Shown here: piece by piece, positions 1 through 64,000 of the stretch | Layout of the letters: each line of letters starts with the position of its first letter | How positions within the stretch are numbered: position 1 is the first letter of the stretch | Source of the DNA: an uncultured Clostridia bacterium | GTDB lineage: Bacteria; Bacillota; Clostridia; Christensenellales; UBA1242 | Direction of reading: 5' to 3' | Length of the DNA stretch: 64,000 nucleotides | Assembly: GCA_944348085.1 (NCBI GenBank) | Contig: CALVMU010000001.1 | Location: 1,703-65,702, forward strand | Translations under genes and position numbers: made by a program | The notes under the pieces: model-generated | Seen by the model: only the letters and a program-made list of their open reading frames with translations | The model's database searches: none | Told to the model about the DNA's origin: nothing

Positions 1-106
1 CTGGATTAGTGTTTTCACCATTACCACTTTTGCCAATAAAATACCCTCCAATGCCAGCGCCGACAATAAGCACTAAAACTAACAATGCCAATAATATTTT
101 TTTCAT
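1..106 (-). CDS. N-terminal fragment of a small membrane-anchored protein (gene runs off the left edge)
   Basis: ATG at 106-104 (rc) follows a GGAGAG SD (rc of 111-116). It translates MKKILLALLVLVLIVGAGIGGYFIGKSGNGENTNP with one hydrophobic helix. It is absent from the ORF track because it is truncated. Confidence 0.5.
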   Translation of the reverse strand, partial: MKKILLALLVLVLIVGAGIGGYFIGKSGNGENTNP

Positions 107-136
107 CCTTCTCTCCTTTCTTTCAATGATACTTCT

Positions 137-164
137 ATTTTACCCCCCCCCGCAATTTTGTCAA
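137..164 (-). promoter_or_regulatory. Putative sigma-A promoter with a G9 tract (C9 on + strand, 143-151) inside the spacer
   Basis: The rc reads TTGACA (164-159), then aaattgcGGGGGGGGG (16 nt), then TAAAAT (142-137). It lies about 30 nt upstream of the ATG at 106. Confidence 0.45.
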
Positions 165-236
165 GGATTTTTGCAAATTTAATTAAAAAATATTTAGAAT
201 AAGAAAATGAGATAAAGAAAAGATTGAAAAAGTTTT

Positions 237-683
237 TTATATAAACAGATAAATCACACCGACTATAAAGCTAGCCACAACGCCTGTCACAATAACCGGT
301 CCCGCAATTGTAAACATTTTGACAAAAACTCCATAGACAATGCCCTCATGCTTAAACTCAAGCGCTGGTGAGGTTATTGAATTTGAAAAGCCTGTGATTG
401 GCACAATTGAGCCACCACCAGCAAATTTTCCAATCTTATCATAGACGCCAATACCCGTCAAAAATGATGCCAAAAAGATAAGCACAATAAGCGTGTAAGC
501 CCAAGCCGTTTGTTCTGCCATGGAGGGAAACCAAAGCAAAATAAGGTCGTTGATACCCTGCCCAAGACAGCAAATAAGACCACCCACCCAAAAAGAATTG
601 AAAAGGCTTGGCCATGGTTTTGTTTTTGGAATTTTGGCTTTAACATAGCGGTTATAAGCCTCATTGCGCTTTTTTTCGTCCAT
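237..683 (-). CDS. spoVAC: Stage V sporulation protein AC (SpoVAC/SpoVAEB family membrane protein)
   Basis: 148-aa polytopic protein. The motifs VGGLICCLGQG, GGGSIVPITGFSN and AGPV are typical of the family. The sporulation gene neighbourhood supports the call. Confidence 0.85.
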   Translation of the reverse strand: MDEKKRNEAYNRYVKAKIPKTKPWPSLFNSFWVGGLICCLGQGINDLILLWFPSMAEQTAWAYTLIVLIFLASFLTGIGVYDKIGKFAGGGSIVPITGFSNSITSPALEFKHEGIVYGVFVKMFTIAGPVIVTGVVASFIVGVIYLFI

Positions 684-854
684 AAATTCACCTCTAAATG
701 CTATAACCCAAAGCTCTTGCTTTAGGCGCAGCTTTTGATAACTAATTTATAGACACAACAAAAAAGATTTAAACAAATTTTTATCTAAACTAATCAATCT
801 TTTTTTTTGCATAAATCAAAGTTTTTTATACAAACTAACTGCAGGAGGAAAATT

Positions 855-2420
855 ATGAAAAAACTTATTTTAGCTTCTGTTTGCCTTTTGTCTTGTCTGA
901 CGCTTGTTGGTTGTGGAGGTGTAAGCGACACCGATGCCAACAAAACTTTAAACAACCAGCTCCGTCGCGTTGAAAATGTTTTGTCATCATCAGTTGTTGA
1001 AGGTGTCGGCACGGTAACCCCAAGCGACTTTATCGACAACGAAAGTGGTTCAAAAATTATCGACCAAAAAAACTTATCGCTCTATAACAGCCAAACTGAA
1101 AAAATGCTTAGAGAGCAAATTCTTGACACCACCTCACAAATAAAATCTTATGACCAAAGCTCAATAAAACTTGGCAACGACAAAGCAAGCGCAATCAAGA
1201 ACCTTTCTGAAAACATAAGCAAATATCTGACCTATCTCAACAACTCTAAGAGTGAGCTTAAAAACAGTGTAAGCAAAATCAATCGCAACAACAAAATCAC
1301 AAACACAAACCTTGAAGAATTAAATTCAAATTTCGTCGAGCTCAACAGCAACCTGAAAGAACGCGAGGCATACCTTACAAATCTTTTGGAAGCTCTGCAA
1401 GAGGTTGAAAATATTTATGCTTCATCAAAGACAAGCACTGCTGAAAACACAACATCTGAAAATGCATCAGCAAGCCAAACTGAAAAACAGGCACAAAATG
1501 GGCAAACCAATCGATTTGCACCAAACATTGACACCTACCGCACCAATCCGCCAATATACAACGGCTACAACAACTATGCACGCGGTTATAACAATGCCGC
1601 TGGAAATGGTTATAACTTCGGATACAATTCAAACAACTATAACCGCGCTTATGGATACCGCCCTTATGGCGCAGGATATGGCATGAATGGTTACAATGGC
1701 TATGGTTACGGCTATGGCGCTTATGGTGGCTACGGCTATGGAAATGAAGCGTTTAACCCTGGCAGAAACACCGACACTTACGCACCAATTGAGCGAAATG
1801 TTGACACATACCGCAGTGGTTATCAAGGCACTGACTATTCACCACAAGTTCTTCCTGCAAAACAAAATGAAAACACTTTAAACGAAACCATTGAAAACAA
1901 AACAATGCAAAATGAAAATCAGACAAATGTTGAAAAAAGAGAAAATATGATTCACAAGCAACGAGTCGGCACCCTTCCAAGAAGAAATACAAACCGCAAT
2001 TTTAGAAACCGTTACAATAGAGAAAACGCGCAAAACAACATTGTGATAAATGATGGCGAAAGCGCAGTTGTAACATTGCAAGAAACAGAGACAAATCAAA
2101 GCGCGCAAAGTGCTCAAGAAAATAATTTAAACACAATCTCAAGCGAGACAAAAGATTTAAAACAAAACACAAAAGAGAGTAAAAAAATAAAACAGCAAAA
2201 GAAAATCAAAGACAACAAACAAAGCACTGCTATAAACAAAAATAACAAAAACAAAGAAGAAAAAATTGCAAAAGAAACCTCGTCACCTACAAAAGAAGTG
2301 AGAGAAACCAGCCTTGTTTTCAATTTTCAAAAGCCACCTAGAGCCACAAAAAAAGAGCTAAGCGCACCAAAAATCATTGACAAACCAAATAGTTCAAGCG
2401 AAGGCTCAAAAGTCATGTAG
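855..2420 (+). CDS. Lipoprotein with a coiled-coil N-terminal half, a Gly/Tyr/Asn-rich low-complexity core and a Lys-rich tail
   Basis: AGGAGG SD at 843-848 and ATG at 855. The signal peptide is MKKLILASVCLLSCLTLVGC with an LVGC lipobox. The start at 807 in the ORF track is probably too early. Confidence 0.7.
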   Translation: MKKLILASVCLLSCLTLVGCGGVSDTDANKTLNNQLRRVENVLSSSVVEGVGTVTPSDFIDNESGSKIIDQKNLSLYNSQTEKMLREQILDTTSQIKSYDQSSIKLGNDKASAIKNLSENISKYLTYLNNSKSELKNSVSKINRNNKITNTNLEELNSNFVELNSNLKEREAYLTNLLEALQEVENIYASSKTSTAENTTSENASASQTEKQAQNGQTNRFAPNIDTYRTNPPIYNGYNNYARGYNNAAGNGYNFGYNSNNYNRAYGYRPYGAGYGMNGYNGYGYGYGAYGGYGYGNEAFNPGRNTDTYAPIERNVDTYRSGYQGTDYSPQVLPAKQNENTLNETIENKTMQNENQTNVEKRENMIHKQRVGTLPRRNTNRNFRNRYNRENAQNNIVINDGESAVVTLQETETNQSAQSAQENNLNTISSETKDLKQNTKESKKIKQQKKIKDNKQSTAINKNNKNKEEKIAKETSSPTKEVRETSLVFNFQKPPRATKKELSAPKIIDKPNSSSEGSKVM

Positions 2421-2437
2421 AAATATAAACAAAGAAA

Positions 2438-2463
2438 AGAGCAAATTTTTCATGCTCTTTTTT
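2438..2463. terminator. Bidirectional intrinsic terminator between the lipoprotein gene and sigF
   Basis: AGAGCA-N9-TGCTCT hairpin flanked by an A run upstream and a T run downstream. Confidence 0.55.
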
Positions 2464-2531
2464 GCTTTTTTCAATTTAAAATTTTGCATACTAGCACAAG
2501 ATATTGTTGTTATGCATGCATACTAGCCACA

Positions 2532-3251
2532 TTATATCAGTTTTTTGCGCAAATTCTCTAAAATTTTATTTTCCAGTCTAGAAACCTGCACTTGTGAAAT
2601 TTTAAGCTCTTTTGCAATTTCAGATTGAGTCTTATCAAAATAGAAACGAAGCATCACAATCTTTTGTTCACGCTTATCAAGGTTGTGAATCAGCTCTTTC
2701 AAAGCAATATGGTCAAACATGTCTTCCGCTTGCCCTTCACCTTCCACGCGATCCATCACCAAAAGCCCATCTTCGCCATCTTCAAGTGGACTATAAAGAG
2801 AAACAGGCATTCTTGCAGAGTCCATTGCAAGCACCACTTCTTGTTCTTCAACACCAAAATGCTTTGCAATTTCTTCAATTGTTGGACTTCGTTGATTGTC
2901 AGAAAAAAACTTGTCCACAAATTTGTTTATCTGCAAATTTAAACTCTTCAGCACTCTAGAAACTTTTATCGCTCCGTCATCTCGCATAAATCGTTTTATC
3001 TCACCTATCACCATAGGCACAACATAGGTGGAAAATTTGACATTATAGTCAACTTGAAAATTATTAAGCGCTTTCAAAAAACCTAAGCAACCTATTTGAT
3101 AGAGATCATCATATTCAATGCCTTTGTCTTTAAAACGCTTTATAACACAACGAATGAGCGGAGCATTTTCCTTGAGTAGCACCTCTTTTGCGTCTTGGTC
3201 ACCCTGCTGGGCTTTTTCAACCAAGTTCAAAATCTGTGCATTATCAAGCAT
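2532..3251 (-). CDS. sigF: Sporulation sigma factor SigF
   Basis: Sigma-70 regions 2-4 are readable (DLYQIGCLGFLKA, STYVVPMVIGEIKRFMRD, C-terminal HTH SQVQVSRLE). It is the third gene after spoIIAA-spoIIAB and overlaps spoIIAB by 8 nt. Confidence 0.9.
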   Translation of the reverse strand: MLDNAQILNLVEKAQQGDQDAKEVLLKENAPLIRCVIKRFKDKGIEYDDLYQIGCLGFLKALNNFQVDYNVKFSTYVVPMVIGEIKRFMRDDGAIKVSRVLKSLNLQINKFVDKFFSDNQRSPTIEEIAKHFGVEEQEVVLAMDSARMPVSLYSPLEDGEDGLLVMDRVEGEGQAEDMFDHIALKELIHNLDKREQKIVMLRFYFDKTQSEIAKELKISQVQVSRLENKILENLRKKLI

Positions 3252-3693
3252 TGCTCACCTGCTCTTGCAAGCGATTTATGCGCTTATACATCGTCACACA
3301 AACCCCTTTATCTTCGTTTTGGTCAACATCAACCTTGTCCATAAAGCTTTCCATCACCGCAAAACCCATTCCGCTTCGCTCTTCACTCGGCTTGGTGGTA
3401 AAAAATGGCTCTCGCGCTTTGGCGATATCTTTTATGCCAACACCTTTGTCTAGAACAGTTATTTTCACAAGGTCGCCTTCAATCTCACAGCGCAAAGTTA
3501 TCATGCCATGCCCCTTTGGATAGGCATGCACAACACAGTTTGTCACCGCCTCAGAAACAGCGGTTTTGATATCATTTATCTCATCCAAGCTTGGATTGAG
3601 TTGCAAACAAAATCCAGCAACGCAAACTCTAGCAAACCCTTCATTGACAGAAAGAGCGCTGAAAGTCACTTCCATAAAATTACTTTTTTTCAT
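3244..3693 (-). CDS. spoIIAB: Anti-sigma F factor SpoIIAB (serine kinase)
   Basis: HATPase-type motifs (AVSEAVTNCVVHAY, DKGVGI, ERSGMGF). The start was moved to MKKSNF, which has a GGAGAG SD. Confidence 0.9.
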   Translation of the reverse strand: MKKSNFMEVTFSALSVNEGFARVCVAGFCLQLNPSLDEINDIKTAVSEAVTNCVVHAYPKGHGMITLRCEIEGDLVKITVLDKGVGIKDIAKAREPFFTTKPSEERSGMGFAVMESFMDKVDVDQNEDKGVCVTMYKRINRLQEQVSNA

Positions 3694-3703
3694 ATTCTCT
3701 CCT

Positions 3704-4012
3704 TTAAACAATTTTTGGCATAATGTCATAAAGCCCAGTCATTTTGAAAATTTTTTCCGCCTGTTTTGACGGATTGCAAATATAGATAGGAATATGCCTA
3801 TCTTTCATTTTTTTGTATCGCCCAATTAAAACTCCAATACCAGTGCTGTCCATAAATTCAAGCTCTGAAAGGTCAATTATGATTTGATTGAAATCACCAC
3901 CCGCAAACACATTGTCAAGCGTTATACGAGTGTGAGTGGCAGAATGCTCGTCAAGCTCGCCACACAAAAGCACATAAAGCGTGTTGTTGTAAACCTTGCT
4001 TTTTATTTGCAT
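3704..4012 (-). CDS. spoIIAA: Anti-sigma F factor antagonist SpoIIAA (STAS domain)
   Basis: STAS fold pattern with the phosphorylatable Ser context (DLSELEFMDSTGIGVL). The start was moved to MQIKSK, which has a GGAGAA SD. Confidence 0.9.
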   Translation of the reverse strand: MQIKSKVYNNTLYVLLCGELDEHSATHTRITLDNVFAGGDFNQIIIDLSELEFMDSTGIGVLIGRYKKMKDRHIPIYICNPSKQAEKIFKMTGLYDIMPKIV

Positions 4013-4039
4013 TGCTTTTTCTCCTTCTGTAGTAACGAT

Positions 4040-4087
4040 AACATATTCAGCCTTGCGAAAAATATCCACCTTTGTCAAAAATTGACA
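4040..4087 (-). promoter_or_regulatory. spoIIA promoter region: sigma-H-like elements plus a palindrome of two Spo0A-box-like half sites
   Basis: The sense strand reads TGTCAAtttTTGACA (4087-4073), then AAAGGTGGA, then N14, then GCTGAATAT. The palindrome resembles 0A boxes (TGTCGAA) and the rest resembles sigma-H -35 (AGGAwww) and -10 (GAAT) elements. Confidence 0.4.
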
Positions 4088-4118
4088 TAAAAAAAAGAAA
4101 GCACATTTTATGCTTTCT
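4088..4118 (-). terminator. Intrinsic terminator after the DUF5131 gene
   Basis: On the - strand, AGAAAGCA-N7-TGCTTTCT is followed by T8. Confidence 0.65.
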
Positions 4119-4156
4119 TCTAGTTTTGTGCGCTTATGGTTTGCGCTTAAAGCTTT

Positions 4157-4876
4157 TTATAACAAAAACTCTTTTTGAGCTTTCTGAGCCTGAATTTTGC
4201 CCAATCGGTGCGGAATTTGATAGCGCTTTCCATCTTTGACAAAATTGCTTCCAGTGTCGTAAAATTCAAAGTCAACACCATAACGCTTGCACTGCATTGC
4301 CAAATCTTTAACCCAATCAAAATTCAGTTCTCTTGCGTTTTTATAGTTTTCACCGCCTACTGCAACATGGCTGATTTTGCCAGTTTGAAGATATTTTTCA
4401 ATGTTTATTGCCTCAAGCATTGGCGAGACAATAAGCCCACGATAATCAAGGTCAAGACCAAGCAAAATCGGAATGCGCTCATCTGCGCGTTTTTGATTTT
4501 CAACCGTCACATTTAAATAAAAATTTTTGTAATCCTCTTTAAAATTTTCTGGCAAACTCACCCTTTCAATTCTTTTCGTAATAACCTCAAATTTGACATC
4601 TTGCCTTTGCAAAATCATTTGCCAAACCTTATCACGATAAAGGTCAGCCTCTTCCAAGAAAAAATCACTTGTAAGACACACCATCACATGCGAGCCACTT
4701 TCAAGTTTATATGAACCGTCTCTTTTCTTTTTTACCAGCAAATCAAAATCATTGTTTATGCGAAAAATATTGCTATCAATCCCCCTTTGTTTATCAAAAG
4801 AGAACATATAACAATTTTGACACCCTTCACTCTTTTTGTGACAGCCATGCCACGGATTATACATAAACGATTTCAT
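4157..4876 (-). CDS. Phage Gp37/Gp68-family protein (DUF5131)
   Basis: The N-terminal NPWHGCHKKSEGCQNCY three-Cys motif and the later SDFF / ITKR blocks match the family as I remember it. The start is uncertain (4876 or 4864) and there is no good SD. Confidence 0.7.
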   Translation of the reverse strand: MKSFMYNPWHGCHKKSEGCQNCYMFSFDKQRGIDSNIFRINNDFDLLVKKKRDGSYKLESGSHVMVCLTSDFFLEEADLYRDKVWQMILQRQDVKFEVITKRIERVSLPENFKEDYKNFYLNVTVENQKRADERIPILLGLDLDYRGLIVSPMLEAINIEKYLQTGKISHVAVGGENYKNARELNFDWVKDLAMQCKRYGVDFEFYDTGSNFVKDGKRYQIPHRLGKIQAQKAQKEFLL

Positions 4877-5024
4877 TATTCTTAGTTTATAAAACCAATC
4901 CGCAAAAGTCAATAAAATTCAGTTTCTATTCGACATTATTTGACAATAATAGCAAGAGGTCGGCCTATAATCAAAAAATTAAGATAAACATTTTTAATAA
5001 TTTCCCCTTCCCCCATCTCTTTAT

Positions 5025-5053
5025 TTGACTTTATCATGTTTTTTGTTTAAAAT
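5025..5053 (+). promoter_or_regulatory. Sigma-A promoter for the two small ORFs
   Basis: TTGACT (5025-5030), a 17-nt spacer, then TAAAAT (5048-5053). Confidence 0.5.
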
Positions 5054-5075
5054 TTAAATAATAAAGGAGGCGCCT

Positions 5076-5345
5076 ATGGATGAAAAACAGTTTGCGAGCC
5101 ACATGCTTAAAATTTTGCAAGAAAATATTCAAGATTTCATTTCTTCAAAGCCCGTAATATCTATCAAAAAACCCTTATCTGTTGCGGAATTTGAAAAATT
5201 AAATCTAAATTACAAGAATTTAAAAGCCGAATGCAAAAAACTAAGCATTAATGTTTCAAAAAGAACTTACAAAAAACAGCCCTATATCTTTTTTCAATAT
5301 TTTAACCCTCAATATATGTCTGAGAAAAATAAAATAATATTATAA
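5076..5345 (+). CDS. Hypothetical small Lys-rich protein
   Basis: 89-aa ORF with an AAGGAGG SD 7 nt upstream. No recognisable motif. Confidence 0.55.
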   Translation: MDEKQFASHMLKILQENIQDFISSKPVISIKKPLSVAEFEKLNLNYKNLKAECKKLSINVSKRTYKKQPYIFFQYFNPQYMSEKNKIIL

Positions 5346-5355
5346 AGGAGAAACT

Positions 5356-5550
5356 ATGAGAACATTATTTGATATTTTAGACGAACAGAAACAATTAATT
5401 GAAAAATGCTATGACATTCAACAAGAAGAGCTTAAAAACAACGCACCTTTAAAACAACAAAAACGAACATACAGAGAATTTCAAAAACAAATGAAAAAAC
5501 TTGAAAAAGAAGAAAAAACATGCCTAAAAAACATGAAAAATAACGCATAA
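5356..5550 (+). CDS. Hypothetical small coiled-coil protein
   Basis: 64-aa ORF with an AAGGAG SD. It is tightly coupled to the preceding ORF. Confidence 0.55.
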   Translation: MRTLFDILDEQKQLIEKCYDIQQEELKNNAPLKQQKRTYREFQKQMKKLEKEEKTCLKNMKNNA

Positions 5551-5689
5551 CTGATAGAAAAACATGACATACGAAGAACATATGCAAACAGACCTTTCCT
5601 ATTAATAGATAATAAAAAAAGAGTCCAAAAAGTCAATTCTATTAAAATCAAACCTAAACAAGATGAAATAATCATAAACAACATTGATA

Positions 5690-5733
5690 TAAAAAAATCG
5701 CTATATTCCTTTGTTTTAAAGGCTTACAGCGAT
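5690..5733 (-). terminator. Terminator of the tRNA operon
   Basis: On the - strand, AATCGCT...AGCGATT (with an inner CCTTT/AAAGG stem) is followed by T7. Confidence 0.5.
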
Positions 5734-5742
5734 TTTTCTTTA

Positions 5743-5827
5743 TGGTGGGCAGGGGTGGATTCGAACCACCGAAGACGTAGTCGACGGATTTACAGTCCGT
5801 TGCATTTGGCCGCTCTGCAACCTACCC
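5743..5827 (-). tRNA. tRNA-Tyr (GTA), class II, CCA encoded
   Basis: Cloverleaf read by hand. The anticodon loop is CTGTAAA, the variable arm is long, and the T arm is GGTGGTTCGAATCCACC. Confidence 0.95.
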
Positions 5828-5861
5828 ATAAAATTTAAGCACCTTTTTATAGGTGCTTTTT

Positions 5862-5936
5862 TGGAGCTGGTGAAAGGAATCGAACCTTCAACCTGCTGAT
5901 TACAAGTCAGCTGCTCTACCATTGAGCCACACCAGC
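5862..5936 (-). tRNA. tRNA-Thr (TGT)
   Basis: Acceptor GCTGGTG/CACCAGC, anticodon arm GCTGA-CTTGTAA-TCAGC, CCA encoded. Confidence 0.95.
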
Positions 5937-6022
5937 ATAAGATTTAAATGATTTTTTGTTTATATTATGGGGGTAATAGTGGAATGATTAAAAATGGGGG
6001 ATGTCATTCCACAGACCACCAG

Positions 6023-6098
6023 TGGTGCCCTAAGGTGGAATCGAACCACCGACACAAGGATTTTCAGTCCTTTGCTCTACCGACTGAGCTATCAGGGC
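6023..6098 (-). tRNA. tRNA-Phe (GAA)
   Basis: GCCCTGATAGCTCAGTCGGTAGAGCAAAGGACTGAAAATCCTTGTGTCGGTGGTTCGATTCCACCTTAGGGCACCA. Confidence 0.95.
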
Positions 6099-6113
6099 AA
6101 AATCTTTTTTCTG

Positions 6114-6296
6114 TCGATTCCACCTTAACGAAATCGAACCACCGACACAGCTCCGAAAACTACGCTCTCAGGCTACGGTTTGTCAAAGTCAAACCTCTCC
6201 GCCTTCTCTTGTTTCCTCCGCTCCCCAAAAGAACTTCCGTTCTTTCGTGGCCCCCTCTCTCAGTCCTTTGCTTTTGCCGAACTGAGCTATCAGGGC
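6114..6296 (-). repeat. tRNA-Phe-derived structured unit X1 (tRNA 5' half, ~125-nt insert, T-arm 5' part, fold-back); not a functional tRNA
   Basis: It begins with GCCCTGATAGCTCAG...AAAGGACTG, matching tRNA-Phe. The insert starts inside the anticodon loop. It ends with GTGTCGGTGGTTCGATT followed by TTAAGGTGGAATCGA, the rc of the T-loop/acceptor junction. There is no 3' acceptor strand. Confidence 0.75.
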
Positions 6297-6310
6297 ATCA
6301 ATAACATTTT

Positions 6311-6499
6311 TCGATTCATTTTTATAGTGTCATCAGAATCGAACCACCGACACTTGCTCCGAAAATTGTGCTCTAGGCTTTTTGCTTTCAGCAAATTAAG
6401 CCACTTTCGCTCATTTTCTTCGCTTCCCCAAAAGGCTTAACAGCCTTTCGTGGTCCCCCTTAGCAGTCCTTTGCTTTTGCCGACTTAAGCTATCAGGGC
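6311..6499 (-). repeat. tRNA-Phe-derived structured unit X2 (paralog of X1)
   Basis: Same architecture as X1. The long hairpin 6426-6453 differs from the X1 hairpin 6223-6250 by three compensatory base-pair changes. Confidence 0.75.
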
Positions 6500-6522
6500 G
6501 AAATTTTTGACCCTTTGGGTCT

Positions 6523-6599
6523 TGGCGACTCGGATGGGGCTCGAACCCACGACCTCCAGCGTGACAGGCTGGCGTTCTAACCAACTGAACTACCGAGCC
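6523..6599 (-). tRNA. tRNA-Asp (GTC)
   Basis: GGCTCGGTAGTTCAGTTGGTTAGAAC..CCTGTCACG..GGGTTCGAGCCCC..CCGAGTCGCCA. Confidence 0.95.
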
Positions 6600-6636
6600 A
6601 CATATCGTGACTTTGTTTCCTCGACATAGCTTGTCT

Positions 6637-6713
6637 TGGTGGGCCTTCAGGGACTCGAACCCCGGACCGACCGGTTATGAGCCGGTTGCTCTAACCAACT
6701 GAGCTAAAGGCCC
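6637..6713 (-). tRNA. tRNA with CAT anticodon (elongator Met or lysidine-dependent Ile2; not an initiator)
   Basis: The anticodon arm is ACCGG-CTCATAA-CCGGT. A G1-C72 pair is present and the three-G:C initiator signature is absent. Confidence 0.9.
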
Positions 6714-6740
6714 ATAAGAAGAGTCAAACTCATCAAGGAA

Positions 6741-6816
6741 TGGTCGGGGTGGAGAGGCTCGAACTCCCGACCTCATGGTCCCAAACCACGCGCGCTACCA
6801 ACTGCGCTACACCCCG
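6741..6816 (-). tRNA. tRNA-Pro (TGG)
   Basis: CGGGGTGTAGCGCAGTTGGTAGCGCGCGTGGTTTGGGACCATG... Confidence 0.95.
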
Positions 6817-6836
6817 ATGAATAAGTTTGCGAAGAT

Positions 6837-6865
6837 ATTTTAATATAAATAACAAAATATGTCAA
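6837..6865 (-). promoter_or_regulatory. Sigma-A promoter of the tRNA operon
   Basis: The rc reads TTGACA (6865-6860), a 17-nt spacer, then TAAAAT (6842-6837). It lies about 20 nt upstream of tRNA-Pro. Confidence 0.65.
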
Positions 6866-6965
6866 GAAAAATCGCAAAAATTTTTTATTTTTTTTAAGTT
6901 TATTCTTCCCCTTGCTTTAAGAGGAAGAAAAACTAATACATTTTATGCAAACTTACACCTCTGTG

Positions 6966-8378
6966 CTATTCAGAAAAAACATTGTCTTCGTCATCTCGTA
7001 TTCTATCGCTTACAAAATCTATGAAAAACTGCATGTCTTTTTTACTGATAGGTGTTCCTTTATGATAATTTGCTGCAACATTTATTCCCATTTTCTTTAA
7101 AGGTTTTAAAGAATGAACATGCCCAAAAAAGTTGATCATATCTGGTTTGGTTTTTGATGGAAAATGATTCATGTAAACATCAACGCCAAAAATCTTTTTA
7201 TCAAGCATCAAGCCTTCTTGATAAACATCTGCAAAACCAAGGTTTTTAAGTTTTTCTCTAAACTGCTCAAATGTCTCCCCTTTCGCAAGTTTTTCATGAT
7301 TTCCACAAATGAGGTAGATTTTTCCATTCAATCTTTTTACAACATTATAGTCGCCAAAATCGCCCAAGTGATAAACAATGTCCTTTTTCGAAACAACGCT
7401 GTTCCAATTTTTTACAAGATTTTCAGTCATTTCTTCTTTTGTTCTATAACCAAACTGACGAATTTTGTATTTTCGTGGATCATTGAAATGGGTGTCTGAA
7501 ATAAAGAAATAATTTCTTGGCGCAAAGTTGTTTGAAAGTTTGATAAGTTTTTTGGTAAAGTCTTTCCAAACGCCCTCAATTGATTTAAGGTCATAAATGT
7601 AATTGACCAGCTTGTTCATTGATGTTTTTGAAAAATCTTTCAAAAGCATGTTGACTGGCAATTGCTTTACATAACAAAAGTCAGAATTGATTAAATAAGC
7701 AATTGGAATAAGGCTATACATTCTGCAAAATTCCTGTGTAAAATCAATATTTTCAGTCAGTCTTTTATAAAGATAGTTGCCAAGTTGATTTACAGCAACA
7801 TCCTCTTTGATCTTTTCATAAGAAATTGCAAAAAGCTTGCCAATATAGCTTGGGAAAATTGTCAGCGATGCAGTTGACTTTGCCACAATTTCAAAAGCTC
7901 GTTTGTCGGCTTGATAGTTGATGTCAGTAAATTCTTGATGAAAAACATGTCTAAGTCCAAGCCACAAAACCTCCAAATTTTTGGCAATTGATGGCTTTTT
8001 CTCAATCGCCAAGGCAACATTTGTAAGAGAACCAAAACAAACGATGGTTGTTTTTGATCTGCTTGCAAGCTCGATTATCTTTTTGACCGCTGGTGAAGTT
8101 TGACTATAAAGTTCGTCACAAAAACCTTCACTGCCTTCAAGACAAATTTCATAATCCTTAAAACCAACATAACGCAAAATTCTGTGCGCTTCAAGCTCAT
8201 TTTCAAGCTGAGTGTCTCGCATGCTTAAACCTTTAAATTTGAATGGTGCAAGAGTGATTGCTTGAACCTCTATGCTAGGCTCAGCAAAAGCATAACAAAG
8301 CGCCAAATCATCTTCAACTGTATTGCCACAGTCGAGATCTATAACAATCTTTTTCGTCTTTAATTTTTCTTTTTTCAT
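6966..8378 (-). CDS. Fusion protein: inosine-uridine nucleoside hydrolase-like N-domain plus calcineurin-type metallophosphoesterase C-domain
   Basis: The N-domain has DLDCGNTVEDD (a DxDxxxDD-like motif with an insert) and FGSLTNVALAIEKKPSIAKNL (compare TGPLTNIALA). The C-domain has ISDTHF, HLGDFGD, CGNHE and GHVH metal-ligand motifs. Confidence 0.65.
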   Translation of the reverse strand: MKKEKLKTKKIVIDLDCGNTVEDDLALCYAFAEPSIEVQAITLAPFKFKGLSMRDTQLENELEAHRILRYVGFKDYEICLEGSEGFCDELYSQTSPAVKKIIELASRSKTTIVCFGSLTNVALAIEKKPSIAKNLEVLWLGLRHVFHQEFTDINYQADKRAFEIVAKSTASLTIFPSYIGKLFAISYEKIKEDVAVNQLGNYLYKRLTENIDFTQEFCRMYSLIPIAYLINSDFCYVKQLPVNMLLKDFSKTSMNKLVNYIYDLKSIEGVWKDFTKKLIKLSNNFAPRNYFFISDTHFNDPRKYKIRQFGYRTKEEMTENLVKNWNSVVSKKDIVYHLGDFGDYNVVKRLNGKIYLICGNHEKLAKGETFEQFREKLKNLGFADVYQEGLMLDKKIFGVDVYMNHFPSKTKPDMINFFGHVHSLKPLKKMGINVAANYHKGTPISKKDMQFFIDFVSDRIRDDEDNVFSE

Positions 8379-8501
8379 TATGTTTCCTCAAAAAGATTAT
8401 AACATAAAGATAAGGCAAAACAAAATATTTGACAAATTTTTCAAAAGATTTTGCTCTCGCGCTTTGATGTGATATAATTATAAAAATCAGTGAGGAGTAT
8501 T

Positions 8502-9239
8502 ATGATAAGAAAAACAGCGTTTATTACAGGTGGCTCTGGCGGAATTGGCAGCGCAACCGCTATTAAATTTGCAAAAGAAGGCTTCAATGTTGCAACAACT
8601 TTTTTGACAGGAGATGTTGAAAAATTAAAAAAAGAGTGCGAAAGCTTCGGCGTTGAATTTGAGGCTTACAAAATGGATCTTAGAGACGAGGTTTCAGTCC
8701 GCCAAACATTTGATAAAGTTTTTAAGAGATTTGACTATATTGACGCAGTTGTTTGCAACGCTGGCAAGGCTGACAAAGAAATGCTGTTCTCAGATGTGGA
8801 AACTGAAAACATCGATGAACTTTTAAACACCAATTTGAGAGGAACAATACTTTGCAATCAAGAGGCGTTTAAGCGTTTTATCAAACAAAAACATGGTTCG
8901 ATTGTCAATGTGACTTCTATTTTCGGCATCAATGGAGGGCCTTGCGAAGCTGTGTATTCTGCAACTAAGGGTGGAATTATTGGACTGACTAAGGCTGTTG
9001 CCATGGAAGGCGCACCTTACAAAATCAGAGTAAACGCGGTTGCGCCAGGCTATATCGACACCAAAATGACCGCTCATTTTACAGATGAAGAAAAAGCTCA
9101 TGCCGTGTCAGCAACTCCCCTTTCTCGCATTGGACAAGGTGATGATGTTGCTGAAACAATATTTTTCCTTGCTTCTGATAAGGCTTCTTTTATTACAGGT
9201 GAAGTTGTAACAGTTTCAGGTGGAGTGTTGAGGTTTTAG
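8502..9239 (+). CDS. Short-chain dehydrogenase/reductase (FabG-like 3-oxoacyl reductase)
   Basis: TGGSGGIGSA cofactor motif, YSATKGG catalytic motif, and NAVAPGYIDT. GAGGAG SD before the ATG at 8502. Confidence 0.8.
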   Translation: MIRKTAFITGGSGGIGSATAIKFAKEGFNVATTFLTGDVEKLKKECESFGVEFEAYKMDLRDEVSVRQTFDKVFKRFDYIDAVVCNAGKADKEMLFSDVETENIDELLNTNLRGTILCNQEAFKRFIKQKHGSIVNVTSIFGINGGPCEAVYSATKGGIIGLTKAVAMEGAPYKIRVNAVAPGYIDTKMTAHFTDEEKAHAVSATPLSRIGQGDDVAETIFFLASDKASFITGEVVTVSGGVLRF

Positions 9240-9240
9240 T

Positions 9241-9349
9241 GGGCGCCCGTCAGCCTTCTTTTGACAAGAAGGCTTTTTTTGCGCTCTTAAAAAGGCGCAA
9301 AAAAACAAACCCGCTTTCTTTTTGAAAGCGGGTTTGTCAACGGGCGCCC
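9241..9349. terminator. Convergent terminator pair plus a third hairpin, all enclosed by a 10-bp GC-rich inverted repeat
   Basis: GGGCGCCCGT (9241-9250) is complementary to ACGGGCGCCC (9340-9349). Inside are GCCTTCTT/AAGAAGGC followed by T7 (+ strand terminator), TGCGC..GCGCA, and AAACCCGCTTTC/GAAAGCGGGTTT (- strand terminator). Confidence 0.6.
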
Positions 9350-9351
9350 TT

Positions 9352-10083
9352 TCACTCACCACTATCATCGCCAAAGAAATCAAAAGCTTTCATAATCTCT
9401 TCAAGACTCTGCGTTGGACTGATTGCTTCTTTAAGGTCAAAACCGCTCGATTGAATCTTCATTGTTCTTTCATTTTCTTCAGGTCGCGTGCTTAAGAATT
9501 TATCAACCAAAGTGTCAAACTTATCATCTTCATTCAGCTCCATTTCGGTGACAGGCTTAATCATATTTTTTCCACTGCGCTCAATATGCACCTCTCTTGC
9601 ACTTTCAGGCTTATCTTTTTTGTATTGTTGCATTTTGCTAAGAAGAATTCGCATGCTGTCATTGTCAGAGACCGTGTTTGCAGAAACGACCTCTGCCTTT
9701 TTATCTTGATTTAAGATTTTTGAAATATCTTTCAAAAGCTGTTTGTATGAGGTGTTGTGTTCAATGCCAGGATATTTATTTTTCAACTCATCAAAAAAAG
9801 CTAAGATATGTTGATAGACAAGTTTAAACTGCTCGCCTCGCAAATTTTCAAGGTTTTTTGCGCCCTCGTCTTGAAATTTTTTGTAAGATTCAAGCACTGC
9901 AATAATGTTCTTTTGACGGTTTTCCACTTCTGCAGTATGGTTTTTAACCTCCAAAAGTTTGCGTTCTGATGCAATAACCTTGAGTTTTTCTTCCATAATA
10001 GTGGCTTCATATTCTCTTTTCAAATTTGCGATAAACTTATCAACTTCGCTTTTATTATAGCCATTGATTTCACTTGAAAACAT
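9352..10083 (-). CDS. DivIVA-domain coiled-coil protein
   Basis: The N-terminal GYNKSEVDKFIANL matches the DivIVA N-domain pattern (GYd..EVD.FL). The remainder is predicted coiled coil. Confidence 0.6.
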   Translation of the reverse strand: MFSSEINGYNKSEVDKFIANLKREYEATIMEEKLKVIASERKLLEVKNHTAEVENRQKNIIAVLESYKKFQDEGAKNLENLRGEQFKLVYQHILAFFDELKNKYPGIEHNTSYKQLLKDISKILNQDKKAEVVSANTVSDNDSMRILLSKMQQYKKDKPESAREVHIERSGKNMIKPVTEMELNEDDKFDTLVDKFLSTRPEENERTMKIQSSGFDLKEAISPTQSLEEIMKAFDFFGDDSGE

Positions 10084-10099
10084 AAATCTCCTCGCTTTT

Positions 10100-10609
10100 T
10101 TAAATCATATTGCTTAATATAAATATTAGCACAGAAAAGCAAATAATTGCAACAAAAAATGCGAGCGGAAGCACATTTATTTGAAAGAAAAAAGTAAATA
10201 GCGCACAAAAAATGAAGAAAACAAAAGATTTTGCGTGCAATCTGTTGTGAAAAAAAGCATAACTAAAAAGAGAAGCCAGTGCAAAGCCCATAAGAATAAA
10301 AGCTGGAAAAACATAGAAAATATTCATAAAAAAACAATAGAAATAAAGCGCGCCAATTGAAAGCATTAAAGCGCCAAAATAATATGAGCTGTCAATCCTT
10401 AAAAAAGCACCTCGAAGAAGAACGCAAAAGCCAGCTTCTATCAAAAAAGCAAAAAACCAAAAGTCTTTAAACTTTGAAAAAAAGATGAAATAAATGCTGG
10501 TAAAGCAAAACAGAATAAAGGCAAACGCAAAACTCGCTTGCAAAATGATGGATTTTTTGATTTTAAATATTCGCGACCTCATAAAAATATTTTGCCCACT
10601 TTTTTGCAA
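10100..10609 (-). CDS. Hypothetical polytopic membrane protein (Phe-rich)
   Basis: 169-aa ORF with 5-6 hydrophobic segments. No known motif. Confidence 0.5.
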   Translation of the reverse strand: MQKSGQNIFMRSRIFKIKKSIILQASFAFAFILFCFTSIYFIFFSKFKDFWFFAFLIEAGFCVLLRGAFLRIDSSYYFGALMLSIGALYFYCFFMNIFYVFPAFILMGFALASLFSYAFFHNRLHAKSFVFFIFCALFTFFFQINVLPLAFFVAIICFSVLIFILSNMI

Positions 10610-10630
10610 ATTAAAAAAAGAAATAGCGTT

Positions 10631-11620
10631 CTATTTCTTTTTCTCGTCATCTTTCGAAACTTCATCCGTCTCGCTTTTTTTATTGTCGGCAACCTCCTGC
10701 TTCTTGCTTGCAAGCTTTTTTTGTTTCTCTTCCTCTCTTTGCTGTTTTTTGAGTGCCTTCTTCTCTTTTCGCTGTTGCTCCTTCTCGCGCTCTTTTTGCT
10801 CATAATTTGCAATGCGCTCTGCCCAAATAGGTTTAAGCTCTGCCACAGACTTTGCTTTTTTGTATTTCACAAGCATAAAACTTGTAAAAATCAAAATAAC
10901 ACCACCAATGATAAGCAAAATGCTTAAAAGTTGTGAGACTTTGATTGAACCGAGATATAAGCTGTCCCCTCTCAGCGCTTCAATCCAAGCCCTGCCAATG
11001 CCGTAAAGAATAAAATACATCGCAATTGACGATCCACGATAGCGATATTTATCTTTGCGAAGCAGAACCATCAAAATGGCAAAGACAATAAAGTTCCAAA
11101 TGCTTTCATAGAAGAAGGTTGACAAATGCCACTCTCCATTGATCACAGTTGAAAGCGGAAACCACATAAGGTTTGGATCGGTCACCTCAATTCCATAACA
11201 GCAACCAGCAAAATAGCAACCTATTCGGCCAATCGCCTGCCCTAAAATAAGACTCGGAGCAATCACATCGGCAACATCCAGAAAATTTTTCTTATGGATA
11301 AGGCAGAATAATGCAACGCCTATTGCGCCACCAATGACACCACCATAAACGGCAAGTCCGCCATCCCAAATGCGAAAGATTTCGCCAAACGAATAGCTAT
11401 GGTCACTAAAAATCACATAATAAAGGCGCGCACCTATGATTGCGAGCGGAAGAACATAGCAAGCGGCGATAATAAAATCATCAGAAGTAAGCCCTCGAAG
11501 TTTTGCATTTTTGCAGGCAACATAAACGCCGAGTGCCATGCCAATAGCAATCAAAAGTCCATAATAAGTTATTTCTGCGCCAAACAGAAAAAAAGAATGA
11601 TCAGTAAAACCAAATAACAT
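10631..11620 (-). CDS. lgt: Prolipoprotein diacylglyceryl transferase with a ~70-aa Lys/Glu-rich C-terminal tail
   Basis: YYGLLIAIG, GGLAVYGGVIGG and GRIGCYFAGCCYG motifs. Confidence 0.85.
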   Translation of the reverse strand: MLFGFTDHSFFLFGAEITYYGLLIAIGMALGVYVACKNAKLRGLTSDDFIIAACYVLPLAIIGARLYYVIFSDHSYSFGEIFRIWDGGLAVYGGVIGGAIGVALFCLIHKKNFLDVADVIAPSLILGQAIGRIGCYFAGCCYGIEVTDPNLMWFPLSTVINGEWHLSTFFYESIWNFIVFAILMVLLRKDKYRYRGSSIAMYFILYGIGRAWIEALRGDSLYLGSIKVSQLLSILLIIGGVILIFTSFMLVKYKKAKSVAELKPIWAERIANYEQKEREKEQQRKEKKALKKQQREEEKQKKLASKKQEVADNKKSETDEVSKDDEKKK

Positions 11621-11698
11621 ACATATATTTTATGCTTCAAACAGACAAAAGTCAAACAAATTTAAAAAAAAACATCCCATGGCAACGCCATAGAATGT

Positions 11699-14600
11699 TT
11701 AAGCCACCCACTCAGTCCAATCAGAGCTTGACGTGATTTGACTTGTGATGTCCTCCGTCCAGAACTGCCCCATCCAAGACAAACCTTTTGGAATTGGACA
11801 GCTGTCAGTATTGAGCCATGCAAAACCTGAGAAATCGGTGCCAAGATAATACTTTACACCACCAGCAATCCACAGACAATTGGTGACTGTGCCAGAATTT
11901 GAACCATAAGGCGACAGCGCCTCATCCACAATTGCATAGCAGTTTTGAATGGTTGTAGAAGAATTAGTGATACGTCCAACAAAGATACCGACATCTGACG
12001 AACCGCTTATCACAGCCCCCTCAACTCCGCAGTTAGTCATGATTGAGCTAGAAGCGCTCCCCACAATTCCGCCAACATTAGAATTTCCACTGACATTTCC
12101 AAAATTTAAACAATTTTGAATGGTACTAGTTTGTATCTGTCCACAAATTCCGCCAACACTATTTCCACCACTAACAATGCCCGTAGTATAGCAATTAATT
12201 ATCGTGACACTGTTATAAGCATACCCAGCAATTCCGCCAACATATTCTGTTCCTTCAACAAAGCCGGTGTTGAAGCAATTGGATATGGTGGAATCGCTAT
12301 AAGCCTGTCCCACAACTCCGCCTACATAACTATGACCACTAACAGAGCTAGTATTAAAGCAATTGGTTATAGTTGCATTATAATTAATATACCCTGCAAT
12401 TCCACTAACATAACTATCACCCTGAATAAATGAATCAATCAATCCGACATTAGCTATCCTATTAGTTAAACTTTGACTGTTTACATACCCAAACAAACCT
12501 TGATAGTAATAACCATTGCCTGAGCCTGCTGGTGTATAGACACCTGAAACTGTGTGACCGCCTCCGTCATAATTACCTGAAAAATATCTCCTTGTAGCAA
12601 CCCCTTCTCGAGTGTAAGCCAAACCAATCGGTTGCCAGTAGTAGTCCGATAAATCTAAATCTTTTGTTTGCCTGAAAGTTACACCTTGGTAAAAATAGAA
12701 AATATTTACATAATTGTTAAAAGGTTTGTTATTATATATTGTCCACGAAAGAAATGCCAAGTCGGTTTCCGACTGGATAAGATATGTGGTTATGCTGGCT
12801 GAGGTGTCCTCTGCTAAAGTATAGTTATCAAAATCAACGCCGAGTGCTTCTTGAGCCGCTTCGTCTGTCCAATAAATGATTTCATGCTTAGTCATACCAA
12901 GACTTTGCAAATATGGATAGCCTCCACCACCAACATAATTGGGTACGCCATCTCCAATTTCCCACACAGTTTTAAAGTCCCATGAATAAGAGCTGTCCCA
13001 ATTGGAAGAGTCAAGATACCACTCTTCATTTTTTGCCCACTCATCAACTGGCGCGTCAATCTTGGTTGCACTGCCACTGCCATAGCCAATACCCTTGTTT
13101 AAAGTGCAATCTCCGCCATAATAAGTGCTTGTTATGGTTGTTGAGCCACTGGAGCTACGATAAGAATACCCCGCAACTCCGCCTTTATAGCTACCACTTC
13201 CACTTACAGAGCCGGTGTTATAGCAATTGGTTATGGTTGCACCATTAGCACGTCCCACAACTCCACCTACCCAATTATCTCCACTAACAGAGCTGGTATT
13301 AAAGCAATTGGTTATGGTTGCATCATCAGCACGTCCCACAACTCCACCTACAGCATCTCCTGTCTCGCTAAACCTTACTAGTGCTTCCACTGAGCCAGTA
13401 TTATAGCAATTGGATACTATGGCTGAATCAGCCTCCCCCACAACTCCGCCTACATCAGAATTTCCATTAACTGAGCCTGTGTTATATACATTTATTACCC
13501 TTGTATTATCATAAGCGTATCCCACAACTCCGCCAACATTAGAAGAACCACTAACTGAACCTGTGTTATATACATTACTTATAGTTAAATAAGAAGTATC
13601 CCCCACAACTCCACCAACATAATCTCCTGTTCCACTGACAGAACCTGTGTTATATGCATTACTTACAGTTGCATAACGAGCCTCCCCCACAACTCCGCCA
13701 ACATATTGATACCCCCGAATAAAAGAGTCAATCACTCCGAGATTTGAAATGTTTGCCTGCTGAGTTGAACTCCTGCCCAAGACATAACCAAACAAACCTT
13801 GATAAGAATAGCCCACTGGTGTATAGACGCCTGAAACTGTGTGACTGTCTCCATCATAATTGCCTGAAAAATATCTCTTTGCAGTTGCCCCATCTCGAGT
13901 ATAAAATATCCCAATCGGCTGCCAGTAATAGGCTGATAAATCTAAGTTTCTTGTTTGCTTAAAGGTTATGCCTGAGTAAAAATAGCGACCATTAAAGACA
14001 TGATTATTATAAGCTTTGTTATTATATATCGTCCACGAAAGAAATGCCAGGTCAGTTTCTGACTGGATAAGGTATGTAGTGGTGCTAGCTGAGGTGTCTT
14101 GTGCTAAACTGTAATTATCAAAATCTACACCAAGTATGTTTTGGGCGCTCTCGTCTATCCAATAATAAGGTCTATTATCCTCTGTGAACAAAACTGGATA
14201 GCCACTATTTTGTTCTGAATCAATATACCATGTCAAATCAAAATCCCATGAATAAGCGCCATCCCAATTGTCAGAGTCAAAATACCATTCTTCATTTTTT
14301 GCCCACTCCTCAACTGGTGCGTCAATCTTAATTGCTCTGCCACTGCCAGAGCCAATACCTTTGTTTAAAGTGCAATCTCCACCATAATATGTGTTGGTTA
14401 TATCTGCTCCACTAGCTGCTTGTCCAACAACTCCACCAACAGACTCTCCTGTCCCTTCAACAGAGCCAGTGTTGTAGCAATTGGTTATGGGCGCACGATA
14501 ACCATAACCAGTGCTACTACAGCCACTATATCCTGCAATTCCACCAATAGAGGTCATTCCACTTACAGAGCCAGTGTTGTAGCAATTTGTTATGGGCGCA

Positions 14601-15787
14601 TTCTTAATGTTGGACGTACCACCACAGCCACCATACCCTGCAATTCCGCCAATAGAGGTCATTCCACTTACAGAGCCAGTGTTGTAGCAATTTGTTATAG
14701 TACCATTATAAGCTCTCCCAGCGACTCCGCCAACCTCTTTATTTCCACTAACAGAGCCAGTGTTATAGCAATTGGTTATGGTTGCCGGAATCATTCCACC
14801 AACTCCGCCAACACCATCTTCTCCACTAACAGTGCCTGTGTTATATGCATTGCTTATAGTTGTATTAGAATGTGCACTCCCCACAACTCCGCCAACACCA
14901 TCTTCTCCACTAACAGTGCCTGTGTTATAGCAGTTGGTTATAGTTGTACTACTAGCAGTCCCTACAACTCCGCCAACATAAGAATAATACTCACCACTGG
15001 CACTAACAGAGCCAGTGTTATAGCAATTGGTTATGGTTGCGCTTTGAGCATACCCCACAACTCCGCCAACATAAGAAGAACCACTAACCGAACCTGTGTT
15101 GTATACATTGCTTATAGTTGCATTAGAATATGCATACCCCACAACTCCACCAACATCGTTATCACCTTGCACAAAAGAATCAATTACTCCAAAATTTGCA
15201 ATGCTCGCCTGCAGTGTCAAGCTTCTGCCCGCGACATAACCAAACAAACCTTGATAAGAATAACCATTGCTTGAGCCTGCTGGGGTAAACACTCCTGAAA
15301 CTGTGTGTCCTCCGCCATTATAGTTGCCTGAAAAATAGCGACTTGCACTTGTTCCGTCTCGTGTATAACCTATACCTATAGGTTGCCAATAGTATGCCGA
15401 AAGATCAAGATTTTTTGTTTGTTTGAAATATATATCTGAGTAATAATAATTGCCAGATACATGGTTATTGTAAGCATTGCCAGTATATATCGTCCAAGAA
15501 AGAAAAGCAAGGTCGGTTTTTGATTGGATAAGGTATGGATCTTCTCCAGAGCCTGAGCCTGAGAGTGTGTAGCTTGTAAAGTCAACGCCTTGCTCGGTTT
15601 GGGCTTCTGTGTCAGTCCAGTAATAATTTTTGTTGGTTGGCTGGTCAGCCGCGACTGCTATGTTTGAAAGGTCGGAGTCTCCACTGTCCGCAAAATTTAA
15701 GCCAACATTGACTGCGGTGCAAACAAAAAGGAGTGTTAAAAGAAGATAGATAAAATTGTTAAATTTGCTTTTTAACTCAAATTTCAT
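11699..15787 (-). CDS. Giant secreted GLUG-type repeat surface protein (1362 aa) made of three ~430-aa super-repeats
   Basis: The start was moved to MKFELK (AAAGGAG SD) and the N-terminus has a TM/signal segment. Each super-repeat has YLIQS.TDLAFLSWTI...YYWQPIG...FSGNY.G.GHTVSGV...GLFGYV followed by many ITNCYNTGSVSG..VGGVVG units. Confidence 0.85.
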   Translation of the reverse strand: MKFELKSKFNNFIYLLLTLLFVCTAVNVGLNFADSGDSDLSNIAVAADQPTNKNYYWTDTEAQTEQGVDFTSYTLSGSGSGEDPYLIQSKTDLAFLSWTIYTGNAYNNHVSGNYYYSDIYFKQTKNLDLSAYYWQPIGIGYTRDGTSASRYFSGNYNGGGHTVSGVFTPAGSSNGYSYQGLFGYVAGRSLTLQASIANFGVIDSFVQGDNDVGGVVGYAYSNATISNVYNTGSVSGSSYVGGVVGYAQSATITNCYNTGSVSASGEYYSYVGGVVGTASSTTITNCYNTGTVSGEDGVGGVVGSAHSNTTISNAYNTGTVSGEDGVGGVGGMIPATITNCYNTGSVSGNKEVGGVAGRAYNGTITNCYNTGSVSGMTSIGGIAGYGGCGGTSNIKNAPITNCYNTGSVSGMTSIGGIAGYSGCSSTGYGYRAPITNCYNTGSVEGTGESVGGVVGQAASGADITNTYYGGDCTLNKGIGSGSGRAIKIDAPVEEWAKNEEWYFDSDNWDGAYSWDFDLTWYIDSEQNSGYPVLFTEDNRPYYWIDESAQNILGVDFDNYSLAQDTSASTTTYLIQSETDLAFLSWTIYNNKAYNNHVFNGRYFYSGITFKQTRNLDLSAYYWQPIGIFYTRDGATAKRYFSGNYDGDSHTVSGVYTPVGYSYQGLFGYVLGRSSTQQANISNLGVIDSFIRGYQYVGGVVGEARYATVSNAYNTGSVSGTGDYVGGVVGDTSYLTISNVYNTGSVSGSSNVGGVVGYAYDNTRVINVYNTGSVNGNSDVGGVVGEADSAIVSNCYNTGSVEALVRFSETGDAVGGVVGRADDATITNCFNTSSVSGDNWVGGVVGRANGATITNCYNTGSVSGSGSYKGGVAGYSYRSSSGSTTITSTYYGGDCTLNKGIGYGSGSATKIDAPVDEWAKNEEWYLDSSNWDSSYSWDFKTVWEIGDGVPNYVGGGGYPYLQSLGMTKHEIIYWTDEAAQEALGVDFDNYTLAEDTSASITTYLIQSETDLAFLSWTIYNNKPFNNYVNIFYFYQGVTFRQTKDLDLSDYYWQPIGLAYTREGVATRRYFSGNYDGGGHTVSGVYTPAGSGNGYYYQGLFGYVNSQSLTNRIANVGLIDSFIQGDSYVSGIAGYINYNATITNCFNTSSVSGHSYVGGVVGQAYSDSTISNCFNTGFVEGTEYVGGIAGYAYNSVTIINCYTTGIVSGGNSVGGICGQIQTSTIQNCLNFGNVSGNSNVGGIVGSASSSIMTNCGVEGAVISGSSDVGIFVGRITNSSTTIQNCYAIVDEALSPYGSNSGTVTNCLWIAGGVKYYLGTDFSGFAWLNTDSCPIPKGLSWMGQFWTEDITSQITSSSDWTEWVA

Positions 15788-15808
15788 TGGTTGCTCCTTT
15801 TGACGAGG

Positions 15809-15898
15809 CGGAAACTGCCAACGCGCTAACCTTGCGCGTGGGTTTTGCCGAGAGGCAAAACGGAAAAAATTGCGGTGGCAATTTTTTGGCAGTTTCCG
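15809..15898 (-). promoter_or_regulatory. Structured 5' leader (four-way junction) of the giant surface protein gene; candidate cis-regulatory RNA
   Basis: On the sense strand, an 11-bp closing stem CGGAAACTGCC/GGCAGTTTCCG encloses three hairpins: AAAAAATTGC-cacc-GCAATTTTTT, GTTTTGCC-tctc-GGCAAAAC and CGCGC-aaggtta-GCGCG. It ends 14 nt before the SD. Confidence 0.5.
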
Positions 15899-15915
15899 AC
15901 CAGATTTCAATATAT

Positions 15916-15944
15916 ATTATAACTATTTTTTCAAATTTTTACAA
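15916..15944 (-). promoter_or_regulatory. Sigma-A promoter for the leader and giant gene
   Basis: The rc reads TTGTAA (15944-15939), a 17-nt spacer, then TATAAT (15921-15916). Confidence 0.55.
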
Positions 15945-15973
15945 ACAAATTACATAAAAATATATTTTTACAA

Positions 15974-15998
15974 CAAAAAAACTGCTAAAAAAGCAGTT
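15974..15998 (-). terminator. Intrinsic terminator after the Rho-like gene
   Basis: On the - strand, AAAACTGCT-ttttt-AGCAGTTTT is followed by a T run. Confidence 0.65.
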
Positions 15999-17141
15999 TT
16001 AAACAATTTTGCATATTTTTATCAGTTGTTCTGTGATAAATGCGTCATCTTTGTCAAATGTCGCACAACCAAACAGAGCGGTTATGTTTGCTCCAGAGCT
16101 GAAAGCTTTGCCAAGTGACAAGATTTTTTGAGCAATTATAATACTTTGAGAAGAATGGTTATACATTTTGTTTTCGTCAACAAAGCAATAATCTAAAACC
16201 CGTATGATATTCATTATATCAGGCACAATCAAAAACACTTTCTGTCCGCGTTCAAGCAAATTTTCGCAAAGATTGATGCAGTCCAGCGCTTTGTTTAAGC
16301 TTTTTGTGCAAGCATCGTCAAATTTGCTTGAAAAGATGTAGCCTTTGGCGTGTTTAAGTTTGATGTCGTCTTCAATTGACGAGTTGAGAGAAAGATAAAC
16401 AATTTTGTAACCGTTTTTTATCGCCTGCTCTTCAAGTCTGTCGAAGGTTGAATTTTCATAAAAATTTTCTTCAACAAACAAGAGGTTTCTTCTTCCAACA
16501 AAGATTTTTTTATTGTCAAAGTCAATCGTTTGATTTGAAATAATTGGCTCACCCAAAACTGCTTTTTTAGGTGAATAAATTGACACCTCTATTCCATTGA
16601 TTTTTGTGATTTGAGATGCAAAAAATTGATTTGAATTGACTTTTTTTGCCTTGCATTCAATTTCGTCACCATTTTGAATAAGCTGAGCAAACTTAAGTTC
16701 TATCGGCAGAAAAATTGCGTTTGAAGAAGAAAAATCATAAAACATATAGAAATCATTGTTTGCACTTTTTCGAGCTATGCCACTAAACATGCCTTCTTCA
16801 TTTGTCGCTTTGCCCATCACTGGCATAACTTGAGCGAAAGCCAAAATTTCGTCATAAGAAACAGGTTTTGCTTGACTTGCAAAATTTTCTTGCATTGTCA
16901 TATTGCTCAAAATGTTGTCAACAACTGCAAGCTTTTTGTATGGTCTGCCCTTTTTGGTAACCACAACATCATCAAGCTCTCCTCTGTATATTCTCTCCAA
17001 AATTCCGTCAATCAGCTCGTCTCGCTTTTTGGTTGTTGGAGATGGCACCCCCACCTCTCTAGCAAGCCCTCTAAGTTCAAAGATGCCAAGTTTTTTGACT
17101 TCAAGTTCAATTCTTTTGTTTTGATTTAAATTTGCAATCAT
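15999..17141 (-). CDS. Rho-like protein: Rho_N and an OB/RNA-binding-like region, with a RecA-like domain lacking the Walker A P-loop
   Basis: LGIFELRGLAREVGVPSPTTKKRDELIDGIL matches Rho_N. GMFSGIARKS..FYMFYD...IFLPIELKFAQLIQNGDEI resembles the Rho cold-shock-like domain. No GxxxxGK[TS] motif occurs anywhere. The start was moved to MIANL (AGGAGAG SD). Confidence 0.55.
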   Translation of the reverse strand: MIANLNQNKRIELEVKKLGIFELRGLAREVGVPSPTTKKRDELIDGILERIYRGELDDVVVTKKGRPYKKLAVVDNILSNMTMQENFASQAKPVSYDEILAFAQVMPVMGKATNEEGMFSGIARKSANNDFYMFYDFSSSNAIFLPIELKFAQLIQNGDEIECKAKKVNSNQFFASQITKINGIEVSIYSPKKAVLGEPIISNQTIDFDNKKIFVGRRNLLFVEENFYENSTFDRLEEQAIKNGYKIVYLSLNSSIEDDIKLKHAKGYIFSSKFDDACTKSLNKALDCINLCENLLERGQKVFLIVPDIMNIIRVLDYCFVDENKMYNHSSQSIIIAQKILSLGKAFSSGANITALFGCATFDKDDAFITEQLIKICKIV

Positions 17142-17312
17142 TTTATCTCTCCTGTAGAAAACTTTTGACAAATTACATAGACATAATAAAACATTTTTGT
17201 AAATTAGTCAAGATTTTTTGTAAAAAATTGCAATATTCGTGCATGTTCGACAAAATTTTTGCTATTTTTGTTGAAAAAATGGCTATTTTTGTAGTTTTTT
17301 TGAAAAAACAAC

Positions 17313-18380
17313 TTAAATGATAAACAAACTTGTCAGCATTCCGCCTGCAACAGCAAACACATAGAGAGCAAGTGTTATCAAAATATTATGCCAAGTTTTC
17401 TTATAGTTTGATGTGAAAAGCACGATAAGTCCAACACCTGCTCCTGCGCAAAGTCCGCCAACAAGTGCCGGAAAATAAAGCACACCGCTCATAAACAGTT
17501 CAACCAAAAAGACTGACGCTGCGCAGTTTGGAATAAGTCCGACAAGGCAAGCAATCAAAACCTGCAAATAGACATTGTTTGTAAACAATACAGACAATGG
17601 TTCAAGCCCACCTGCATAGCCTTCTATCAAATTTATGATAAGGGTTGCAACAAAAACATAGGCAACGATTATTGCGGTATGTTTGAGCGCGTCAAGAAAG
17701 ATGTTTGTGGCACAACAATGACCATGAGCGTGGTTATGTTTATGCTTTTTGCTTTTTTTGTCAGTTTTGCCATGTTCATGTTCTTTTTCATCAGTCACAT
17801 GACTTTCAACCGTCTCGTGAATTTCCTTCTCGTCTGCCCCACAGTCACAATGGTCGCAATCGCAATGTTCGGTATCAGAAGGTGCAGTCTCGATTTTATC
17901 TTCAATTTCCTCTTTTTCGTTTTCAATTTGTTTGTCAAATTTGTCGTGATACTCGTTGAGTTTAATCTTCTTTCTTGAAAAGAGCTTAATCATGCCGTCG
18001 ACAAAATAACCAATTATGATAGCGTATACAAACTTGATAAGAATAAGCCAAAGCATGTCCGGAATAAATTCTGGGTTTGCAATCATAAGTGGAATTGCCT
18101 CGTCGCTTGTTGCAATAAAAACAGCAAAAAGTGTGCCAAGAGTGACAATGCGCTTTGAATAAAGGTCACTCATAACCGACGAAAATCCACATTGAGGAAT
18201 GCAACCTAAAAAAGCACCAACAACAGGACCCGCCTTATTTGTGTGGTGCAAAATTTTTGAATATCTTTGATTGTCGTTATGCGAGAAATAGCTGACTAGA
18301 AGATAGGCAAGATAAAGAATAGGAATCACTATTGCGGTATCTTCTAGCGCATGCAACAAAGAGTGCCAAAAAATTTCCAT
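17313..18380 (-). CDS. Putative 10-TM metal exporter (ArsP_2-like permease) with a His/Cys-rich central loop
   Basis: GCIPQCGFS and LIPNCAAS half-repeat motifs. The loop reads HCDCDHCDCG...HEHGKTDKKSKKHKHNHAHGHCC. Confidence 0.55.
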   Translation of the reverse strand: MEIFWHSLLHALEDTAIVIPILYLAYLLVSYFSHNDNQRYSKILHHTNKAGPVVGAFLGCIPQCGFSSVMSDLYSKRIVTLGTLFAVFIATSDEAIPLMIANPEFIPDMLWLILIKFVYAIIIGYFVDGMIKLFSRKKIKLNEYHDKFDKQIENEKEEIEDKIETAPSDTEHCDCDHCDCGADEKEIHETVESHVTDEKEHEHGKTDKKSKKHKHNHAHGHCCATNIFLDALKHTAIIVAYVFVATLIINLIEGYAGGLEPLSVLFTNNVYLQVLIACLVGLIPNCAASVFLVELFMSGVLYFPALVGGLCAGAGVGLIVLFTSNYKKTWHNILITLALYVFAVAGGMLTSLFII

Positions 18381-18396
18381 TTACATTCCTTTTAGT

Positions 18397-19323
18397 CTAG
18401 TTTGTGATGTCGTCAATTTTCATTTGTTTTGATTTTGCCTTTTTCTTTGGCTTTGCAGGTTCTTCTTCCACCCTCTCAGTCAAGCTTTCGTTGTATTCCT
18501 TTTCCTCTTCTCTCTTCTCTTGAGGCTGGTCTGAAGTGATCACAGGATTTTCTTCAGCACTTTGTTTTGCCTCCTCTTTCACCTGCTTATACTCAGCCAT
18601 GCGTTTTGCGCTTTCCTGTGGTGAATAAAGAATGATGGTTTGCTTGTCTTGATAGTCAATTTCCCCTGCCATGTTTGCAGAAATCAAACTTTTGCCTATC
18701 ATCTCATGAATTTTGCCCTTGTTTAAGGTTGAAATTTCACTGCTGTCAGCAATAAGGTCAATGTTTCCATTGTTGATTGTGCCAATTTTGCCCTCATTTA
18801 AAAGATAGGTTATTTTTCCACTAAGCATTGAAACAAGTTTTGCATTGTTGAAAATTCCAGTGATTTGTCCGTCAATCATTGTGACAACTCTTGCCTTGTT
18901 TCGCACAAACATAACCTCGCCCTCTGTCATAGTTGCAAGTTCTGCCTTTTCGTCAACAAAGCGAATAAATCCACCATTCATCGTTCCAATGGTGCTTTTT
19001 CCACGCACATAGTCAATTGTGCAAGAATTTATTGTTGTTATCGAGCTTTTCCCTTCAACAGTTGTGATTTTTCCACTTTTGAAAAGACCAATCTTGGCTT
19101 TTCCACAAAGCCTGGTGATTTGCCCATTTTCAACCATTTGAACTTTTGCCTTTCCACCAATTTCGCTGAAAGAGCAGTCAAAACTTTCAAGCACAATGGC
19201 ATTTCCACTAAGAGAAACATTTTGACATTTGTTTAAAATATGCACTCCACTTGAGAGTGAAAAGTTTGACTCTTCATCATGAATAATTGGATCAACAACC
19301 TTTTCTTTTCGTTTAAACCACAT
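18397..19323 (-). CDS. Hypothetical protein with ~17-aa beta-helix-like repeats (bactofilin-like periodicity) and an acidic/Lys-rich tail
   Basis: GK(A/S)xI...G.I repeats occur about ten times. The start was moved to MWFKRK (GGAGG SD). Confidence 0.5.
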   Translation of the reverse strand: MWFKRKEKVVDPIIHDEESNFSLSSGVHILNKCQNVSLSGNAIVLESFDCSFSEIGGKAKVQMVENGQITRLCGKAKIGLFKSGKITTVEGKSSITTINSCTIDYVRGKSTIGTMNGGFIRFVDEKAELATMTEGEVMFVRNKARVVTMIDGQITGIFNNAKLVSMLSGKITYLLNEGKIGTINNGNIDLIADSSEISTLNKGKIHEMIGKSLISANMAGEIDYQDKQTIILYSPQESAKRMAEYKQVKEEAKQSAEENPVITSDQPQEKREEEKEYNESLTERVEEEPAKPKKKAKSKQMKIDDITN

Positions 19324-19483
19324 AAAAACCTCCAAAAATGTAAATATACATTATTATATTGCCAAAAATTAAGAAGAAGCAACATAAAACAAGTTTACAT
19401 TTTTCTTTTTACAGTAATAATATATCACAAGTTGAGGCTCTATGCAAACGATTTGAAAAAATTTTAAAAAAGATTGTTAAAAC

Positions 19484-19514
19484 AGTTGACTTGTCAACTA
19501 TGACTGCATATACT
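19484..19514 (+). promoter_or_regulatory. Promoter with an overlapping perfect palindromic operator (likely the MarR autoregulatory site)
   Basis: The palindrome AGTTGAC-TT-GTCAACT (19484-19499) contains the -35 TTGACT. A 17-nt spacer then leads to TATACT (19509-19514). Confidence 0.6.
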
Positions 19515-19534
19515 TAAAAATGCGAGGAAAAACT

Positions 19535-19969
19535 ATGAAAAAAATTTGTTTTCCGCTTAAAAGCGAAATCTTTTCACTTAAAAAATCGTTTGAAAGTTAT
19601 ATGAACGACAAGCTCAAAGCGTTTGAAGTCACAGCTGGACAAACTCAATTTCTGCACATTCTTTACAAAGAAGGCGCGCTCAAACAATCTGCCCTTTCAA
19701 AAATTGCAGAATGCGACAAAAGCTATACTCACCGAATGGTCAGAGAGCTTATGGACAAAAACCTCGTTCAAACTTCTGACGATTTGGTAAATTTGACAGA
19801 ACAGGGAAAAGTTATTGCCAAAGAATTTGATAAGTACTCTTTGTCTTGGCATCAACTTTTGCTGGAAGAAGTTGACAAAGAAGACCTTGAAACCATCAAA
19901 AGAGTTTTAGAAAAAATTTCACAAAAAGCACAAAGAATAATCAATAATATGGAGAAAAAAGATGTTTAA
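19535..19969 (+). CDS. MarR-family transcriptional regulator
   Basis: Winged-HTH pattern (TAGQTQFLHILYKEGALKQSALSKIAECDKSYTHRMVRELMDKNLV). It is the first gene of the ABC exporter operon. Confidence 0.8.
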   Translation: MKKICFPLKSEIFSLKKSFESYMNDKLKAFEVTAGQTQFLHILYKEGALKQSALSKIAECDKSYTHRMVRELMDKNLVQTSDDLVNLTEQGKVIAKEFDKYSLSWHQLLLEEVDKEDLETIKRVLEKISQKAQRIINNMEKKDV

Positions 19970-21713
19970 ACTTTTAAAATACTTAAAAGCAAAAGAATGG
20001 TTTTTGCTCGTTATCACTCTTGCCTTTTTGGCTGTTCAAGTTTGGTGCAACATCACCATTCCTGAATATACTTCACAAATTAGTTTTTACCTAACAATGC
20101 CTGACATATCAGCCTATTGGTCTGAAATCGTTTGGTCGTGCGTGCAAATGCTTTTATTTGTCGTTGGCGTTGTAATTTCCGCATTAATCGCTCAATATCT
20201 TGCTTCAATCGTCGTTTCTTCACTGCTTGCGCGTGTAAGAAGCAAAATTTTTGCTCGCGTCAACGATTTTTCAGCAACTGAAATCAACAAATTTTCAATT
20301 CCATCACTTATCACCCGCTCAACAAACGACATCACTCAGCTTCAACAAGTTTACACTTCAACCATAACCCTTGGACTTACCGCTCCAATGACGGCGATTT
20401 TTGCGATCATAAAAATTGTCGACCTTTCACGCGACTATGGCGCTGGAACACTTTCTTGGGTTAACATTGTTTCTGTGCTTGCAATCATTTTGGTTGTATT
20501 TTTAATCACAATCTTGGTTTTGCCAAAGTTTAAGAAAATTCAAGCAGGAACCGACAGACTCAACATGGTCACTCGTGAAAACTTGACTGGTCTTAAAGTT
20601 GTTCGCGCGGTTGGCGCTGAAAAAGAACAAGAGGCAAAATTTGAGAAAGTCAATTCTCGCTTTGCAAAACTTGAGTTTTTTGTTGATAAAGTTTTGATGA
20701 TTATTGAACCTGCCCTTTCCATTATCATGCAAGGCACATCACTTGCAATTGTTTGGATTATTGGTCTGCTTGCAGGAGAAAACCCACAACTTTTACCAAC
20801 CATTACTGAGTTTACTCAATATTCTATGTTCATCATCATGTCATTCACCTCTCTTTCAATCTTGTTTATGCTTGTTCCTCGAGGCATCGTCTGCGCAAAG
20901 CGTATCAACGAAGTGCTTGACACAAAAACAAGTTTGCAAGATGGAAGCCTTGCAAACGAAAACCCAAGCAAAGGCACAATTGAATTTAAAGATGTTTCAT
21001 TCCGCTATCCTGATGCAGATGCTGATGTGCTTGAAAACATTTCTTTCTCTGTAAAACCAGGTCAAACTGTGGCATTTATCGGTTCGACTGGCAGCGGAAA
21101 AAGCACACTTATCAATCTTATACCGCGTTTTTATGACTGCTCTGACGGCGAAATTTTGGTCAATGGTCAAAATGTGAAAGATTTCACTCAGCATCAACTT
21201 CATGACATCATTGGTTATGTGCCACAAAAAGGTGTGCTTTTCAGCGGAACAGTCAAATCCAACCTTAAATATGGCAAAGAAGACGCAACGGACGAAGAAA
21301 TTGCAAAAGTGATTGACATTTCAGAAGCAGATTTTGTTTACGATTTGCCAGACGGCCTTGACTATCATGTTTCACAAGGTGGCAAAAATGTTTCAGGCGG
21401 ACAGAAACAGCGTTTGTCAATTGCAAGAGCGCTTATCAAAGACCCTGACATTTTGATTTTTGACGACAGTTTTTCAGCTCTTGACTATAAAACAGACAAA
21501 CTTGTAAGGCAAAAATTGAATGAAGAATACAAAAACACAACAAAAGTGATTGTCGCTCAAAGAATTGGAACAATCATGAATGCCGACCAAATCATCGTGC
21601 TTGACCAAGGCAAAATGGTTGGCAAAGGAACGCATAAACAACTGCTTAAAAAATGCAAAGTTTATCGTGAAATTGCCCTTTCACAACTTTCTGAGGAGGA
21701 ACTTGAAAAATGA
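19962..21713 (+). CDS. ABC exporter, fused permease/ATPase (heterodimer partner A)
   Basis: Six-TM domain followed by GSTGSGKST, LSGGQKQRLSIARA and ILIFDDSFSALD. Confidence 0.9.
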   Translation: MFKLLKYLKAKEWFLLVITLAFLAVQVWCNITIPEYTSQISFYLTMPDISAYWSEIVWSCVQMLLFVVGVVISALIAQYLASIVVSSLLARVRSKIFARVNDFSATEINKFSIPSLITRSTNDITQLQQVYTSTITLGLTAPMTAIFAIIKIVDLSRDYGAGTLSWVNIVSVLAIILVVFLITILVLPKFKKIQAGTDRLNMVTRENLTGLKVVRAVGAEKEQEAKFEKVNSRFAKLEFFVDKVLMIIEPALSIIMQGTSLAIVWIIGLLAGENPQLLPTITEFTQYSMFIIMSFTSLSILFMLVPRGIVCAKRINEVLDTKTSLQDGSLANENPSKGTIEFKDVSFRYPDADADVLENISFSVKPGQTVAFIGSTGSGKSTLINLIPRFYDCSDGEILVNGQNVKDFTQHQLHDIIGYVPQKGVLFSGTVKSNLKYGKEDATDEEIAKVIDISEADFVYDLPDGLDYHVSQGGKNVSGGQKQRLSIARALIKDPDILIFDDSFSALDYKTDKLVRQKLNEEYKNTTKVIVAQRIGTIMNADQIIVLDQGKMVGKGTHKQLLKKCKVYREIALSQLSEEELEK

Positions 21714-23557
21714 AAAAGTCAAAAACAACTTTAAATCAAGAGGTTGTGACAAAAGAAAAATCAAAGAAAACCAAACAAAAAACGGCAGTCCACTCTGCCC
21801 ATAAAGCAAAAGATTTTCGCGGAACAACCAAAATGTTATTTAAAAACCTTGGCAGATACAAAGCACTTTTGATTGTTGCTGTCATTTTTGCGATTTTGGC
21901 AACCGTTTTAAACATTGTTGGCCCAAGAATTTTAAATGAACTTATGACGCTTATCTTTGGACAAAACTATCAGCTTTCAGAAATCACGAGATTTGGACTT
22001 TTGATTGTTGGAATATACATTCTTGCCGCCATTTTGAATTATTTTCAAGGTTATTGCATGTCAAAAGTTTCTGTTCAGCTTTCAAAAAAGCTGAGAAGCG
22101 ACATTATAAAGAAAATCAACCGCCTTCCACTCAACTACTTTGACAGACACAGCTATGGCGATGTTTTGTCAAGAGTGACAAACGATGTCGACACTGTTGG
22201 CAACACTTTGCAAAGAACACTGTCATCACTTATCACTTCAACTGTCACAATCATCGGCATTCCAATCATCATGTTCACATTAAACTGGCAACTTACTCTT
22301 GTTGCTCTTCTTCAAATTCCAATCGCGCTTATAACAATTTTTGTGGTTGTAAAAAACAATCAAAAATATTTTGTAAGACAGCAAAAATATCTTGCTGATG
22401 TTGATGGCTATGTCGAAGAAAACTTCTCAGCTCACAATGTTGTAAAAGCTTTCAACGCAGAGGCAAAATCACAAAACGAATTTGACAAAATCAACAACGA
22501 GCTTCGTGTTTCATCCAAAAAAGCACAGTTCTTCTCAGGCATTGTGCATCCACTTGTTGTCTTCTCAAGCAACTTTGTTTATGTTCTGATTTGCCTTGTT
22601 GGTGGCTATATTGCCCTGCAATCAAATGATGGAACTTTTCTTGCAACAATTATCACCTTTATGACATATACAAAATTGTTTAACCAACCAATTCAACAGA
22701 TTGCTTCAGTCTCATCCACACTTCAATCAACCGTTGCCGCTGCTGAGCGAGTTTTTGAGTTTATAAACGAAAAAGATGAGCCAGATGAAAGCGAAAAATG
22801 CTTGACAATTGACAAAATAAAGGGTAAAGTAGAATTTAGAGATGTATCTTTTGGATACACCCCTGACAAAGAGATAATTCACAACTTCAATTTCACTGCC
22901 CTGCCAGGACAAAAGATTGCCATTGTCGGTCAAACTGGTGCTGGAAAAACCACGATCGTCAACCTTTTGATGCGCTTTTATGAGGTTAATAGCGGTCAAA
23001 TTTTGATTGATGGCATTCCAACTGACCAAATGAACAGAACTTATGTTCGTTCGCTGTTTGGAATGGTTCTTCAAGACACTTGGCTGTTTGAAGGCACAAT
23101 ACGAGAAAATATTGCTTTTGGCAATCCAAACGCAACAGATGAAGAGATTGTTAAAGCTTGTCAAATGGCAAATGTTGACCACTTTATCAGAACAGAGCCA
23201 AAGGGCTATGATATGGTTCTCAGCGAAGACACAAGCATTTCAGCAGGTCAAAAACAGCTTATGACAATTGCAAGAGCGATGGTTCAAAATGCACCTATGC
23301 TTATCTTGGACGAAGCTACAAGCTCGGTTGACACAAGAACAGAAATTTTGATTCAAACAGCAATGGACAGACTGACAAAGGTAAGAACAAGTTTCGTTAT
23401 TGCTCACCGCCTTTCAACCATCAAAAATGCAGACCAAATCATTGTTATGAAAGATGGAAACATTGTTGAAATTGGAAAGCATGACGAACTTCTTAAGAAA
23501 AATGGCGCATACAAAGAACTTTATACAAGTCAATTTGAAACTGGCGAAAGTTTCTAA
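21710..23557 (+). CDS. ABC exporter, fused permease/ATPase (heterodimer partner B)
   Basis: GQTGAGKTT, SAGQKQLMTIARA and LILDEATSSVD. It overlaps the upstream gene through ATGA. Confidence 0.9.
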   Translation: MKKSKTTLNQEVVTKEKSKKTKQKTAVHSAHKAKDFRGTTKMLFKNLGRYKALLIVAVIFAILATVLNIVGPRILNELMTLIFGQNYQLSEITRFGLLIVGIYILAAILNYFQGYCMSKVSVQLSKKLRSDIIKKINRLPLNYFDRHSYGDVLSRVTNDVDTVGNTLQRTLSSLITSTVTIIGIPIIMFTLNWQLTLVALLQIPIALITIFVVVKNNQKYFVRQQKYLADVDGYVEENFSAHNVVKAFNAEAKSQNEFDKINNELRVSSKKAQFFSGIVHPLVVFSSNFVYVLICLVGGYIALQSNDGTFLATIITFMTYTKLFNQPIQQIASVSSTLQSTVAAAERVFEFINEKDEPDESEKCLTIDKIKGKVEFRDVSFGYTPDKEIIHNFNFTALPGQKIAIVGQTGAGKTTIVNLLMRFYEVNSGQILIDGIPTDQMNRTYVRSLFGMVLQDTWLFEGTIRENIAFGNPNATDEEIVKACQMANVDHFIRTEPKGYDMVLSEDTSISAGQKQLMTIARAMVQNAPMLILDEATSSVDTRTEILIQTAMDRLTKVRTSFVIAHRLSTIKNADQIIVMKDGNIVEIGKHDELLKKNGAYKELYTSQFETGESF

Positions 23558-23584
23558 AACATAAGGAAAATAAGGAGGGAAAAG

Positions 23585-25711
23585 ATGAGCGAACTTGAAA
23601 TTAATCATGTCTATAAAGACTACAAACTGGGCAACAAATCAAAATTCAATGCACTCAATGACATCAACATTTCATTTGAAAAAGGTGAACTGGTTTCAAT
23701 CATTGGTGAAAGCGGAAGCGGAAAAAGCACATTGATGAATTTGATTGGTGGGCTTGATTCTGACTATACTGGCGAAATCAAAATTGGAGGAATTGACCTT
23801 AAAACTTTCAAAGAAAAACAACTAGACGATTATCGAAAGAAGAAAATCGGCTTCGTTTTTCAATCTTTCAACCTTATCCCTCACCTTTCCATCCTTGACA
23901 ATGTCACAATCGCCCTCACTTTAAGTGATGTAAAAGAAAGCGTAAAACTTGAAAAGGCAAAAACAATTCTTGCAAAACTTGGACTTGAAAATCAGCTGAA
24001 GAAAAAGCCAACACAGCTTTCTGGTGGTCAAAAACAACGCGTTGCCATTGCAAGAGCGCTTATCAACGACCCTGACATCATTTTGGCAGACGAACCAACT
24101 GGCTCGCTTGACAGTGCCACAACATTGCAAATTCTTGACATTATGAAAGAAATTGCAGATGACGGCAAACTGGTTATCATGGTCACACACTCAGAAAAAG
24201 TGGCAAGCATCTCTTCTCGCGTTGTAGAACTTGCAGACGGCAAAATTATTCGAGACGAAATCAAGCCGGATTATCAGAAGAATGAACATAAAGATAAATT
24301 AGTTGAAGAAAAAGCTGAAGAGACAACTGAAGAAAAAGGTGGCAACAAACCTAAAAAAGAAAAACACCTATCAGTTTACTCAGCCGTAAGGCTCTCGTTA
24401 CATAACATGTGGGCAAGCAGAACCAAAAACTTTTTAATGGCTCTCGGCGTAACAATTTCGCTTATCTCAATGATTTTGATGCTGGCTTTTGGCTCTGGAC
24501 TTACTGGCTACATCGACTCGCTTGCGCAGTCATATTCAAACCCAACGATTGTGACTGTCAATAAAGTTGATGAAATGGCAGACGACCCTTCAGGCGGTAT
24601 GGGCGGACTTGGCGGAGAAATAATGAGTCTATTAAATCCAACACCATTTACCGATGAAGAAATCCCACAAATTATAGAAAATATAAACAGTGCTCTTGAA
24701 GAAAAATATCCAAACATAGAATATCGTGTTTCACAAGATGACATAAAATATGGTTTTTCTGCAGCAACTGGTATTACAAAATCTGCATCAATCAACTTTA
24801 CTGTTGATGGCGAAGAAAAATCTTCAAACATCTTCTATCTCTACACCACTCCTCCATATTACACAGAAGAGCAAATGCTTGCTGGTGAGCTTGCTGGTCA
24901 ACCAAAACTTGATGAAGAAAGTGGTGAAATGCTTGGCGAAATCATGGTATCAGCAAAAATTGCAAGCGAAATGGGACTAGAAAATTATGAAGATGCAATC
25001 GGTCAAATAGTGACTGTGAAAGCGTCTTATGGTCAATTTCCAAATGCAATTAGCATCGAACAAAAATGCAAAATCACGGGCATTGTTGATGTAAGTATGT
25101 TTGAAACTATGCTTGTTGCCTATCTTGATTATGACTATTTTGACAGCATGGTAACAGCAAATGGCGGAACGCTAAGTCCAACTTCACTCTACATTCAAAC
25201 AGACAGCGAAGCCACAACCGACACAATAAACCTTATCTTATCAGGCATGCAAGGCTACACAGGTTCGGTGGAAAATCAGATGGCAAGCATGTTTACTGAA
25301 ATGTTGTCGACCTTCTCAATCGCACTTGCAATCATCGCAGGAATTTCACTTATCGTGGCAATGATTATGATTTTGGTTGTTCTCTATATGAGCGTTTCAG
25401 AGAGGACTCGCGAAATTGGCGTTCTCAAATCAATTGGTGCAAGAAAGCGCGACATAAAGAAAATCTTTACAACAGAAAGCTTCTTGATTGGTCTGTTTAG
25501 CGGACTTGTCGGAATTGTGTTTGCTGGCGTTGTTGGCGGACTTCTCGTGCTCTTGTTCAACTCAATCTTAGGCTTTGCACCGCTCTCGTTCCACTGGTAT
25601 TACTTCTTGCTTGCACTTGGGCTCAGCGTTGTGATAAGCGTGCTTGCTGGGCTCTACCCTGCATCCAAAGCTGCAAAACTTGACCCAGTTGAATCACTCA
25701 GACATGAATAA
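23585..25711 (+). CDS. MacB-type ABC transporter, fused ATPase and FtsX-like permease
   Basis: The N-terminus has GESGSGKST, LSGGQKQRVAIARA and ILADEPTGSLD. A large extracytoplasmic domain follows, and the C-terminus is an FtsX 4-TM domain (RTREIGVLKSIGA). Confidence 0.85.
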   Translation: MSELEINHVYKDYKLGNKSKFNALNDINISFEKGELVSIIGESGSGKSTLMNLIGGLDSDYTGEIKIGGIDLKTFKEKQLDDYRKKKIGFVFQSFNLIPHLSILDNVTIALTLSDVKESVKLEKAKTILAKLGLENQLKKKPTQLSGGQKQRVAIARALINDPDIILADEPTGSLDSATTLQILDIMKEIADDGKLVIMVTHSEKVASISSRVVELADGKIIRDEIKPDYQKNEHKDKLVEEKAEETTEEKGGNKPKKEKHLSVYSAVRLSLHNMWASRTKNFLMALGVTISLISMILMLAFGSGLTGYIDSLAQSYSNPTIVTVNKVDEMADDPSGGMGGLGGEIMSLLNPTPFTDEEIPQIIENINSALEEKYPNIEYRVSQDDIKYGFSAATGITKSASINFTVDGEEKSSNIFYLYTTPPYYTEEQMLAGELAGQPKLDEESGEMLGEIMVSAKIASEMGLENYEDAIGQIVTVKASYGQFPNAISIEQKCKITGIVDVSMFETMLVAYLDYDYFDSMVTANGGTLSPTSLYIQTDSEATTDTINLILSGMQGYTGSVENQMASMFTEMLSTFSIALAIIAGISLIVAMIMILVVLYMSVSERTREIGVLKSIGARKRDIKKIFTTESFLIGLFSGLVGIVFAGVVGGLLVLLFNSILGFAPLSFHWYYFLLALGLSVVISVLAGLYPASKAAKLDPVESLRHE

Positions 25712-25761
25712 AAACAAAAAGCAAAAAAGCATTAACCTTTCGTTAATGCTTTTTTTAATAT

Positions 25762-26679
25762 TTATTTTTCAGCTGTTTTGGTTTTGCTTTTGGTTTGCTT
25801 TGGTTTTGCAACACTACTACTCGCTCTTTTTACTTTTTGCGATTTTTTAACAGTGCTTTTAGCCTCTATAACTTTGTTTTCTTCAAATTCTTGAGGCATT
25901 TCTTCAACTTTTTCGATTTGTTTTAATTCATCGATTTGTTCTGTTTTTGGCTCGTTTGATTGTTCTTTAATTTGTTCTTGCTGATCGACAATCATCAAAG
26001 CCTCTTCCTTTGTCAGTTGCTTTTCAATAAAGTTTATACCCAAAGATTTTTTAGAAAACTTGCCAATCAAAAAGTGGAAGAAAAATATTGCTGCACCAGT
26101 TGTGTTGCAAACAAGGTCAAGCATTGTGTCGCCAACAAGTGGCTGATTGACGCCAGGCAATTTTTCGCCTTGCATAGTTTGGTTAAACAAATTGTCTGCA
26201 CCCCACTCAAAGATTTCCCAAAGCACTTCAATGGCAAGTGAGAAACAAAGGCAGAAAAAGGCGACCAAAACAACATTCATTTTTTTGTAGTTGCCAAGCC
26301 TTGAAATCACAAAAATTCCACACATTGCAACCAAATAGCCCATCAGGATATGGATGACGATGTCATACCAGCTTACAAGATAGTAAACATTCAGCACCGA
26401 GCCAATAAGCCCTGCAAAGATAAGATAAATTTCGATTGAAAGAAAGACAACATTGTTAAATCTTCGTCCAAAAATCATTTCAATCACCAGCGGAACAAGA
26501 GCAAGAAGTGCTATGCAAATGGCTGGCACAATTCGATTGTTTGGGTCATAGACAAAGCCATAATAGAAAGCAAGTGCAACGCATGTGAGGCAAAGCGCAC
26601 CCATAACAACAAGATTGACAATTCTAAAAATTTGGTTTTGTTTGTGAAGGCTTTTAAAAGCCGTCCAATTTTTTCTCAT
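25762..26679 (-). CDS. Polytopic membrane protein with a Lys/Glu-rich C-terminal tail
   Basis: About 7 hydrophobic segments. No confidently recognised family. Confidence 0.5.
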   Translation of the reverse strand: MRKNWTAFKSLHKQNQIFRIVNLVVMGALCLTCVALAFYYGFVYDPNNRIVPAICIALLALVPLVIEMIFGRRFNNVVFLSIEIYLIFAGLIGSVLNVYYLVSWYDIVIHILMGYLVAMCGIFVISRLGNYKKMNVVLVAFFCLCFSLAIEVLWEIFEWGADNLFNQTMQGEKLPGVNQPLVGDTMLDLVCNTTGAAIFFFHFLIGKFSKKSLGINFIEKQLTKEEALMIVDQQEQIKEQSNEPKTEQIDELKQIEKVEEMPQEFEENKVIEAKSTVKKSQKVKRASSSVAKPKQTKSKTKTAEK

Positions 26680-26680
26680 A

Positions 26681-29263
26681 TCATTCCCCTAAAATTTTTT
26701 TAAGTGCAAGTTTGTTTTTCTCAAGTTTTTGTTTTTCGTTTTCTATAAGGTTTTGTGGCGCTTTTTTTACAAAGCCCTCGTTTGCAAGCAGTTTTTCTGA
26801 GCGCTCGATTTCAAACTTAAGTTTTGCAACTTCCGCTTGAATTCTCTCCTTTTCCTTTTCGCTGTCAATAAGCTGACCAAGAGGAATATATACAAAGCTG
26901 TCGCGCGCAATTATTTTCACACATTTCTCTGTTGGCTCATTTTCTACAACTTTAACCTCGCTTCCAAAGGCAAGCTTGCAAATTGAAAGCAAATTGTCTT
27001 TGAAAATTTGGTCTTTTTCTGAAAGTTTGAAAAGCAGTTCTGTCTTTTTGTTGTCTGGCAAATTGTATTTTGCTCTTGCATTTCGGATTTCTTTTATAAG
27101 CGAAATCACTGCTTCAAAGTCATTTGCAGTATTAAGTTTCAATCTCTTTGGATAGTCACAAAGCATGATTGTCTCTTCATGTTCAGGCATATTTTGATAG
27201 ATATATTCTGTCACAAAAGGAATAAATGGATGGAAAAGCTTTAAAAGTGCGTCAAAAACATAATAAAGCACATTTTGAGTTACATTTTTTCTGCCCTCAT
27301 CTTCGCCATAAAGGTCAACTTTTGCAAGTTCGATATACCAGTCACAGAATTTTGCCACAGTAAATTCAATTAAATTGCTTGCACAAACACCAAGAGCATA
27401 GCGCTCCATGTTTTTGTCAACTGATTTTATAAGCTCGTTAAGCTCATTTAAAATCCACTTATCTTTCTCTTTAAGCTTAAGCTTTTTCAAATCTGTCTTT
27501 TTGAAATCTTTGAGGTTTAAAATCACAAACTTGCTTGCATTGTAAAGTTTGTTGATAAAGATTTTGGCTTCTTTGATTTTTTCTTCGCCGTATTTGATGT
27601 CTGAACCCATGCTCATGCCGTTGACAAGCGAAAGCCTTAAAGCATCAGCGCCATATTTTGCAATCATGTCGTTAGGGTCAACGCCATTGCCAAGGTGTTT
27701 TGACATTTTGACGCCTTTGATGTCGCGAACCATTCCATGAATTACAACATCTTTGAAAGGCACTTCTCCCATAAATTTGAGCCCTGAGAACACCATCTTT
27801 GAAACCCAGAAGGTTATGATGTCATAAGCCGTTACAAGAACTGAAGTTGGATAATAATATTTAAGGTCTTCAGTTTGCTCAGGATATCCAAGTGTTGAGA
27901 AAGGCCACAAAGCCGACGAGAACCAAGTGTCAAGCACATCTTCTTCTTGTTCAAGGTGGTGGCTTTTGCAATGTGGGCAAACTGTTGGTTCTTCTTCGCT
28001 TGCAAACACATGACCATTTGAGCAAGTGTAAACAGGAATGCGATGTCCCAGCCAAATTTGACGAGAAATGCACCAATCTTGAATGTTTTCAAGCCAGTTT
28101 AGATATTTTTTTTCAAATCTTTTTGGATGGAATTTGAGTTCACCCTTTTTGACCGCTTCGACTGCAGGTTTTGCAAGGTCTTTCATCTTGACAAACCATT
28201 GTGTTGAAATTTTTGGCTCGGTAAAATTGTGGCAACGATCGCAAGTTCCCACTTGATTTTTGTATTTTTCCTTTTTAACAAGATAGCCACCCTCTTCGAG
28301 CGCTTTTTCAATTTGTGGTCTTGCCTTTATTCTGTCAAGTCCAGCAAACTGACCTGCATTTTCGTTAAGTTTGCCTTCATCATCAATGCAAGTGACAACC
28401 TCAAGGTTATGACGCAGTCCAACCTCATAGTCATTTGGGTCATGCGCTGGTGTGATTTTAACAGCGCCCGTTCCAAAGCCCATTTCGCAATAGTCATCAC
28501 CAATAAGTTTGATTTTTTTGTTTACCAGAGGCAAGATAAGGTCTTTGCCAATTTGGTCTTTATATTTTGGGTCTTTTGGATTGACTGCAACGGCAGTATC
28601 ACCAAAAATTGTTTCAGGTCTTGTTGTTGCCACTGTCACATAACCGCTTCCGTCAGCAAATGGATAGCGAATATACCACAAGAATGTGTTTTGCTCAACA
28701 TAGACATTTTCGTTGTCAGAGATTGTCGTTTTGCAACTTGGGCAATAATTTACCACCCTCTTGCCTTTATAGATCAGCCCTTCACCAAAATATTGACAGA
28801 AAACATGACGAACAGCTTTGTTTAAATTTTCGTCCATGGTAAAGGCAAGTCTTGACCAATCGCAAGAAATGCCGAGCGCTTTAAACTGGTCAACAATGAT
28901 GTTGCCATATTTTTTATACCAATCCCAGCCCATTTCGAGAAATTTTTCTCGGCCGATATCTTCTTTTTTAAGCCCATCATGGCGAAGTTGACGAGCAATA
29001 ACCTCTTCAGTTGCAATGGCAGCGTGGTCTGTGCCTGGGATCCAAAGAGTGTTAAAGCCCTTCATGCGTTTTGTGCGCACCAAGATGTCTTGAATTGTGT
29101 TGTTTAAGGCATGTCCAACATGGGCTTTGCCAGTAACATTTGGTGGCGGCATAACGACAGAAAAATGTTCTCTTCCGTCAGGCTGAGAAGTGAAATAATT
29201 TTTCTCAAGCCAATTTTTGTATATATCTTTTTCAAAAAACTCAGGTGTATAAGATTTTTCCAT
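26681..29263 (-). CDS. valS: Valine--tRNA ligase
   Basis: PPPNVTGKAHVGH (HIGH motif), KMSKHLGN (KMSKS motif), an editing domain and a C-terminal coiled coil. Confidence 0.95.
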   Translation of the reverse strand: MEKSYTPEFFEKDIYKNWLEKNYFTSQPDGREHFSVVMPPPNVTGKAHVGHALNNTIQDILVRTKRMKGFNTLWIPGTDHAAIATEEVIARQLRHDGLKKEDIGREKFLEMGWDWYKKYGNIIVDQFKALGISCDWSRLAFTMDENLNKAVRHVFCQYFGEGLIYKGKRVVNYCPSCKTTISDNENVYVEQNTFLWYIRYPFADGSGYVTVATTRPETIFGDTAVAVNPKDPKYKDQIGKDLILPLVNKKIKLIGDDYCEMGFGTGAVKITPAHDPNDYEVGLRHNLEVVTCIDDEGKLNENAGQFAGLDRIKARPQIEKALEEGGYLVKKEKYKNQVGTCDRCHNFTEPKISTQWFVKMKDLAKPAVEAVKKGELKFHPKRFEKKYLNWLENIQDWCISRQIWLGHRIPVYTCSNGHVFASEEEPTVCPHCKSHHLEQEEDVLDTWFSSALWPFSTLGYPEQTEDLKYYYPTSVLVTAYDIITFWVSKMVFSGLKFMGEVPFKDVVIHGMVRDIKGVKMSKHLGNGVDPNDMIAKYGADALRLSLVNGMSMGSDIKYGEEKIKEAKIFINKLYNASKFVILNLKDFKKTDLKKLKLKEKDKWILNELNELIKSVDKNMERYALGVCASNLIEFTVAKFCDWYIELAKVDLYGEDEGRKNVTQNVLYYVFDALLKLFHPFIPFVTEYIYQNMPEHEETIMLCDYPKRLKLNTANDFEAVISLIKEIRNARAKYNLPDNKKTELLFKLSEKDQIFKDNLLSICKLAFGSEVKVVENEPTEKCVKIIARDSFVYIPLGQLIDSEKEKERIQAEVAKLKFEIERSEKLLANEGFVKKAPQNLIENEKQKLEKNKLALKKILGE

Positions 29264-29289
29264 AACTTTTTCCTTTTTGTTTAAAATTT

Positions 29290-30648
29290 TTACGCTTTTT
29301 CTATCACAAATCCATCTTTGCTGTCTTTGACGACATAGCCTTTTGCAAGAATTTCTGCTCGAATGGCATCAGCTTTTGCATAGTCTTTGTTTTGTTTTGC
29401 CTGCCACCTTTCATTTGCAAGAGAAGTCACATCTTCAGGAACCGAACTCTCGTCAAAGCTAAAGCCAAGCACTTTGTTAAATTCTTCAATAAGAGAGTAA
29501 ACTTGACTGCTCTTTTCTTCTTTTAAAAGTTTTTGACAAACAGCGAGTGCTTTTGGCATGTTGAGGTCGTCATTTATCGCCTCTAAAAATGCCTTTCGGT
29601 ATTCCTCTAAAGCACTCTCTTCAAGTTTGTTTTGACCGTTTTTGTGAGATAAAACTGCCGTTTTAAAGGCTTTTAAGCTGTTTTGAGCACCTTTTATCGC
29701 CTCAAAAGTGAAATTTTGCTGTTTTGCATAGTGCGCCATAAAATAGAAATATCTGAAATCTTCTGGCTCAAATCCGCGCGCTTTCAAATCGTCAAGTGTG
29801 TAGATATTTCCAAGGCTTTTGCTCATTTTTCCGCCGTCAACTTGCAAAAATTCAACATGCATCCAAAACTTGACCACTTGATGTCCGCACAAGCTGTCGC
29901 TTTGTGCAATCTCATTTTCGTGATGTATGGTTTTATGGTCAACACCGCCTGTGTGAATGTCGATATATTCGCCTAAAAATTTGTTGCCAATAACTGAGCA
30001 TTCAATGTGCCAGCCTGGATAGCCCATTCCCCAAGGGCTGTTCCACTGCATGATATGCTCTTTTGGCGCCTTTACCCAAAGCACAAAGTCATAAGGATTG
30101 TGTTTTTCATCGTCAACTTCAATTCTTGCGCCTGCCATTTTTTGATCAACCGCGCCACCAAGTTTTCCATAACCTGGAAGCTTGTTGATGTCAAAATAGA
30201 TGCCCTTGCTGGTCTCATAGGCATAACCCTTTTCAAGAAGCCCTTCAACAAACTTGATAATGTCTTCAATCACGCTTGTTGCTGGCGCAATATGCTCTGG
30301 CATATCGATGTTGAGCCTTTTGACTTCCTTCATAAAAACATCGGTATAAAATTTTGCAATTTCCCAAGGGCTTTTATGCTCTCGCTCGCTTGCCACAAGC
30401 ATTTTGTCTTCACCCTCATCTGCGTCGCTTGTAAGATGTCCAACATCGGTGATGTTGATAACACCGTCCATCTGATAGCCGTTATATTTGAGCACTCTTC
30501 TTATGTTGTCCATAAAAAGATAAGCTCTCATGTTGCCAATGTGTGGATAATAATAAACAGTTGGACCGCATGAATACATTTTCACCTTATCGCCATGTGG
30601 CGCAAACTCTTCTTTTCTTTTAGTTAACGAATTATAAAATTTTATCAT
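29290..30648 (-). CDS. cysS: Cysteine--tRNA ligase
   Basis: CGPTVYYYPHIGN, GWHIECS and KMSKSLGN. Confidence 0.95.
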   Translation of the reverse strand: MIKFYNSLTKRKEEFAPHGDKVKMYSCGPTVYYYPHIGNMRAYLFMDNIRRVLKYNGYQMDGVINITDVGHLTSDADEGEDKMLVASEREHKSPWEIAKFYTDVFMKEVKRLNIDMPEHIAPATSVIEDIIKFVEGLLEKGYAYETSKGIYFDINKLPGYGKLGGAVDQKMAGARIEVDDEKHNPYDFVLWVKAPKEHIMQWNSPWGMGYPGWHIECSVIGNKFLGEYIDIHTGGVDHKTIHHENEIAQSDSLCGHQVVKFWMHVEFLQVDGGKMSKSLGNIYTLDDLKARGFEPEDFRYFYFMAHYAKQQNFTFEAIKGAQNSLKAFKTAVLSHKNGQNKLEESALEEYRKAFLEAINDDLNMPKALAVCQKLLKEEKSSQVYSLIEEFNKVLGFSFDESSVPEDVTSLANERWQAKQNKDYAKADAIRAEILAKGYVVKDSKDGFVIEKA

Positions 30649-30721
30649 AATCTTTCCTTTATTTTTAATATGAAATTTCCAGCAAAAAAGTCAAAATTTT
30701 GGCAAAACGAAAGCAAAAAGA

Positions 30722-31108
30722 CTAAACTATTTTATTGAAATAGTCGCTAAGCTTTTTTGTTGCATCTTGAATGGAGTCGTCAATATTTCCCACAATCTCG
30801 CCGATTGAAGAGACATATTTATAAAGACTGTTCATGCCCTCAACTGTAAGGTTTAAAACATGACAGCGTTTGTCAATAGTTGACTTGCCAATTGTGACAA
30901 GCCCTTCTTTTTGAAGTTCTCTTGTGATAAGAGCAAAATTTGTCTTTTTGATGCCCAATTTTTCCACAATCATGCCAATTGAAAGATTTTCGTAAAGATA
31001 GGCAAAATACAAAATTTTATGTTTTAAAAATGAGCCGTCGCTTTTCTTTTTTAAGATGTTTTCAAGCAGTGCTTCAAGTTCGATAAGCCCACCAATTTTA
31101 TTCATCAT
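30722..31108 (-). CDS. Small MarR-like winged-helix regulator
   Basis: LSIGMIVEKLGIKKTNFALITRELQKEGLVT...DKRCHVLNLTVEG. Confidence 0.6.
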   Translation of the reverse strand: MMNKIGGLIELEALLENILKKKSDGSFLKHKILYFAYLYENLSIGMIVEKLGIKKTNFALITRELQKEGLVTIGKSTIDKRCHVLNLTVEGMNSLYKYVSSIGEIVGNIDDSIQDATKKLSDYFNKIV

Positions 31109-31204
31109 AGATTTTCACCTCTTAAACACAAGTATAATGCAATTTTTTTTTCAAAGCAAGTGTTTTTACTTGTTTTTTTGAATTTTAGATATTAAAATAT
31201 ATCT

Positions 31205-33439
31205 ATGACAATTGAAGGCCCAATTGAAGAAATTATCTTCCGTAACGACGAAAATGGTTACACTGTTTTTTTGCTTGATTTTAAAGGGGCACTGACCACT
31301 TGTGTTGGCAAACTTGTAAGCGCAAACATCGGCGAAAACCTCTCGCTTGAAGGCGAATTTGTTAACAATTCAAAATATGGCTTTCAGTTTGCTTTTACAA
31401 GTTATGAGGTGGTTTTGCCAACCTCTCTCGCTGGCATTGAAAGATATCTCTCGTCTGGGCTTATCAAAGGCGTTGGACCAGTCACTGCCAAAAACATTGT
31501 GCAAACATTTAAAGAACAAACCTTTGACATAATCGAAATGAGTCCATCTTCACTTGCCCAAATCAAAAACATTTCAATGAAAAAGGCGCTTGAAATTGGT
31601 GAAAAATTTAAAGAACTCAAAAAAATGCAAAATTCAATCATGTTTTTGCAAAAATACAACATTTCAACCAACATGGCGATGAAAATCTATGAAGTTTATG
31701 GCTCAAACACCATAAATGTGGTCAAGGCAAACCCATACAAACTTGTTGAAGACATTGACGGCATAGGCTTTCTCTCAGCCGACCGCATTGCAAAAAGCAT
31801 TGGCATTCCTGCCTATAGCGAATTTAGAGTCAGGGCTGGAATTTTACACACCATGCTTTCTGCTGTTGAAAAAACAGGCAACACTTTTTTGCCTAAAAAT
31901 GCACTTGCCACGCAAAGCCTTGCCCTGCTTGAGATTGATGAAGAGGTTTTTGGCGAGCTGTTTGAAGAGGCGCTTGACGGACTTGTCCTTGACAAAACAA
32001 TGATGAAATTTTGGAAGGACAACCTTGAAGTTGTGATTTTTAGCAAATATTATTTCTATGAAAATTCAGTCGCGCAAAAACTTGCCGTTCTTTCGTCAAC
32101 TCAAAACATTGAAAAGCTTGACTTTGAAGATGAAATTGACCACTTTCAAGCAAAAAACAAAATCCTTTTTCATGATGAACAAAAAAATGCAATCACCACC
32201 GCGCTAAACAGTGGCGTTTCAGTTATCACAGGCGGACCAGGAACTGGAAAGACAACAATCATCAAATGCGTGATAGAACTTTTGAAGCAACAAAATCAAA
32301 AGTTTATTCTTATGGCGCCAACTGGCAGAGCAAGCAAACGCCTTTCTGACAGCACAGGTGAAGAGGCCAAAACAATTCACAGAGCGCTTGAGGTTGCTCC
32401 AAATGCCACAACCGCAAACAGATTTGTTTACAACGAAAATAACCCTCTCAAAACCGATGTTGTGATTGTTGACGAAATGTCAATGGTTGATGTTGCACTT
32501 ATGAGCAGTCTTTGTAAAGCCCTTCCTCGCCAATGCAAACTGATAATGGTTGGCGACAAAGACCAGCTTCCAAGTGTAGGCGCCGGAAATGTGCTTGACG
32601 ATGTTATAAAAAGCGGTTGCGTTCCAGTTTGCACGCTGACAAAAATTTTCCGTCAAAGCGATGACAGCCTTATAATCACAAACGCACACCTTATCAACGA
32701 TGGCAAAATGCCGGTTATTGACAATCACTCAAAAGACTTTTTCTTTGAAGAAAAAAACGACCTTGAAGAGATAAAAAGGTCTGTGATTGACCTTGTCACA
32801 AAAAGGCTTCCTTATTTTACCAAAGAAGACAGCACTCAAATTCAGGTGCTTGCACCACTCAAGGCGGGCGTCTGCGGAATAACCAATCTCAACACCACCC
32901 TTCAAGAAGTTATCAATCCGCCTTCAATCAAAAAGATGGAATTTGTTGTCGGGCAGACTATTTTCAGAGAAGGCGACAAAGTGATGCAAACTGCAAACAA
33001 CTATAACCTTGTTTGGAGCCGAACTGTCGGCTTTATTGACGAGCAAGGCGAAGGCGTTTTTAATGGAGACATTGGCTATATTGTTAAAATAGACTACCAA
33101 ACTGGTGAAACTGTCGTTGAGTTTGAAGATGGCAGAATTTGCGCCTATCCGCGAACTGAAATCTCTCAGCTCAGCCTTGCCTATGCCATCACAATTCACA
33201 AAAGCCAAGGCTCAGAATTTGACACAGTTGTCATTCCTGTGATTGCAGGCGCGCCAATGATTTTGACGCGAAACCTTATCTACACTGCCGTGACTCGTGC
33301 AAAAAAGATGGTTGTGCTTGTCGGCGAAAAGAAAAATCTTCGACGCATGGTTTCAAACAACTATACATTGCAGCGCTACACCCTTTTGAAAGGCCTATTG
33401 AAAGACGCACAAAAGAAAATAAAGGAGCTTTATGAATAA
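31205..33439 (+). CDS. recD2: ATP-dependent RecD2-like SF1 DNA helicase
   Basis: GGPGTGKTT, VIVDEMSMV, GDKDQLPSVGAG and AITIHKSQGSEF. N-terminal HhH region. Confidence 0.9.
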   Translation: MTIEGPIEEIIFRNDENGYTVFLLDFKGALTTCVGKLVSANIGENLSLEGEFVNNSKYGFQFAFTSYEVVLPTSLAGIERYLSSGLIKGVGPVTAKNIVQTFKEQTFDIIEMSPSSLAQIKNISMKKALEIGEKFKELKKMQNSIMFLQKYNISTNMAMKIYEVYGSNTINVVKANPYKLVEDIDGIGFLSADRIAKSIGIPAYSEFRVRAGILHTMLSAVEKTGNTFLPKNALATQSLALLEIDEEVFGELFEEALDGLVLDKTMMKFWKDNLEVVIFSKYYFYENSVAQKLAVLSSTQNIEKLDFEDEIDHFQAKNKILFHDEQKNAITTALNSGVSVITGGPGTGKTTIIKCVIELLKQQNQKFILMAPTGRASKRLSDSTGEEAKTIHRALEVAPNATTANRFVYNENNPLKTDVVIVDEMSMVDVALMSSLCKALPRQCKLIMVGDKDQLPSVGAGNVLDDVIKSGCVPVCTLTKIFRQSDDSLIITNAHLINDGKMPVIDNHSKDFFFEEKNDLEEIKRSVIDLVTKRLPYFTKEDSTQIQVLAPLKAGVCGITNLNTTLQEVINPPSIKKMEFVVGQTIFREGDKVMQTANNYNLVWSRTVGFIDEQGEGVFNGDIGYIVKIDYQTGETVVEFEDGRICAYPRTEISQLSLAYAITIHKSQGSEFDTVVIPVIAGAPMILTRNLIYTAVTRAKKMVVLVGEKKNLRRMVSNNYTLQRYTLLKGLLKDAQKKIKELYE

Positions 33440-34178
33440 ATTTTTATCCTTTTGCAAGAAAGTTGGCAACAAATTTTTGGACTTAGTCTTTCCGCTCAAC
33501 ACAAAATGCATCTTTTGCAACAACGAAATTGTCGATTTTGATAAAAAGCCATATTGTGACGAATGTGAAAAATATGCCTTCAACAAAGGTGCAAAATGCA
33601 TAAAGTGTGACACACGCATAAAAGAAGGCAACAAAATTTGTGACCATTGCAAATCACACAAGCGCTATTTTGAAAAATGTTTTTGTCCACTAAATTATGA
33701 AAAGGCAGTGCGCTCAAGCATTTTGTCTTTCAAAGACAGCAATGCAAGATACCTGGCAAAAAGCTATGCAAAGATTATTTTTGATTATATCAAAGATGAA
33801 AATTTGCATTTTGACATTATAACTTTTGTGCCTTCTCATAAAACTTCTATAAAAAGGCGTGGCTATAACCCTGCCAAACTGCTTGCAGATGAAATTGCCC
33901 TTCTGTTTGACAAACCTCGCCTTGAGACACTGCTTAAAATCACCCATACCAAAGCGCAAAAGAATTTGAGCTACAGTGAAAGAGCGAAAAATCTTGAAAA
34001 TTCAATGATGGTGACAAACGCAAAGCTTATAAAAGGCAAAACGATCTTGCTCGTTGATGATGTTGTCACAACCTGCGCCACTTCCAATCAATGTGCAAAA
34101 CTTCTTAAAAATTTTGCTGACAAAATCTATGTCACTGCAATTGCCAGAAATCATTTAAAGCCAGAAAAACAAAGTTGA
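33432..34178 (+). CDS. comF: ComF-family protein (zinc ribbon plus phosphoribosyltransferase domain)
   Basis: N-terminal CxxC pairs and the PRTase motif ILLVDDVVTTCAT. It overlaps recD2 by 8 nt and uses a TGA stop. Confidence 0.8.
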   Translation: MNKFLSFCKKVGNKFLDLVFPLNTKCIFCNNEIVDFDKKPYCDECEKYAFNKGAKCIKCDTRIKEGNKICDHCKSHKRYFEKCFCPLNYEKAVRSSILSFKDSNARYLAKSYAKIIFDYIKDENLHFDIITFVPSHKTSIKRRGYNPAKLLADEIALLFDKPRLETLLKITHTKAQKNLSYSERAKNLENSMMVTNAKLIKGKTILLVDDVVTTCATSNQCAKLLKNFADKIYVTAIARNHLKPEKQS

Positions 34179-34239
34179 AAATTATCTTTTTATAAATCTG
34201 TCAATATATTTGCCAAAACTATATAAAATAGGAACGCTT

Positions 34240-34518
34240 ATGTTTGTTGGACTTGCAGTGGCTGGCTCATTCTGCGCGCAAAACATGCTCAGCGCAAGTG
34301 AAGTTGGAGATTTTCCAATCTTGTCACTTATCTGAGCAATTGCCTTCTATGGACTTGCAGCTTTCGGCTTTGTTATGCAACTTATCGGTTTAAATTTTGC
34401 GATTGTTCAGAAAAGGCTTAACAAACAGACGATTGGAAAAGTTGCTTCAATCATGTCTTATGTTCTTATTCCACTTTCAATAATCGCAGTTGTTGTCACA
34501 ATTGTTTTAGTTTTATAA
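34240..34518 (+). pseudogene. Small two-TM membrane protein ORF interrupted by an in-frame TGA at 34333-34335
   Basis: It reads MFVGLAVAGSFCAQNMLSASEVGDFPILSLI-TGA-AIAFYGLAAFGFVMQLIGLNFAIVQKRL...VVVTIVLVL. A hydrophobic helix runs straight across the stop. Confidence 0.45.
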
Positions 34519-34601
34519 GCACAAAAAATGAAAGCAAATGTTTCTGCTTGCTTTTTTATTTTGAAGAAATTTAAAAAGTTCGACAAATTTTATAAAAACG
34601 C

Positions 34602-34630
34602 TTGACTTGTGGTCTAAAAACAAGTATAAT
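34602..34630 (+). promoter_or_regulatory. Consensus sigma-A promoter of tRNA-Glu
   Basis: TTGACT (34602-34607), a 17-nt spacer, then TATAAT (34625-34630). Confidence 0.75.
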
Positions 34631-34648
34631 AAACAAGTATCATGTTGT

Positions 34649-34723
34649 GGCCTCATGGTCAAGCGGTTAAGACACCGCCCTTTCACGGCGGAATCAGGGG
34701 TTCGATTCCCCTTGAGGCTACCA
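34649..34723 (+). tRNA. tRNA-Glu (TTC)
   Basis: GGCCTCATGGTCAAGCGGTTAAGACACCGCCCTTTCACGGCGGAATCAGGGGTTCGATTCCCCTTGAGGCTACCA. Confidence 0.95.
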
Positions 34724-34734
34724 AAAAAAATTGC

Positions 34735-34758
34735 GCGAAGAAATCTCTTCGCTTTTTT
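34735..34758 (+). terminator. Intrinsic terminator after tRNA-Glu (duplicated at 35051-35074)
   Basis: GCGAAGA-aatc-TCTTCGC followed by T6. Confidence 0.7.
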
Positions 34759-34929
34759 GTTACTTTATTTATTAAAAGGAATCGAACCCCGTCTTGTTAG
34801 GGCTCCCGAAAATCGAAAGATTTTTGGGAAGAGGAGCAAACGAGCGCAAGAGCAAGAGTTTTGATAAAAACTTTGCATAAGCGAAGTTTGTGACGAGATT
34901 CCCCTTGAGGCTACCAAAAAAAATTGCGC
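34759..34929 (+). repeat. tRNA-Glu 3' module: anti-T-arm box, conserved hairpin, and a second copy of the tRNA 3' end
   Basis: GGAATCGAACCCC (34777-34789) is the rc of the Glu T arm. The hairpin is CCCGAAAATC-GAAA-GATTTTTGGG (34804-34827). The 33-bp block gattccccttgaggctaccaaaaaaaattgcgc at 34897-34929 is identical to 34704-34736. Confidence 0.8.
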
Positions 34930-35074
34930 TTTTGCCTAGCTACTTCGTAGCGTATGGCACTGGCGCTTATTTTTTTTTGTTGTTTCGCGCCAAACGAAAA
35001 TCGCACAGCGAATTTTGCGCGAACTTGCATAAAGTTTGATAAAAAATTGAGCGAAGAAATCTCTTCGCTTTTTT
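34930..35074 (+). repeat. Second repeat block: more hairpins plus a third copy of the tRNA-Glu downstream flank and terminator
   Basis: It contains GCTAC-ttc-GTAGC and CGAAAATCGC-aca-GCGAATTTTGCG (same hairpin family). The sequence aaaaaattgAgcgaagaaatctcttcgcttttttgtt at 35041-35077 matches 34725-34761 with one mismatch. Confidence 0.7.
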
Positions 35075-35150
35075 GTTTGTTTCTAAAATAAATCTCCAAC
35101 AAAAAACCACCCTTTTTGGAGTTTTCCCCATCAAGAGTGGTTTTAGCTTT

Positions 35151-35675
35151 TTATCTCTTTGCGTTTTTAAGTTTGCTTCCACATACAATGCCAAGTGCTG
35201 AACCAATAAGACCAAACACAAGAAATAGCCATGCTCCAACTGCAGGGATATAAGAATGAGACACTCCAAGACCTTCTGTATGCATTTGGAGACAGCCAGC
35301 AAGCAAAAGAACAAATGCGATAAGAACTGCTATAAATGCAACAATAGATAAAACTCTTACTGTGATTTGAAGCCAATTCTTTTTAATAAAGAATTGAAGC
35401 ACAATTGCGATGATCAAAAGGCTTAGCATAATGATGCTGATAATGAAGAAGGCTTCGCTACCCTTCCAAGTGCCTTCAGCTTCAATCAAGCCACTAAAGT
35501 CGCTATTGAGACTTTCAAACCAATCGCCGAAAGAGACAGAGGCGCTCTCTCCAGACAAGCTTCCTCCACTCGTTTGAGTGAAATAAGCACCTCCAGCCAT
35601 GCTAATCATGGCGCCTAGCGACAATAAGATTGCCAGAACTCGCAAAACTATTGTTTTTACCGATTTTACTTTCAT
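35151..35675 (-). CDS. Hypothetical 4-TM membrane protein
   Basis: 174-aa ORF with an N-terminal signal/TM segment plus three hydrophobic helices. Confidence 0.55.
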   Translation of the reverse strand: MKVKSVKTIVLRVLAILLSLGAMISMAGGAYFTQTSGGSLSGESASVSFGDWFESLNSDFSGLIEAEGTWKGSEAFFIISIIMLSLLIIAIVLQFFIKKNWLQITVRVLSIVAFIAVLIAFVLLLAGCLQMHTEGLGVSHSYIPAVGAWLFLVFGLIGSALGIVCGSKLKNAKR

Positions 35676-35728
35676 TTCCCCCTCCTTTCTTATATATTAC
35701 AATTTTTCTTTGTTTTGTGTCAAGCAAA

Positions 35729-36460
35729 TTATTCTTCATCATCAAATTTTTTTTCTACAACGACTGGCTCTGGAAATAGCAACCTTTTTGCAATTTCAAA
35801 TCTGGTTTGTTTGTAAGGAACAAGTTCTGTGCAATATTTATCAATCACTTCCAAAACCTCTTGATTGTATTGTTGATTTTCTTCACCTGTTGGCGCGTTG
35901 AAAGTCAATCCATATTTTACAACTTTCTTTCCTCCAATCAAATCTTTATATTCAGTTTTTTCAAAAAACATTTTCGCCTTATATCCAAATCCGCCAACAA
36001 TTTGATATTTTTTGCCATAAACTTTTATTTCAATCTTTGGAATAGTTTGCCTTACAACTGAAACAAGGTCAATGGTAAAAGGCTCGGTAAAAGATGACTG
36101 AATGGCATTTGCAATTTGAATAGGAAAGTCTTTTGGCTCTTCTGAACCTGTGCATTCAGCAAGATAAAACTTTTTGCTTTTTCGCCTTACATTTGCAGGC
36201 AGAAAGCTTATTTTTCTTACCTTAAAGAAAATTCCGTCATTTTCTTCATACTGTTTGGACAAAACAAGACCTGCATTTGAAAGCATGTTGTTTGAAACAT
36301 CGTAAATTATTTCTCTTCCAACAAAGTTTTCTACAAAACGCAAAGTATAAAATTTTAAAAGCTTATCAAGCTTGCTTGTAATTTTTTTCTCATCTTTGCC
36401 GATGATGTAGTAATGGTATTTTTCTACATTTTCATTTTCAAGTTTAGAAAAATCTCTCAT
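35729..36460 (-). CDS. Hypothetical protein, possibly CYTH-like (triphosphate tunnel fold)
   Basis: There is a weak pattern only: VEKYHYYI near the N-terminus, IYDVSNNMLSNAGLVLS...FFKVRK, and C-terminal TRFEIAKRLL. Confidence 0.3.
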   Translation of the reverse strand: MRDFSKLENENVEKYHYYIIGKDEKKITSKLDKLLKFYTLRFVENFVGREIIYDVSNNMLSNAGLVLSKQYEENDGIFFKVRKISFLPANVRRKSKKFYLAECTGSEEPKDFPIQIANAIQSSFTEPFTIDLVSVVRQTIPKIEIKVYGKKYQIVGGFGYKAKMFFEKTEYKDLIGGKKVVKYGLTFNAPTGEENQQYNQEVLEVIDKYCTELVPYKQTRFEIAKRLLFPEPVVVEKKFDDEE

Positions 36461-36558
36461 TTGACACCTCTTTGGTTATAGTTTACTAAAAAAAGCAAAA
36501 AAAATCAAATGTTTAGCGCTTATTAAAATGGAAATACTTGATTTACAAGGAGAAAATT

Positions 36559-37158
36559 ATGCAGTTTAATCAAAGTCAAACAAAAATCAGCATTGCAAGA
36601 GCTTTTGCGGGGCTTTGTCAAGATGCAGCAAGATATCAATTTATGGCAAAGGATGCGCGCGATGACGGCATGGAATATTTATCAACCCTCTTAGAAGGAA
36701 TGGGCAAGCACAAAATTGGTCAAAGCCAAAGACTTTATAGCCTTATGCTTGAACTTTCGGAAAACAAAAAAGATAATGTTGTGATTGAGGCTGGTTATCC
36801 ATTTGAAGACAACAAAATCACTATTTCACTTGAACGCGCTGGAATTATCGAAGAATATGAAGGCAAAAATCTTTTTGCGCAATTTGTAAGAGTGGCAACT
36901 GATGAAGGGTTCAAAGAGATTGCTGGAGTGTTTGAGCTTATTGGCAAAGTCTCACACAAGCACAGCAGAATTTTAAAAACGCTTGCACAAAATTACAACA
37001 AGCGTCAGCTTTACAAAAACAGCAAGCCTCTCACCTGGACATGTTCAAATTGCGGTCACAGCATTGAAGACAAGAGCGCATGGCTTGTCTGCCCTCTTTG
37101 CAAAAAACCAAAAGGCTATGTGATGATTCCTGAAGAAAAACTGACAAGTGGAGAATAA
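36559..37158 (+). CDS. Rubrerythrin-like protein (ferritin-like domain plus C-terminal rubredoxin) with apparently degenerate di-iron ligands
   Basis: The C-terminus is WTCSNCGH...CPLCKKPKGY. The N-terminus has AFAGLCQDAARYQF where canonical proteins have AFAGESQARNRY. AAGGAG SD before the ATG at 36559. Confidence 0.6.
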   Translation: MQFNQSQTKISIARAFAGLCQDAARYQFMAKDARDDGMEYLSTLLEGMGKHKIGQSQRLYSLMLELSENKKDNVVIEAGYPFEDNKITISLERAGIIEEYEGKNLFAQFVRVATDEGFKEIAGVFELIGKVSHKHSRILKTLAQNYNKRQLYKNSKPLTWTCSNCGHSIEDKSAWLVCPLCKKPKGYVMIPEEKLTSGE

Positions 37159-37211
37159 ACTTAAAGCGCAAAAGAGCATAAAAGCATTTTGCAAAACATA
37201 ACAATAGTTTT

Positions 37212-38642
37212 GTGAAAACAAATTTAAAGTTTCGCAATAAATTTTTGTATGGAATAGGCGGACTTGGTTATAGTTCAATGTCACAAACATTGAACAATTT
37301 TATTATGTTTTTTGGCACTTCAGTGATGGGAATTTCTGGCTCGCTTGTTGGCATTGCTGTCGCAATTTCTTCCCTTTGGGATGGTGTCAGCGACCCATTG
37401 ATTGGGCACCTTTCAGACAACACAAACAACAAATTTTTTGGCAAACGACTGGGTTTTATGTTTTTTGGCATTTTTATCATCGCCCTTCTCAACATCTGCA
37501 TTTGGTCAATGCCTGCCTCTCTGCCAGAAATTGGAAAATTTTTGTGGCTTCTTGTTGGAATGCTTGCAATAGAGAGCGCCAACACCTGCTTTGGCACGCC
37601 ATACGCAGCTCTTGCCATCGACCTTGCGCCTGACTATAACGAGCAATCAAAAATTCAAGGTTTTAAAACGGTTTTTTCAATCATGGGCATGGTGCTTCCA
37701 AGCATTTTGATGTATTTCTTTATGCCGTCAATTTCAATTTCAATTCAAGCCTCACACAGCCAAAGCGGTTACATCAAAATTGCCCTTATAAATTCTGGCA
37801 TGCTTTTGTTTTTCGGGCTTATTATGATTGCCTCTTGCCTTAGTTACACCAGAAAAAACAAAATTTACAGTCAAAAAACCGAAAAGCAAAAATTTAAGTT
37901 TTCCGCTCTCGTCAATGGCTATTTTGACATTTTGAAGAAAAAAGATTTCCGAAATGTCATCTTGGGCTATTCTTTTGCCACAATCGCCTCTGCCTTTCTC
38001 ACTTCTGTGGGACTTCACCTTTTCACCTATTGCTATCATTTTTCAAGTCCGCAAATCTCTATAGTTCTCATCTGTCTTTTTGGTGGCGCAATTTTGTCTC
38101 AACCACTTTGGGTTTACATTTCAAAGCGCCTTGACAAGAAAAAGGCCCTCATCTACTCGCTCAGCACTATCATTTTTGGCATATTTTTGATTGTTTTAAC
38201 CTTTTTATTCCGAGAATATATTCCAGTTCAAACAATGTTTTATATAGCCATGCCATGCCTTGTCTTTTGTGGAATTGGCGCTGGTGCGATGTATAGCTTG
38301 CCCTTTTCTATGTATGCCGATGTCGTCACTCTTGAAATTTACAAGACAAGCAACAACAATGCAGGCTCTTACACAGGTTTTTTCACCTTCACATACAACC
38401 TTGCCAACTCAATTGCACTGCTTATCATAGGATTTTTGCTTGACATAATCAAATTTGACTCTTCCGAGCCACTTCAAGCACTTTCGGTGCAAAACGGACT
38501 TGGAATGATTGTCTTCTTTGGTTGCACAATTTTTCTTTCACTTGCAATCATGATGTTTTCAAAATATTCGCTCAGGCGCTCTGATGTTTTAAAGATGCAA
38601 CTGACCACCGAGCGAGAGCAAAAAGAAAAAGCCAAAAGCTGA
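37212..38642 (+). CDS. MFS transporter (glycoside-pentoside-hexuronide-like)
   Basis: About 12 TM segments. DGVSDPLIGHLSDN is typical of the GPH family. GTG start. Confidence 0.7.
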   Translation: MKTNLKFRNKFLYGIGGLGYSSMSQTLNNFIMFFGTSVMGISGSLVGIAVAISSLWDGVSDPLIGHLSDNTNNKFFGKRLGFMFFGIFIIALLNICIWSMPASLPEIGKFLWLLVGMLAIESANTCFGTPYAALAIDLAPDYNEQSKIQGFKTVFSIMGMVLPSILMYFFMPSISISIQASHSQSGYIKIALINSGMLLFFGLIMIASCLSYTRKNKIYSQKTEKQKFKFSALVNGYFDILKKKDFRNVILGYSFATIASAFLTSVGLHLFTYCYHFSSPQISIVLICLFGGAILSQPLWVYISKRLDKKKALIYSLSTIIFGIFLIVLTFLFREYIPVQTMFYIAMPCLVFCGIGAGAMYSLPFSMYADVVTLEIYKTSNNNAGSYTGFFTFTYNLANSIALLIIGFLLDIIKFDSSEPLQALSVQNGLGMIVFFGCTIFLSLAIMMFSKYSLRRSDVLKMQLTTEREQKEKAKS

Positions 38643-38683
38643 AAAACTTAAATAAAAAGCAATTTTTTGATAAAAATAAATCT

Positions 38684-39178
38684 ATGAAAAAGTTGTTTTT
38701 GATTTTTGCAATAATTTTGATTTTGCCTTTTTGCAGTGGTTGTGACAAAACCTTTGAAATGGCAGAGGTTTCACGCAATAATGAGCAGACTGGCGGTGCG
38801 CTTTCATTTGAATACAATAAGGACACTGGAAAAATAACCTTTGGTGGCGAAGGCGAAGTTGTGCAATTTTATGAGGCAAACCTGGCAAAAGGCTGGACTG
38901 AAGAAGGCGCAAGAGTTGGAATAAAAATAAAAGCGCCAGAAGGGCTTGACAATTATGAAGCAATCAAAGTTTGGGTTGACGGCACTGAAAATCCACCATA
39001 TTTTAAGCATAGCTATGTGGTTGGGCAAAAAACTGGAGAGATTGAGCTTACGCCAAAAGTTGAAGATGTTGAAAAAGAAATTGAAGTAAAAATAAGCTGG
39101 CAAAGCGGAAGCAACGAGCAAAAATATGTGATAAATTTTGCAAAAGGCACCCTTTTGATGAAAAAACAAAGCACTTAA
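38684..39178 (+). CDS. Small hypothetical lipoprotein
   Basis: The signal peptide MKKLFLIFAIILILPFCSGC has a lipobox-like SGC. Confidence 0.55.
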   Translation: MKKLFLIFAIILILPFCSGCDKTFEMAEVSRNNEQTGGALSFEYNKDTGKITFGGEGEVVQFYEANLAKGWTEEGARVGIKIKAPEGLDNYEAIKVWVDGTENPPYFKHSYVVGQKTGEIELTPKVEDVEKEIEVKISWQSGSNEQKYVINFAKGTLLMKKQST

Positions 39179-39218
39179 AGGCTTATTTCCTCATAAACTG
39201 ATTTTGTGAGGAGGAAAA

Positions 39219-40235
39219 ATGCAAACAATAAAAAAATTATCACTCATGGCTTGTTCGCTGGTGCTGTGTCTGACAGCCTGCCTTATCTTTGTCGGCTGTG
39301 GAAGCTCAGACCCAAACCGAATAAGACTTAATGAGGTGACAAGAAGCATATTCTATGCACCACTTTATGTTGCATACAATATGGGCTTCTTTGAAGATGA
39401 AGGTTTGAGCGTCACAATTGAAACAGCAACTGGCTCTGATGCCTCTATGACCGCCCTTTTGAGCGGAAGTGCTGACATCATTCTTGCAGGCCCTGAAACC
39501 GTTATCTATTCATCAACTTCATCTGACCACCCTGTTGTTTTTGGACAATTGACTCAAAAAGATGGCTCTTTCATTGTTTCTCGCGACCCAATTGAAGATG
39601 AGTTTTCACTTGATATGCTTAAAGGCAAAACCATCATCGGCGGAAGAGCTGGCGGACTGCCTGCAATGACGCTTGAATATGTCATCAAAAATGCTGGGCT
39701 TACAATCGGAACCAACCTTGAAGCTGGCGAGGTAAATCTTCGAACTGATGTTGCTTTCAACAACATTGCAAGCGAATTTCAAGTTTCAGGAAATGAGTTC
39801 TGCACACTTTTCGAGCCAAATGCAACCACTCTTGAAAATGAAGGCATGGGCTATGTTGTCTCTGCTGTCGGAACAGTTTCTGGTGAAATCCCATACACCT
39901 GCTTTGCTACAAAATCAAGCTATCTTGAAAATAACAGCGAGCAAGCAGAGAAGTTTTTGAAAGCTGTAAAAAATGGCTATCAATACATTGTTGAAAATGA
40001 CTCAGCTGTTGTTGTCAAAGCACTTACTGCAAGCTTTGCTGGCATGAGTGAGGCAGAACTTCAGATTGCAATTGAACAATATCTTTCAATTGACGCTTGG
40101 AGCCATGACATGATTTTCAGTGAAGAGTCTTTCAACAAACTTCTTGACATCATAAATTCAACTCAAGGCACATCTTATGCTCCAGACTATTCTGCTTTGA
40201 TTGACAACTCAATTGCAGAAAAACTTGCCGCTTAA
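39219..40235 (+). CDS. Lipoprotein, ABC-type substrate-binding protein (NMT1/THI5, nitrate/sulfonate/bicarbonate-like); orphan
   Basis: FVGC lipobox. YAPLYVAYNMGFFEDEGL..V is typical of the family. No permease or ATPase gene is adjacent. Confidence 0.65.
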   Translation: MQTIKKLSLMACSLVLCLTACLIFVGCGSSDPNRIRLNEVTRSIFYAPLYVAYNMGFFEDEGLSVTIETATGSDASMTALLSGSADIILAGPETVIYSSTSSDHPVVFGQLTQKDGSFIVSRDPIEDEFSLDMLKGKTIIGGRAGGLPAMTLEYVIKNAGLTIGTNLEAGEVNLRTDVAFNNIASEFQVSGNEFCTLFEPNATTLENEGMGYVVSAVGTVSGEIPYTCFATKSSYLENNSEQAEKFLKAVKNGYQYIVENDSAVVVKALTASFAGMSEAELQIAIEQYLSIDAWSHDMIFSEESFNKLLDIINSTQGTSYAPDYSALIDNSIAEKLAA

Positions 40236-40277
40236 AATTTGAGGTCAAACAAAAAAGGGAACTAAAAATTCCCTTTT

Positions 40278-42590
40278 TTATAAGTAATAATCTTTATAAC
40301 TAACCTCTTTTTCTTTTTCGCGCTTTTGAACATTTGCCTTTGCTTGACCGCGTTTTTTTAAGTAAATGATAAGGAAAATTCCAACACCAAGCACAACAAC
40401 CACGCAAGGCAAAGTTATCCAAAGCCATAAAAGCCCATTTCCATCGCCACCATCTTCAACAATGGTCGGAACAGAAAGAGTTATCGACTGACCTTGAGTG
40501 TTTTCATAAATTTTTGCCACATTGATTGACAGTGTGTAAGTGTTTAGACCATCAGAATTTACTGCGCTGTTTCTGACAACATCCTCTTGTGCCACATTTT
40601 CATTGTAAAGCGACCTTATAACAGTCAAGAAGTTGGCGCTGTCAAAGTCGTAACCCTCATTCATAGTCACAACAACGCTAAGGTTTGTCAGCGTTCTAAG
40701 CACTGTGATAGGGCTTCCTTCATAAGTTGTTCCAGAAACAGTTATAGAGTTTATTCTGTCAGTGTTTAAATTTGAAAAATCAATTGCAATTCCGTTTTCA
40801 CTTGAAAAAACTGCAACAAGCCTAAACGCTTGGTCAAATGGAGCAACACCAAAATTTATTGGAAGGCTTTGCATGCTCGGCGAAACGCTGTCGCTTTCTC
40901 CCGCCCATGTTGTTTCAGGATTGGTATTCCAATCGCCATTTCCGTTTTGATAATAAAGCTCCCAATGCGAGAAGGTGTAATAGCTTTGCGCAACTGCCCT
41001 GATTGTTACTTGAGCGCTCTGAATTGTGTAAGACTGAACAATTGATTCAATAGGGTTCTCACCTGAGAAAGTAACTCCACCTGGCAATATGTCGCCGTCA
41101 CGAGCAACTCTATATTCTGCTCGATAAGCTTTTGCTTGGAAAGTGAAAGAATAAGAACCACTTGTATAGCCATTTGCGCTAAAAGCTATGGTGAAAGAAT
41201 TTGTGTCTTCATTTGCTGTGACAGTATAGTCACCTTCGCCAATTTTTGATGTTCCATTCACGCGTATGTCTGTCAAGTTGTAAAACTGAACCACATTGGT
41301 GATTGTGGCTCCACCTTTTTCTTGTGGTCTAAGAGCCAAAGTGATTGTCAAATCTTTGTTGTATGCAATGTCTCTGATTGAAGTTTCTTCACCTTCCGAT
41401 GAAAAGCTTGCAGAAGAGACAATATTGTCAAGGTTGCTGTCTATTGAGAAAGAAAAGGTTTGAAACTGTTGCAAAACAATATTGCCAGAGCTTGTGCCAA
41501 ACACTGTTTTGAAATTGAAACCTGCACTAACAGGATTGAAATTTGCGCTGTTTGAAATAAATGAATATGTCAAAGAACTTTCAGACCTTAGAGTTTCTGA
41601 AGTGATAAAACTGTCACCATTTTTTCCAACAGGCTGCAAAAGTGCATCAGACCAATAGCAATAGTTTAGAGCAGAATTTAAAATCGAACTGTTTGCAGAG
41701 TTTTGTCCAATTATAGCGCCTGCTGTTATGTCTGACGAAGAAATTGTGCATGAGGCAACATTGTCTTTTACTATAGTTGTGTCACCTTGTGCAAAACCGA
41801 TAAGCCCGCCAAGAGCCACTCCATCAAATGTAGCGCTAGAGCCCTGCGCTGCTTGAGCTGTTATCGCTCCAAAACAAAGAGTTCTCTCAATCACGCTTGA
41901 CGAAAGCACGCCCACAGCTCCACCAATGTTGTATTGATAATTTGCAGGCAAGGTGATGTTCATCTGCCCTTTTAAAACAACATCGCTTATTGAAGAGCCT
42001 TCTCGCAAGTTGCCCACGATAAGCCCAATGTTTGCCGAAGTTGATGGCAAGCTATAAGCAATTGCCGTGCTATTGCCTTCAACTTGAACGCCTGTCACAT
42101 CGATTTCACAATTTGAAATTGAAACGCCGTCACCTCTTCCAAGCAAAACGCCAATTGACAGCACTCCAGCGCTGTTTGCAGAAAAGTTGTATGTCACAGA
42201 GCCTGTGATTTTTAAGTTTTCAATAGTCGCATTTTGAGCCACACCAATAAGCCCAAAATTGTTGCCACCATTTTCATTTGAGAAAGATAAATTTGAAATG
42301 GTGTGTCCATCACCATTTAATGTGCCTTTAAAAACTTGAGAATTGTCACTTGAGGCTGAGGCATTTAAAGTTATTCCAAGCTCAGCAAAATCAAGGTCAG
42401 AAGAAAGTGTGATAGATGAGTATTGCCAAGGCGCGCTGAAAACTTCAGCCGCATTCGATTCATTGACTGTGACCTCTTTAAGGTTTGCCTCATCTGCCAA
42501 AGTGTTATTAAAAGAAAGGGAGCCTAAAGCAAGTCCCCCAACAGCAAGTGCAAAAACCAAAAAAATCGATAAAGATTTAAAAAATTTCAT
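40278..42590 (-). CDS. Large surface protein (770 aa) with a GLUG-like N-terminal module, Ig-like middle region and C-terminal TM anchor
   Basis: Signal peptide, then FKGTLNGDGHTISNL..GLIG as in the giant protein. The C-terminus is LLWLWITLPCVVVVLGVGIFLIIYLKKRG. Confidence 0.75.
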   Translation of the reverse strand: MKFFKSLSIFLVFALAVGGLALGSLSFNNTLADEANLKEVTVNESNAAEVFSAPWQYSSITLSSDLDFAELGITLNASASSDNSQVFKGTLNGDGHTISNLSFSNENGGNNFGLIGVAQNATIENLKITGSVTYNFSANSAGVLSIGVLLGRGDGVSISNCEIDVTGVQVEGNSTAIAYSLPSTSANIGLIVGNLREGSSISDVVLKGQMNITLPANYQYNIGGAVGVLSSSVIERTLCFGAITAQAAQGSSATFDGVALGGLIGFAQGDTTIVKDNVASCTISSSDITAGAIIGQNSANSSILNSALNYCYWSDALLQPVGKNGDSFITSETLRSESSLTYSFISNSANFNPVSAGFNFKTVFGTSSGNIVLQQFQTFSFSIDSNLDNIVSSASFSSEGEETSIRDIAYNKDLTITLALRPQEKGGATITNVVQFYNLTDIRVNGTSKIGEGDYTVTANEDTNSFTIAFSANGYTSGSYSFTFQAKAYRAEYRVARDGDILPGGVTFSGENPIESIVQSYTIQSAQVTIRAVAQSYYTFSHWELYYQNGNGDWNTNPETTWAGESDSVSPSMQSLPINFGVAPFDQAFRLVAVFSSENGIAIDFSNLNTDRINSITVSGTTYEGSPITVLRTLTNLSVVVTMNEGYDFDSANFLTVIRSLYNENVAQEDVVRNSAVNSDGLNTYTLSINVAKIYENTQGQSITLSVPTIVEDGGDGNGLLWLWITLPCVVVVLGVGIFLIIYLKKRGQAKANVQKREKEKEVSYKDYYL

Positions 42591-42684
42591 TTCTCACCTT
42601 TTTCATAGATAATCTTATCATACAAATGTTATTTTTTCCAAATAAATATCGAAATATTTTGCTTTTTGCCGAATTTTTTGAATT

Positions 42685-44106
42685 TTAATGTTTTTTATTC
42701 AATTTTTTTATAAGCCTTTCCTTATCTTTCTGCACCTCTGTCTTTTTTGTCGTGAAAGCCTTGTCCTGATTTAAACTGACAAGATAATATCTCATTTCGT
42801 CAAGGCAGTGGTCATCTTTTTTTATAGGAAGGTCGTCGTCACCCCACCAATATGATTTGATTTCACGAATAAGATTGACGCAATTTTTGAAAATATACAG
42901 ATGCGTTTTTCCATTTGCATCACAAAGATAACGCTTTACAATGTTGATGCCAGTAAACATATCTTTATTCACTCGCGGATTTGTCAAAATGCCATTTTCA
43001 TAGAAAAGTTCCACCACGTTTTTGGTGCTGGCAAGCGTTTTTTGAGTTGCCGCACTGTCAATAAGCGCCTCCAAAAAGCCATTTCGGTTGGTTTTCCAGC
43101 CAAGACGCGAGGCAATCTCTTTGATCTTTTGAGCATGCCAGTCAACCTCTTTGCCTTTTTCATAATGCTCAGCAATCACATAGACATTGCCGTCATAGTC
43201 GCGCGCATAAAAGTGAGCAGAAAGCGGATTGTTGAGTCCTGGGTCGATTGAGATGTTGTCTTGCCAATCTTTTGGAATTTCAAATGGCTCTATCACATGT
43301 TTGTTTTCATCAAAACTGTTATACACAAGTCCGCCACATTGCATAAATTTTCCATAACGCCTGCTTTCCAGCTCTTCCGCCGAAATGGAAGCGCTCATCT
43401 CTTCAATTTCCTTTTGAGAAAGATATGGGTTGTCCGCCCATTCCATTTGAATGGTCCAAACATTTTCGTCATTATGCTCGTTGAGATAGATTTCGTTATA
43501 CACCCAAGTAAGCCCTTTAAGCGGAGTCATTGTTCCAAAAATTTCGCCACTCCGATCAAGAACTCTCATTTTGCATTCCAAATATATGTCATAAGGCGGT
43601 TCTTCATCAAACCAAACAAAATCGAGCGAAGTGCCTTGAAATTTTTCTCTGCCCTGATCGCAACTTTTGAAGCCAATTTTGCTCAGCGAGCCAAAAACAT
43701 TGCGCACCAAAATAAAATCAATCACGCCACTTTCGGCGCTGTCTTGCCTGCCTTTTGCCATCACAATTTTTTCAATCCACTGCTTTTTTAAGTAGTGAAG
43801 CACTTTGGCCTGCGCGACATCGCGTTGAACTTGTTTTGACAAACTGACAACCCAGCAAGAAATTGGCTTGTTTTTTCGATATGGATGAATGCCACGCGCA
43901 AGATAAACTGTTTCCACAGCACCACACTCAGTTTTTCCAGAGCGATTTCCACCAAAAACCCAGCGGTTTTTCTTCTGGCATTTGTGAAATTCAAGTTGTT
44001 TTTTATGGATTTTTTCACCGCTGTTATATTGCGATAAAAAATCATCTTTTTTTCTTTCTTTGATTTCTTCTTTAACTAGTTTAAGTTTATATTTCAATTC
44101 ATTCAT
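42685..44106 (-). CDS. Phage terminase large subunit (apparently intact, orphan)
   Basis: Walker A GGNRSGKTECG, Walker B LDFVWFDEEP, coupling motif GTMTP, and nuclease Asp motifs ISIDPG / DDHCLDEMRYY. The start was moved to MNELKY (AGGTGA SD). Confidence 0.8.
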   Translation of the reverse strand: MNELKYKLKLVKEEIKERKKDDFLSQYNSGEKIHKKQLEFHKCQKKNRWVFGGNRSGKTECGAVETVYLARGIHPYRKNKPISCWVVSLSKQVQRDVAQAKVLHYLKKQWIEKIVMAKGRQDSAESGVIDFILVRNVFGSLSKIGFKSCDQGREKFQGTSLDFVWFDEEPPYDIYLECKMRVLDRSGEIFGTMTPLKGLTWVYNEIYLNEHNDENVWTIQMEWADNPYLSQKEIEEMSASISAEELESRRYGKFMQCGGLVYNSFDENKHVIEPFEIPKDWQDNISIDPGLNNPLSAHFYARDYDGNVYVIAEHYEKGKEVDWHAQKIKEIASRLGWKTNRNGFLEALIDSAATQKTLASTKNVVELFYENGILTNPRVNKDMFTGINIVKRYLCDANGKTHLYIFKNCVNLIREIKSYWWGDDDLPIKKDDHCLDEMRYYLVSLNQDKAFTTKKTEVQKDKERLIKKLNKKH

Positions 44107-44194
44107 TTTTTCACCTGTCAAAATAAGATATTTAGCTTGTTTTTTCGACAAAAAATGGTTAACAATAAAAAATTTTAAAATTTAAAATAAAATC

Positions 44195-44995
44195 ATGATT
44201 AAAAAAATGTGTTTTATAGTTTTAGGTTTATCTCTATTTTGTGCATTTTTTGGCTTCTTCCAGCCTGCAAATGCAAGCGAAAGCATAAGCTATTATGCAA
44301 AAGTTGAAGAAAGCGGAGTCTATTTCTATTCAAATCCAATAGATGACGAAACCAGCAAGCTTTTTATTTTGCCTCAGACATATTTTGTCTATCTGACCGA
44401 CGAGGAAAATGAAAACTTTTATGTCGCACAATATAAAGATGTCTATGGCTATGTGCGAAAACAAGATGTGGTCGTCATGAACGGAACTCCGTCTGTGCCT
44501 TTCGCCAGCCGAAATTTTACAATCAAAGATTTAGATGGACTTTCTCTTTACCCTTCCCCTAGTTTTTCAAACAACACAAGCCTTGCAAAAATTGATTATC
44601 TGACCATCGTCTCGTCATATTATGGCGACATGCCTGGTGAAAATATTCCTGACCTAAACAGCCCATGGTTTTATTGCAAAGTTGTTCAAGATGATGCAAC
44701 TTTGTTTGGCTATGTTTATTCTGACTCATGCTATCGAATCAGCACCATTTCGCCAAATACCGAAAGCTTTGAAATTGTCTCTTCGCCAAGTTTTGATGTT
44801 TCGCAAGGTCAAGAGGCCTCGCTGAGCGAAGTTGCAATGGCATTTATTGTGATTGGCGTTTCTTTGCCTTGCATTCTTATAATCTATCTGCTTATAAAAC
44901 CAAGCCTGCAAAAATCAAAACCTTCACCTTCCAAAAAGAAAGTGCGCAAACGCCACGGTGACTATTTTGAATTTGATGAAAACGACTTAAACTAA
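44195..44995 (+). CDS. Secreted protein with two SH3b-like domains and a C-terminal TM anchor
   Basis: Signal peptide, then YAKV..SGVYFYSNP..YV.KQDV patterns repeated twice. Hydrophobic helix AMAFIVIGVSLPCILIIYLLI. Confidence 0.55.
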   Translation: MIKKMCFIVLGLSLFCAFFGFFQPANASESISYYAKVEESGVYFYSNPIDDETSKLFILPQTYFVYLTDEENENFYVAQYKDVYGYVRKQDVVVMNGTPSVPFASRNFTIKDLDGLSLYPSPSFSNNTSLAKIDYLTIVSSYYGDMPGENIPDLNSPWFYCKVVQDDATLFGYVYSDSCYRISTISPNTESFEIVSSPSFDVSQGQEASLSEVAMAFIVIGVSLPCILIIYLLIKPSLQKSKPSPSKKKVRKRHGDYFEFDENDLN

Positions 44996-44996
44996 G

Positions 44997-45524
44997 CTAG
45001 CCAGCAACAAGTTTTCCCAGTCTGTTTTCGTCAATTTGCACGCTGTCGTCACTCTTTGCAGAAATAAGGCGATTGTAAACTTCCATAATCCACTTTTCCG
45101 ACGAAATATAATCAAACAACCTTTTTTCAGAAAAACCCAGTTTGCTCATTTCAACCGAAAAATGCTCAAGCGCTTCATTCAATCTGCGAAAATATGTTCG
45201 TTCTGAAAGATTATGCCTTTTTGCAATGTCAAAACTCTTTTCATTGTCCATATAGCGTTCAATCAAAATTTGTGCCGACAAAATAGGACATGCCTCAAGT
45301 GCCATATCAATCAAAATCTTAAGGTTTATAAGTTTAACCTTGCGCTCCGACAAATTTATAATGTAATCTGCAACTGATGTTATGCTGTTTTCACTTCCTC
45401 CAGAAAGTCCAACATAAAAAGAATTCAAAGCTCGCCTTTCAATCAACCTATCAATTGCATCGGTAATTCTTTCCAAATACCTATCGACCATCAAAACTGT
45501 TTTTGCACATAAATTAAACTTCAT
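44997..45524 (-). CDS. Sigma-70 region-4-like HTH protein (ArpU/RinA-like phage late-gene activator type)
   Basis: ILIERYMDNEKSFDIAKRHNLSERTYFRRLNEALEHF reads as a region-4 HTH. The start was moved to MKFNL (AGGGGGA SD). Confidence 0.5.
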   Translation of the reverse strand: MKFNLCAKTVLMVDRYLERITDAIDRLIERRALNSFYVGLSGGSENSITSVADYIINLSERKVKLINLKILIDMALEACPILSAQILIERYMDNEKSFDIAKRHNLSERTYFRRLNEALEHFSVEMSKLGFSEKRLFDYISSEKWIMEVYNRLISAKSDDSVQIDENRLGKLVAG

Positions 45525-45602
45525 ATTTCCCCCTTTAATACGAAAAAAATTATAAAATTTAAAACAACAATAGTCAATGTTAACTGCCATAAATTTTTAT
45601 AG

Positions 45603-45626
45603 TTTTTTACAATATTTTACAAAATT
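45603..45626 (-). promoter_or_regulatory. Shared upstream motif (copy 1), tandem TTGTAAAA on the sense strand
   Basis: ttttttacaatattttacaaaatt lies about 80 nt upstream of the sigma-like gene. A near-identical sequence occurs at 48440-48463, upstream of the Spo0A-C-like gene. Confidence 0.45.
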
Positions 45627-45881
45627 CTACAAAAATGCCGTCAATTTGGCGTCAAAATTATGTCAAAAAGGTAAAAAATTCGACATTTTTCGCACAATTT
45701 TAAAATTTTCAAAATTTCACATCAATTTTTTCAATAAAATTATCGAAATTTTGTTTAAATTGAATATAAAAACTTGTCAAAACAAAAAATTTGTGATAGA
45801 ATAAAAGAGCAATCTCAAAGTTTGCATACAAAATCAGCAAACAAACCGAGTGCAAAAAAACAAGTGCTAAACGCACTTAGC

Positions 45882-46013
45882 ACTGCCCTACAAATAAATA
45901 TGCTGGTGTGGCGGCTCGGGGTCCCCAAAAGCTTATAAAGATTTTGGGGTGATCAGTGGCAGACGCACAGACTTAAAGTCCTGTGCGTAAACTAAATAAA
46001 AAGTTTAGTTATT
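45882..46013 (+). repeat. tRNA-Leu(UAA) 5'-half unit with a D-loop hairpin insert (132-bp unit, tandem to the real gene)
   Basis: The head actgccctacaaataaatatGCTGGTGTGGCGG is identical to 46014-46046. The insert hairpin is at 45923-45949. It is followed by ACGCACAG-ACTTAAAGTC-CTGTGCGT, which still displays TAA. There is no T arm and no 3' acceptor strand. Confidence 0.8.
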
Positions 46014-46033
46014 ACTGCCCTACAAATAAATAT

Positions 46034-46119
46034 GCTGGTGTGGCGGAATGGCAGACGCACAGGACTTAAAATCCTGAGGTGGCAACACCGTGTGGGTTCG
46101 ACTCCCACCACCAGCACCA
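46034..46119 (+). tRNA. tRNA-Leu (TAA), class II
   Basis: GCTGGTGTGGCGGAATGGCAGACGCACAGGACTTAAAATCCTGAGGTGGCAACACCGTGTGGGTTCGACTCCCACCACCAGCACCA. Confidence 0.95.
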
Positions 46120-46256
46120 AAGAAAAATCTGCGTGTGAAATGCAGTTTTTTATTCAAATCAAGTGCGCATAAAAGTGGGAGGTGACCCCTTGGGTGAGAC
46201 GGGTTCCCTGAAAATCGTCAGATTTTTAGGGTAAGGCTTCCACCACCAGCACCAAG
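46120..46256 (+). repeat. tRNA-Leu 3' module L1: weak terminator hairpin, degenerate anti-T-arm box, conserved hairpin, second tRNA 3' end
   Basis: GTGGGAGGTGACCCC (46175-46189). Hairpin CCCTGAAAATC-GTCA-GATTTTTAGGG (46206-46231). ccaccaccagcaccaa at 46240-46255 is identical to 46105-46120. L1 is about 90% identical to 50367-50508. Confidence 0.8.
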
Positions 46257-46496
46257 TATACTATACAAAAAGTCTTTTTTTGAAAAGGACTTGACACACT
46301 GCATACAGTGGCTTTGATTGATTTTTGCACTGTATACAGAGTTGGAAGTGACAACATGGCGAAAGATTGGAAGAAAAACAGAAAAAAGTGTCTTATTTAG
46401 GAAAATGAATTTTGATTTTTTTACTTAAAAATTAAATTAAATCAAAAATAATCAAAAATCAAAATAGGTGGTATAATTTTCGTTGAGGTTAAGAAA

Positions 46497-47087
46497 ATGA
46501 TTATTGAAACTGATAGATTGATTTTAAGAGAATGGAAAATGTCTGACATTGAAGATAATGTTGAAGGATTGAATAATTTTAATGTTACAAAAAACTTAAC
46601 TGTCAAGTTTCCGTATACAAAACAAGATGCAATATGCTTTATTGAAAAACATAGAAATAATGATGAAGAGAATTATTATTTTGCAATTCAATTAAAAAAT
46701 GAAAACAAGGTTATTGGTGGAACTGCTATATTAGTTGATAAACATAATATGATTGGAAAGGGTGGAATTTGGATAAATGAAAAATATTTGGGAAAAGGAT
46801 ATGGGACGGAGGTTTGGATAGCGAGAGCAAAGTTTGCTTTTGAAAATTTGTCTTTGAAAAAATTGCAGAATGGTTATTTCGAATTTAACGAAATCTCTTG
46901 GAAAATGCAAAAAAAAGTAGGCTATAAAATTGTAGGAGAAAAAACTAATTTTAGCAAAGCCCTTAATCAAAAAGTTAAAGAGATTGTAACAGAATTGACA
47001 AAAAGTGAATTCAATAAAGCATTAGAAAAAAACTTTAAACAAATAAATTTTACATTTAAAGTTTTAGAAGATAACAAGTATTCGTGA
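46497..47087 (+). CDS. GNAT N-acetyltransferase (RimJ/RimL-like)
   Basis: TDRLILREW at the N-terminus and the acetyl-CoA motif NEKYLGKGYGTE. Confidence 0.8.
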   Translation: MIIETDRLILREWKMSDIEDNVEGLNNFNVTKNLTVKFPYTKQDAICFIEKHRNNDEENYYFAIQLKNENKVIGGTAILVDKHNMIGKGGIWINEKYLGKGYGTEVWIARAKFAFENLSLKKLQNGYFEFNEISWKMQKKVGYKIVGEKTNFSKALNQKVKEIVTELTKSEFNKALEKNFKQINFTFKVLEDNKYS

Positions 47088-47157
47088 TCAATTATGTAAT
47101 GTCGCGAAATCAATGTTGAGAAATCAAAAAATCGACTTTGTTGTTAGTCGACACACA

Positions 47158-47242
47158 GAAAAATCTGCGTGTGAAATGCAGTTTTTTATTCAAATCAAAT
47201 GCGCATAAAAGAGGGAGGCAAATCTTTGGGTGAGACGGGTTG
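47158..47242 (+). repeat. L3: partial third copy of the tRNA-Leu downstream module, not next to a tRNA
   Basis: 78 of 85 nt are identical to 46121-46205, including TTGGGTGAGACGGGTT. After that it diverges into a different hairpin, GGTTGCAA..TTGCGACC. Confidence 0.75.
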
Positions 47243-47388
47243 CAACTTACAAAAATCAAGCATGTTTCTTCTTGCGACCTAGCGAATAACTTGAACTGCA
47301 ATCTTCCATTCCCCTTTATTTTTCACTTTTTGCTTAAATTGTTTGTTTTTGAAAAGAAAAAAGTGTAACATTTTTTAAAGAGGGCAAA

Positions 47389-47859
47389 ATGATTAAAAAC
47401 TTTATTCAACCACCAAAAATTATAATCAATGAAAATCTTGAACTTGTTAAGTATTATCCAAATTACAACTTGACAATAAATTGGTATAGCAGTCCAAAGC
47501 TATGCAAGCAAGTCGATGGCAAAGAAGAGGCTTACAGCAAAGAAAGACTCAAAAACATGTATAAATTTTTGTGCAAAAATGGAGAATGTTATTATATCAA
47601 ATACAAGGACAATGGAAAATGGATGCTTGTTGGAGACATTTCGCTATATCTCGGGCAAATTGCAATAGTTATCGCACAGCAGTGGCAAAACAAGCATATT
47701 GGAAGAGAATGTGTGAAAGCTTTGCTTAAAAGAGCCAAACAAGTTGGTTATACAGAAATTAAAGCAAACATTTTTTCTTTCAATAGCCAAAGCAAAAACA
47801 TGTTTCAAGCAGTTGGATTTAAACAAGTTTCAAATGAAGAATATATTTACAAATTATGA
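47389..47859 (+). CDS. GNAT N-acetyltransferase
   Basis: The QQWQNKHIGRECVKALL acetyl-CoA-binding pattern (Q/R-x-x-G-x-G/A-like) and a 156-aa size. Confidence 0.7.
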   Translation: MIKNFIQPPKIIINENLELVKYYPNYNLTINWYSSPKLCKQVDGKEEAYSKERLKNMYKFLCKNGECYYIKYKDNGKWMLVGDISLYLGQIAIVIAQQWQNKHIGRECVKALLKRAKQVGYTEIKANIFSFNSQSKNMFQAVGFKQVSNEEYIYKL

Positions 47860-47994
47860 TAAACTAAAAAAGACTAGCTACGCGCTAGTCATTTTTATAT
47901 TTTAAATATTTTTCAAAATCAATAAAGTAACAAATTTAACAAATATAATAAAAAAAATCAAACACTAAAAGTTTGATAATTTTAAAAAGTCTTT

Positions 47995-48387
47995 CTATGC
48001 CATCTGATTTCTATAAATCATTGCGCGACATTCAAGTTTCAATCTTTCAGCAAGTGAGCAGATAACTTGTTTAGCAGATATCGTTTCAACATTTTGACAG
48101 CCAAACAAATTTTCGCAAGCGGATTGATTTAATCCTCTTTTACAAGCTTCACACATGGTCTTTAGCCGTCTTTCAATTTGACTTACTGAAATATTATAGT
48201 TTTCAGCTAGCGCAGGATATAGTTTTTTGTTCATATTAAGCTTTTTTGAAGCATCCAAAGCAATCTGCATCACAACATCTTTTAAAAGACTATAACCTTT
48301 TGCATTTGGAAGCACTCTGATTTTCATAAGCATCAAACTGAGCCTTTCTTCAATAAAAACTCTTTTCTTCTCATCGACTTCCCCCAT
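47995..48387 (-). CDS. Stand-alone Spo0A C-terminal-domain-like DNA-binding protein (no receiver domain)
   Basis: NAKGYSLLKDVV...NKKLYPALAENYNISVSQIERRLKTMCEA parallels the Spo0A effector domain (KGYxYLreAI...KeLYP.IA..f.tT.S.VERaIRhaIe). GGAGGTG SD. Confidence 0.65.
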   Translation of the reverse strand: MGEVDEKKRVFIEERLSLMLMKIRVLPNAKGYSLLKDVVMQIALDASKKLNMNKKLYPALAENYNISVSQIERRLKTMCEACKRGLNQSACENLFGCQNVETISAKQVICSLAERLKLECRAMIYRNQMA

Positions 48388-48439
48388 ATTTTCACCTCCC
48401 GCTTTCGATTATAATACACTTTTTGATAAACGCCAAATA

Positions 48440-48463
48440 TTTTTTACAATTTTTTACAAAATT
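48440..48463 (-). promoter_or_regulatory. Shared upstream motif (copy 2)
   Basis: ttttttacaattttttacaaaatt lies about 55 nt upstream of the Spo0A-C-like gene start. Confidence 0.45.
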
Positions 48464-48579
48464 TTAAATATTTTTTTATTTTTTCTTCAAATTTATAAAA
48501 GTTCTTTGCAAATGCTTCAATTTGTTTGTAATTTTTTCTGATTTATAGTATCATAAACTTAATAGAAAAGGAGAAAAAT

Positions 48580-49413
48580 ATGAAATTCAAAATTGTTGCT
48601 GATGCTTCTTGCGATATCCCTGAAGAGTATCTTGAAAAATATGATATTTCAATCATTCCTATTGAGGTTGCCTTTGGTGAAGAAATCTATCCTGAAGGTT
48701 TAAGCAAAAAAGAGTTTTACGATAAAATTGAAAACACAACTCTGATTCCAAAAACAGCAATGCCAAACGCTTACAAATTTGAGCAGTTCTATAAAGACTA
48801 TGCAAACAAAGAAGATGTGTTTGTGTTTACAATTGTCATTTCAATGGAATTAAGTCAAACAAAAATCCAAGCTCAAAATGCAGCCGACTCACTTGGCATG
48901 AAAAATGTGTTTATTGAAGAAAGTGGTTGCACAACAGTTGCTCAAGGTGCCATTATTTGCGAACTTTGCAAGTATATGGAAAAAGAGCAATCTGTTGAAA
49001 AGATAATAAAAGAGTTTTACAGGCTTAAATCAAAATGCAAACTCTATGCAGCCATCAACGACCTTAAGTATTTGAAAAATAGCGGTCGCCTCTCCTCTTC
49101 TTCAGCAGTGATTGGCTCAATGCTCAATGTAAAGCCAATTGTCAGCATTGTTGATGGCAAAGTTGTCAACATCAAAAAATGTATGGGCGCAAATCAAGCT
49201 GACCAATTTATGTTTAGCCAAATCAAACAAATTGACCCAAAACATGATTTTTACTACATACACTCTGACAACATTCCAGCTGTTGATAAACTAAGAGAAA
49301 AATATAATTCAAAACTTCCAAAAGGTCAAAAAATCACAACTTGCGAAATCGGCTGCGTAGTCGGCTCACATGTTGGACCTCGTTGCTACGGCTTTGTTTA
49401 TTTTGAAAAATAG
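48580..49413 (+). CDS. DegV-family fatty-acid-binding protein
   Basis: MKFKIVADASCDIPEE...ISIIPIEV start and the LKYLKNSGRLS motif. Confidence 0.85.
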   Translation: MKFKIVADASCDIPEEYLEKYDISIIPIEVAFGEEIYPEGLSKKEFYDKIENTTLIPKTAMPNAYKFEQFYKDYANKEDVFVFTIVISMELSQTKIQAQNAADSLGMKNVFIEESGCTTVAQGAIICELCKYMEKEQSVEKIIKEFYRLKSKCKLYAAINDLKYLKNSGRLSSSSAVIGSMLNVKPIVSIVDGKVVNIKKCMGANQADQFMFSQIKQIDPKHDFYYIHSDNIPAVDKLREKYNSKLPKGQKITTCEIGCVVGSHVGPRCYGFVYFEK

Positions 49414-49438
49414 TGCTTAATCTTAAGCACTTTTTTTT
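49413..49438 (+). terminator. Intrinsic terminator after degV
   Basis: GTGCTTAA-tc-TTAAGCAC followed by T8. Confidence 0.75.
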
Positions 49439-49675
49439 GTGGCTAATATAAAAATTTTGGAATATATACTTTATGTAAAGCGTTTTACATAAACATTTTT
49501 CTATGCTTTTTTATCGATTTCTATAATATTTTGAAAATAATTTCATGAATTTGCCAAAAACAGTTGATTTTTTATGTGAAATTTGATATATTATAGGAGC
49601 AAACCTTGAAAAGCATGGCAAATGCTTGGCACGATAAGTTTGCTTAACTTAAAAAAGGTGCCAAAAACAATTTTT

Positions 49676-49750
49676 GCGGGAGTGGCTCAGTGGTAGAGCG
49701 TTGCCTTGCCAAGGCAAATGTCGCGGGTTCGAATCCCGTCTTCCGCTCCA
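49676..49750 (+). tRNA. tRNA-Gly (GCC)
   Basis: GCGGGAGTGGCTCAGTGGTAGAGCGTTGCCTTGCCAAGGCAAATGTCGCGGGTTCGAATCCCGTCTTCCGCTCCA. Confidence 0.95.
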
Positions 49751-49755
49751 TAAAT

Positions 49756-49830
49756 GGTACCATCGCCAAGCGGTAAGGCAAAGGTCTGCAAAACCTTTAT
49801 TCCCCGGTTCAAATCCGGGTGGTACCTCCA
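49756..49830 (+). tRNA. tRNA-Cys (GCA)
   Basis: GGTACCATCGCCAAGCGGTAAGGCAAAGGTCTGCAAAACCTTTATTCCCCGGTTCAAATCCGGGTGGTACCTCCA. Confidence 0.95.
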
Positions 49831-49833
49831 AAA

Positions 49834-49862
49834 GCGACTTCTTTTAGAGGTCGCCATTTTTA
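49834..49862 (+). terminator. Terminator after tRNA-Gly/Cys
   Basis: GCGAC-N11-GTCGC followed by cattttt. Confidence 0.55.
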
Positions 49863-49990
49863 TAAAGAAACCTTTGCCCAAATTGCTAAAACAGAATGCC
49901 CCACCCTTTGACTTAACATTCCAAAATATTTACATGTTTTGCGATAAAACACAAACAAAAATCAGGTGCGCAAAATTGATAACTTGATTT

Positions 49991-50124
49991 CTACTGCCCT
50001 ACAATTTAATATGCTGGTGTGGCGGCTCGGGGTCCCCAAAAACTTATAAAGATTTTGGGGTGATCAGTGGCAGACCGACGGCTCAAGAGTCCGTCGCGAA
50101 AACGAAATTGACTTACTTAGTTTT
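49991..50124 (+). repeat. tRNA-Leu(CAA) 5'-half unit, copy 1 (134 bp)
   Basis: Head ctactgccctacaatttaatatGCTGGTGTGGCGG, D-loop insert hairpin at 50034-50060, anticodon-like hairpin CGACGG-CTCAAGAGT-CCGTCG, and tail hairpin GAAAAC..GTTTTC. Confidence 0.8.
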
Positions 50125-50258
50125 CTACTGCCCTACAATTTTATATGCTGGTGTGGCGGTTCGGGGTCCCCAAAAGCTTATAAAGGTTTTGGGGTGATCA
50201 GTGGCAGACCGACGGCTCAAGAGTCCGTCGCGAAAACGAAATTGACTTACTTAGTTTT
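50125..50258 (+). repeat. tRNA-Leu(CAA) 5'-half unit, copy 2 (134 bp)
   Basis: Near-identical to copy 1, with a handful of substitutions. Its hairpin is at 50168-50194. Confidence 0.8.
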
Positions 50259-50280
50259 CTACTGCCCTACAATTTTATAT

Positions 50281-50366
50281 GCTGGTGTGGCGGAATGGCA
50301 GACGCGACGGACTCAAAATCCGTTGAGGGCAACTTCATGTGGGTTCGACTCCCACCACCAGCACCA
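50281..50366 (+). tRNA. tRNA-Leu (CAA), class II
   Basis: GCTGGTGTGGCGGAATGGCAGACGCGACGGACTCAAAATCCGTTGAGGGCAACTTCATGTGGGTTCGACTCCCACCACCAGCACCA. Confidence 0.95.
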
Positions 50367-50508
50367 AGAAAAAATCTGCGTGTAAAATGCAGTTTTTTTA
50401 TTTAAATCAAATGCACATAAAATGTGGGAGTCGAACCCTTGGGTGAGACGGGTTCCCTGAAAATCGCCAGATTTTTAGGGTAAGGCTTCCACCACCAGCA
50501 CCAAGAAA
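50367..50508 (+). repeat. tRNA-Leu 3' module L2: exact anti-T-arm box, conserved hairpins, second tRNA 3' end
   Basis: GTGGGAGTCGAACCC (50424-50438) is the rc of the T arm GGGTTCGACTCCCAC. The hairpin is at 50455-50480. The 20-bp block ccaccaccagcaccaagaaa at 50489-50508 is identical to 50352-50371. Confidence 0.85.
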
Positions 50509-50718
50509 GAATAATCCAAACTAACGGATTGTTTTTTTATTATGAAAATTTAAAGCAACCAAGATATTTGCGCTATTTTATTTCTTTTTTCCAAAAATTA
50601 TAGTAAAATATCAATATAAAATTGATATTGACAATTAATCATAAAAATTGGCAAAATAAAAAACTTAGCAGAATTGAAGACGACTGGCACGCATCACTTC
50701 AAATGCTAAGTTTTTTGT

Positions 50719-52383
50719 TTATTTTATCTTTCGGCTTTCACTGCAAGAAAAATATGCCACTTGGTATGATTTTGCAAGTTCTTCTAAAATCGGCACAGCC
50801 ATTGCAAAATTTTGATCATCTAGATTGACAAAACTGTCATCTAGAATAACGCAAGGCTTTTCTTTTTTATAAACTTTGTCAAGAAGGCTAAAACGCTGGC
50901 AAATCACCACCAAATCGCGATAACCTTGGCTTAAATATTCCACATTTTTTGCGCCTTGACTTGTGATAATCCAAGGATTGAGTGAGCTGTCAATCGAAAT
51001 CTTTTCAGAACCATTAAAGCCATCGAAAAAGCTTTGAAATTTTTCGTTCAAAGGAGTAACAAACCTTTCACTAACATTTTCTCTTGCCAATTTTAAAAAG
51101 TTCATTGTCTTTTTCAGAAGCTCGATTTTTTCAAGCCCGCCCTTTCGCTCGGCTGCAAGCGCGCTCTCATTTGTCAGCAAAATGGAAAGCTCTTCCTGCT
51201 TGCTTTCAATTTCACTGGTCAGGTTTGCCACTTTTGCGCTGGCATGTGCATAGCCTTGTTCAATTTCCAATTTTTTCTGATAAAGCGCTTCACTGTCAAT
51301 TTCTTCAGCTTCAGGTAGCGCCTCAATCTCAACCTTCAATTTGTCGATTTCACCTCTTAAAGCCATAATCTCTTCGTTTGCAAAAGTGTCTCTAGGTTTG
51401 TTTTTAAAAATTAAAAGCGCTCCGCCCAAAAGCAAAAATATTGCACCAACTGTAAGACCAATTTCTATCGCCAAAACATCAAAGGCAAAAAGCAAAACAA
51501 AAATTGCACCGACTGAAAACAACAAAATTGAAAGAGGCAAGAATTTTGGTTTTGTCTTTTCAATTGGTTTTTGATTTGCAAGCTCATTTAAGCGCAAATT
51601 TTTGCTGTTAAACTGCTCTTGCAACGCTCTTTTTTCATCAGCAAGTTTTCTTTGCTCTTTTGCCTTTTCTCTTTCTTCTTCAAAAATCTTGTCAAATTCA
51701 TGTTTTTCAAAAGTCTGTTTTTGCAAATCGGCAGTCTCATTTTTCAAAAGTTGTTCAGCCTCTGAAATATCCTTTTTTAGTCTCTCGATATTTCTTTCAA
51801 TTTGCTTAAGCTCGACCTCTTTTGGAAGAAGAGATACCAGCTCTTTACGATTTTTCTCTAGCAATTTGATTGCAAATTCTGTTTTTTCGCCATCATTTTT
51901 GTATTTTTCAATGCCTGCAAGGTTGGAAACAACCTCGTCTGTTGAAGAAGATGACAAATCATTTTGACCAAAAAATGCAGAAATGGCAAAAGTTTCTTTG
52001 CCAACGCCAAAAAGCTCTTCGCCAATATTTTCAGAATAATCACCGCTTATTTTATTAGCATTTAAGTCAAAAAGCTGAAAACTGTCTTCCTCTGGCGTTT
52101 TGCCAAAAGTTCTGAAAATTTGATAGTTTTTTCCTCTGGCTTCAATTGTCATGTTTCCGCCAAATTTGCCACCCTGCCAAGGTTCATATTTTGAGCGCTC
52201 TGACTGATAATCTTTTTTTCTTCCCTTTGCCTCAAGTCCATAAAACATTGCTTTGATAAATGCGCAAAGTGTGCTTTTTCCCCAGCCATTTTCGTGGATA
52301 AACTGATTGAGCTCGCTGGAAAAAGAAAGGTCAAAGTTTGACAGTTTGCCAAAATTTTCGATATGAAGTTTTACAATTTTCAT
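50719..52383 (-). CDS. SbcC/Rad50-like (YhaN-type) AAA ATPase with two predicted TM helices in the middle of the coiled coil
   Basis: N-terminal ENGWGKST P-loop. C-terminal LSQGYRDL signature-like motif and the Walker B motif CVILDDSFVNLD. Residues 281-326 (FLPLSILLFSVGAIFVLLFAFDVLAIEIGLTVGAIFLLLGGALLIF) are hydrophobic. Confidence 0.7.
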   Translation of the reverse strand: MKIVKLHIENFGKLSNFDLSFSSELNQFIHENGWGKSTLCAFIKAMFYGLEAKGRKKDYQSERSKYEPWQGGKFGGNMTIEARGKNYQIFRTFGKTPEEDSFQLFDLNANKISGDYSENIGEELFGVGKETFAISAFFGQNDLSSSSTDEVVSNLAGIEKYKNDGEKTEFAIKLLEKNRKELVSLLPKEVELKQIERNIERLKKDISEAEQLLKNETADLQKQTFEKHEFDKIFEEEREKAKEQRKLADEKRALQEQFNSKNLRLNELANQKPIEKTKPKFLPLSILLFSVGAIFVLLFAFDVLAIEIGLTVGAIFLLLGGALLIFKNKPRDTFANEEIMALRGEIDKLKVEIEALPEAEEIDSEALYQKKLEIEQGYAHASAKVANLTSEIESKQEELSILLTNESALAAERKGGLEKIELLKKTMNFLKLARENVSERFVTPLNEKFQSFFDGFNGSEKISIDSSLNPWIITSQGAKNVEYLSQGYRDLVVICQRFSLLDKVYKKEKPCVILDDSFVNLDDQNFAMAVPILEELAKSYQVAYFSCSESRKIK

Positions 52384-53390
52384 AATGACAAATCATCTCC
52401 TTTTAGCGCTTCAATTCCAATAGTCAAAATTTTGTTTTTTTCTTCCTCACCAAGCTCTGCCTCTTCAACCAACCTTATAAACTCCGCCTTAAAAGAAAGA
52501 GGCTCGTTTTTATATCTCTCAATGTCAATTTCAACCTTTGTTTTGTCAACAAATTCAACATAAAAAGCATTTGCTCCTCTGATGATAGAAGCAAAATCTG
52601 GCTTTTCGCCTTCGGCATAATAGCCTGTGAAAACAAGCCTTAGAAGATTGTTTTTGTTTTCTTCGATAACTTTTTTAAGCTCATTTGAAAGATTTTCCTG
52701 CCCTGGCGTTAAAGCAAATTCAACAATTTTAAATTGGCGCTGAGGCAGTGGCTTAAACTCCGCCTTAACCTCATCTTTCACATCAACCAGCACAAAACCT
52801 TTCTCACCACACTCATCAAAGCCGTTTGCAAAAAGAGCACCACTATAGCAAATCAGGCTTTTCTGAAAAGTGCCCTTCCAAAAACTATGCTCATGCCCAA
52901 GTGCAATATAGTCAAAAGGTTTGGTAACATATTTTTTTAAATCAACAAAGTCATAATCGCTTTTATTTGAAATTTCGCCGTGCAAAAGAAGAACATTTTT
53001 CTTGCTGTAATCAAAATTTTGATATTCTTCACAAGCAGACCAGAAGTCAACATTTTCAGTGCGAAAAACATTGTTTTTCTCGTCCAAAACTATAAAATTG
53101 CTTGGAGCAAATTCAAACTCCATTTTCTCGTCATGATTTCCATTGATATACAAAACTGGTCTGCCAAATTTTTCAACCTCTTTGAAAAATGCTTTTTTGA
53201 TTTTTTGCGTGACAAAATTTGTGTGAAAAAGGTCGCCACACACAAGCATAACATCAGAGTCTTCTTGAAAAAGCGTGGAAAGGCTGTCGATATGCTCTTG
53301 CAGAAGTTGTTTTTGTTTGATAAGAGGCAACTTGACATTTTTTGCGCCAAGATGCAAATCAGCAGTATGTAAAATTTTTTCAACTCTCAT
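52380..53390 (-). CDS. SbcD/Mre11-like (YhaO-type) metallophosphoesterase nuclease subunit
   Basis: HTADLHLG, VCGDLFH, INGNHD, LLLHGE and ALGHEH motifs. It overlaps the ATPase gene by 4 nt. Confidence 0.8.
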   Translation of the reverse strand: MRVEKILHTADLHLGAKNVKLPLIKQKQLLQEHIDSLSTLFQEDSDVMLVCGDLFHTNFVTQKIKKAFFKEVEKFGRPVLYINGNHDEKMEFEFAPSNFIVLDEKNNVFRTENVDFWSACEEYQNFDYSKKNVLLLHGEISNKSDYDFVDLKKYVTKPFDYIALGHEHSFWKGTFQKSLICYSGALFANGFDECGEKGFVLVDVKDEVKAEFKPLPQRQFKIVEFALTPGQENLSNELKKVIEENKNNLLRLVFTGYYAEGEKPDFASIIRGANAFYVEFVDKTKVEIDIERYKNEPLSFKAEFIRLVEEAELGEEEKNKILTIGIEALKGDDLSL

Positions 53391-53482
53391 AATTTAATTA
53401 TATCATAACAATTTTAAAAACCCAAAACTTTTAAGCAAATAAAAAGAGGCATCTTTTTGAAGCCTCAAAATTTATAATTAAA

Positions 53483-54886
53483 TTAGCTTGCAATTCTTAA
53501 ATTAATGTTGCCGTTGGTTGAGATCTTTGTTGTTGCGCCTCCACCATTGATATACATTGGATTTGAAATTGTGTCATACCCTTCAACTGAAACATTTTCT
53601 CTAGCCTCGCCATCAGCATTAAGGAAACTTACTGTAAAGCGAGAGGTTTGGTAATAATCAAAATTTACTGCACCGCTTATTGAGGTGACAGCCAAATTTG
53701 CATTCAAATTTTGGTTTCCTGTCACATTTATTGCTGCTGTTTCGCTGACAAGATAGATGTTTCCTTCTTGAGCAGTCAACGAAACATCTATTGAACCGCT
53801 TTCAGTTTCAATCCAGCTTGTGCTTCCAAGATTGCCAATGTTGATGTGAGCGTTGTTTGAATTGACAAAAATATCGCAATTTTCAGCATTTGAAATGGTG
53901 ATATTGCTGTTGTTTGCAAAAGGAAGACTGATTTCACCTTCTGCAGTTCCTATTGTAAGGTTCATGCCGTCTGTTTCATTGACAAGATTGTTTGATTCGA
54001 GATTTCCAGAATAAGTATCAATGTTGATAGTTGCGTTTATTGTTTTAAGAGCCATGTCAGCATCAACTTTTCCTGCACTCAAGTTTCCTCTTTCAATGTT
54101 GTTTTGAATAGAAAAACTGCTAGAGTCATTTGTTGGCACAATATCGCCAAATTCAAAGCTTCCATTGCCTGAAAGAGCAAGAACTCCACCATTAACAAAT
54201 TTCATTTCTTGTTGATAAGTATGGAAAGAGCCGTTTTCGTTGTTTATTGCAAGTGAAGTGTAAGTGGAATCAAAATTTACGCCAATTTGAATTGAACCTG
54301 TTGTGGTTGCAAGGCTTAAATTATCAATATCCATTGCAACACCTTCTTCGGTTGCATTTCCAAGATTAATGCTTCCAGCACCACAGGAAACATTTAAGGT
54401 GTTAAGAGGATTGAAAGTCGCACTTTCTGGCACAAGAATTCTTACATAGCAATGGCTGTTAAAATACAAGAAGCCTTCAGGATTTGTGATGTTAACCTCT
54501 ATCGTTGATAAATCTTCGTCGGCTGAAAGAGAATAATCATAAGTTGTGCTTTGGTCAGAAGTGGCAAAACCAGTCTGATAGTTTTCAATTTCAAAAGTCA
54601 CTTTCTCGACATTTTGGTCAACTTCAATGCCAAAATCAATGCGGTTTCCAGAAATGTAGATGTCAGTTCGGTTGCTTAAATCAAAATCATGACTTATTCC
54701 ACTTCCATCAACATAGCTGTCAATCCGTTGCGTCTGGACAGCTGAAAAATATTTTAAACCCAAAATGTTCATGCCAGGGTTAAATATCATAATCACAACC
54801 AAAATTAAAAAGATTGCAATGATAAAAAGCAGTAACATCATCACATAGAAGAAAAACCCTTTTCTTACTTTATCACCTTTTGGCAT
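53483..54886 (-). CDS. Membrane-anchored beta-helix protein (DUF4097 putative-adhesin-like)
   Basis: N-terminal TM segment (FFFYVMMLLLFIIAIFLILVVIMIF) followed by repetitive G.I.. beta-strand units. Confidence 0.5.
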   Translation of the reverse strand: MPKGDKVRKGFFFYVMMLLLFIIAIFLILVVIMIFNPGMNILGLKYFSAVQTQRIDSYVDGSGISHDFDLSNRTDIYISGNRIDFGIEVDQNVEKVTFEIENYQTGFATSDQSTTYDYSLSADEDLSTIEVNITNPEGFLYFNSHCYVRILVPESATFNPLNTLNVSCGAGSINLGNATEEGVAMDIDNLSLATTTGSIQIGVNFDSTYTSLAINNENGSFHTYQQEMKFVNGGVLALSGNGSFEFGDIVPTNDSSSFSIQNNIERGNLSAGKVDADMALKTINATINIDTYSGNLESNNLVNETDGMNLTIGTAEGEISLPFANNSNITISNAENCDIFVNSNNAHINIGNLGSTSWIETESGSIDVSLTAQEGNIYLVSETAAINVTGNQNLNANLAVTSISGAVNFDYYQTSRFTVSFLNADGEARENVSVEGYDTISNPMYINGGGATTKISTNGNINLRIAS

Positions 54887-54946
54887 ACGCCCTCCACTCT
54901 TTAATTATATCACAACTTTAAATTTAAATCAATAGCTAGAGCGCAT

Positions 54947-56761
54947 TTAGTCCAAAATCGCCTTAATTCTTCTTATACCGCTTGAAGAAGACTCTTCTTT
55001 GATAATCTTAAAATGGTGAAGTTGCTCGGTGTTTTCAGCATGTGGTCCACCACAAATTTCTTTGCTGACATCGCCAATTGAATAAACTTTGACCTCGTCA
55101 CCATATTTGTTTGTGAATGTGCCATGAGCTCCACTTTTCTTTGCCTCCTCAAGAGTCATAACCTCACACTTTACAGGAAGCTTGCGCGCAATTGCATTGT
55201 TGACAAAATCTTCAACCTCTTTAAGCTCTTCCGCCGTCATCTTGTGGTCAAGATTAAAGTCAAAACGAAGACGCTCTGGTGTTATGTTTGAACCCTTTTG
55301 CACAACGCCTTTGCCAAACATCTTTTGAAGACCAGCAAGCAAAAGGTGTGTTGCTGTGTGAAGATATGCTGATTGTTTTGAAGTGTCAGCAAGTCCGCCT
55401 TTAAACATTCCTGCTGTTGCCTGACGAGATTTTTCTTGATGAATTTTAAACATCTCTTCAAAGCCTGCCTTGTCAACTGAGTAGCCTCGTTCTTTTGCCA
55501 GCTCCTCGGTAAGTTCAAGTGGAAAACCAAAGGTGTCATAAAGTCTGAAAGCGCTTTTTCCGCTTATAATATTTTCAACCTTTTCACCTGTTTTTGATGC
55601 AAATTCTTTATGTCTTTCAATGCCTGCAATCACCTTGTTAAATTCGCGATGACCTTCTTCAAGCGCTTTTGAAAATTTCTCAACCTCTTTTAAAAGCTCA
55701 GTTTTAACAAAATCGCGGTTTTCTTTTATGTCTTGATAGTCTTGACCATATTCATTGACATAAATGTCAACAATGTCAGCAAAAAGACTGCTGTCAAAAC
55801 CAATGTTTCGACTGCAATTAACAGCCCTTCTGATAAATCTACGCAAAATATATCCTTGACCAACATTTGAAGGAACAACCCCTCTTGCGTCACCCAAAAT
55901 AAAGGTTGAAGAACGAAGGTGATCGGTTATAATTCGATAAGCCCTGGTTGCGATTTCACTTTCTTCATATTTAACTTTTGCATGCTCGCCAATAAAATCG
56001 ATAACTCTCTTCAAGCATCCACTGTCATAAACGCTTTTTGCTCCATTTAATGTTGCAACAGTTCGCTCAAGTCCCATTCCTGTGTCAATGTTTGGTCTTT
56101 CAAGCTTTTGAGCCTTTTCGCCTGAATTTTTTACAACATATTGCATGAAAACATCATTCCAAATTTCAAGATATTTTCCGCAGTCGCAAGATGGCGAGCA
56201 AGAATCTGAACATTTTGGCTTGCCTGTGTCATAAAACATTTCACTGTCTGGTCCGCAAGGTCCAACACCGCCACCAAGCGCCCACCAGTTATCTTCACTG
56301 GTGAAGAATATTTCTTTTATTCCGCATTCTTTCCAAGCCTGATAAGCCTCATCGTCACGAGGAGCAACATCATTGCCTGCAAAAACAGTCACTGCCAGTC
56401 TATCTTTGTCAAGTCCCAAATATTTTGGACTTGTCAAAAACTCAAAGCTAAGTTTTATCATTTCTTTTTTGTTGCATTGTCCAAGAGTCCAGTTGCCAAG
56501 CATTTCAAAAAAAGTAAGGTGGCTGTTGTCACCAACTGAATCAATGTCGCTGGTTCTTATGCATCTTTGAACATCATAAATTTTGTCACCTGCTGGATGT
56601 TTTTCGCCAAGCAGATATGGCACAAGCGGATGCATTCCTGCAGTGGTAAAAAGCACCGTTGGGTCATTTTCTGGGATGATTGAAAATCCTTCAATCTTTT
56701 TAAATCCATGTTCTTCAAAAAATTTAAACCATTTTTCTTTAAGTTGTCTGTCTGTAATCAT
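54947..56761 (-). CDS. alaS: Alanine--tRNA ligase, short form (catalytic, tRNA-recognition and editing domains; no C-terminal coiled coil or C-Ala domain)
   Basis: FTTAGMHPL, QRCIRTSDID and FFEMLGNW are class II motifs. The editing HxxxH motif is HTATHLL and CGGPH follows. The protein ends about 30 aa after the editing core, at 604 aa. Confidence 0.8.
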   Translation of the reverse strand: MITDRQLKEKWFKFFEEHGFKKIEGFSIIPENDPTVLFTTAGMHPLVPYLLGEKHPAGDKIYDVQRCIRTSDIDSVGDNSHLTFFEMLGNWTLGQCNKKEMIKLSFEFLTSPKYLGLDKDRLAVTVFAGNDVAPRDDEAYQAWKECGIKEIFFTSEDNWWALGGGVGPCGPDSEMFYDTGKPKCSDSCSPSCDCGKYLEIWNDVFMQYVVKNSGEKAQKLERPNIDTGMGLERTVATLNGAKSVYDSGCLKRVIDFIGEHAKVKYEESEIATRAYRIITDHLRSSTFILGDARGVVPSNVGQGYILRRFIRRAVNCSRNIGFDSSLFADIVDIYVNEYGQDYQDIKENRDFVKTELLKEVEKFSKALEEGHREFNKVIAGIERHKEFASKTGEKVENIISGKSAFRLYDTFGFPLELTEELAKERGYSVDKAGFEEMFKIHQEKSRQATAGMFKGGLADTSKQSAYLHTATHLLLAGLQKMFGKGVVQKGSNITPERLRFDFNLDHKMTAEELKEVEDFVNNAIARKLPVKCEVMTLEEAKKSGAHGTFTNKYGDEVKVYSIGDVSKEICGGPHAENTEQLHHFKIIKEESSSSGIRRIKAILD

Positions 56762-56823
56762 ATTTATTCCTTTTTTCAAGCAAGATTTTATCACAAATGC
56801 GCAGTTTTAGCAAGCAAAAAAGC

Positions 56824-57555
56824 TCAATAAAAAACTTTTTTAAGATAAAGTCCTTGAGGTGGCATTGTTCTGCCTGCACATGAGCGCTCGCCACTCTCAA
56901 GCGCTTTCAAAATGCGTTTCTTGTCAAGCTTGCCGAGCGAGTAGTCAACCATTGTTCCAACAAGAATTCGAACCATATTCATCAAAAAGCCGTTTCCAGT
57001 CACCTCAACCACAATGTTGTGACGCGATTTTTTGTAAAGCTTTATATCATAAACTGTTCGCACAAAGTCTTTTGCCGAAGTTTGTGACGAGCAAAAGGCT
57101 TTAAAGTCATGCTCGCCTGTCAGGAGCAATGCACACTCCTGCATTTTGCTTAGGTCAAGCTCTTCAGTGTATGCCTTTCTGTTTGCCTCAAACACATTTT
57201 TTTTGCCAGTGCATAACAGATACTGATAAGTTTTCTTTTTGGCGCTAAACCTTGCATGAAAGTTTTCAGAGACCTTTTTTGCCGACAAAATTTGAACATC
57301 TGGTGGCAAAATTCTGTTGAGCACAAGCTTTATTTTGTTTGTTGGAACGGCATCGTCGATGTCAAAATGTGCCATTTGAGCAAGAGCATGCACGCCAGCA
57401 TCTGTTCTTCCGCTTGCAAAAAGATTGCAAGAAAATTTGAACGCCCTTTCAATTGCCTGTTCAATTTCTCCTTGCACAGAACGCAGTCCTTCTTGCTTTT
57501 GCCAGCCATGAAAATTTGTGCCGTCGTATGCAATTTTAAGTAAAATTCTTTTCAT
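56824..57555 (-). CDS. truA: tRNA pseudouridine(38-40) synthase
   Basis: YDGTNFHGWQKQ and GRTDAGVHA catalytic Asp motif. Confidence 0.9.
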   Translation of the reverse strand: MKRILLKIAYDGTNFHGWQKQEGLRSVQGEIEQAIERAFKFSCNLFASGRTDAGVHALAQMAHFDIDDAVPTNKIKLVLNRILPPDVQILSAKKVSENFHARFSAKKKTYQYLLCTGKKNVFEANRKAYTEELDLSKMQECALLLTGEHDFKAFCSSQTSAKDFVRTVYDIKLYKKSRHNIVVEVTGNGFLMNMVRILVGTMVDYSLGKLDKKRILKALESGERSCAGRTMPPQGLYLKKVFY

Positions 57556-57750
57556 GGTTTTATTATATAAAATTTAAGAGTGAGAGGCAAACAAAAATGC
57601 TTTTTACTACAAAAAATCTTTATTTTTTAAGAAATTTTATCGATTTTTTATCAATTTTTCGCAAAAAAACAAAATCTTGGGTGTTTTATTTAACCTATAA
57701 ATTATTTGACTTTTATTCTAAAAAAATAATATACTAAAAACGAGGTAAAT

Positions 57751-60700
57751 ATGAAGAAAAAAATTTTAGACGGTGCTGAAAGCACTGCTCTCATCGCATA
57801 TAAACTTAGTCAAATCATTCCTATCTATCCAATCACTCCTTCAACTCCTATGGCTGAAAAAGCTTCCCTTTTAAATTCAAAAGGCGAAAAAAACATTTTT
57901 GGAGATGATGTCAAAGTGATTGAAATGCAGTCTGAAGGCGGTGTAAGCGGAACGCTTCATGGCGCGCTTTTGTCAAACGCACTTGGCTCAACCTTCACCT
58001 CTTCTCAAGGGCTTTTGTTGATGCTTCCAAACCTTTACAAACTGGCAGGCGAAAATTTGCCAGCTGTGATTCATGTAAGTGCAAGAGCCGTTGCCTCGCA
58101 CGCGCTGTCAATTTTTGGCGACCACAGCGATGTTATGGCAGTCAGGTCAAGTGGCGTGATTATTCTTGCAAGCGACTGTGTGCAGTCAAGTCACGATTTG
58201 GCTCTTGCCTCGCACATGCTTGCCCTTCGCTCAAGATTGCCTGTCCTTCATTTTATGGACGGTTTTCGCACTTCGCACGAGCTTCAAAAAATTGACATCT
58301 TTGAAGATGGTGAAATAAAAAAACTTGCTGAAAATGATGTAAAAAATTTTCAAAAACGCTCTTTAAACAAACAATTTGGCACAGCTCAAAATCCTGACAC
58401 TTTCTTCCAAAACAGAATGGCAAGAGAAAAGCTTTACCAAAATGTCGGCAAAAACTTGAAAGATATTTTCGGTGAAATTGAAATCATTTCTGGTCGCAAA
58501 TATAGTGCATTTGAATATTACGGACATCCTGAAGCTGAAAAAGTGGTTGTGGCAATGGGTTCGGCATGCCAAGCAATTGAAGAATATATTGACAATCACA
58601 GTCGGGAAAAAATTGGACTTGTCAAAGTGGTTTTGTATCGACCATTTTTGAATGATGAGTTTTTGTCCATTTTGCCAAAATCTGTGAGAAAGGTGACCGT
58701 GCTTGACAGAACAAAAGAAAGCGGATGCGCTCAGCCACTGGCGCTTGATGTTTCTGCCTGCCTGAATAGACAAAACATTGAAATCCTATCTGGCATTTAT
58801 GGGCTTGGCGGAAAAGAATTTTCGCCTGCTTGCGTCAAAGCGGTTTTCAAAAATATGGAACAAGAAAAGAAAAACAACTTTACTGTCGGCATTGAAGATG
58901 ATGTAAACTTCTCTTCACTGAAACTGAATAAAGATGAAAAAGCAGAAAACTCGTTCAACATAAAAGTTTTCGGGCTTGGCTCTGACGGCTCAGTTTCTGC
59001 CAGCAAGTCGATAATAAAAATTTTGGGCAACAACAGCCAAAATTTTGTGCAGGGATATTTTGAATATGACTCCAAAAAGTCAGGAAGCTTGACACAAAGC
59101 CATATCAGAATTTCTTCTTCACCAATCAAATCTGCCTATCTTCTCAAGCATGCCGATGTGATTGCAATCAACAACTTCTCTTTTGTCCATCGCTATGATT
59201 GCCTTAAAGGGCTTAAAAAAGGCGGAACAGTTCTCATTAACTCTATTTTTAGTGGCAAAGAACTTGATAAAGTTTTGCCTGAGGGTTATGTGCGCAAATT
59301 AAAAGAGAAAAAAGCAAAGCTTTTTGTGATAAACGCACAAAAAATTGCAAGCGAAAGCGGACTTGGCAACAAAATCAACATGATTATGGAAACTGCAATG
59401 TTTATCGCTTGTGCATTTCTCGACGAAAAGACCATTGTAAAAGAAATTGTAAAAGAAATTGAAACCACATTTTCTTCAAAAGGCAAAGCGGTTGTTGAAA
59501 AAAATATAAGCGCTATCAAAAAAGTTTTCGGTCAAATTGGAAATGTTGATTATTCATCTTTCACTGGAAAAAAGACGCTCTTCACCAAAAAAGGAAATGA
59601 TTTTTACAATCAAATCATGTCTAAAATCGAAAGGCTTGAAGGCGACAGCATTCCAGTCAGCGCTTTTAATAGTGACGGCTCTGCTCCGCTTGACACAAGC
59701 AAGTTTGAAAAGCGAGGCATTGCGCTCAACCTTCCAAAATATATCAAAGAAAACTGCATTCAATGCGGTCAATGCACTCTTGCCTGTCCTCACTCCGCAC
59801 TGAGCAGTTTGTTGATTGACGAAAAAAATGTAAGCGAAGAAGACCGAAAAGACTTTTCAAAGGCAATCGGCTTTGAAGACAAACTTTTCAGAATTTTGCT
59901 TTCGCCTGAAGACTGCACTGGTTGTGGAGTTTGCGCGCGAACCTGTCCTGCCCTCAAAAAAGCGCTTGAACTTGTTGGCGCTGAAAACTTGCTTGAGGAG
60001 TATAAAAGCAAATATGAAAAATATTCTGTTTTGCCACAAGAAAAACAAGCCAAGTTTTCAACTGACATGGCAAAAGGACTGCAGTTTTCACCTTCATACT
60101 TCAAATTTTCTGGTGCTTGCGCTGGGTGCGGACAAACTGCTTACATCAAAATTTTGACAATGATAAACGGCACAAACATGATGATTGCAAACGCAACAGG
60201 TTGCTCATCAATCTATGGCGGAACTTATGGCTCTTGTCCATACGGAGCAGATGAAAGTGGAAATGGCATAACCTGGGCAAACAGTCTGTTTGAAGACAAT
60301 GCCGAGTTTGGTCTTGGAATGAGCCTTGCTTTAAAATACAACAAACAAAACAAAAAAGTTTGGATAATTGGTGGCGATGGCTGGGCTTATGATATTGGCT
60401 ATGGCGGACTTGACCATGTTCTTGCAAGTGGTGAAGATGTCAACATTTTGGTGCTTGACAATCAATCTTATTCAAACACTGGCGGTCAAACAAGCAAAGC
60501 CACACCAACTGGCGCAAGCATCAAGTTCAGCGAAAATGGCAAAGCTTTGCGTAAGAAAAATTTGGGTCTTTTGGCGCTTAACTATAAAGATGTTTTTGTC
60601 GGACAAATCGCACTTGGAAAGGACATGACGCAAACAATAAAAACTTTGAAGGCTGCTCAAAACTATAAAGGCCCAAGCATTGTGTTTGCTTACTCCCCTT

Positions 60701-60975
60701 GCGTAAACCAAGGCTATGACCTTTCTCGCTCGCTTGAAGAAGAAAGGCAAGCTGTTGATTGTGGTTTTTGGCCGTTGTTCACTTATGACCCAGAAAAAAA
60801 CACCCTCACTCTTCAAAGCCAAATGGATGAAAATCTTTATAAACAATTTTTGCATAATGAAAGAAGGTTTACTCTTACCATTGATAACGGAAAAGAAGAA
60901 CTGCTTGTCAAACAGCAAGAGCAGGCAAAAGAAGAATTTGAAATTTTAAAACAAAAAGCAAAAAAGAATAAATGA
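57751..60975 (+). CDS. nifJ: Pyruvate:ferredoxin (flavodoxin) oxidoreductase
   Basis: DGAESTALIAY..IYPITPSTPM start, 2x[4Fe-4S] CIQCGQCTLACPH / CTGCGVCARTCP, and TPP motif GGDGWAYDIG. Confidence 0.9.
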   Translation: MKKKILDGAESTALIAYKLSQIIPIYPITPSTPMAEKASLLNSKGEKNIFGDDVKVIEMQSEGGVSGTLHGALLSNALGSTFTSSQGLLLMLPNLYKLAGENLPAVIHVSARAVASHALSIFGDHSDVMAVRSSGVIILASDCVQSSHDLALASHMLALRSRLPVLHFMDGFRTSHELQKIDIFEDGEIKKLAENDVKNFQKRSLNKQFGTAQNPDTFFQNRMAREKLYQNVGKNLKDIFGEIEIISGRKYSAFEYYGHPEAEKVVVAMGSACQAIEEYIDNHSREKIGLVKVVLYRPFLNDEFLSILPKSVRKVTVLDRTKESGCAQPLALDVSACLNRQNIEILSGIYGLGGKEFSPACVKAVFKNMEQEKKNNFTVGIEDDVNFSSLKLNKDEKAENSFNIKVFGLGSDGSVSASKSIIKILGNNSQNFVQGYFEYDSKKSGSLTQSHIRISSSPIKSAYLLKHADVIAINNFSFVHRYDCLKGLKKGGTVLINSIFSGKELDKVLPEGYVRKLKEKKAKLFVINAQKIASESGLGNKINMIMETAMFIACAFLDEKTIVKEIVKEIETTFSSKGKAVVEKNISAIKKVFGQIGNVDYSSFTGKKTLFTKKGNDFYNQIMSKIERLEGDSIPVSAFNSDGSAPLDTSKFEKRGIALNLPKYIKENCIQCGQCTLACPHSALSSLLIDEKNVSEEDRKDFSKAIGFEDKLFRILLSPEDCTGCGVCARTCPALKKALELVGAENLLEEYKSKYEKYSVLPQEKQAKFSTDMAKGLQFSPSYFKFSGACAGCGQTAYIKILTMINGTNMMIANATGCSSIYGGTYGSCPYGADESGNGITWANSLFEDNAEFGLGMSLALKYNKQNKKVWIIGGDGWAYDIGYGGLDHVLASGEDVNILVLDNQSYSNTGGQTSKATPTGASIKFSENGKALRKKNLGLLALNYKDVFVGQIALGKDMTQTIKTLKAAQNYKGPSIVFAYSPCVNQGYDLSRSLEEERQAVDCGFWPLFTYDPEKNTLTLQSQMDENLYKQFLHNERRFTLTIDNGKEELLVKQQEQAKEEFEILKQKAKKNK

Positions 60976-61073
60976 ATTTTTGAAATTGATTGTTGATTTT
61001 AAGTGCTAAAACACACTAAAATTATGCTTTTTGCTTGAAAAAACAAAAAAGTGCGCAATTTTTGCGCAATTTT

Positions 61074-61994
61074 TTAACAAATATGCTCTTTATCCAAAAA
61101 TTTGTTTATCACTTTGATGTATTTTTTTTTATCGACATCATAGCTTTCTGTGTGCTTGGCGCCACTTGCAATATAGAGGTTTCGCCTTCGCTCATCAAGG
61201 TTGTTATAAATGTTGTAAGCCATTTCTGTAGGCACAAAATCGTCGTCACTGCCATGAATGATAAGAATTGGCAGTGATGTTTTTTTGAGCTGTCTTATCG
61301 CATCCGCTTGCCTCATATCATAACCGTTTTTTCGATTGGCGTAAGATGTGAAAAGATTGAGAAAAAACTTGGTGTGAAGTTTGCCTTTTTGATAGATATA
61401 ACTCACCTCTTTGAAAGTGTTGTCAAATCCGCAGTCTTCAATTATGCCCACAACATGACAATCCAGTTTTTCGCAACTTGCCATGCAAACTGCGCTTGCA
61501 CCCATTGACTGACCAAACAAAAGCACTTTAGAGTATGGTTTTTCTTGTGCGAGAAATTCGCACCATTTGATAACATCAAGTCTGTCAATCCAGCCCATTC
61601 CCACATAGTCGCCTTCGCTTGTGCCATGTGCACGATTGTCAACAGCAAGCACATCAAGTCCGCGCTTCAAAAAAATGTCGGCATATTTTGCCATGTCAAC
61701 ATAATTTCCACCATAACCATGCACCAAAAAGACAACACATTGCGAGCCATTGTTTAAAAATTTGCCTCTAAGTTTCAGTCCATCAAAAGAGGTTATCATA
61801 ACATCTTTAAAATCGTGCTTAGACCAAAAATCAATCTCTTCTTGACTGTTTTTCTTTCTTTCAATCGCTCTTTTTATTTTCCCTTTTCGCGCAAAAATTG
61901 TATGATAAATGCAAGCTCCTATCACAACATAAAGTCCAAGCCCGACCAGCAGACCAATCATAAATGAAAGCAAAACCCACGCCAAAATCGTCAT
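61074..61994 (-). CDS. Membrane-anchored alpha/beta hydrolase
   Basis: N-terminal TM segment, HGYGG oxyanion region, GQSMGA nucleophile elbow, and a late GSDDDFV / H triad. Confidence 0.75.
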   Translation of the reverse strand: MTILAWVLLSFMIGLLVGLGLYVVIGACIYHTIFARKGKIKRAIERKKNSQEEIDFWSKHDFKDVMITSFDGLKLRGKFLNNGSQCVVFLVHGYGGNYVDMAKYADIFLKRGLDVLAVDNRAHGTSEGDYVGMGWIDRLDVIKWCEFLAQEKPYSKVLLFGQSMGASAVCMASCEKLDCHVVGIIEDCGFDNTFKEVSYIYQKGKLHTKFFLNLFTSYANRKNGYDMRQADAIRQLKKTSLPILIIHGSDDDFVPTEMAYNIYNNLDERRRNLYIASGAKHTESYDVDKKKYIKVINKFLDKEHIC

Positions 61995-62087
61995 CTCAAC
62001 CTCTTCTAAAATTTTAAAGCAAAGCTTTGTATATTTTTATGAGAGATAAGATAAAAATAAAACAAAAAATGGCTTAAACTTAAGCCA

Positions 62088-62993
62088 TTATTCAACAATC
62101 GCCTTGACGCTTTCGCCATTTTCTGCATCTTGATAAGTCAGCCAATAGCCAAAACCTTCTTCATTTCCCTCATCAAGTGCAAGCCAAGAGGGCTGACCTG
62201 AAAGCTGGCGAGGCGGATTTTTTTGATAGACGCCAGGCACGCCATAACAAATATATCTGACCTTGCCCTCTTCCATAAGCAAACCAAAAACATAATAGTC
62301 ATCGCCGTCAAGGCTGACCTTCACCCACTTGGAACCAGGAAAAATGCTCTCAAGATAGCCCTCTTCTTTGTTTTCTGCGAAAAGTTTGTCAATTTGCGGT
62401 TTAAGCTCTTCATAAAAGGTCTGTTCTTTCTTTTGTGGTGGTTCAATCGTTATCTCTTCATCAGAATTTGAAAGAGTGGAAGAGTAAAAATATTGCTTAT
62501 ATTTGCAGTTTTCACATTTCGAGCAAAATTCGTCATCAAGCGCTTTTTCAATCTCCGCCTTTTCTTCATCGTCATAGTCAAGTCCATATTCATCCAAAAT
62601 TTCTTCAACTTCTTTCACATTCTCAGCGCCTTTCACAGCCTTCACCACCGCGTCAAGCCCTTCACTTTTGCCTTCAGATGAGCCAAATAAAATTGGTTTT
62701 GCCTCGCCATTAAAAACATTGACAACAGCGCAAGAAAAATCACCGTCAAACGCTCGCTCTTCAGAAAGGAATGTGTAAAGCGCGCCTTCCTTATGTGTCA
62801 AGCCTGCTTTATAGACCTTGTCGTTTGAATAAATCCCAAGTGTCAAAATGCCCTTTGGTGGAGTTGAAAAATTGTAAAGTCTGACTCTTCCAAAAACATC
62901 ACCGCCTTTGCCTTCAATGGAAAGAACTGCCTTCTTGCTTGTTCTTTCAGGGTCAGAAAGCACCAAACTTTTTTTGATATTATTTGTTGACAT
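62088..62993 (-). CDS. Hypothetical protein
   Basis: 301-aa ORF. The start was moved to MSTNN (AGAGGTG SD). It has an acidic middle region with a CSKCENC motif. No family was recognised. Confidence 0.5.
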   Translation of the reverse strand: MSTNNIKKSLVLSDPERTSKKAVLSIEGKGGDVFGRVRLYNFSTPPKGILTLGIYSNDKVYKAGLTHKEGALYTFLSEERAFDGDFSCAVVNVFNGEAKPILFGSSEGKSEGLDAVVKAVKGAENVKEVEEILDEYGLDYDDEEKAEIEKALDDEFCSKCENCKYKQYFYSSTLSNSDEEITIEPPQKKEQTFYEELKPQIDKLFAENKEEGYLESIFPGSKWVKVSLDGDDYYVFGLLMEEGKVRYICYGVPGVYQKNPPRQLSGQPSWLALDEGNEEGFGYWLTYQDAENGESVKAIVE

Positions 62994-63086
62994 AAAAAAC
63001 ACCTCTATATATATTTTATTACATTACATATATGAGGTGATTTTATATTTTTGTTAATTTTTGTTTTTTAATGGCGAAAGTTGTCG

Positions 63087-64000
63087 TTATTTTCCAAGTT
63101 TTCTCAAAATGGTTCTAGCGATTGCCTTTGCGTCAAAGCCTGCTTCTTTATAGATTTTTTCACCATTTCCACTGCCTTGATAGTCGTTTACGCCAACAAA
63201 CAATCCGTTTTCGCCAATGTATTTGTGCCAAATTGAGTCGTTTGATGCCTCAATTGCAACCTTAAGCGACCCGCTTAACACCTTTGATTTGTAAGCTGGA
63301 GATTGTTTGTCAAAAATCTGAGTGCAAGGCATTGAAACAACCGTTGTTGCAACTTTCTTTTCAAGCTCTTGTTGAACTTTAAGTGCAAGTGCCACCTCTG
63401 TTCCAGAGGCAATAATGGTCACTTTTGGCTCTTTTTTGCCAGATTTTAAAATATAACCGCCAGAAAGCGCCCCTTTAAATTTGCCTTCAACAGCTTCCAT
63501 TTGATTTTTTGCTAAGATGATGGCAATAGGGCCAGCATTACTCAGCGCATATTGATAGCAAGCAAGAAGCTCGCTTGCGTCGCTTGGTCTAAACACAGTC
63601 AGTCCTTCAATTGCACGAAGCTGAGCAATTTGTTCAATTGGCTGATGAGTTGGTCCGTCCTCTCCAATCAAAATGCTGTCGTGAGTGAAGAAATATATCA
63701 CGCTAAGCTTCATCATAGCGCTAAGGCGAATGCTTGGAAGCATATAGTTTGAAAATGCAAACAGTGTTGAGCAGAATGGAATATAGTCTTCATAAAGAGC
63801 AATTCCGTTGCAGATGCCAGCCATAGCATGTTCGCGCACTCCAAAATGGATGTTTCTTCCCCTTCTGTTTGCCGATGAGAAATAGCCTCCATTTTCAATA
63901 AATGCCCTAGTTGACGAAACCACATCAGCGCTTCCACCAATCATTTGCAGATATTTTTCAGCAATTTCGTTTAAGATGACTTTGTTTAAATCTCTTCCGC
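63087..64000 (-). CDS. tkt: Transketolase, C-terminal ~300 aa (the gene continues beyond the right edge)
   Basis: The reading frame stays open to position 64000 (..NEIAEKYLQMIGGSADV..). GRNIHFGVREHAM and GEDGPTHQPIEQ motifs belong to full-length transketolase. Confidence 0.85.
   Translation of the reverse strand, partial: GRDLNKVILNEIAEKYLQMIGGSADVVSSTRAFIENGGYFSSANRRGRNIHFGVREHAMAGICNGIALYEDYIPFCSTLFAFSNYMLPSIRLSAMMKLSVIYFFTHDSILIGEDGPTHQPIEQIAQLRAIEGLTVFRPSDASELLACYQYALSNAGPIAIILAKNQMEAVEGKFKGALSGGYILKSGKKEPKVTIIASGTEVALALKVQQELEKKVATTVVSMPCTQIFDKQSPAYKSKVLSGSLKVAIEASNDSIWHKYIGENGLFVGVNDYQGSGNGEKIYKEAGFDAKAIARTILRKLGK

Follow-up and report, generated by a model that had tools for sequence, protein, structure and literature searches.

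tRNA genes are classic landing sites for mobile DNA, and the usual footprint of such an event is a short repeat of the gene's 3' end beside a large island that carries an integrase. Williams is said to have described, in 2002, that the integrases concerned duplicate the 3' part of their tRNA gene and leave no 5' halves with a leader. Intrastrand template switching can correct quasipalindromes as DNA replicates, an established mutational mechanism. Integrase-mediated islands at tRNA genes show partial duplications (att repeats) and tandem accretion and include integrase-less CIMEs (reviewed in PMC5704250), and tandem ssrA islands are known from Dehalococcoides (PMC3146451).

We analysed a window of 64,000 nucleotides (the whole stretch of DNA under study) from an uncultured gut Clostridia bacterium, in which two tRNA-Leu genes have adjoining tRNA gene fragments. 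The fragments downstream of each gene (modules) share much with islands and CIMEs: the insert lies between direct repeats (17-34 bp) of the tRNA 3' end, an intact tRNA gene remains, its insertion point is restored, stacking is in tandem and the cargo cassettes vary between strains; as in a CIME, the element is without an integrase of its own. However, the modules are only ~120-140 bp long and non-coding with no integrase found nearby, they include an inverted copy of the T arm with a palindrome in the T loop, and 5' halves with the leader (units) are also duplicated upstream of the gene. The locus departs from the usual footprint in that tiny, non-coding, strain-variable tRNA gene fragments lie on both sides of the gene, that a palindrome occupies a former tRNA loop of each fragment, and that tRNA hairpins have been made perfect palindromes, apparently templated on the neighbouring gene. 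We favour a reading in which units and modules are DNA insertions of recent origin that vary between strains and lie at a two-paralogue tRNA-Leu recombination and insertion hot spot, not new RNA genes, and our confidence in it stands midway between doubt and assurance.

The two tRNA-Leu loci

All features described here lie on the + strand. At the first locus a 132-nt 5' unit is followed by a leader, the tRNA-Leu(UAA) gene (46034-46119) and a 137-nt 3' module; every coordinate and sequence statement that a preliminary description had given for this locus was reproduced. A promoter-like site for the tRNA-Leu(UAA) transcription unit (45774-45802, TTGTCA-17-TAGAAT with TG, 10/12 matches) is unchanged in relatives and strains, and, judged from its sequence, would produce a 5' leader of ~220 nt with the unit inside it.

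In the unit, the 20-nt tRNA leader is copied first (ACTGCCCTACAAATAAATAT, 45882-45901, identical to 46014-46033), then tRNA-Leu nucleotides 1-13 (GCTGGTGTGGCGG, 45902-45914); as had been described, 45882 and 46014 start two identical copies of the 33-nt head ACTGCCCTACAAATAAATATGCTGGTGTGGCGG, with a period of 132 bp. The AAT of the D loop is replaced by a 43-nt insert (45915-45957), namely a palindrome that we call X with flanks CTC and GATCAGT. Here X consists of GGGGT, the previously noted hairpin CCCCAAAAGCTTATAAAGATTTTGGGG (45923-45949) and T, and it is homologous to the module hairpins of L011 and L109. The remaining D arm (GGCAGAC) and a perfected anticodon-arm palindrome occupy 45958-45988; the palindrome itself (45963-45988), earlier called an anticodon-like hairpin, reads ACGCACAG / ACTTAAAGTC / CTGTGCGT and forms an 11-bp stem with a UAA triloop. 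An A/T-rich tail (45989-46013) closes the unit, its hairpin AACTAAA-N7-TTTAGTT lying at 45990-46010, and the 20-nt leader and intact tRNA gene follow at 46014-46119 (ARAGORN, Rfam). The tail hairpin is no convincing terminator, and we rejected it as an attenuator: it is made of A/T only, is uncalled by a terminator scan and differs between unit types. An additional promoter for each unit was rejected as well: the candidate in the tail and head of the CAA units (TTGACT-20 nt-TACAAT) has too long a spacer and is not conserved, and a promoter scan inside the UAA unit found none.

The 3' module begins with an intrinsic terminator (CTGCGTGTGAAATGCAG and a T run, 46120-46151), downstream of which lie a spacer and a three-way junction (46152-46239). 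In the junction, P1 pairs GTGGGAG (46175-46181) with CTTCCAC (46237-46243), P2 descends from an inverted T arm, and P3 is a diverged X palindrome (46201-46232) in the former T loop. The module closes with a duplicate of the tRNA 3' end (CCACCACCAGCACCAAG, 46240-46256), which restores the …GCACCA insertion point; the earlier statement that CCACCACCAGCACCAA at 46240-46255 equals 46105-46120 is correct, and CCACCACCAGCACCAA(G) thus forms a direct repeat at 46105 and 46240 around which the intact tRNA is retained, as in integrase islands and CIMEs. A group II intron 5' end was considered for GTGCG at 46163 and discarded, since the motif is not conserved in other module copies.

At the second locus, two tandem 134-nt 5' units of the same build with a CAA-type hairpin (49988-50255) precede tRNA-Leu(CAA) (50281-50366) and its 3' module (50367-50505), the tRNA and module together spanning 50281-50505. 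The two CAA units are 97% identical to each other, and the UAA unit is 79-81% identical to either. The modules at 46120-46256 and 50367-50505 share 91.4% identity, in agreement with the earlier figure of about 90%, and in the CAA module the T arm recurs inverted over 15 nt without a mismatch. A third, truncated module that the preliminary description had overlooked follows the GNAT gene at 47154-47241; it holds the terminator, the spacer and the start of the junction, ends after GGGTGAGACGGGTT and is 91% identical over 88 nt.

Gene cassettes lie at the same point as the modules. The GNAT acetyltransferase cassette (46257-47153, gene 46497-47087) is inserted behind the module's tRNA-end copy, and it, a MazE/ABC cassette and others directly abut …GCACCA, whether of the tRNA or of a module, with exactly one insertion nucleotide in common. 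The GNAT cassette is missing from strains L155 and L156. Right ends of the gene cassettes have only 5-9 nt in common with the tRNA end, and a flanking tRNA 3'-end repeat was sought at the island in L015 and not found. By inspection, small promoter-less cargo (GNAT, antitoxin) at one fixed nucleotide with structured repeats in between resembles an integron-like array, but there is neither an IntI gene nor an attC R'/R'' signature, and insertion is at the tRNA CCA end. No recombinase, integrase or transposase domain turned up in a scan of 29 window ORFs or in the called cassette genes of L138-L158.

Presence and absence in strains and relatives

Orthologous tRNA-Leu loci were compared among relatives; both genes are there, and units and modules are missing in the more distant ones. 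L013, L015 and L017, with conserved gene order and a neighbour protein 64-79% identical, have a plain tRNA-Leu and terminator. In L011, whose neighbour protein is 90% identical, modules stand at both tRNA-Leu genes and units are absent. Strains of this species with an identical DegV protein have 0, 1 or 2 units at either locus. As in CIMEs, filled and empty sites can be aligned: L139 is without a unit where L138 has one of 169 nt with a 13-nt repeat on both sides, L152 and L154 are further empty unit sites, and L140 differs from L139 by an extra 141-nt module exactly between the tRNA's ACCA and the cassette, closed by an 18-nt copy of the tRNA 3' end. The direct tRNA 3'-end repeat is also 18 nt in L011 and reaches 34 nt in L138. 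These natural 0/1/2-copy variants are material for studying hot-spot growth and cassette shuffling.

All relatives that are without units and modules have the two tRNA-Leu isoacceptors at these positions, and each is 98-100% identical to its orthologue; for tRNA-Leu(UAA), identity is 100% among strains and with relatives L013-L017. Relative to all relatives, Leu(UAA) and Leu(CAA) have swapped position in this genome, and in a sister lineage Leu(UAA) alone is left between these flanks. The swap and the sister lineage without the intervening segment are compatible with circle excision or mobilisation in trans.

Identity between strains is 92-97% for units, mostly 98-100% for flanking intergenic DNA and 100% for the tRNAs. 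Point mutations build up in the X, the hairpin and the 13-nt segment of the unit, and L140 and L141 have older, degenerate units further upstream. On this comparison of sequences the units would seem to be under no visible constraint, as they diverge faster than flanking intergenic DNA. Modules are 87-91% identical within one genome vs 67-78% between species. In L109, at tRNA-Leu(AAG), the module's 3' end follows that tRNA's different acceptor sequence, and at tRNA-Lys in L066 and tRNA-Thr in L065 the tRNA 3' end is copied in inverted and/or direct orientation and accompanied by X.

The structures are not an assembly artefact, because the same ones occur in independent assemblies from other samples: both CAA units are found again in L146, and in L157 the UAA unit and module match at 100% identity. 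In L001 and L002 one CAA unit is seen, through either collapse in assembly or genuine variation. Scans of JGI metagenomes for the unit junction and module junction gave 0 matches, and scans of viral contigs for the unit, X and the neighbouring proteins gave 0 relevant matches. A phage origin, suggested by a terminase gene (42685-44151), was rejected: the window holds AlaRS, CysRS, Lgt, transketolase and other genes of that sort, its gene order is kept in chromosomal MAG contigs, and no similar phage record was found.

Anticodon matching and competing explanations

The preliminary description had proposed that each half-unit tracks the anticodon of its adjacent tRNA. This is true without exception of the units seen, which number more than 20 and come from at least 10 assemblies; they include mosaic units in L140 and L156 that have the other locus's head, tail or leader. 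The match exceeds what had been recognised: the 3' arm of the UAA unit hairpin (AAGTCCTGTGCGT) is the exact reverse complement of 13 nt (22-34) of its own tRNA, and that of the CAA units is the exact reverse complement of 12 nt (23-34) of theirs, with no cross match between either arm and the other tRNA-Leu. The hairpins of the two unit types differ exactly as their tRNAs do, on both arms; different substitutions lead to one structural outcome, and the loop is closed down to 3-4 nt.

From this matching it had been concluded that the units arose locally or co-evolve with their tRNA and were not pasted in as one mobile sequence; local origin without pasting is not supported. Units and modules are recent additions with clean presence and absence in near-identical strains; the leader of the L138 unit differs from the native one at 5/20 positions; and units and modules share the foreign palindrome X, with parts exchanged between the two loci. 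Because of the presence/absence polymorphism, the foreign X and the exchanged parts, the units behave as inserted or recombining DNA. The hairpin part was either locally re-templated on the neighbouring tRNA or inherited in linkage with it.

A unit is built on a fragment that comprises the leader and tRNA nucleotides 1-34, and a module on one that comprises the T arm and the acceptor 3' end; in both, a native tRNA hairpin has turned into a longer perfect palindrome, the anticodon arm by folding on itself and the T arm through an inverted copy with which it pairs. Whatever tRNA segment stands to the left of the insertion point recurs as a copy at the end of the insertion (the leader and GCTGGTGTGGCGG in units, …CCACCACCAGCACCA in modules), so the insertion target is regenerated and more units, modules or gene cassettes could stack in tandem. 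Insertions of this kind would be created by recombination at short repeated tRNA segments, either through a recombinase acting in trans, outside the window ORFs tested, or through short-homology recombination; the recombining enzyme remains hypothetical. The perfect palindromes probably come from intrastrand template switching. As in quasipalindrome correction, an imperfect inverted repeat (anticodon arm; T arm) has become a longer perfect one, one arm is an exact complement, and the change reaches a few nucleotides past the original stem; unlike the known cases, two unit types have changed to the same extent, and in duplicated fragments rather than in the gene; the mechanism is one we infer. 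Anticodon tracking would then follow from a hairpin that was templated on the neighbouring tRNA gene and stays linked to it. The 4-kb segment between the tRNA-Leu genes may have been excised and re-inserted via the same repeats, which would explain the swapped Leu(UAA) and Leu(CAA). The unit itself would be passively co-transcribed in the pre-tRNA leader and then removed by RNase P at the tRNA 5' end.

Several observations weigh against insertion at a hot spot. No recombinase turned up in the ORFs and cassette genes named above, the duplicated 5' halves with leader are unexplained by known tRNA integrases, and cassette right ends match the tRNA end over those few nucleotides only. That palindromisation took place twice, independently and over the same stretch (nt 22/23-34), looks deterministic, and could instead reflect selection for a stable hairpin. 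Finally, the four stem transitions seen (in module P1 and P3, in the X of L152 and in the hairpin of L158) all give G·T pairs on the + strand, with a chance of about 1 in 16; this is the pattern that would be expected of an RNA or + strand single-stranded DNA structure under selection.

First among the alternatives is passive decay, a possible account though one we hold to be on the unlikely side, in which slippage or unequal crossing-over duplicates tRNA-Leu, a REP-like palindrome lands, the copies erode and homologous recombination varies their number, all without site-specific machinery. Tandem arrays with a period of 132-134 nt, 0/1/2 copy variation, degenerate older units in L140 and L141, point mutations in X, hairpin and 13-nt segment, divergence that outpaces the flanks and the window's 29 scanned ORFs free of a recombinase would all be in keeping with it. 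However, the inserted DNA is largely non-local (X, tail, terminator, spacer), and the L138 unit brings a non-native leader though a crossover would span only 13 nt. Erosion also fits poorly with a module build that recurs at tRNA-Leu(AAG), tRNA-Lys and tRNA-Thr in other genomes, with an X placed exactly within a loop of either fragment type, and with cassettes that enter at exactly one nucleotide.

Second, the unit could be a functional part of the pre-tRNA-Leu leader, a structured RNA that shows the cognate anticodon triplet in a tight loop and whose match is kept by selection. Such an RNA could serve as a decoy or sponge for a factor that binds tRNA-Leu, or as a processing or stability element; an anticodon nuclease, a modification enzyme and a toxin are candidate targets. 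We find this doubtful. The unit does lie between promoter and tRNA and would be co-transcribed, it is predicted to fold into three independent hairpins that leave the cloverleaf undisturbed (z = -4.2 for the UAA unit), hairpin type always equals tRNA type even in mosaic units, differing UAA and CAA substitutions reach the same structure, and the stem transitions yield G·U on the transcribed strand. Yet the folds of the CAA units do not surpass those of shuffled sequences (z = -1.1 and -0.8), units occur only in the closest relatives and are missing at either locus in some strains of the same species, their copy number varies, they evolve faster than neutral-looking flanks, and a loop of 3-4 nt does not mimic an anticodon loop. 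Rfam on the unit gave no family match at E up to 5, a known cis-regulatory leader such as a T-box included, and the loop displays the anticodon itself (UAA / CAA) rather than a codon, unlike a T-box specifier. The locus offers a way to test whether pre-tRNA leaders that are long and structured do anything.

A bolder proposal is that units and modules form a class of miniature elements not described before, which are non-coding, target tRNA genes, are carried by X, copy and perfect the hairpins of their target and leave leader RNAs resembling tRNA halves that display the anticodon, possibly as self-updating decoys or regulators of tRNA-Leu; we regard it as speculative and its probability as low.

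It is highly improbable that unit and module are pieces of a split, expanded tRNA-like RNA that pair through their acceptor strands (GCUGGUG/CACCAGC) and bear extra elbow hairpins. As in split or permuted tRNA and tmRNA genes, separate pieces bear the 5' and 3' acceptor strands and could pair; in a predicted cofold, with a gain of -13.8 kcal/mol, the acceptor strands form a 7-bp helix that stacks on P1, and X takes the D-loop position in one piece and the T-loop position in the other. Weak permuted-tmRNA matches, which cover the tRNA 3' end and first module part, have E 0.25-0.28 and are below threshold. But the 5' half and 3' module of the preliminary description do not sum to a tRNA or cloverleaf: an intact tRNA lies between them, the 3' anticodon-stem strand and the variable arm are missing from the pieces, the D stem is broken in CAA units, and the junction part of the module is downstream of the intrinsic terminator. 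The two also occur independently, with modules but no units in L011 and L139, units with only a truncated module nearby in L141, and a unit number that varies where the module is single. In ARAGORN and Rfam RF00005 searches only 46034-46119 and 50281-50366 were called, with units and modules uncalled even at E up to 5.

Least credible of all, a recent segmental duplication of unit, tRNA and module with loops differing by chance mutation, the scenario that had been named as fatal to anticodon tracking, would account for heads, X inserts and modules that are highly similar between the loci but is excluded by the presence of both isoacceptors, 98-100% identical to orthologues, at these positions in relatives free of units and modules, and by hairpins that differ exactly as the tRNAs do on both arms.

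Palindrome X outside the tRNA-Leu fragments

Members of the X family (GGGGTCCCCAAAA…TTTTGGGGT) lie in the D loop of the unit and in the T loop of the module, and within the window X is confined to the three units and, in diverged form, two modules. Searches with Rfam of the window and the X arrays at gathering and permissive thresholds returned only the tRNAs and sub-threshold noise, and a literature string search for the X core gave nothing relevant. We discarded X arrays as CRISPR or as repeats like those of type III antitoxins, their spacers being 8-10 nt and near-identical, with no associated gene.

In other respects X resembles REP/REPIN-type extragenic palindromes: it is a short imperfect palindrome, multi-copy, mostly intergenic and often in tandem, and its flank is a conserved, 5' tetranucleotide-like extension (GGGGT). 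It differs from them in that REPs are usually species-specific and the X core recurs across many phyla, and in its restriction to tRNA-Leu fragments in this window. In the 8-kb neighbourhoods of X copies, the protein families in common were housekeeping ones, and no RAYT-like or other common gene was seen. X, conserved in sequence across so many phyla, may merit separate study. As a dispersed repeat it is found at 120 loci or more, with 5-8 loci each in several single genomes; it falls inside open frames in 43% of cases vs 86% for random positions, often stands behind terminators, and forms tandem arrays with a period of 40-45 nt.

Fragments flanking the two tRNA-Leu genes

ARAGORN and Rfam both place tRNA-Leu(UAA) at 46034-46119 and tRNA-Leu(CAA) at 50281-50366. 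The 33-nt sequence ACTGCCCTACAAATAAATATGCTGGTGTGGCGG, which consists of a 20-nt leader and tRNA nucleotides 1-13, occurs twice upstream of the Leu(UAA) gene at a spacing of 132 nt. In the fragment so opened (the 5' unit), a 43-nt insert (45915-45957) replaces the AAT of the D loop and is followed by GGCAGAC, a long hairpin (45963-45988) and an A/T hairpin tail. Behind the gene, the 3' module runs from an intrinsic terminator (46129-46151) through a spacer and a three-way junction (P1, GTGGGAG/CTTCCAC) to 17 nt that repeat the tRNA 3' end (46240-46256). At the Leu(CAA) locus there are two units, which share 97% identity and match the UAA unit at 79-81%, together with a module that is 91.4% identical to the UAA module; a third, truncated module lies behind a GNAT gene (47154-47241). 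Independent assemblies from other samples (L146, L157) contain the same structures and bear out what the preliminary description had observed at the Leu(UAA) locus. Two same-species assemblies (L001, L002) have one CAA unit, and the window (49988-50255) and L146 have two, although many short-read contigs stop inside units and repeats break or collapse assemblies, so that unit counts taken from short-read MAGs should be read cautiously.

In each unit the long hairpin is tRNA sequence folded back on itself: its 3' arm is an exact reverse complement of nucleotides 22-34 of the tRNA in the UAA unit (13 nt) and of 23-34 in the CAA units (12 nt), the dyad falls at the centre of the anticodon, and the loop has shrunk to UAA or CAAG. 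No cross match was found between either type of unit hairpin and the other tRNA. The proposal that units track the anticodon of their own tRNA describes something real, which the fold-back explains at the sequence level. Such a hairpin is the expected signature of template switching on a quasi-palindrome, and this mechanism may have produced it.

The module of L011, the orthologous locus of a related species, reads TTGGGAGTCGAACCC-AA-GGGTTCG-[C GGGGTCCCCAAAAA…TTTTAGGGGT AAGGG]-CTCCCACCACCAGCACCA, where the brackets enclose a small palindrome, X. Without X, the module is an inverted T arm, a T arm and then the acceptor 3' strand, with X positioned in the T loop. The D-loop insert of the unit, CTC GGGGTCCCCAAAAG…ATTTTGGGGT GATCAGT, belongs to the same palindrome family, so both kinds of fragment bear X within a former tRNA loop. 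Within the window, X is confined to the three units and, as a diverged version, to the two modules; every copy lies on the strand of the tRNAs.

Relatives, strains and the exchange of isoacceptors

Orthologous loci were found by way of the neighbouring 197-aa protein, which is encoded in divergent orientation and whose homologues are identical to the window protein at 90% in L011, 79% in L013, 67% in L015 and 64% in L017. The conserved order is SbcD, SbcC, tRNAs, DegV, Spo0A_C, tRNA, the 175/197-aa gene and terminase. Units and modules are both absent from L013, L015 and L017, where plain tRNA-Leu genes are followed by ordinary terminators, and L011 has modules behind both tRNA-Leu genes and no units; the two elements are thus young additions. 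Both isoacceptor genes are old residents at both positions in the relatives, which rules out a recent segmental duplication of the whole locus, a scenario raised in the preliminary description.

In all four related species, Leu(CAA) lies beside the 175-aa gene and Gly-Cys-Leu(UAA) beside SbcC, whereas in the window the two tRNA-Leu genes have exchanged positions, each still 98-100% identical to its orthologue. The order in the relatives, tRNA-Gly(GCC), tRNA-Cys(GCA), tRNA-Leu(UAA), matches that of the E. coli glyW-cysT-leuZ operon; the window (49676-50366) has Leu(CAA) as the last gene. A sister lineage (L138-L143) has Leu(UAA) alone between the same flanks; DegV, Spo0A_C, tRNA-Gly, tRNA-Cys and Leu(CAA) are missing from this location. 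These arrangements could be connected if each tRNA is written a-c-b, with identical 5' and 3' segments (a, b) and an isoacceptor-specific centre (c). From an ancestral X-a-c1-b-M-a-c2-b-Y (X and Y here being the flanks), recombination between the a segments would yield a circle and X-a-c2-b-Y, the sister-lineage arrangement, and re-entry of the circle through b would give X-a-c2-b-M-a-c1-b-Y, the arrangement of the window. We infer that such excision and re-insertion fits the window, the relatives and the sister lineage.

Sister-lineage strains with an identical 197-aa protein (P0001, 94% identical to that of the window) differ among themselves in units, modules and cassettes. L139 and L143 lack the unit and run tRNA, GNAT cassette, module; L138 and L142 have a single unit containing X twice, a module between 34-bp repeats and a MazE/ABC cassette; L140 has two units and one degenerate unit, a module at the precise boundary of the tRNA's ACCA with the GNAT cassette of L139/L143, and a truncated module behind that cassette. 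All strains whose DegV protein is identical to that of the window share the window arrangement, with zero, one or two units at either locus and differing cassettes. Cassettes always start immediately 3' of …GCACCA. Because the unit of L138 retains the native leader, ACTACCATACAACCAAATAT, which L139 also has, and the tRNA behind it has a unit-type leader, L138 differs from the empty site by a 169-nt block bounded by a 13-nt repeat. Mosaic units (L140, L156) combine a UAA hairpin with a CAA-type head, tail or leader. Modules are more similar within a genome than to those of other species, so the two tRNA-Leu loci exchange sequence.

At 46257-47241 of the window, a GNAT acetyltransferase gene (46497-47087) lies between the full and truncated modules; other strains have, at the same nucleotide after …GCACCA, a second GNAT, NT5C-GNAT, MazE with an ABC transporter, or a PHP protein. 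In layout the locus is reminiscent of the cassette array of an integron, although no integrase is seen.

An isolated terminase large-subunit gene (42685-44151) stands beside proteins of 770, 266 and 197 aa that have sub-threshold Pfam matches or none (40278-45590); no other phage gene was recognised in this region, and its gene order is kept even in species whose 197-aa neighbour is only 64% identical. Despite this gene, a phage origin of the window was rejected, as it is chromosomal DNA of an uncultured Clostridia bacterium (37.7% GC) with genes including AlaRS, CysRS, Lgt and transketolase.

The X palindrome and similar builds at other tRNAs

With a single genome taken for each species, a scan for GGGGTCCCCAAAA-N8-16-TTTT-N0-1-GGGGT gave at least 120 loci, against roughly one match estimated by chance. 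The matches listed come from Nitrospirota, Alpha- and Betaproteobacteria, Desulfobacterota, Chlamydiae, Chloroflexi, Saccharibacteria, Eremiobacterota, Bacteroidia, Thermotogae, Campylobacterota and many gut Clostridia. Among these listed matches, copies often form tandem arrays (40-45 nt period) and lie behind terminators, several genomes have 5-8 loci each, X is depleted from open frames (43% inside, vs 86% of random positions), and no gene common to the neighbourhoods was found. X had no Rfam family and no match in the literature searched. The palindrome GGGGTCCCCAAAA…TTTTGGGGT has a constant core in many phyla and is mostly intergenic (L018-L137; e.g., L122 5830-6040, L099 2576-2687, L135 1831-1950). 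Such cross-phylum sequence conservation is unusual for a REP-like repeat.

In another uncultured Clostridia MAG (L109), tRNA-Leu(AAG) is followed by a terminator, an inverted T arm, GGGTTCG, X and then CTTCCACCGCTCGCACCA, and the final copy in this module matches the acceptor sequence of its own tRNA. ARAGORN assigns this tRNA (2695-2776) the anticodon AAG (A34), which is unusual for bacteria. At a tRNA-Lys (L066), the 3' end is copied both inverted and direct, with X hairpins, and at a tRNA-Thr (L065) X separates the tRNA from a degenerate, directly repeated copy of its 3' end. The shared build argues for a process that recurs at the 3' ends of tRNAs in this group of bacteria.

Insertion hot spot or functional RNA

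The best-supported account, to which we give about an even chance, is that the two paralogous tRNA-Leu genes form a hot spot of insertion and recombination that varies between strains, with miniature non-coding insertions composed of tRNA fragments and a REP-like palindrome. The interpretation in the preliminary description is right in part. Its contention that the units were not pasted in is not supported, as they are inserted, recombining DNA and have a foreign palindrome in common with the modules. A scan of 29 ORFs of the window detected no recombinase domain. The hot spot varies known kinds, namely att-type tRNA duplications, CIME-like accretion and REP-like repeats, and is no new class.

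A constrained, functional RNA, in the form of a self-matching leader RNA, seems improbable. Units are missing from relatives and some strains and vary in copy number; they diverge faster (92-97% identity) than flanking intergenic DNA (mostly 98-100%), the tRNAs being invariant; CAA units fold no better than shuffled sequences; the module's junction follows the terminator; and unit and module are each found without the other. Some structural constraint is nevertheless suggested by the parallel palindromisation of UAA and CAA units and by the stem transitions seen in units and modules (46175-46243, 46206-46231; L152 7570-7600; L158 3265-3285), all four of which lead to G·T on the + strand and none to A·C. 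This hints that the + strand, as RNA or single-stranded DNA, may be the one that folds. Pairing of unit and module through their acceptor strands would be thermodynamically possible, but the observations that tell against a constrained RNA speak against it as well.

Given a promoter-like site at 45774-45802, the UAA unit would fall within the pre-tRNA 5' leader. When the predicted primary transcript is folded, the unit and the cloverleaf form separate structures, and so the unit is probably harmless leader material. Finally, SbcC- and SbcD-like genes (50719-53390), whose products cleave DNA hairpins, directly adjoin this palindrome-rich locus; since they do so also in relatives without units, the adjacency is probably a coincidence.

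Follow-up and report, generated by a model that had tools for sequence, protein, structure and literature searches.

Truncated tRNA copies beside a clostridial tRNA-Leu(CAA) gene carry a widespread, apparently undescribed structured element

Rickettsia palindromic elements (RPEs) are structured sequences of ~100–150 bp that occur between genes, within RNA genes and in frame within ORFs; we know of no established means by which these and similar palindromic elements are mobilised. A comparable family of elements is represented in the 64-kb stretch of DNA analysed here (the window). Uncultured gut Clostridia and their phages carry it widely, and it has apparently not been described so far. Like RPEs, the element is structured, occupies intergenic, RNA-gene and in-frame ORF sites, and is sporadic among homologues. 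Unlike them, it has a strong sense-strand bias involving G-U pairs and a conserved asymmetric sequence, and at essential genes it is accompanied by an antisense segment that spans the insertion junction and by a duplicated gene end of 60–90 nt; to our knowledge, neither of these accompaniments has a counterpart in RPEs.

The central locus lies at 49,988–50,538, where two truncated 5' copies of a tRNA gene (units) are followed by an intact tRNA-Leu(CAA) with its terminator and then by one truncated 3' copy (within the downstream module). We lean, somewhat past even, towards seeing the units as by-products of a non-autonomous mobile structured element whose survival in essential genes is confined to redundant partial copies; the array is probably not a tRNA-half system. 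The element has a short form, hp1 (~35–45 nt, with a GGGG-U-CCCC... hairpin), and a long form of ~105 nt that consists of hp1, GAGAGGAG, a second irregular hairpin and a terminal ...GACGA. The covariance model cited below was trained on long cores only.

49976..50005, + strand: putative promoter-like site, the outermost, 5' of unit 1 (TTGATA, 18-nt spacer, TACAAT; 10/12 in a consensus scan)
49988..50121, + strand: unit 1, consisting of upstream region, tRNA positions 1–13, hp1 and tRNA positions 16–44 (long-core covariance model at 50029–50107, 27.9 bits, E = 4e-7)
50122..50255, + strand: unit 2, a further truncated 5' copy with 97% identity to unit 1 (covariance model at 50163–50241, 27.4 bits)
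50013–50025 and 50147–50159, + strand: tRNA positions 1–13 in the units, read from the sequence
50026..50067, + strand: 42-nt hp1 in the D loop of unit 1, replacing the D-loop AA (hairpin 50034–50060)
50160..50201, + strand: 42-nt hp1 in the D loop of unit 2 (hairpin 50168–50194)
50068..50098, + strand: tRNA positions 16–44 of unit 1, TGGCAGAC and then a re-paired anticodon-arm hairpin, CGACGG/CCGTCG
50202–50232, + strand: tRNA positions 16–44 of unit 2, of the same make-up
50099..50146, + strand: duplication junction and copied upstream region of the gene, from alignment (TTGACT in the GAAAAC/GTTTTC loop; TACAAT at 50134–50139)
50233–50280, + strand: second copy of the duplication junction and upstream region, from alignment
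50281..50366, + strand: intact tRNA-Leu(CAA); no other gene of the array looks functional (ARAGORN; Rfam tRNA, 61.2 bits)
50376..50399, + strand: intrinsic terminator of the tRNA, which in relatives also precedes each module
50424..50438, + strand: inverted T-arm copy, the antisense segment (15/15 reverse complement of 50341–50355)
50450..50480, + strand: hp1 of the downstream module, in the T loop of the truncated 3' tRNA copy (covariance model at 50450–50508, 17.1 bits)
50478..50508, + strand: duplicated gene end: T arm (3' half, degraded), acceptor 3' strand, CCA and 5 flanking nt (86% over 35 nt against 50341–50375)
50513..50538, + strand: second terminator-like hairpin and T run that closes the module, read from the sequence and folding in prediction

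The 134-bp array with its head in three copies, as described in a first-pass annotation of this DNA, is reproduced almost to the base: TRF reports a tandem repeat at 49973–50293 (period 134, 2.4 copies, 95% matches, score 586), a repeat search gives the units (49988–50121 and 50122–50255) 97% identity to each other, and a 38-nt head occurs three times at exact 134-nt spacing. Each unit runs from ~45 nt 5' of the tRNA start through tRNA position 44 and has neither T arm nor 3' acceptor strand, as had been stated. Only the third copy is a normal tRNA, again as stated, with 50281–50366 as the sole tRNA call in the array (Leu-CAA); neither the units nor the downstream module match RF00005 even at E<=10, and ARAGORN calls nothing in them. 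The 42-nt D-loop inserts and their hairpins also proved to be as described, the 40-nt insert pattern occurring three times against 0.00 expected in shuffles. In unit 1, TGGCAGAC (50068–50075) is followed by CGACGG-CTCAAGAGT-CCGTCG (50076–50096) and GAAAAC-N16-GTTTTC (50098–50125). The last of these had been listed as a component of the unit; it is present, but as a duplicate of the gene's own upstream region rather than as a new motif, and its 16-nt loop contains the TTGACT box of the internal promoter-like sites, which read TTGACT-N20-TACAAT. Transcription from these upstream promoter copies probably continues into the tRNA, and the units themselves are not expected to yield a functional tRNA half. 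The head motif CTACTGCCCTACAAT was also considered as an anti-D-arm guide; its similarity is only ~8/12 and it stands as well 5' of a tRNA without units (L005), and it is therefore treated as promoter region. A clear anti-D segment occurs in L019 and L043 only.

The earlier reading that the region fits no tRNA, CRISPR, TIR-bearing MITE, attC or riboswitch holds good. Regular repeats with unique spacers, the mark of CRISPR, are absent, the 134-bp unit being tRNA-derived sequence. The pieces do not make up a split or permuted tRNA, as the unit covers positions 1–44 with a disrupted D loop, the module covers 49–76 with a disrupted T loop and further degradation, and the variable arm is missing; inspection by eye shows neither complementarity nor a bulge-helix-bulge between unit tail and module leader. 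The ends of the element, GGGGTCCCC... and ...GACGA, are not inverted repeats as in MITEs, and its simple insertions show no short duplication. Several further candidates were set aside. Read as a tRNA on the minus strand, the module has a T stem of only 3 bp; tmRNA and permuted tmRNA gave weak matches only (E = 0.14–0.18); on inspection, no K-turn, CRISPR or Cas12a repeat, or hammerhead, HDV or pistol core fits; the peptides of a small ORF at a GAGGAG-plus-start region are unconserved, and the small ORFs in the units encode 14 aa at one locus and 6 aa at the other.

Downstream of the tRNA, the exact inverted copy of the T arm, the hairpin at 50455–50480 and the second copy of the tRNA 3' end were each verified. 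The last 20 nt of this duplicated gene end are identical to the tRNA (50489–50508 = 50352–50371) and form a direct repeat of the att type at the tRNA 3' segment. What had been missed is that the 42-nt insert belongs to a widespread structured family, which is carried by three more tRNA loci in the window: arrays akin to the CAA array adjoin tRNA-Leu(TAA), tRNA-Glu and tRNA-Phe, the TAA locus having been exposed by a third copy of the insert.

45881..46257, + strand: paralogous array at tRNA-Leu(TAA) (covariance model, 31.6 and 16.5 bits)
34783..34930, + strand: long-form module 3' of tRNA-Glu(TTC) (covariance model, 60.4 bits, E = 1e-17)
6120..6500, - strand: two tRNA-Phe-like units 5' of tRNA-Phe (covariance model, 29.0 and 21.8 bits)

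The TAA array is built of one 5' unit with a TAA hairpin, tRNA-Leu(TAA) at 46034–46119, a terminator and a module at 46175–46257. The Glu module comprises, in order, an inverted T arm, a long core of ~98 nt (34800–34897) and a duplicated tRNA 3' end. Each tRNA-Phe-like unit joins tRNA positions 1–34, a variant of the long core and positions 42–58, and the tRNA-proximal one terminates in an inverted T-loop piece (GGTGGAATCGAC). In the 64 kb, the long-core model finds exactly 8 copies, all on the strand of the tRNA, and nothing else below E = 0.01 on the sense strand. Antisense segments are present 3' of Glu and Met genes and, in a different layout, 5' of tRNA-Phe; the copy at a Thr gene is heavily degraded in L056 and was not found in L016. 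The junctions lie at tRNA positions 13/16, 34/42, 44/49 and 57/58, all in loops of the folded RNA, and thus in the D, anticodon and variable loops as well as in the T loop. Two proposals of the first-pass annotation concern the T arm. One was a recombination that uses the T arm as its core site; a rearrangement at the DNA level stands, and the core site finds no support, given the other loops and the protein-gene ends without a T arm. The second was a cis element pairing with the T arm; in Leu, Glu, Met and Phe alike, the inverted T arm does follow the T arm of its own tRNA, yet an intrinsic terminator precedes it and the copy at the paralogous locus is degraded.

The number of units varies from 0 to 3 among close strains, and more distant relatives also carry units and modules:

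This window: CAA, 2 units; TAA, 1 unit
L146 (97% relative): CAA, 1 unit; TAA, 2–3 units
L005 (94% relative): CAA tRNA missing at the locus, downstream module kept; TAA, 0 units
L001 (69% relative): CAA, 2 units and 2 modules; TAA, 2 units and 2 modules

The units nonetheless stay matched to their neighbours. Their hairpins bear the anticodon stem of their own tRNA (the TAA version at the TAA locus), and at locus B of L001 the acceptor stem GCCGATG/CATCGGC is shared by the tRNA, both units and the module. Such matching of acceptor and anticodon parts reflects concerted evolution and need not mean that the anticodon is displayed for a function. Several metagenome contigs end at these tRNA loci.

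A use of these RNAs by the host would see the tRNA-derived units and modules expressed as decoys for nucleases or modification enzymes, as T-arm antisense regulators, or as halves joined via GCUGGUG/CACCAGC. The units, hp1 included, are ~95% identical across genomes in which the flanking protein is only 69% identical and nearby intergenic DNA is unalignable, a strong conservation that extends across genera; this is compatible with a host function or with recent spread. Each unit has a promoter-like site, whereas the whole-unit fold is no better than that of shuffles (z = -1.45); the downstream module does fold better (z = -4.9), yet it sits behind the terminator without a consistent promoter. 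The predicted read-through transcript would pair the T arm with its inverted copy and the 5' acceptor strand with the distal 3' copy, although the inverted T arm is degraded at the TAA locus (12/15). Unit and module numbers are often similar; against this, close strains differ by 0 to 3 copies and the module is mostly lost in L146. Further, an identical architecture at the ends of rpsI and rpsU and in phages has nothing to do with tRNA. We thus consider a host function decidedly unlikely.

A simpler account would have tRNA tandem duplicates decaying after they picked up an unrelated REP-like hairpin. The earlier reading had taken a fixed copy number as a sign of plain decay, and the number varies among strains; tandem repeats of 95–97% identity in variable numbers are nevertheless what duplication would leave, and gene conversion accounts for the matching acceptor and anticodon parts. 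What makes this account highly improbable is that the same element recurs at the same D-loop position in the Leu-TAG, Leu-CAG, Leu-CAA and Leu-TAA arrays of different lineages, that the module geometry is repeated at unrelated genes, and that hp1 is conserved far beyond neutral DNA.

The breadth of the family is apparent from pattern searches. The hp1 pattern has matches in 95 stretches of species-representative genomes, about 25% of which have a tRNA on the same strand within 400 nt, and the long form is found in 42 viral contigs and more than 120 metagenome stretches. Its conserved sequence is asymmetric (GGGGUCCCC ... GGGGAGAGGAG ... GACGA), and hp1 and helix P2 contain many compensatory pairs, the kind of change that had been named as evidence against simple decay. 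The sense strand folds at -44.9 kcal/mol and the antisense strand at -34.5; the sense strand is the more stable in 46/47 copies, with 137 G-U pairs. Together with the GGGG block, this amounts to the one-strand hairpin with a conserved 5' block known from REP and PATE elements. Insertion sites are scattered and non-homologous: in tRNAs the D, anticodon and T loops, in rpsI and rpsU the last ~25 nt, and in addition phage intergenic sites and ORF interiors. Close homologues of these sites lack the element, as do the homologues in phages Javan105, NatCom_19828, NatCom_43819 and Javan308. In one case (L077) it is seen at the P3 position of RNase P RNA; elsewhere, tandem hp1 copies spaced ~10 nt apart occur, with clusters in L048 and L022. 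The element has no match at or near gathering score to an Rfam 15 family; intron and ribozyme covariance models gave none at E<=10 in two window regions and none at gathering score in 18 loci; and Rfam searches of the CAA locus, the Glu module and 18 related loci returned only tRNAs, a SAM riboswitch and Gut-1. When the region was compared with phage and plasmid collections by BLAST, the tRNA alone gave matches, and literature searches by sequence string and by concept yielded nothing relevant to the element.

A search for an integrase, among other enzymes, co-occurring with the modules had been suggested. By Pfam, no integrase is encoded by the 10 ORFs at 35.7–48.4 kb of the window; there is none in the gene tables for the rest of the ~10 kb around orthologous loci, and no enrichment of recombinases, transposases or reverse transcriptases among the 141 ORFs flanking hp1 matches elsewhere, which also include no RAYT or TnpA gene; in the whole window, these classes are likewise not enriched among the best 25 Pfam families listed. 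The Pfam gene-neighbourhood searches gave two REP_ORF2-G2P matches. The element flanks have no common target motif and no target-site duplication of usual size. These results weigh on the possibility that the locus holds remnants of integrase att sites, left by repeated integration and decay at the tRNA gene as a cis-mobilisable accretion. Direct repeats of the tRNA 3' end do flank the module, relatives carry gene cassettes exactly at the CCA end with short direct repeats (a GNAT gene in L005, a 223-aa ORF in L146), and relatives also have the two tRNA-Leu loci rearranged with respect to one another. Such an origin is still very unlikely, as no integrase lies within ~10 kb in this window or at the orthologous loci, integration at the 3' end cannot produce 5' units, and modules with always the same structured core are found at protein-gene ends too.

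At the ends of rpsI and rpsU and at tRNA 3' ends, the element lies between a 13–19-nt antisense copy across the junction and a duplicated gene end, the duplicated segment extending for a constant 60–90 nt from the junction to the transcript end. This geometry is the same at rpsI, rpsU and other protein genes, where there is no T arm, and the antisense segment in rpsI follows species-specific synonymous differences. Essential tRNA and ribosomal-protein genes retain a rescue copy. Within ORFs, insertions in metK (111 nt), a PAPS-reductase-like gene (105 nt) and a tape-measure gene (111 nt) are in frame and free of stops, and out-of-frame copies fall in the portal tail or in the Dcm gene, which is often further degraded.

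The phage genes bring in a different possibility, namely that the ~105-nt core is a very small intron of a new kind that acts at the RNA level and either splices itself or is cut and ligated enzymatically. To spread, it would insert where abundant RNAs expose loops or ends, and the cDNA would then recombine; the antisense segment would be a guide pairing with both exon ends, like P1/P10 of group I introns, and the tRNA units and modules would be partial retro-copies, genomic fossils of chimeric RNAs. The case for it begins with the sense-strand-constrained, RNA-type structure with its G-U pairs, the position of every tRNA junction in a loop, and the guide-like antisense that spans the junction and follows the rpsI differences. 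In six fairly intact Dcm alleles, the core is 107 or 108 nt long, the 107-nt form has an in-frame stop, and core differences are compensatory. Immediately downstream of the core, pN/pS is 0.24 in the Dcm frame vs 1.0–1.2 in the other two frames (0.12–0.18 further downstream), and without the core and with a one-base frame shift made by hand 29 codons downstream, one Pfam DNA_methylase match spans the junction (predicted exon join ...CCUCCGUAC(G)|GGGUAUGAUGUG). In the portal gene, removal of GGGG...GACGAC (104, 104 and 105 nt; two sites) restores the frame and the exact length of uninterrupted homologues, with the tail frame open to the conserved end (predicted join ...ACGCUUCU|GAAGGAUGCC).

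Other observations count against it. Five of the eight Dcm alleles have further frameshifts or stops; synonymous divergence is lower near the core, and the element may be a recent arrival by recombination, with a selection signal that may predate it; and the portal tail overlaps the protease gene. A length of 105 nt is far under that of any known self-splicing intron, and no Rfam intron or ribozyme model matches. The group I-type rule (5' splice site preceded by U, intron ending in G) fits some junctions and fails in L111, L108 and Dcm. Across cases, the last base of the 5' exon is U, C or A and the position of the 3' boundary varies by 1–2 nt, and no consistent rule for the splice sites emerges. 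Translational bypass with matched take-off and landing codons was also tried; it fits Dcm (GGG...GGG) and fails with the portal alleles. The 5' units, moreover, contain DNA upstream of the apparent promoter. If the element were removed from RNA, rescue copies would be unnecessary, whereas these duplications and the excess of in-frame, stop-free insertions are expected if it is not removed. An intervening element is thus possible yet unlikely, and the same doubtful standing applies to the fuller proposition that the GGGGUCCCC...GACGA core is a new class of ~105-nt intervening RNA, removed by its own catalysis or a host pathway and moving via an antisense guide.

Taking the element instead as a non-autonomous mobile insertion, its arrival in an essential single-copy gene would persist only where an additional, partial copy of the gene end houses it and an intact copy is kept. 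What would be left are the units, as 5' fragments preceded by a promoter, and the module, as a 3' fragment followed by a terminator. The constant geometry of antisense across the junction, element and duplicated segment to the transcript end suggests that duplication is coupled to insertion, possibly through Campbell-type integration of a small intermediate with target-derived sequence, or through template switching. Later unequal crossing-over would alter the number of units, and gene conversion with the adjacent tRNA would hold their acceptor and anticodon-stem parts identical to it. Against such a mobile origin, the antisense segment and the 60–90-nt duplication fit no known transposition chemistry; an element acting purely as DNA would not usually show so strong an RNA-type structure on its sense strand; the conservation of the units between genomes, given above, would suit a host function as well as recent spread; purifying selection on the exons beside the element in phage Dcm hints at removal from RNA; and the ORFs searched near the loci include no transposase, integrase or reverse transcriptase, nor does the element have TIRs, a target duplication of usual size or a common target motif.

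If the mobile origin is correct, human-gut Clostridia and their phages harbour an abundant, unannotated, structured mobile family that remodels tRNA and ribosomal-protein loci, interrupts metagenome assemblies at the former, and leaves tRNA pseudo-halves that will mislead tRNA and sRNA annotation. It would represent an unusual lifestyle of a selfish element, residing in essential genes inside a redundant copy of the gene end, and the junction-spanning antisense and fixed duplicated length would point to an insertion mechanism undescribed for bacterial elements. Were the intron-like account to hold, a new class of minimal intervening RNA would be at hand, of relevance to RNA catalysis and RNA-guided engineering.

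Several known systems share parts of this picture. As in archaeal intron-containing and split tRNA genes (Nanoarchaeum), interruptions fall in the D, anticodon, variable and T loops and there are separate 5' and 3' pieces; here, however, the host is bacterial, the pieces (to 44, from 49) give no full tRNA, and an intact tRNA lies between them. Integrative elements at tRNA 3' ends (CIME-type remnants) similarly leave a tRNA 3' end duplicated downstream, and the CCA end is a hot spot for cassettes in relatives; in contrast, there is no integrase here, the repeat interval is only ~137 bp, 5' fragments occur too, and the core is also present at non-tRNA genes. Group I introns likewise occupy tRNA loops and phage structural and DNA-metabolism genes, have a guide-like complement to the ligated exon junction (here in the gene-end modules), and are flanked by less diverged exons in a manner resembling co-conversion; they are at least ~200 nt long against ~105 nt here, and the present element has no P3–P9 core and no Rfam hit and does not consistently follow the U-before-5'-site/G-last rule. 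The rRNA intervening sequences excised by RNase III are also extended hairpins in loops of structured RNAs, the counterparts here being tRNA loops and P3 of RNase P RNA, whereas the present elements are in non-functional gene fragments and in mRNAs as well. With REP/BIME sequences (RAYT, IS200/IS605-type Y1) and PATEs, the element shares a short hairpin after a conserved tetranucleotide-like block (GGGG), a location after highly expressed genes in the same orientation, tandem clusters and one-strand folding. It departs from them in having neither RAYT/TnpA among the 141 flanking ORFs nor a common target tetranucleotide. A second conserved hairpin is present in its long form, and the element enters genes and is tied to partial gene duplication.

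The tRNA-Leu(CAA) gene stands among truncated copies of itself. The 134-bp period noted upstream of it in the first-pass annotation was recovered by Tandem Repeats Finder (49973-50293, 2.4 copies, 95% matches, score 586), and a repeat search delimits two units, i.e., truncated 5' copies carrying an insert, at 49988-50121 and 50122-50255 (97% identity); a 38-nt head occurs three times at a spacing of exactly 134 nt. The sole tRNA is indeed that at 50281-50366, called as Leu-CAA by ARAGORN with 61.2 bits against the Rfam tRNA model, which matches neither unit even at E<=10. As read from the sequence, each unit comprises, in order:

tRNA positions 1-13: start of the tRNA-derived part
50026-50067 and 50160-50201: the 42-nt D-loop insert, as had been described, in place of AA
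after the insert: TGGCAGAC
3' part of the unit: re-paired anticodon-arm hairpin, then the tail

The downstream module, a truncated 3' copy, likewise bears out what had been reported: 50424-50438 is the perfect reverse complement of the T arm in the repeat search, a strong hairpin lies at 50455-50480, and the sequence at 50352-50371 recurs at 50489-50508. Compared with shuffled sequences, the module has a much more favourable fold (z = -4.9) and the unit does not (z = -1.45). The unit tail is not a new motif: when both units and the paralogous locus are aligned with the tRNA and the DNA before it, the tail proves to be a duplicate of the region upstream of the tRNA gene. Each unit repeats the gene head to tail, beginning ~45 nt before the tRNA start (just 5' of a TTGAYW box) and ending at tRNA position 44. 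A TTGACT box lies inside the GAAAAC/GTTTTC loop, with TACAAT following, and the best promoter-like site in a consensus scan is the outermost copy (TTGATA, 18-nt spacer, TACAAT).

A third occurrence of the 40-nt insert pattern in the window, at 45917 (expected 0.00), belongs to a paralogue that has a single unit, tRNA-Leu(TAA) at 46034-46119, and then the same terminator and module as the CAA locus; here the anticodon stem of the unit hairpin is the TAA version, and the inverted T arm has only 12 of 15 matches. To the left of this array, 42685-45590 holds a lone large-terminase gene (Terminase_6N/6C), a 197-aa HTH ORF and a 266-aa ORF, an arrangement kept in three related genomes (L001, L005, L146). 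The window further carries copies related to the long core of the element—hp1, its short hairpin form, plus a second hairpin and ...GACGA:

34649-34723, + strand: tRNA-Glu(TTC), followed by a terminator and the long-form module
34783-34930, + strand: that module, i.e., inverted T arm, ~98-nt structured core, and a repeat of the tRNA 3' end that includes 13 nt of flank
6098-6523, - strand: between tRNA-Asp and tRNA-Phe, a pair of tRNA-Phe-like units of ~213 nt each

Each Phe unit consists of tRNA-Phe positions 1-34, a ~110-nt long-core variant (GGGGGCCACGAAAG...GGGGAGCGGAGGAAACA...GUUUUCGGAG), and positions 42-58, and an inverted T-loop piece forms the end of the tRNA-proximal unit. A covariance model trained only on long inserts from other genomes matched, across the 64-kb window, exactly the Leu, Glu and Phe copies, all on the strand of the adjacent tRNA: the Glu module best (60.4 bits), then the Leu units (27-32 bits), the Phe units (29 and 22 bits) and the Leu modules (16-17 bits). 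Rfam families gave no match to the element at this locus, in the Glu module or at 18 related loci. Among 47 distinct long cores, RNAalifold, run on 17, recovered hp1 together with a second helix, P2, and many compensatory base pairs; the gene-sense strand has a mean folding energy of -44.9 kcal/mol against -34.5 for the antisense, is the more stable in 46 of the 47, and has 137 G-U pairs. In its long form the element is thus structurally conserved on the sense strand.

Orthologous loci, found through the flanking SbcC-like protein (its identity in brackets), show that the type of arrangement is conserved and the copy number is not:

L001 (69%): both Leu loci with two units and two modules each, and a terminator copy before each module
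L003 (51%): one unit and one module, both degraded
L005 (94%): Leu-TAA without a unit; a GNAT cassette exactly at the CCA end
L146 (97%): CAA with one unit where the window has two, TAA with two to three where the window has one

Unit number changes on the time scale of strains. Between the window and L001 the units, insert included, are ~95% identical, and the array-adjacent intergenic DNA is unalignable. At locus B of L001 the acceptor stem is GCCGATG/CATCGGC with matching strands in both units and the module, so that the tRNA-derived parts have been homogenised with the neighbouring tRNA. In L146 the module is mostly lost, with a 1.3-kb cassette at the Leu-CAA CCA end. Such gene cassettes lie exactly at tRNA-Leu CCA ends in close relatives (L005 9900-10700, - strand; L146 8665-11000, - strand); the direct repeat of the GNAT cassette is CCAGCACCA, and that of L146 carries a 223-aa ORF and starts with TCGGCGAAAACGGCATT..., a start also found after a Leu-AAG module of another genus (L012 ~4400-4560, - strand).

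A degenerate hp1 pattern finds 95 stretches in one-genome-per-species contigs, mostly of uncultured Clostridia with some from other phyla, and roughly one in four has a same-strand tRNA within 400 nt (Leu with five anticodons, Glu, Thr, Met). The same D-loop position is occupied in 5' units of Leu-TAG (L019, L043; at least three units) and, with two hairpins, of Leu-CAG (L069). In the short downstream modules an inverted T arm comes first; after 2 nt follows the 5' part of the sense T arm, with hp1 placed in the T loop, and beyond hp1 the remaining T-arm sequence leads into the acceptor 3' strand, CCA, flank and terminator. The long form occurs in 42 viral contigs and, among the matches listed, at least 120 metagenome stretches. 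Its phage sites differ (portal/protease, terminase/next gene, HNH/small terminase, and within tape-measure, Dcm and PAPS-reductase-like genes), homologous phages lack it, and an unclassified metagenome contig has a copy within metK. The 141 ORFs flanking hp1 matches show no enrichment of recombinases or transposases; two match REP_ORF2-G2P, a protein that acts in the rolling-circle replication of ssDNA phages. One Oscillospiraceae genome, SIG634, has hp1 within mosaic arrays of 100-300-bp repeats at 12 or more loci (L015, L033, L037, L044, L070, L076, L080, L082, L089, L093, L101 among them), and intergenic tandem clusters of two to four hp1-type hairpins ~8-10 nt apart (L048 ~5340-5520, - strand; L022, L025, L057, L065, L096) resemble BIME-like REP clusters. 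In a Candidatus Woesebacteria contig (L077 2221-2253, - strand) hp1 lies directly 5' of GGAAAGUCC, where RNase P RNA helix P3 is expected, between flanks CGGGGUCCCCAAAA..GAUUUUGGGGUGAUCAG identical to those in tRNA-Leu units; Rfam calls no RNase P there at gathering score.

The module architecture is not specific to tRNAs. It recurs at rpsI (three species), rpsU and other genes: after the gene, its stop codon and its terminator comes an antisense gene copy of 13-19 nt (up to 27 nt) that spans a junction J, then hp1, GAGAGGAG, the second hairpin, ...GACGA, and a sense gene copy extending from J to the terminator end. An automated check found this direct- and inverted-repeat pattern in ~20 loci, with constant geometry: the antisense target lies immediately 5' of the start of the duplicated segment (60-90 nt), overlapping it by 0-7 nt. 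In rpsI, species-specific synonymous differences are mirrored in the antisense segment. The palindromes GTGCAC, GCGC, AGCT, TCGA and TGATCA coincide with insertion/duplication junctions (rpsI in L009, L088 and L092, rpsU in L027, tRNA T loops, the hp1 3' flank). Since tRNA junctions always fall in loops of the folded molecule, often in the first four of these palindromes, the sequences point to events on a folded single strand, RNA or sense-strand DNA.

Two cases suggest, neither conclusively, that the element might be removed from RNA. The portal ORF is interrupted at either of two sites, ~50 codons from its end, and deleting GGGG...GACGAC (104, 104, 105 nt) restores the frame and the exact length of uninterrupted homologues (NGNM-TLLK(D/N)-AG against NGNM-TKLED-AG), with the tail open up to the conserved ...HRRGKLV end; that tail, however, overlaps the protease gene. 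In Dcm, where six fairly intact alleles have cores of 107 or 108 nt that differ in a compensatory manner, pN/pS over the 29 codons after the core is 0.24 when read in the Dcm frame and 1.0-1.2 in the others (0.12-0.18 far downstream), and once the core is removed a single Pfam DNA_methylase match crosses its junction, given a one-base frame shift applied by hand 29 codons downstream. Yet five of the eight alleles have other frameshifts or stops, and synonymous divergence has its minimum beside the core, suggesting that recombination has spread the element recently. No boundary rule is uniform across cases. The insertions in metK, PAPS-reductase-like and tape-measure genes are in frame and stop-free (111, 105, 111 nt), and a rescue copy is retained at essential tRNA and ribosomal-protein genes; these last two facts are what one would expect if the element is not removed. 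The +1 frame change ~29 codons downstream of the Dcm core falls at a conserved CUU-AGA-G in at least five alleles (L195, L202, L182, L102 and related loci), motif VIII (...RVFIIGYL) continuing as EDNVPEKYYLS... in the next frame; because the site resembles the Ty1-type CUU-AGG-C site, it may be programmed frameshifting, or else a shared lesion. The metK (S-adenosylmethionine synthetase) core of 111 nt lies just before GAGDQG (L217 5830-5940, - strand; L265 867-977, + strand); in L265 the sequence beyond the metK 5' part and core is unrelated, and the copy may be a 5' fragment unit derived from a protein gene.

These findings are most economically explained by a structured, non-autonomous mobile element combined with survivorship. 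It would insert simply where the site is dispensable; in essential ORFs only in-frame, stop-free copies would last, and an essential single-copy gene would carry it only in a redundant partial copy of that gene. The result would be 5' fragments on the upstream side (the units) and 3' fragments on the downstream side (the module). Copy number would then change by unequal crossing-over and gene conversion, which would also keep acceptor and anticodon parts matched. Both the antisense segment across the junction and the constant length of the duplicated stretch suggest that the insertion event includes the duplication. That the element is a categorically new intervening RNA appears unlikely. It shares tRNA-end duplication with integrative elements, and it lacks defining features of MITEs, integrase att sites, CRISPR arrays, split tRNA genes and group I/II introns; for this reason, and because its closest counterparts in way of working are the RPE- or REP-type small palindromic insertion elements, it is filed as a small non-autonomous structured insertion element of a variant not seen before.
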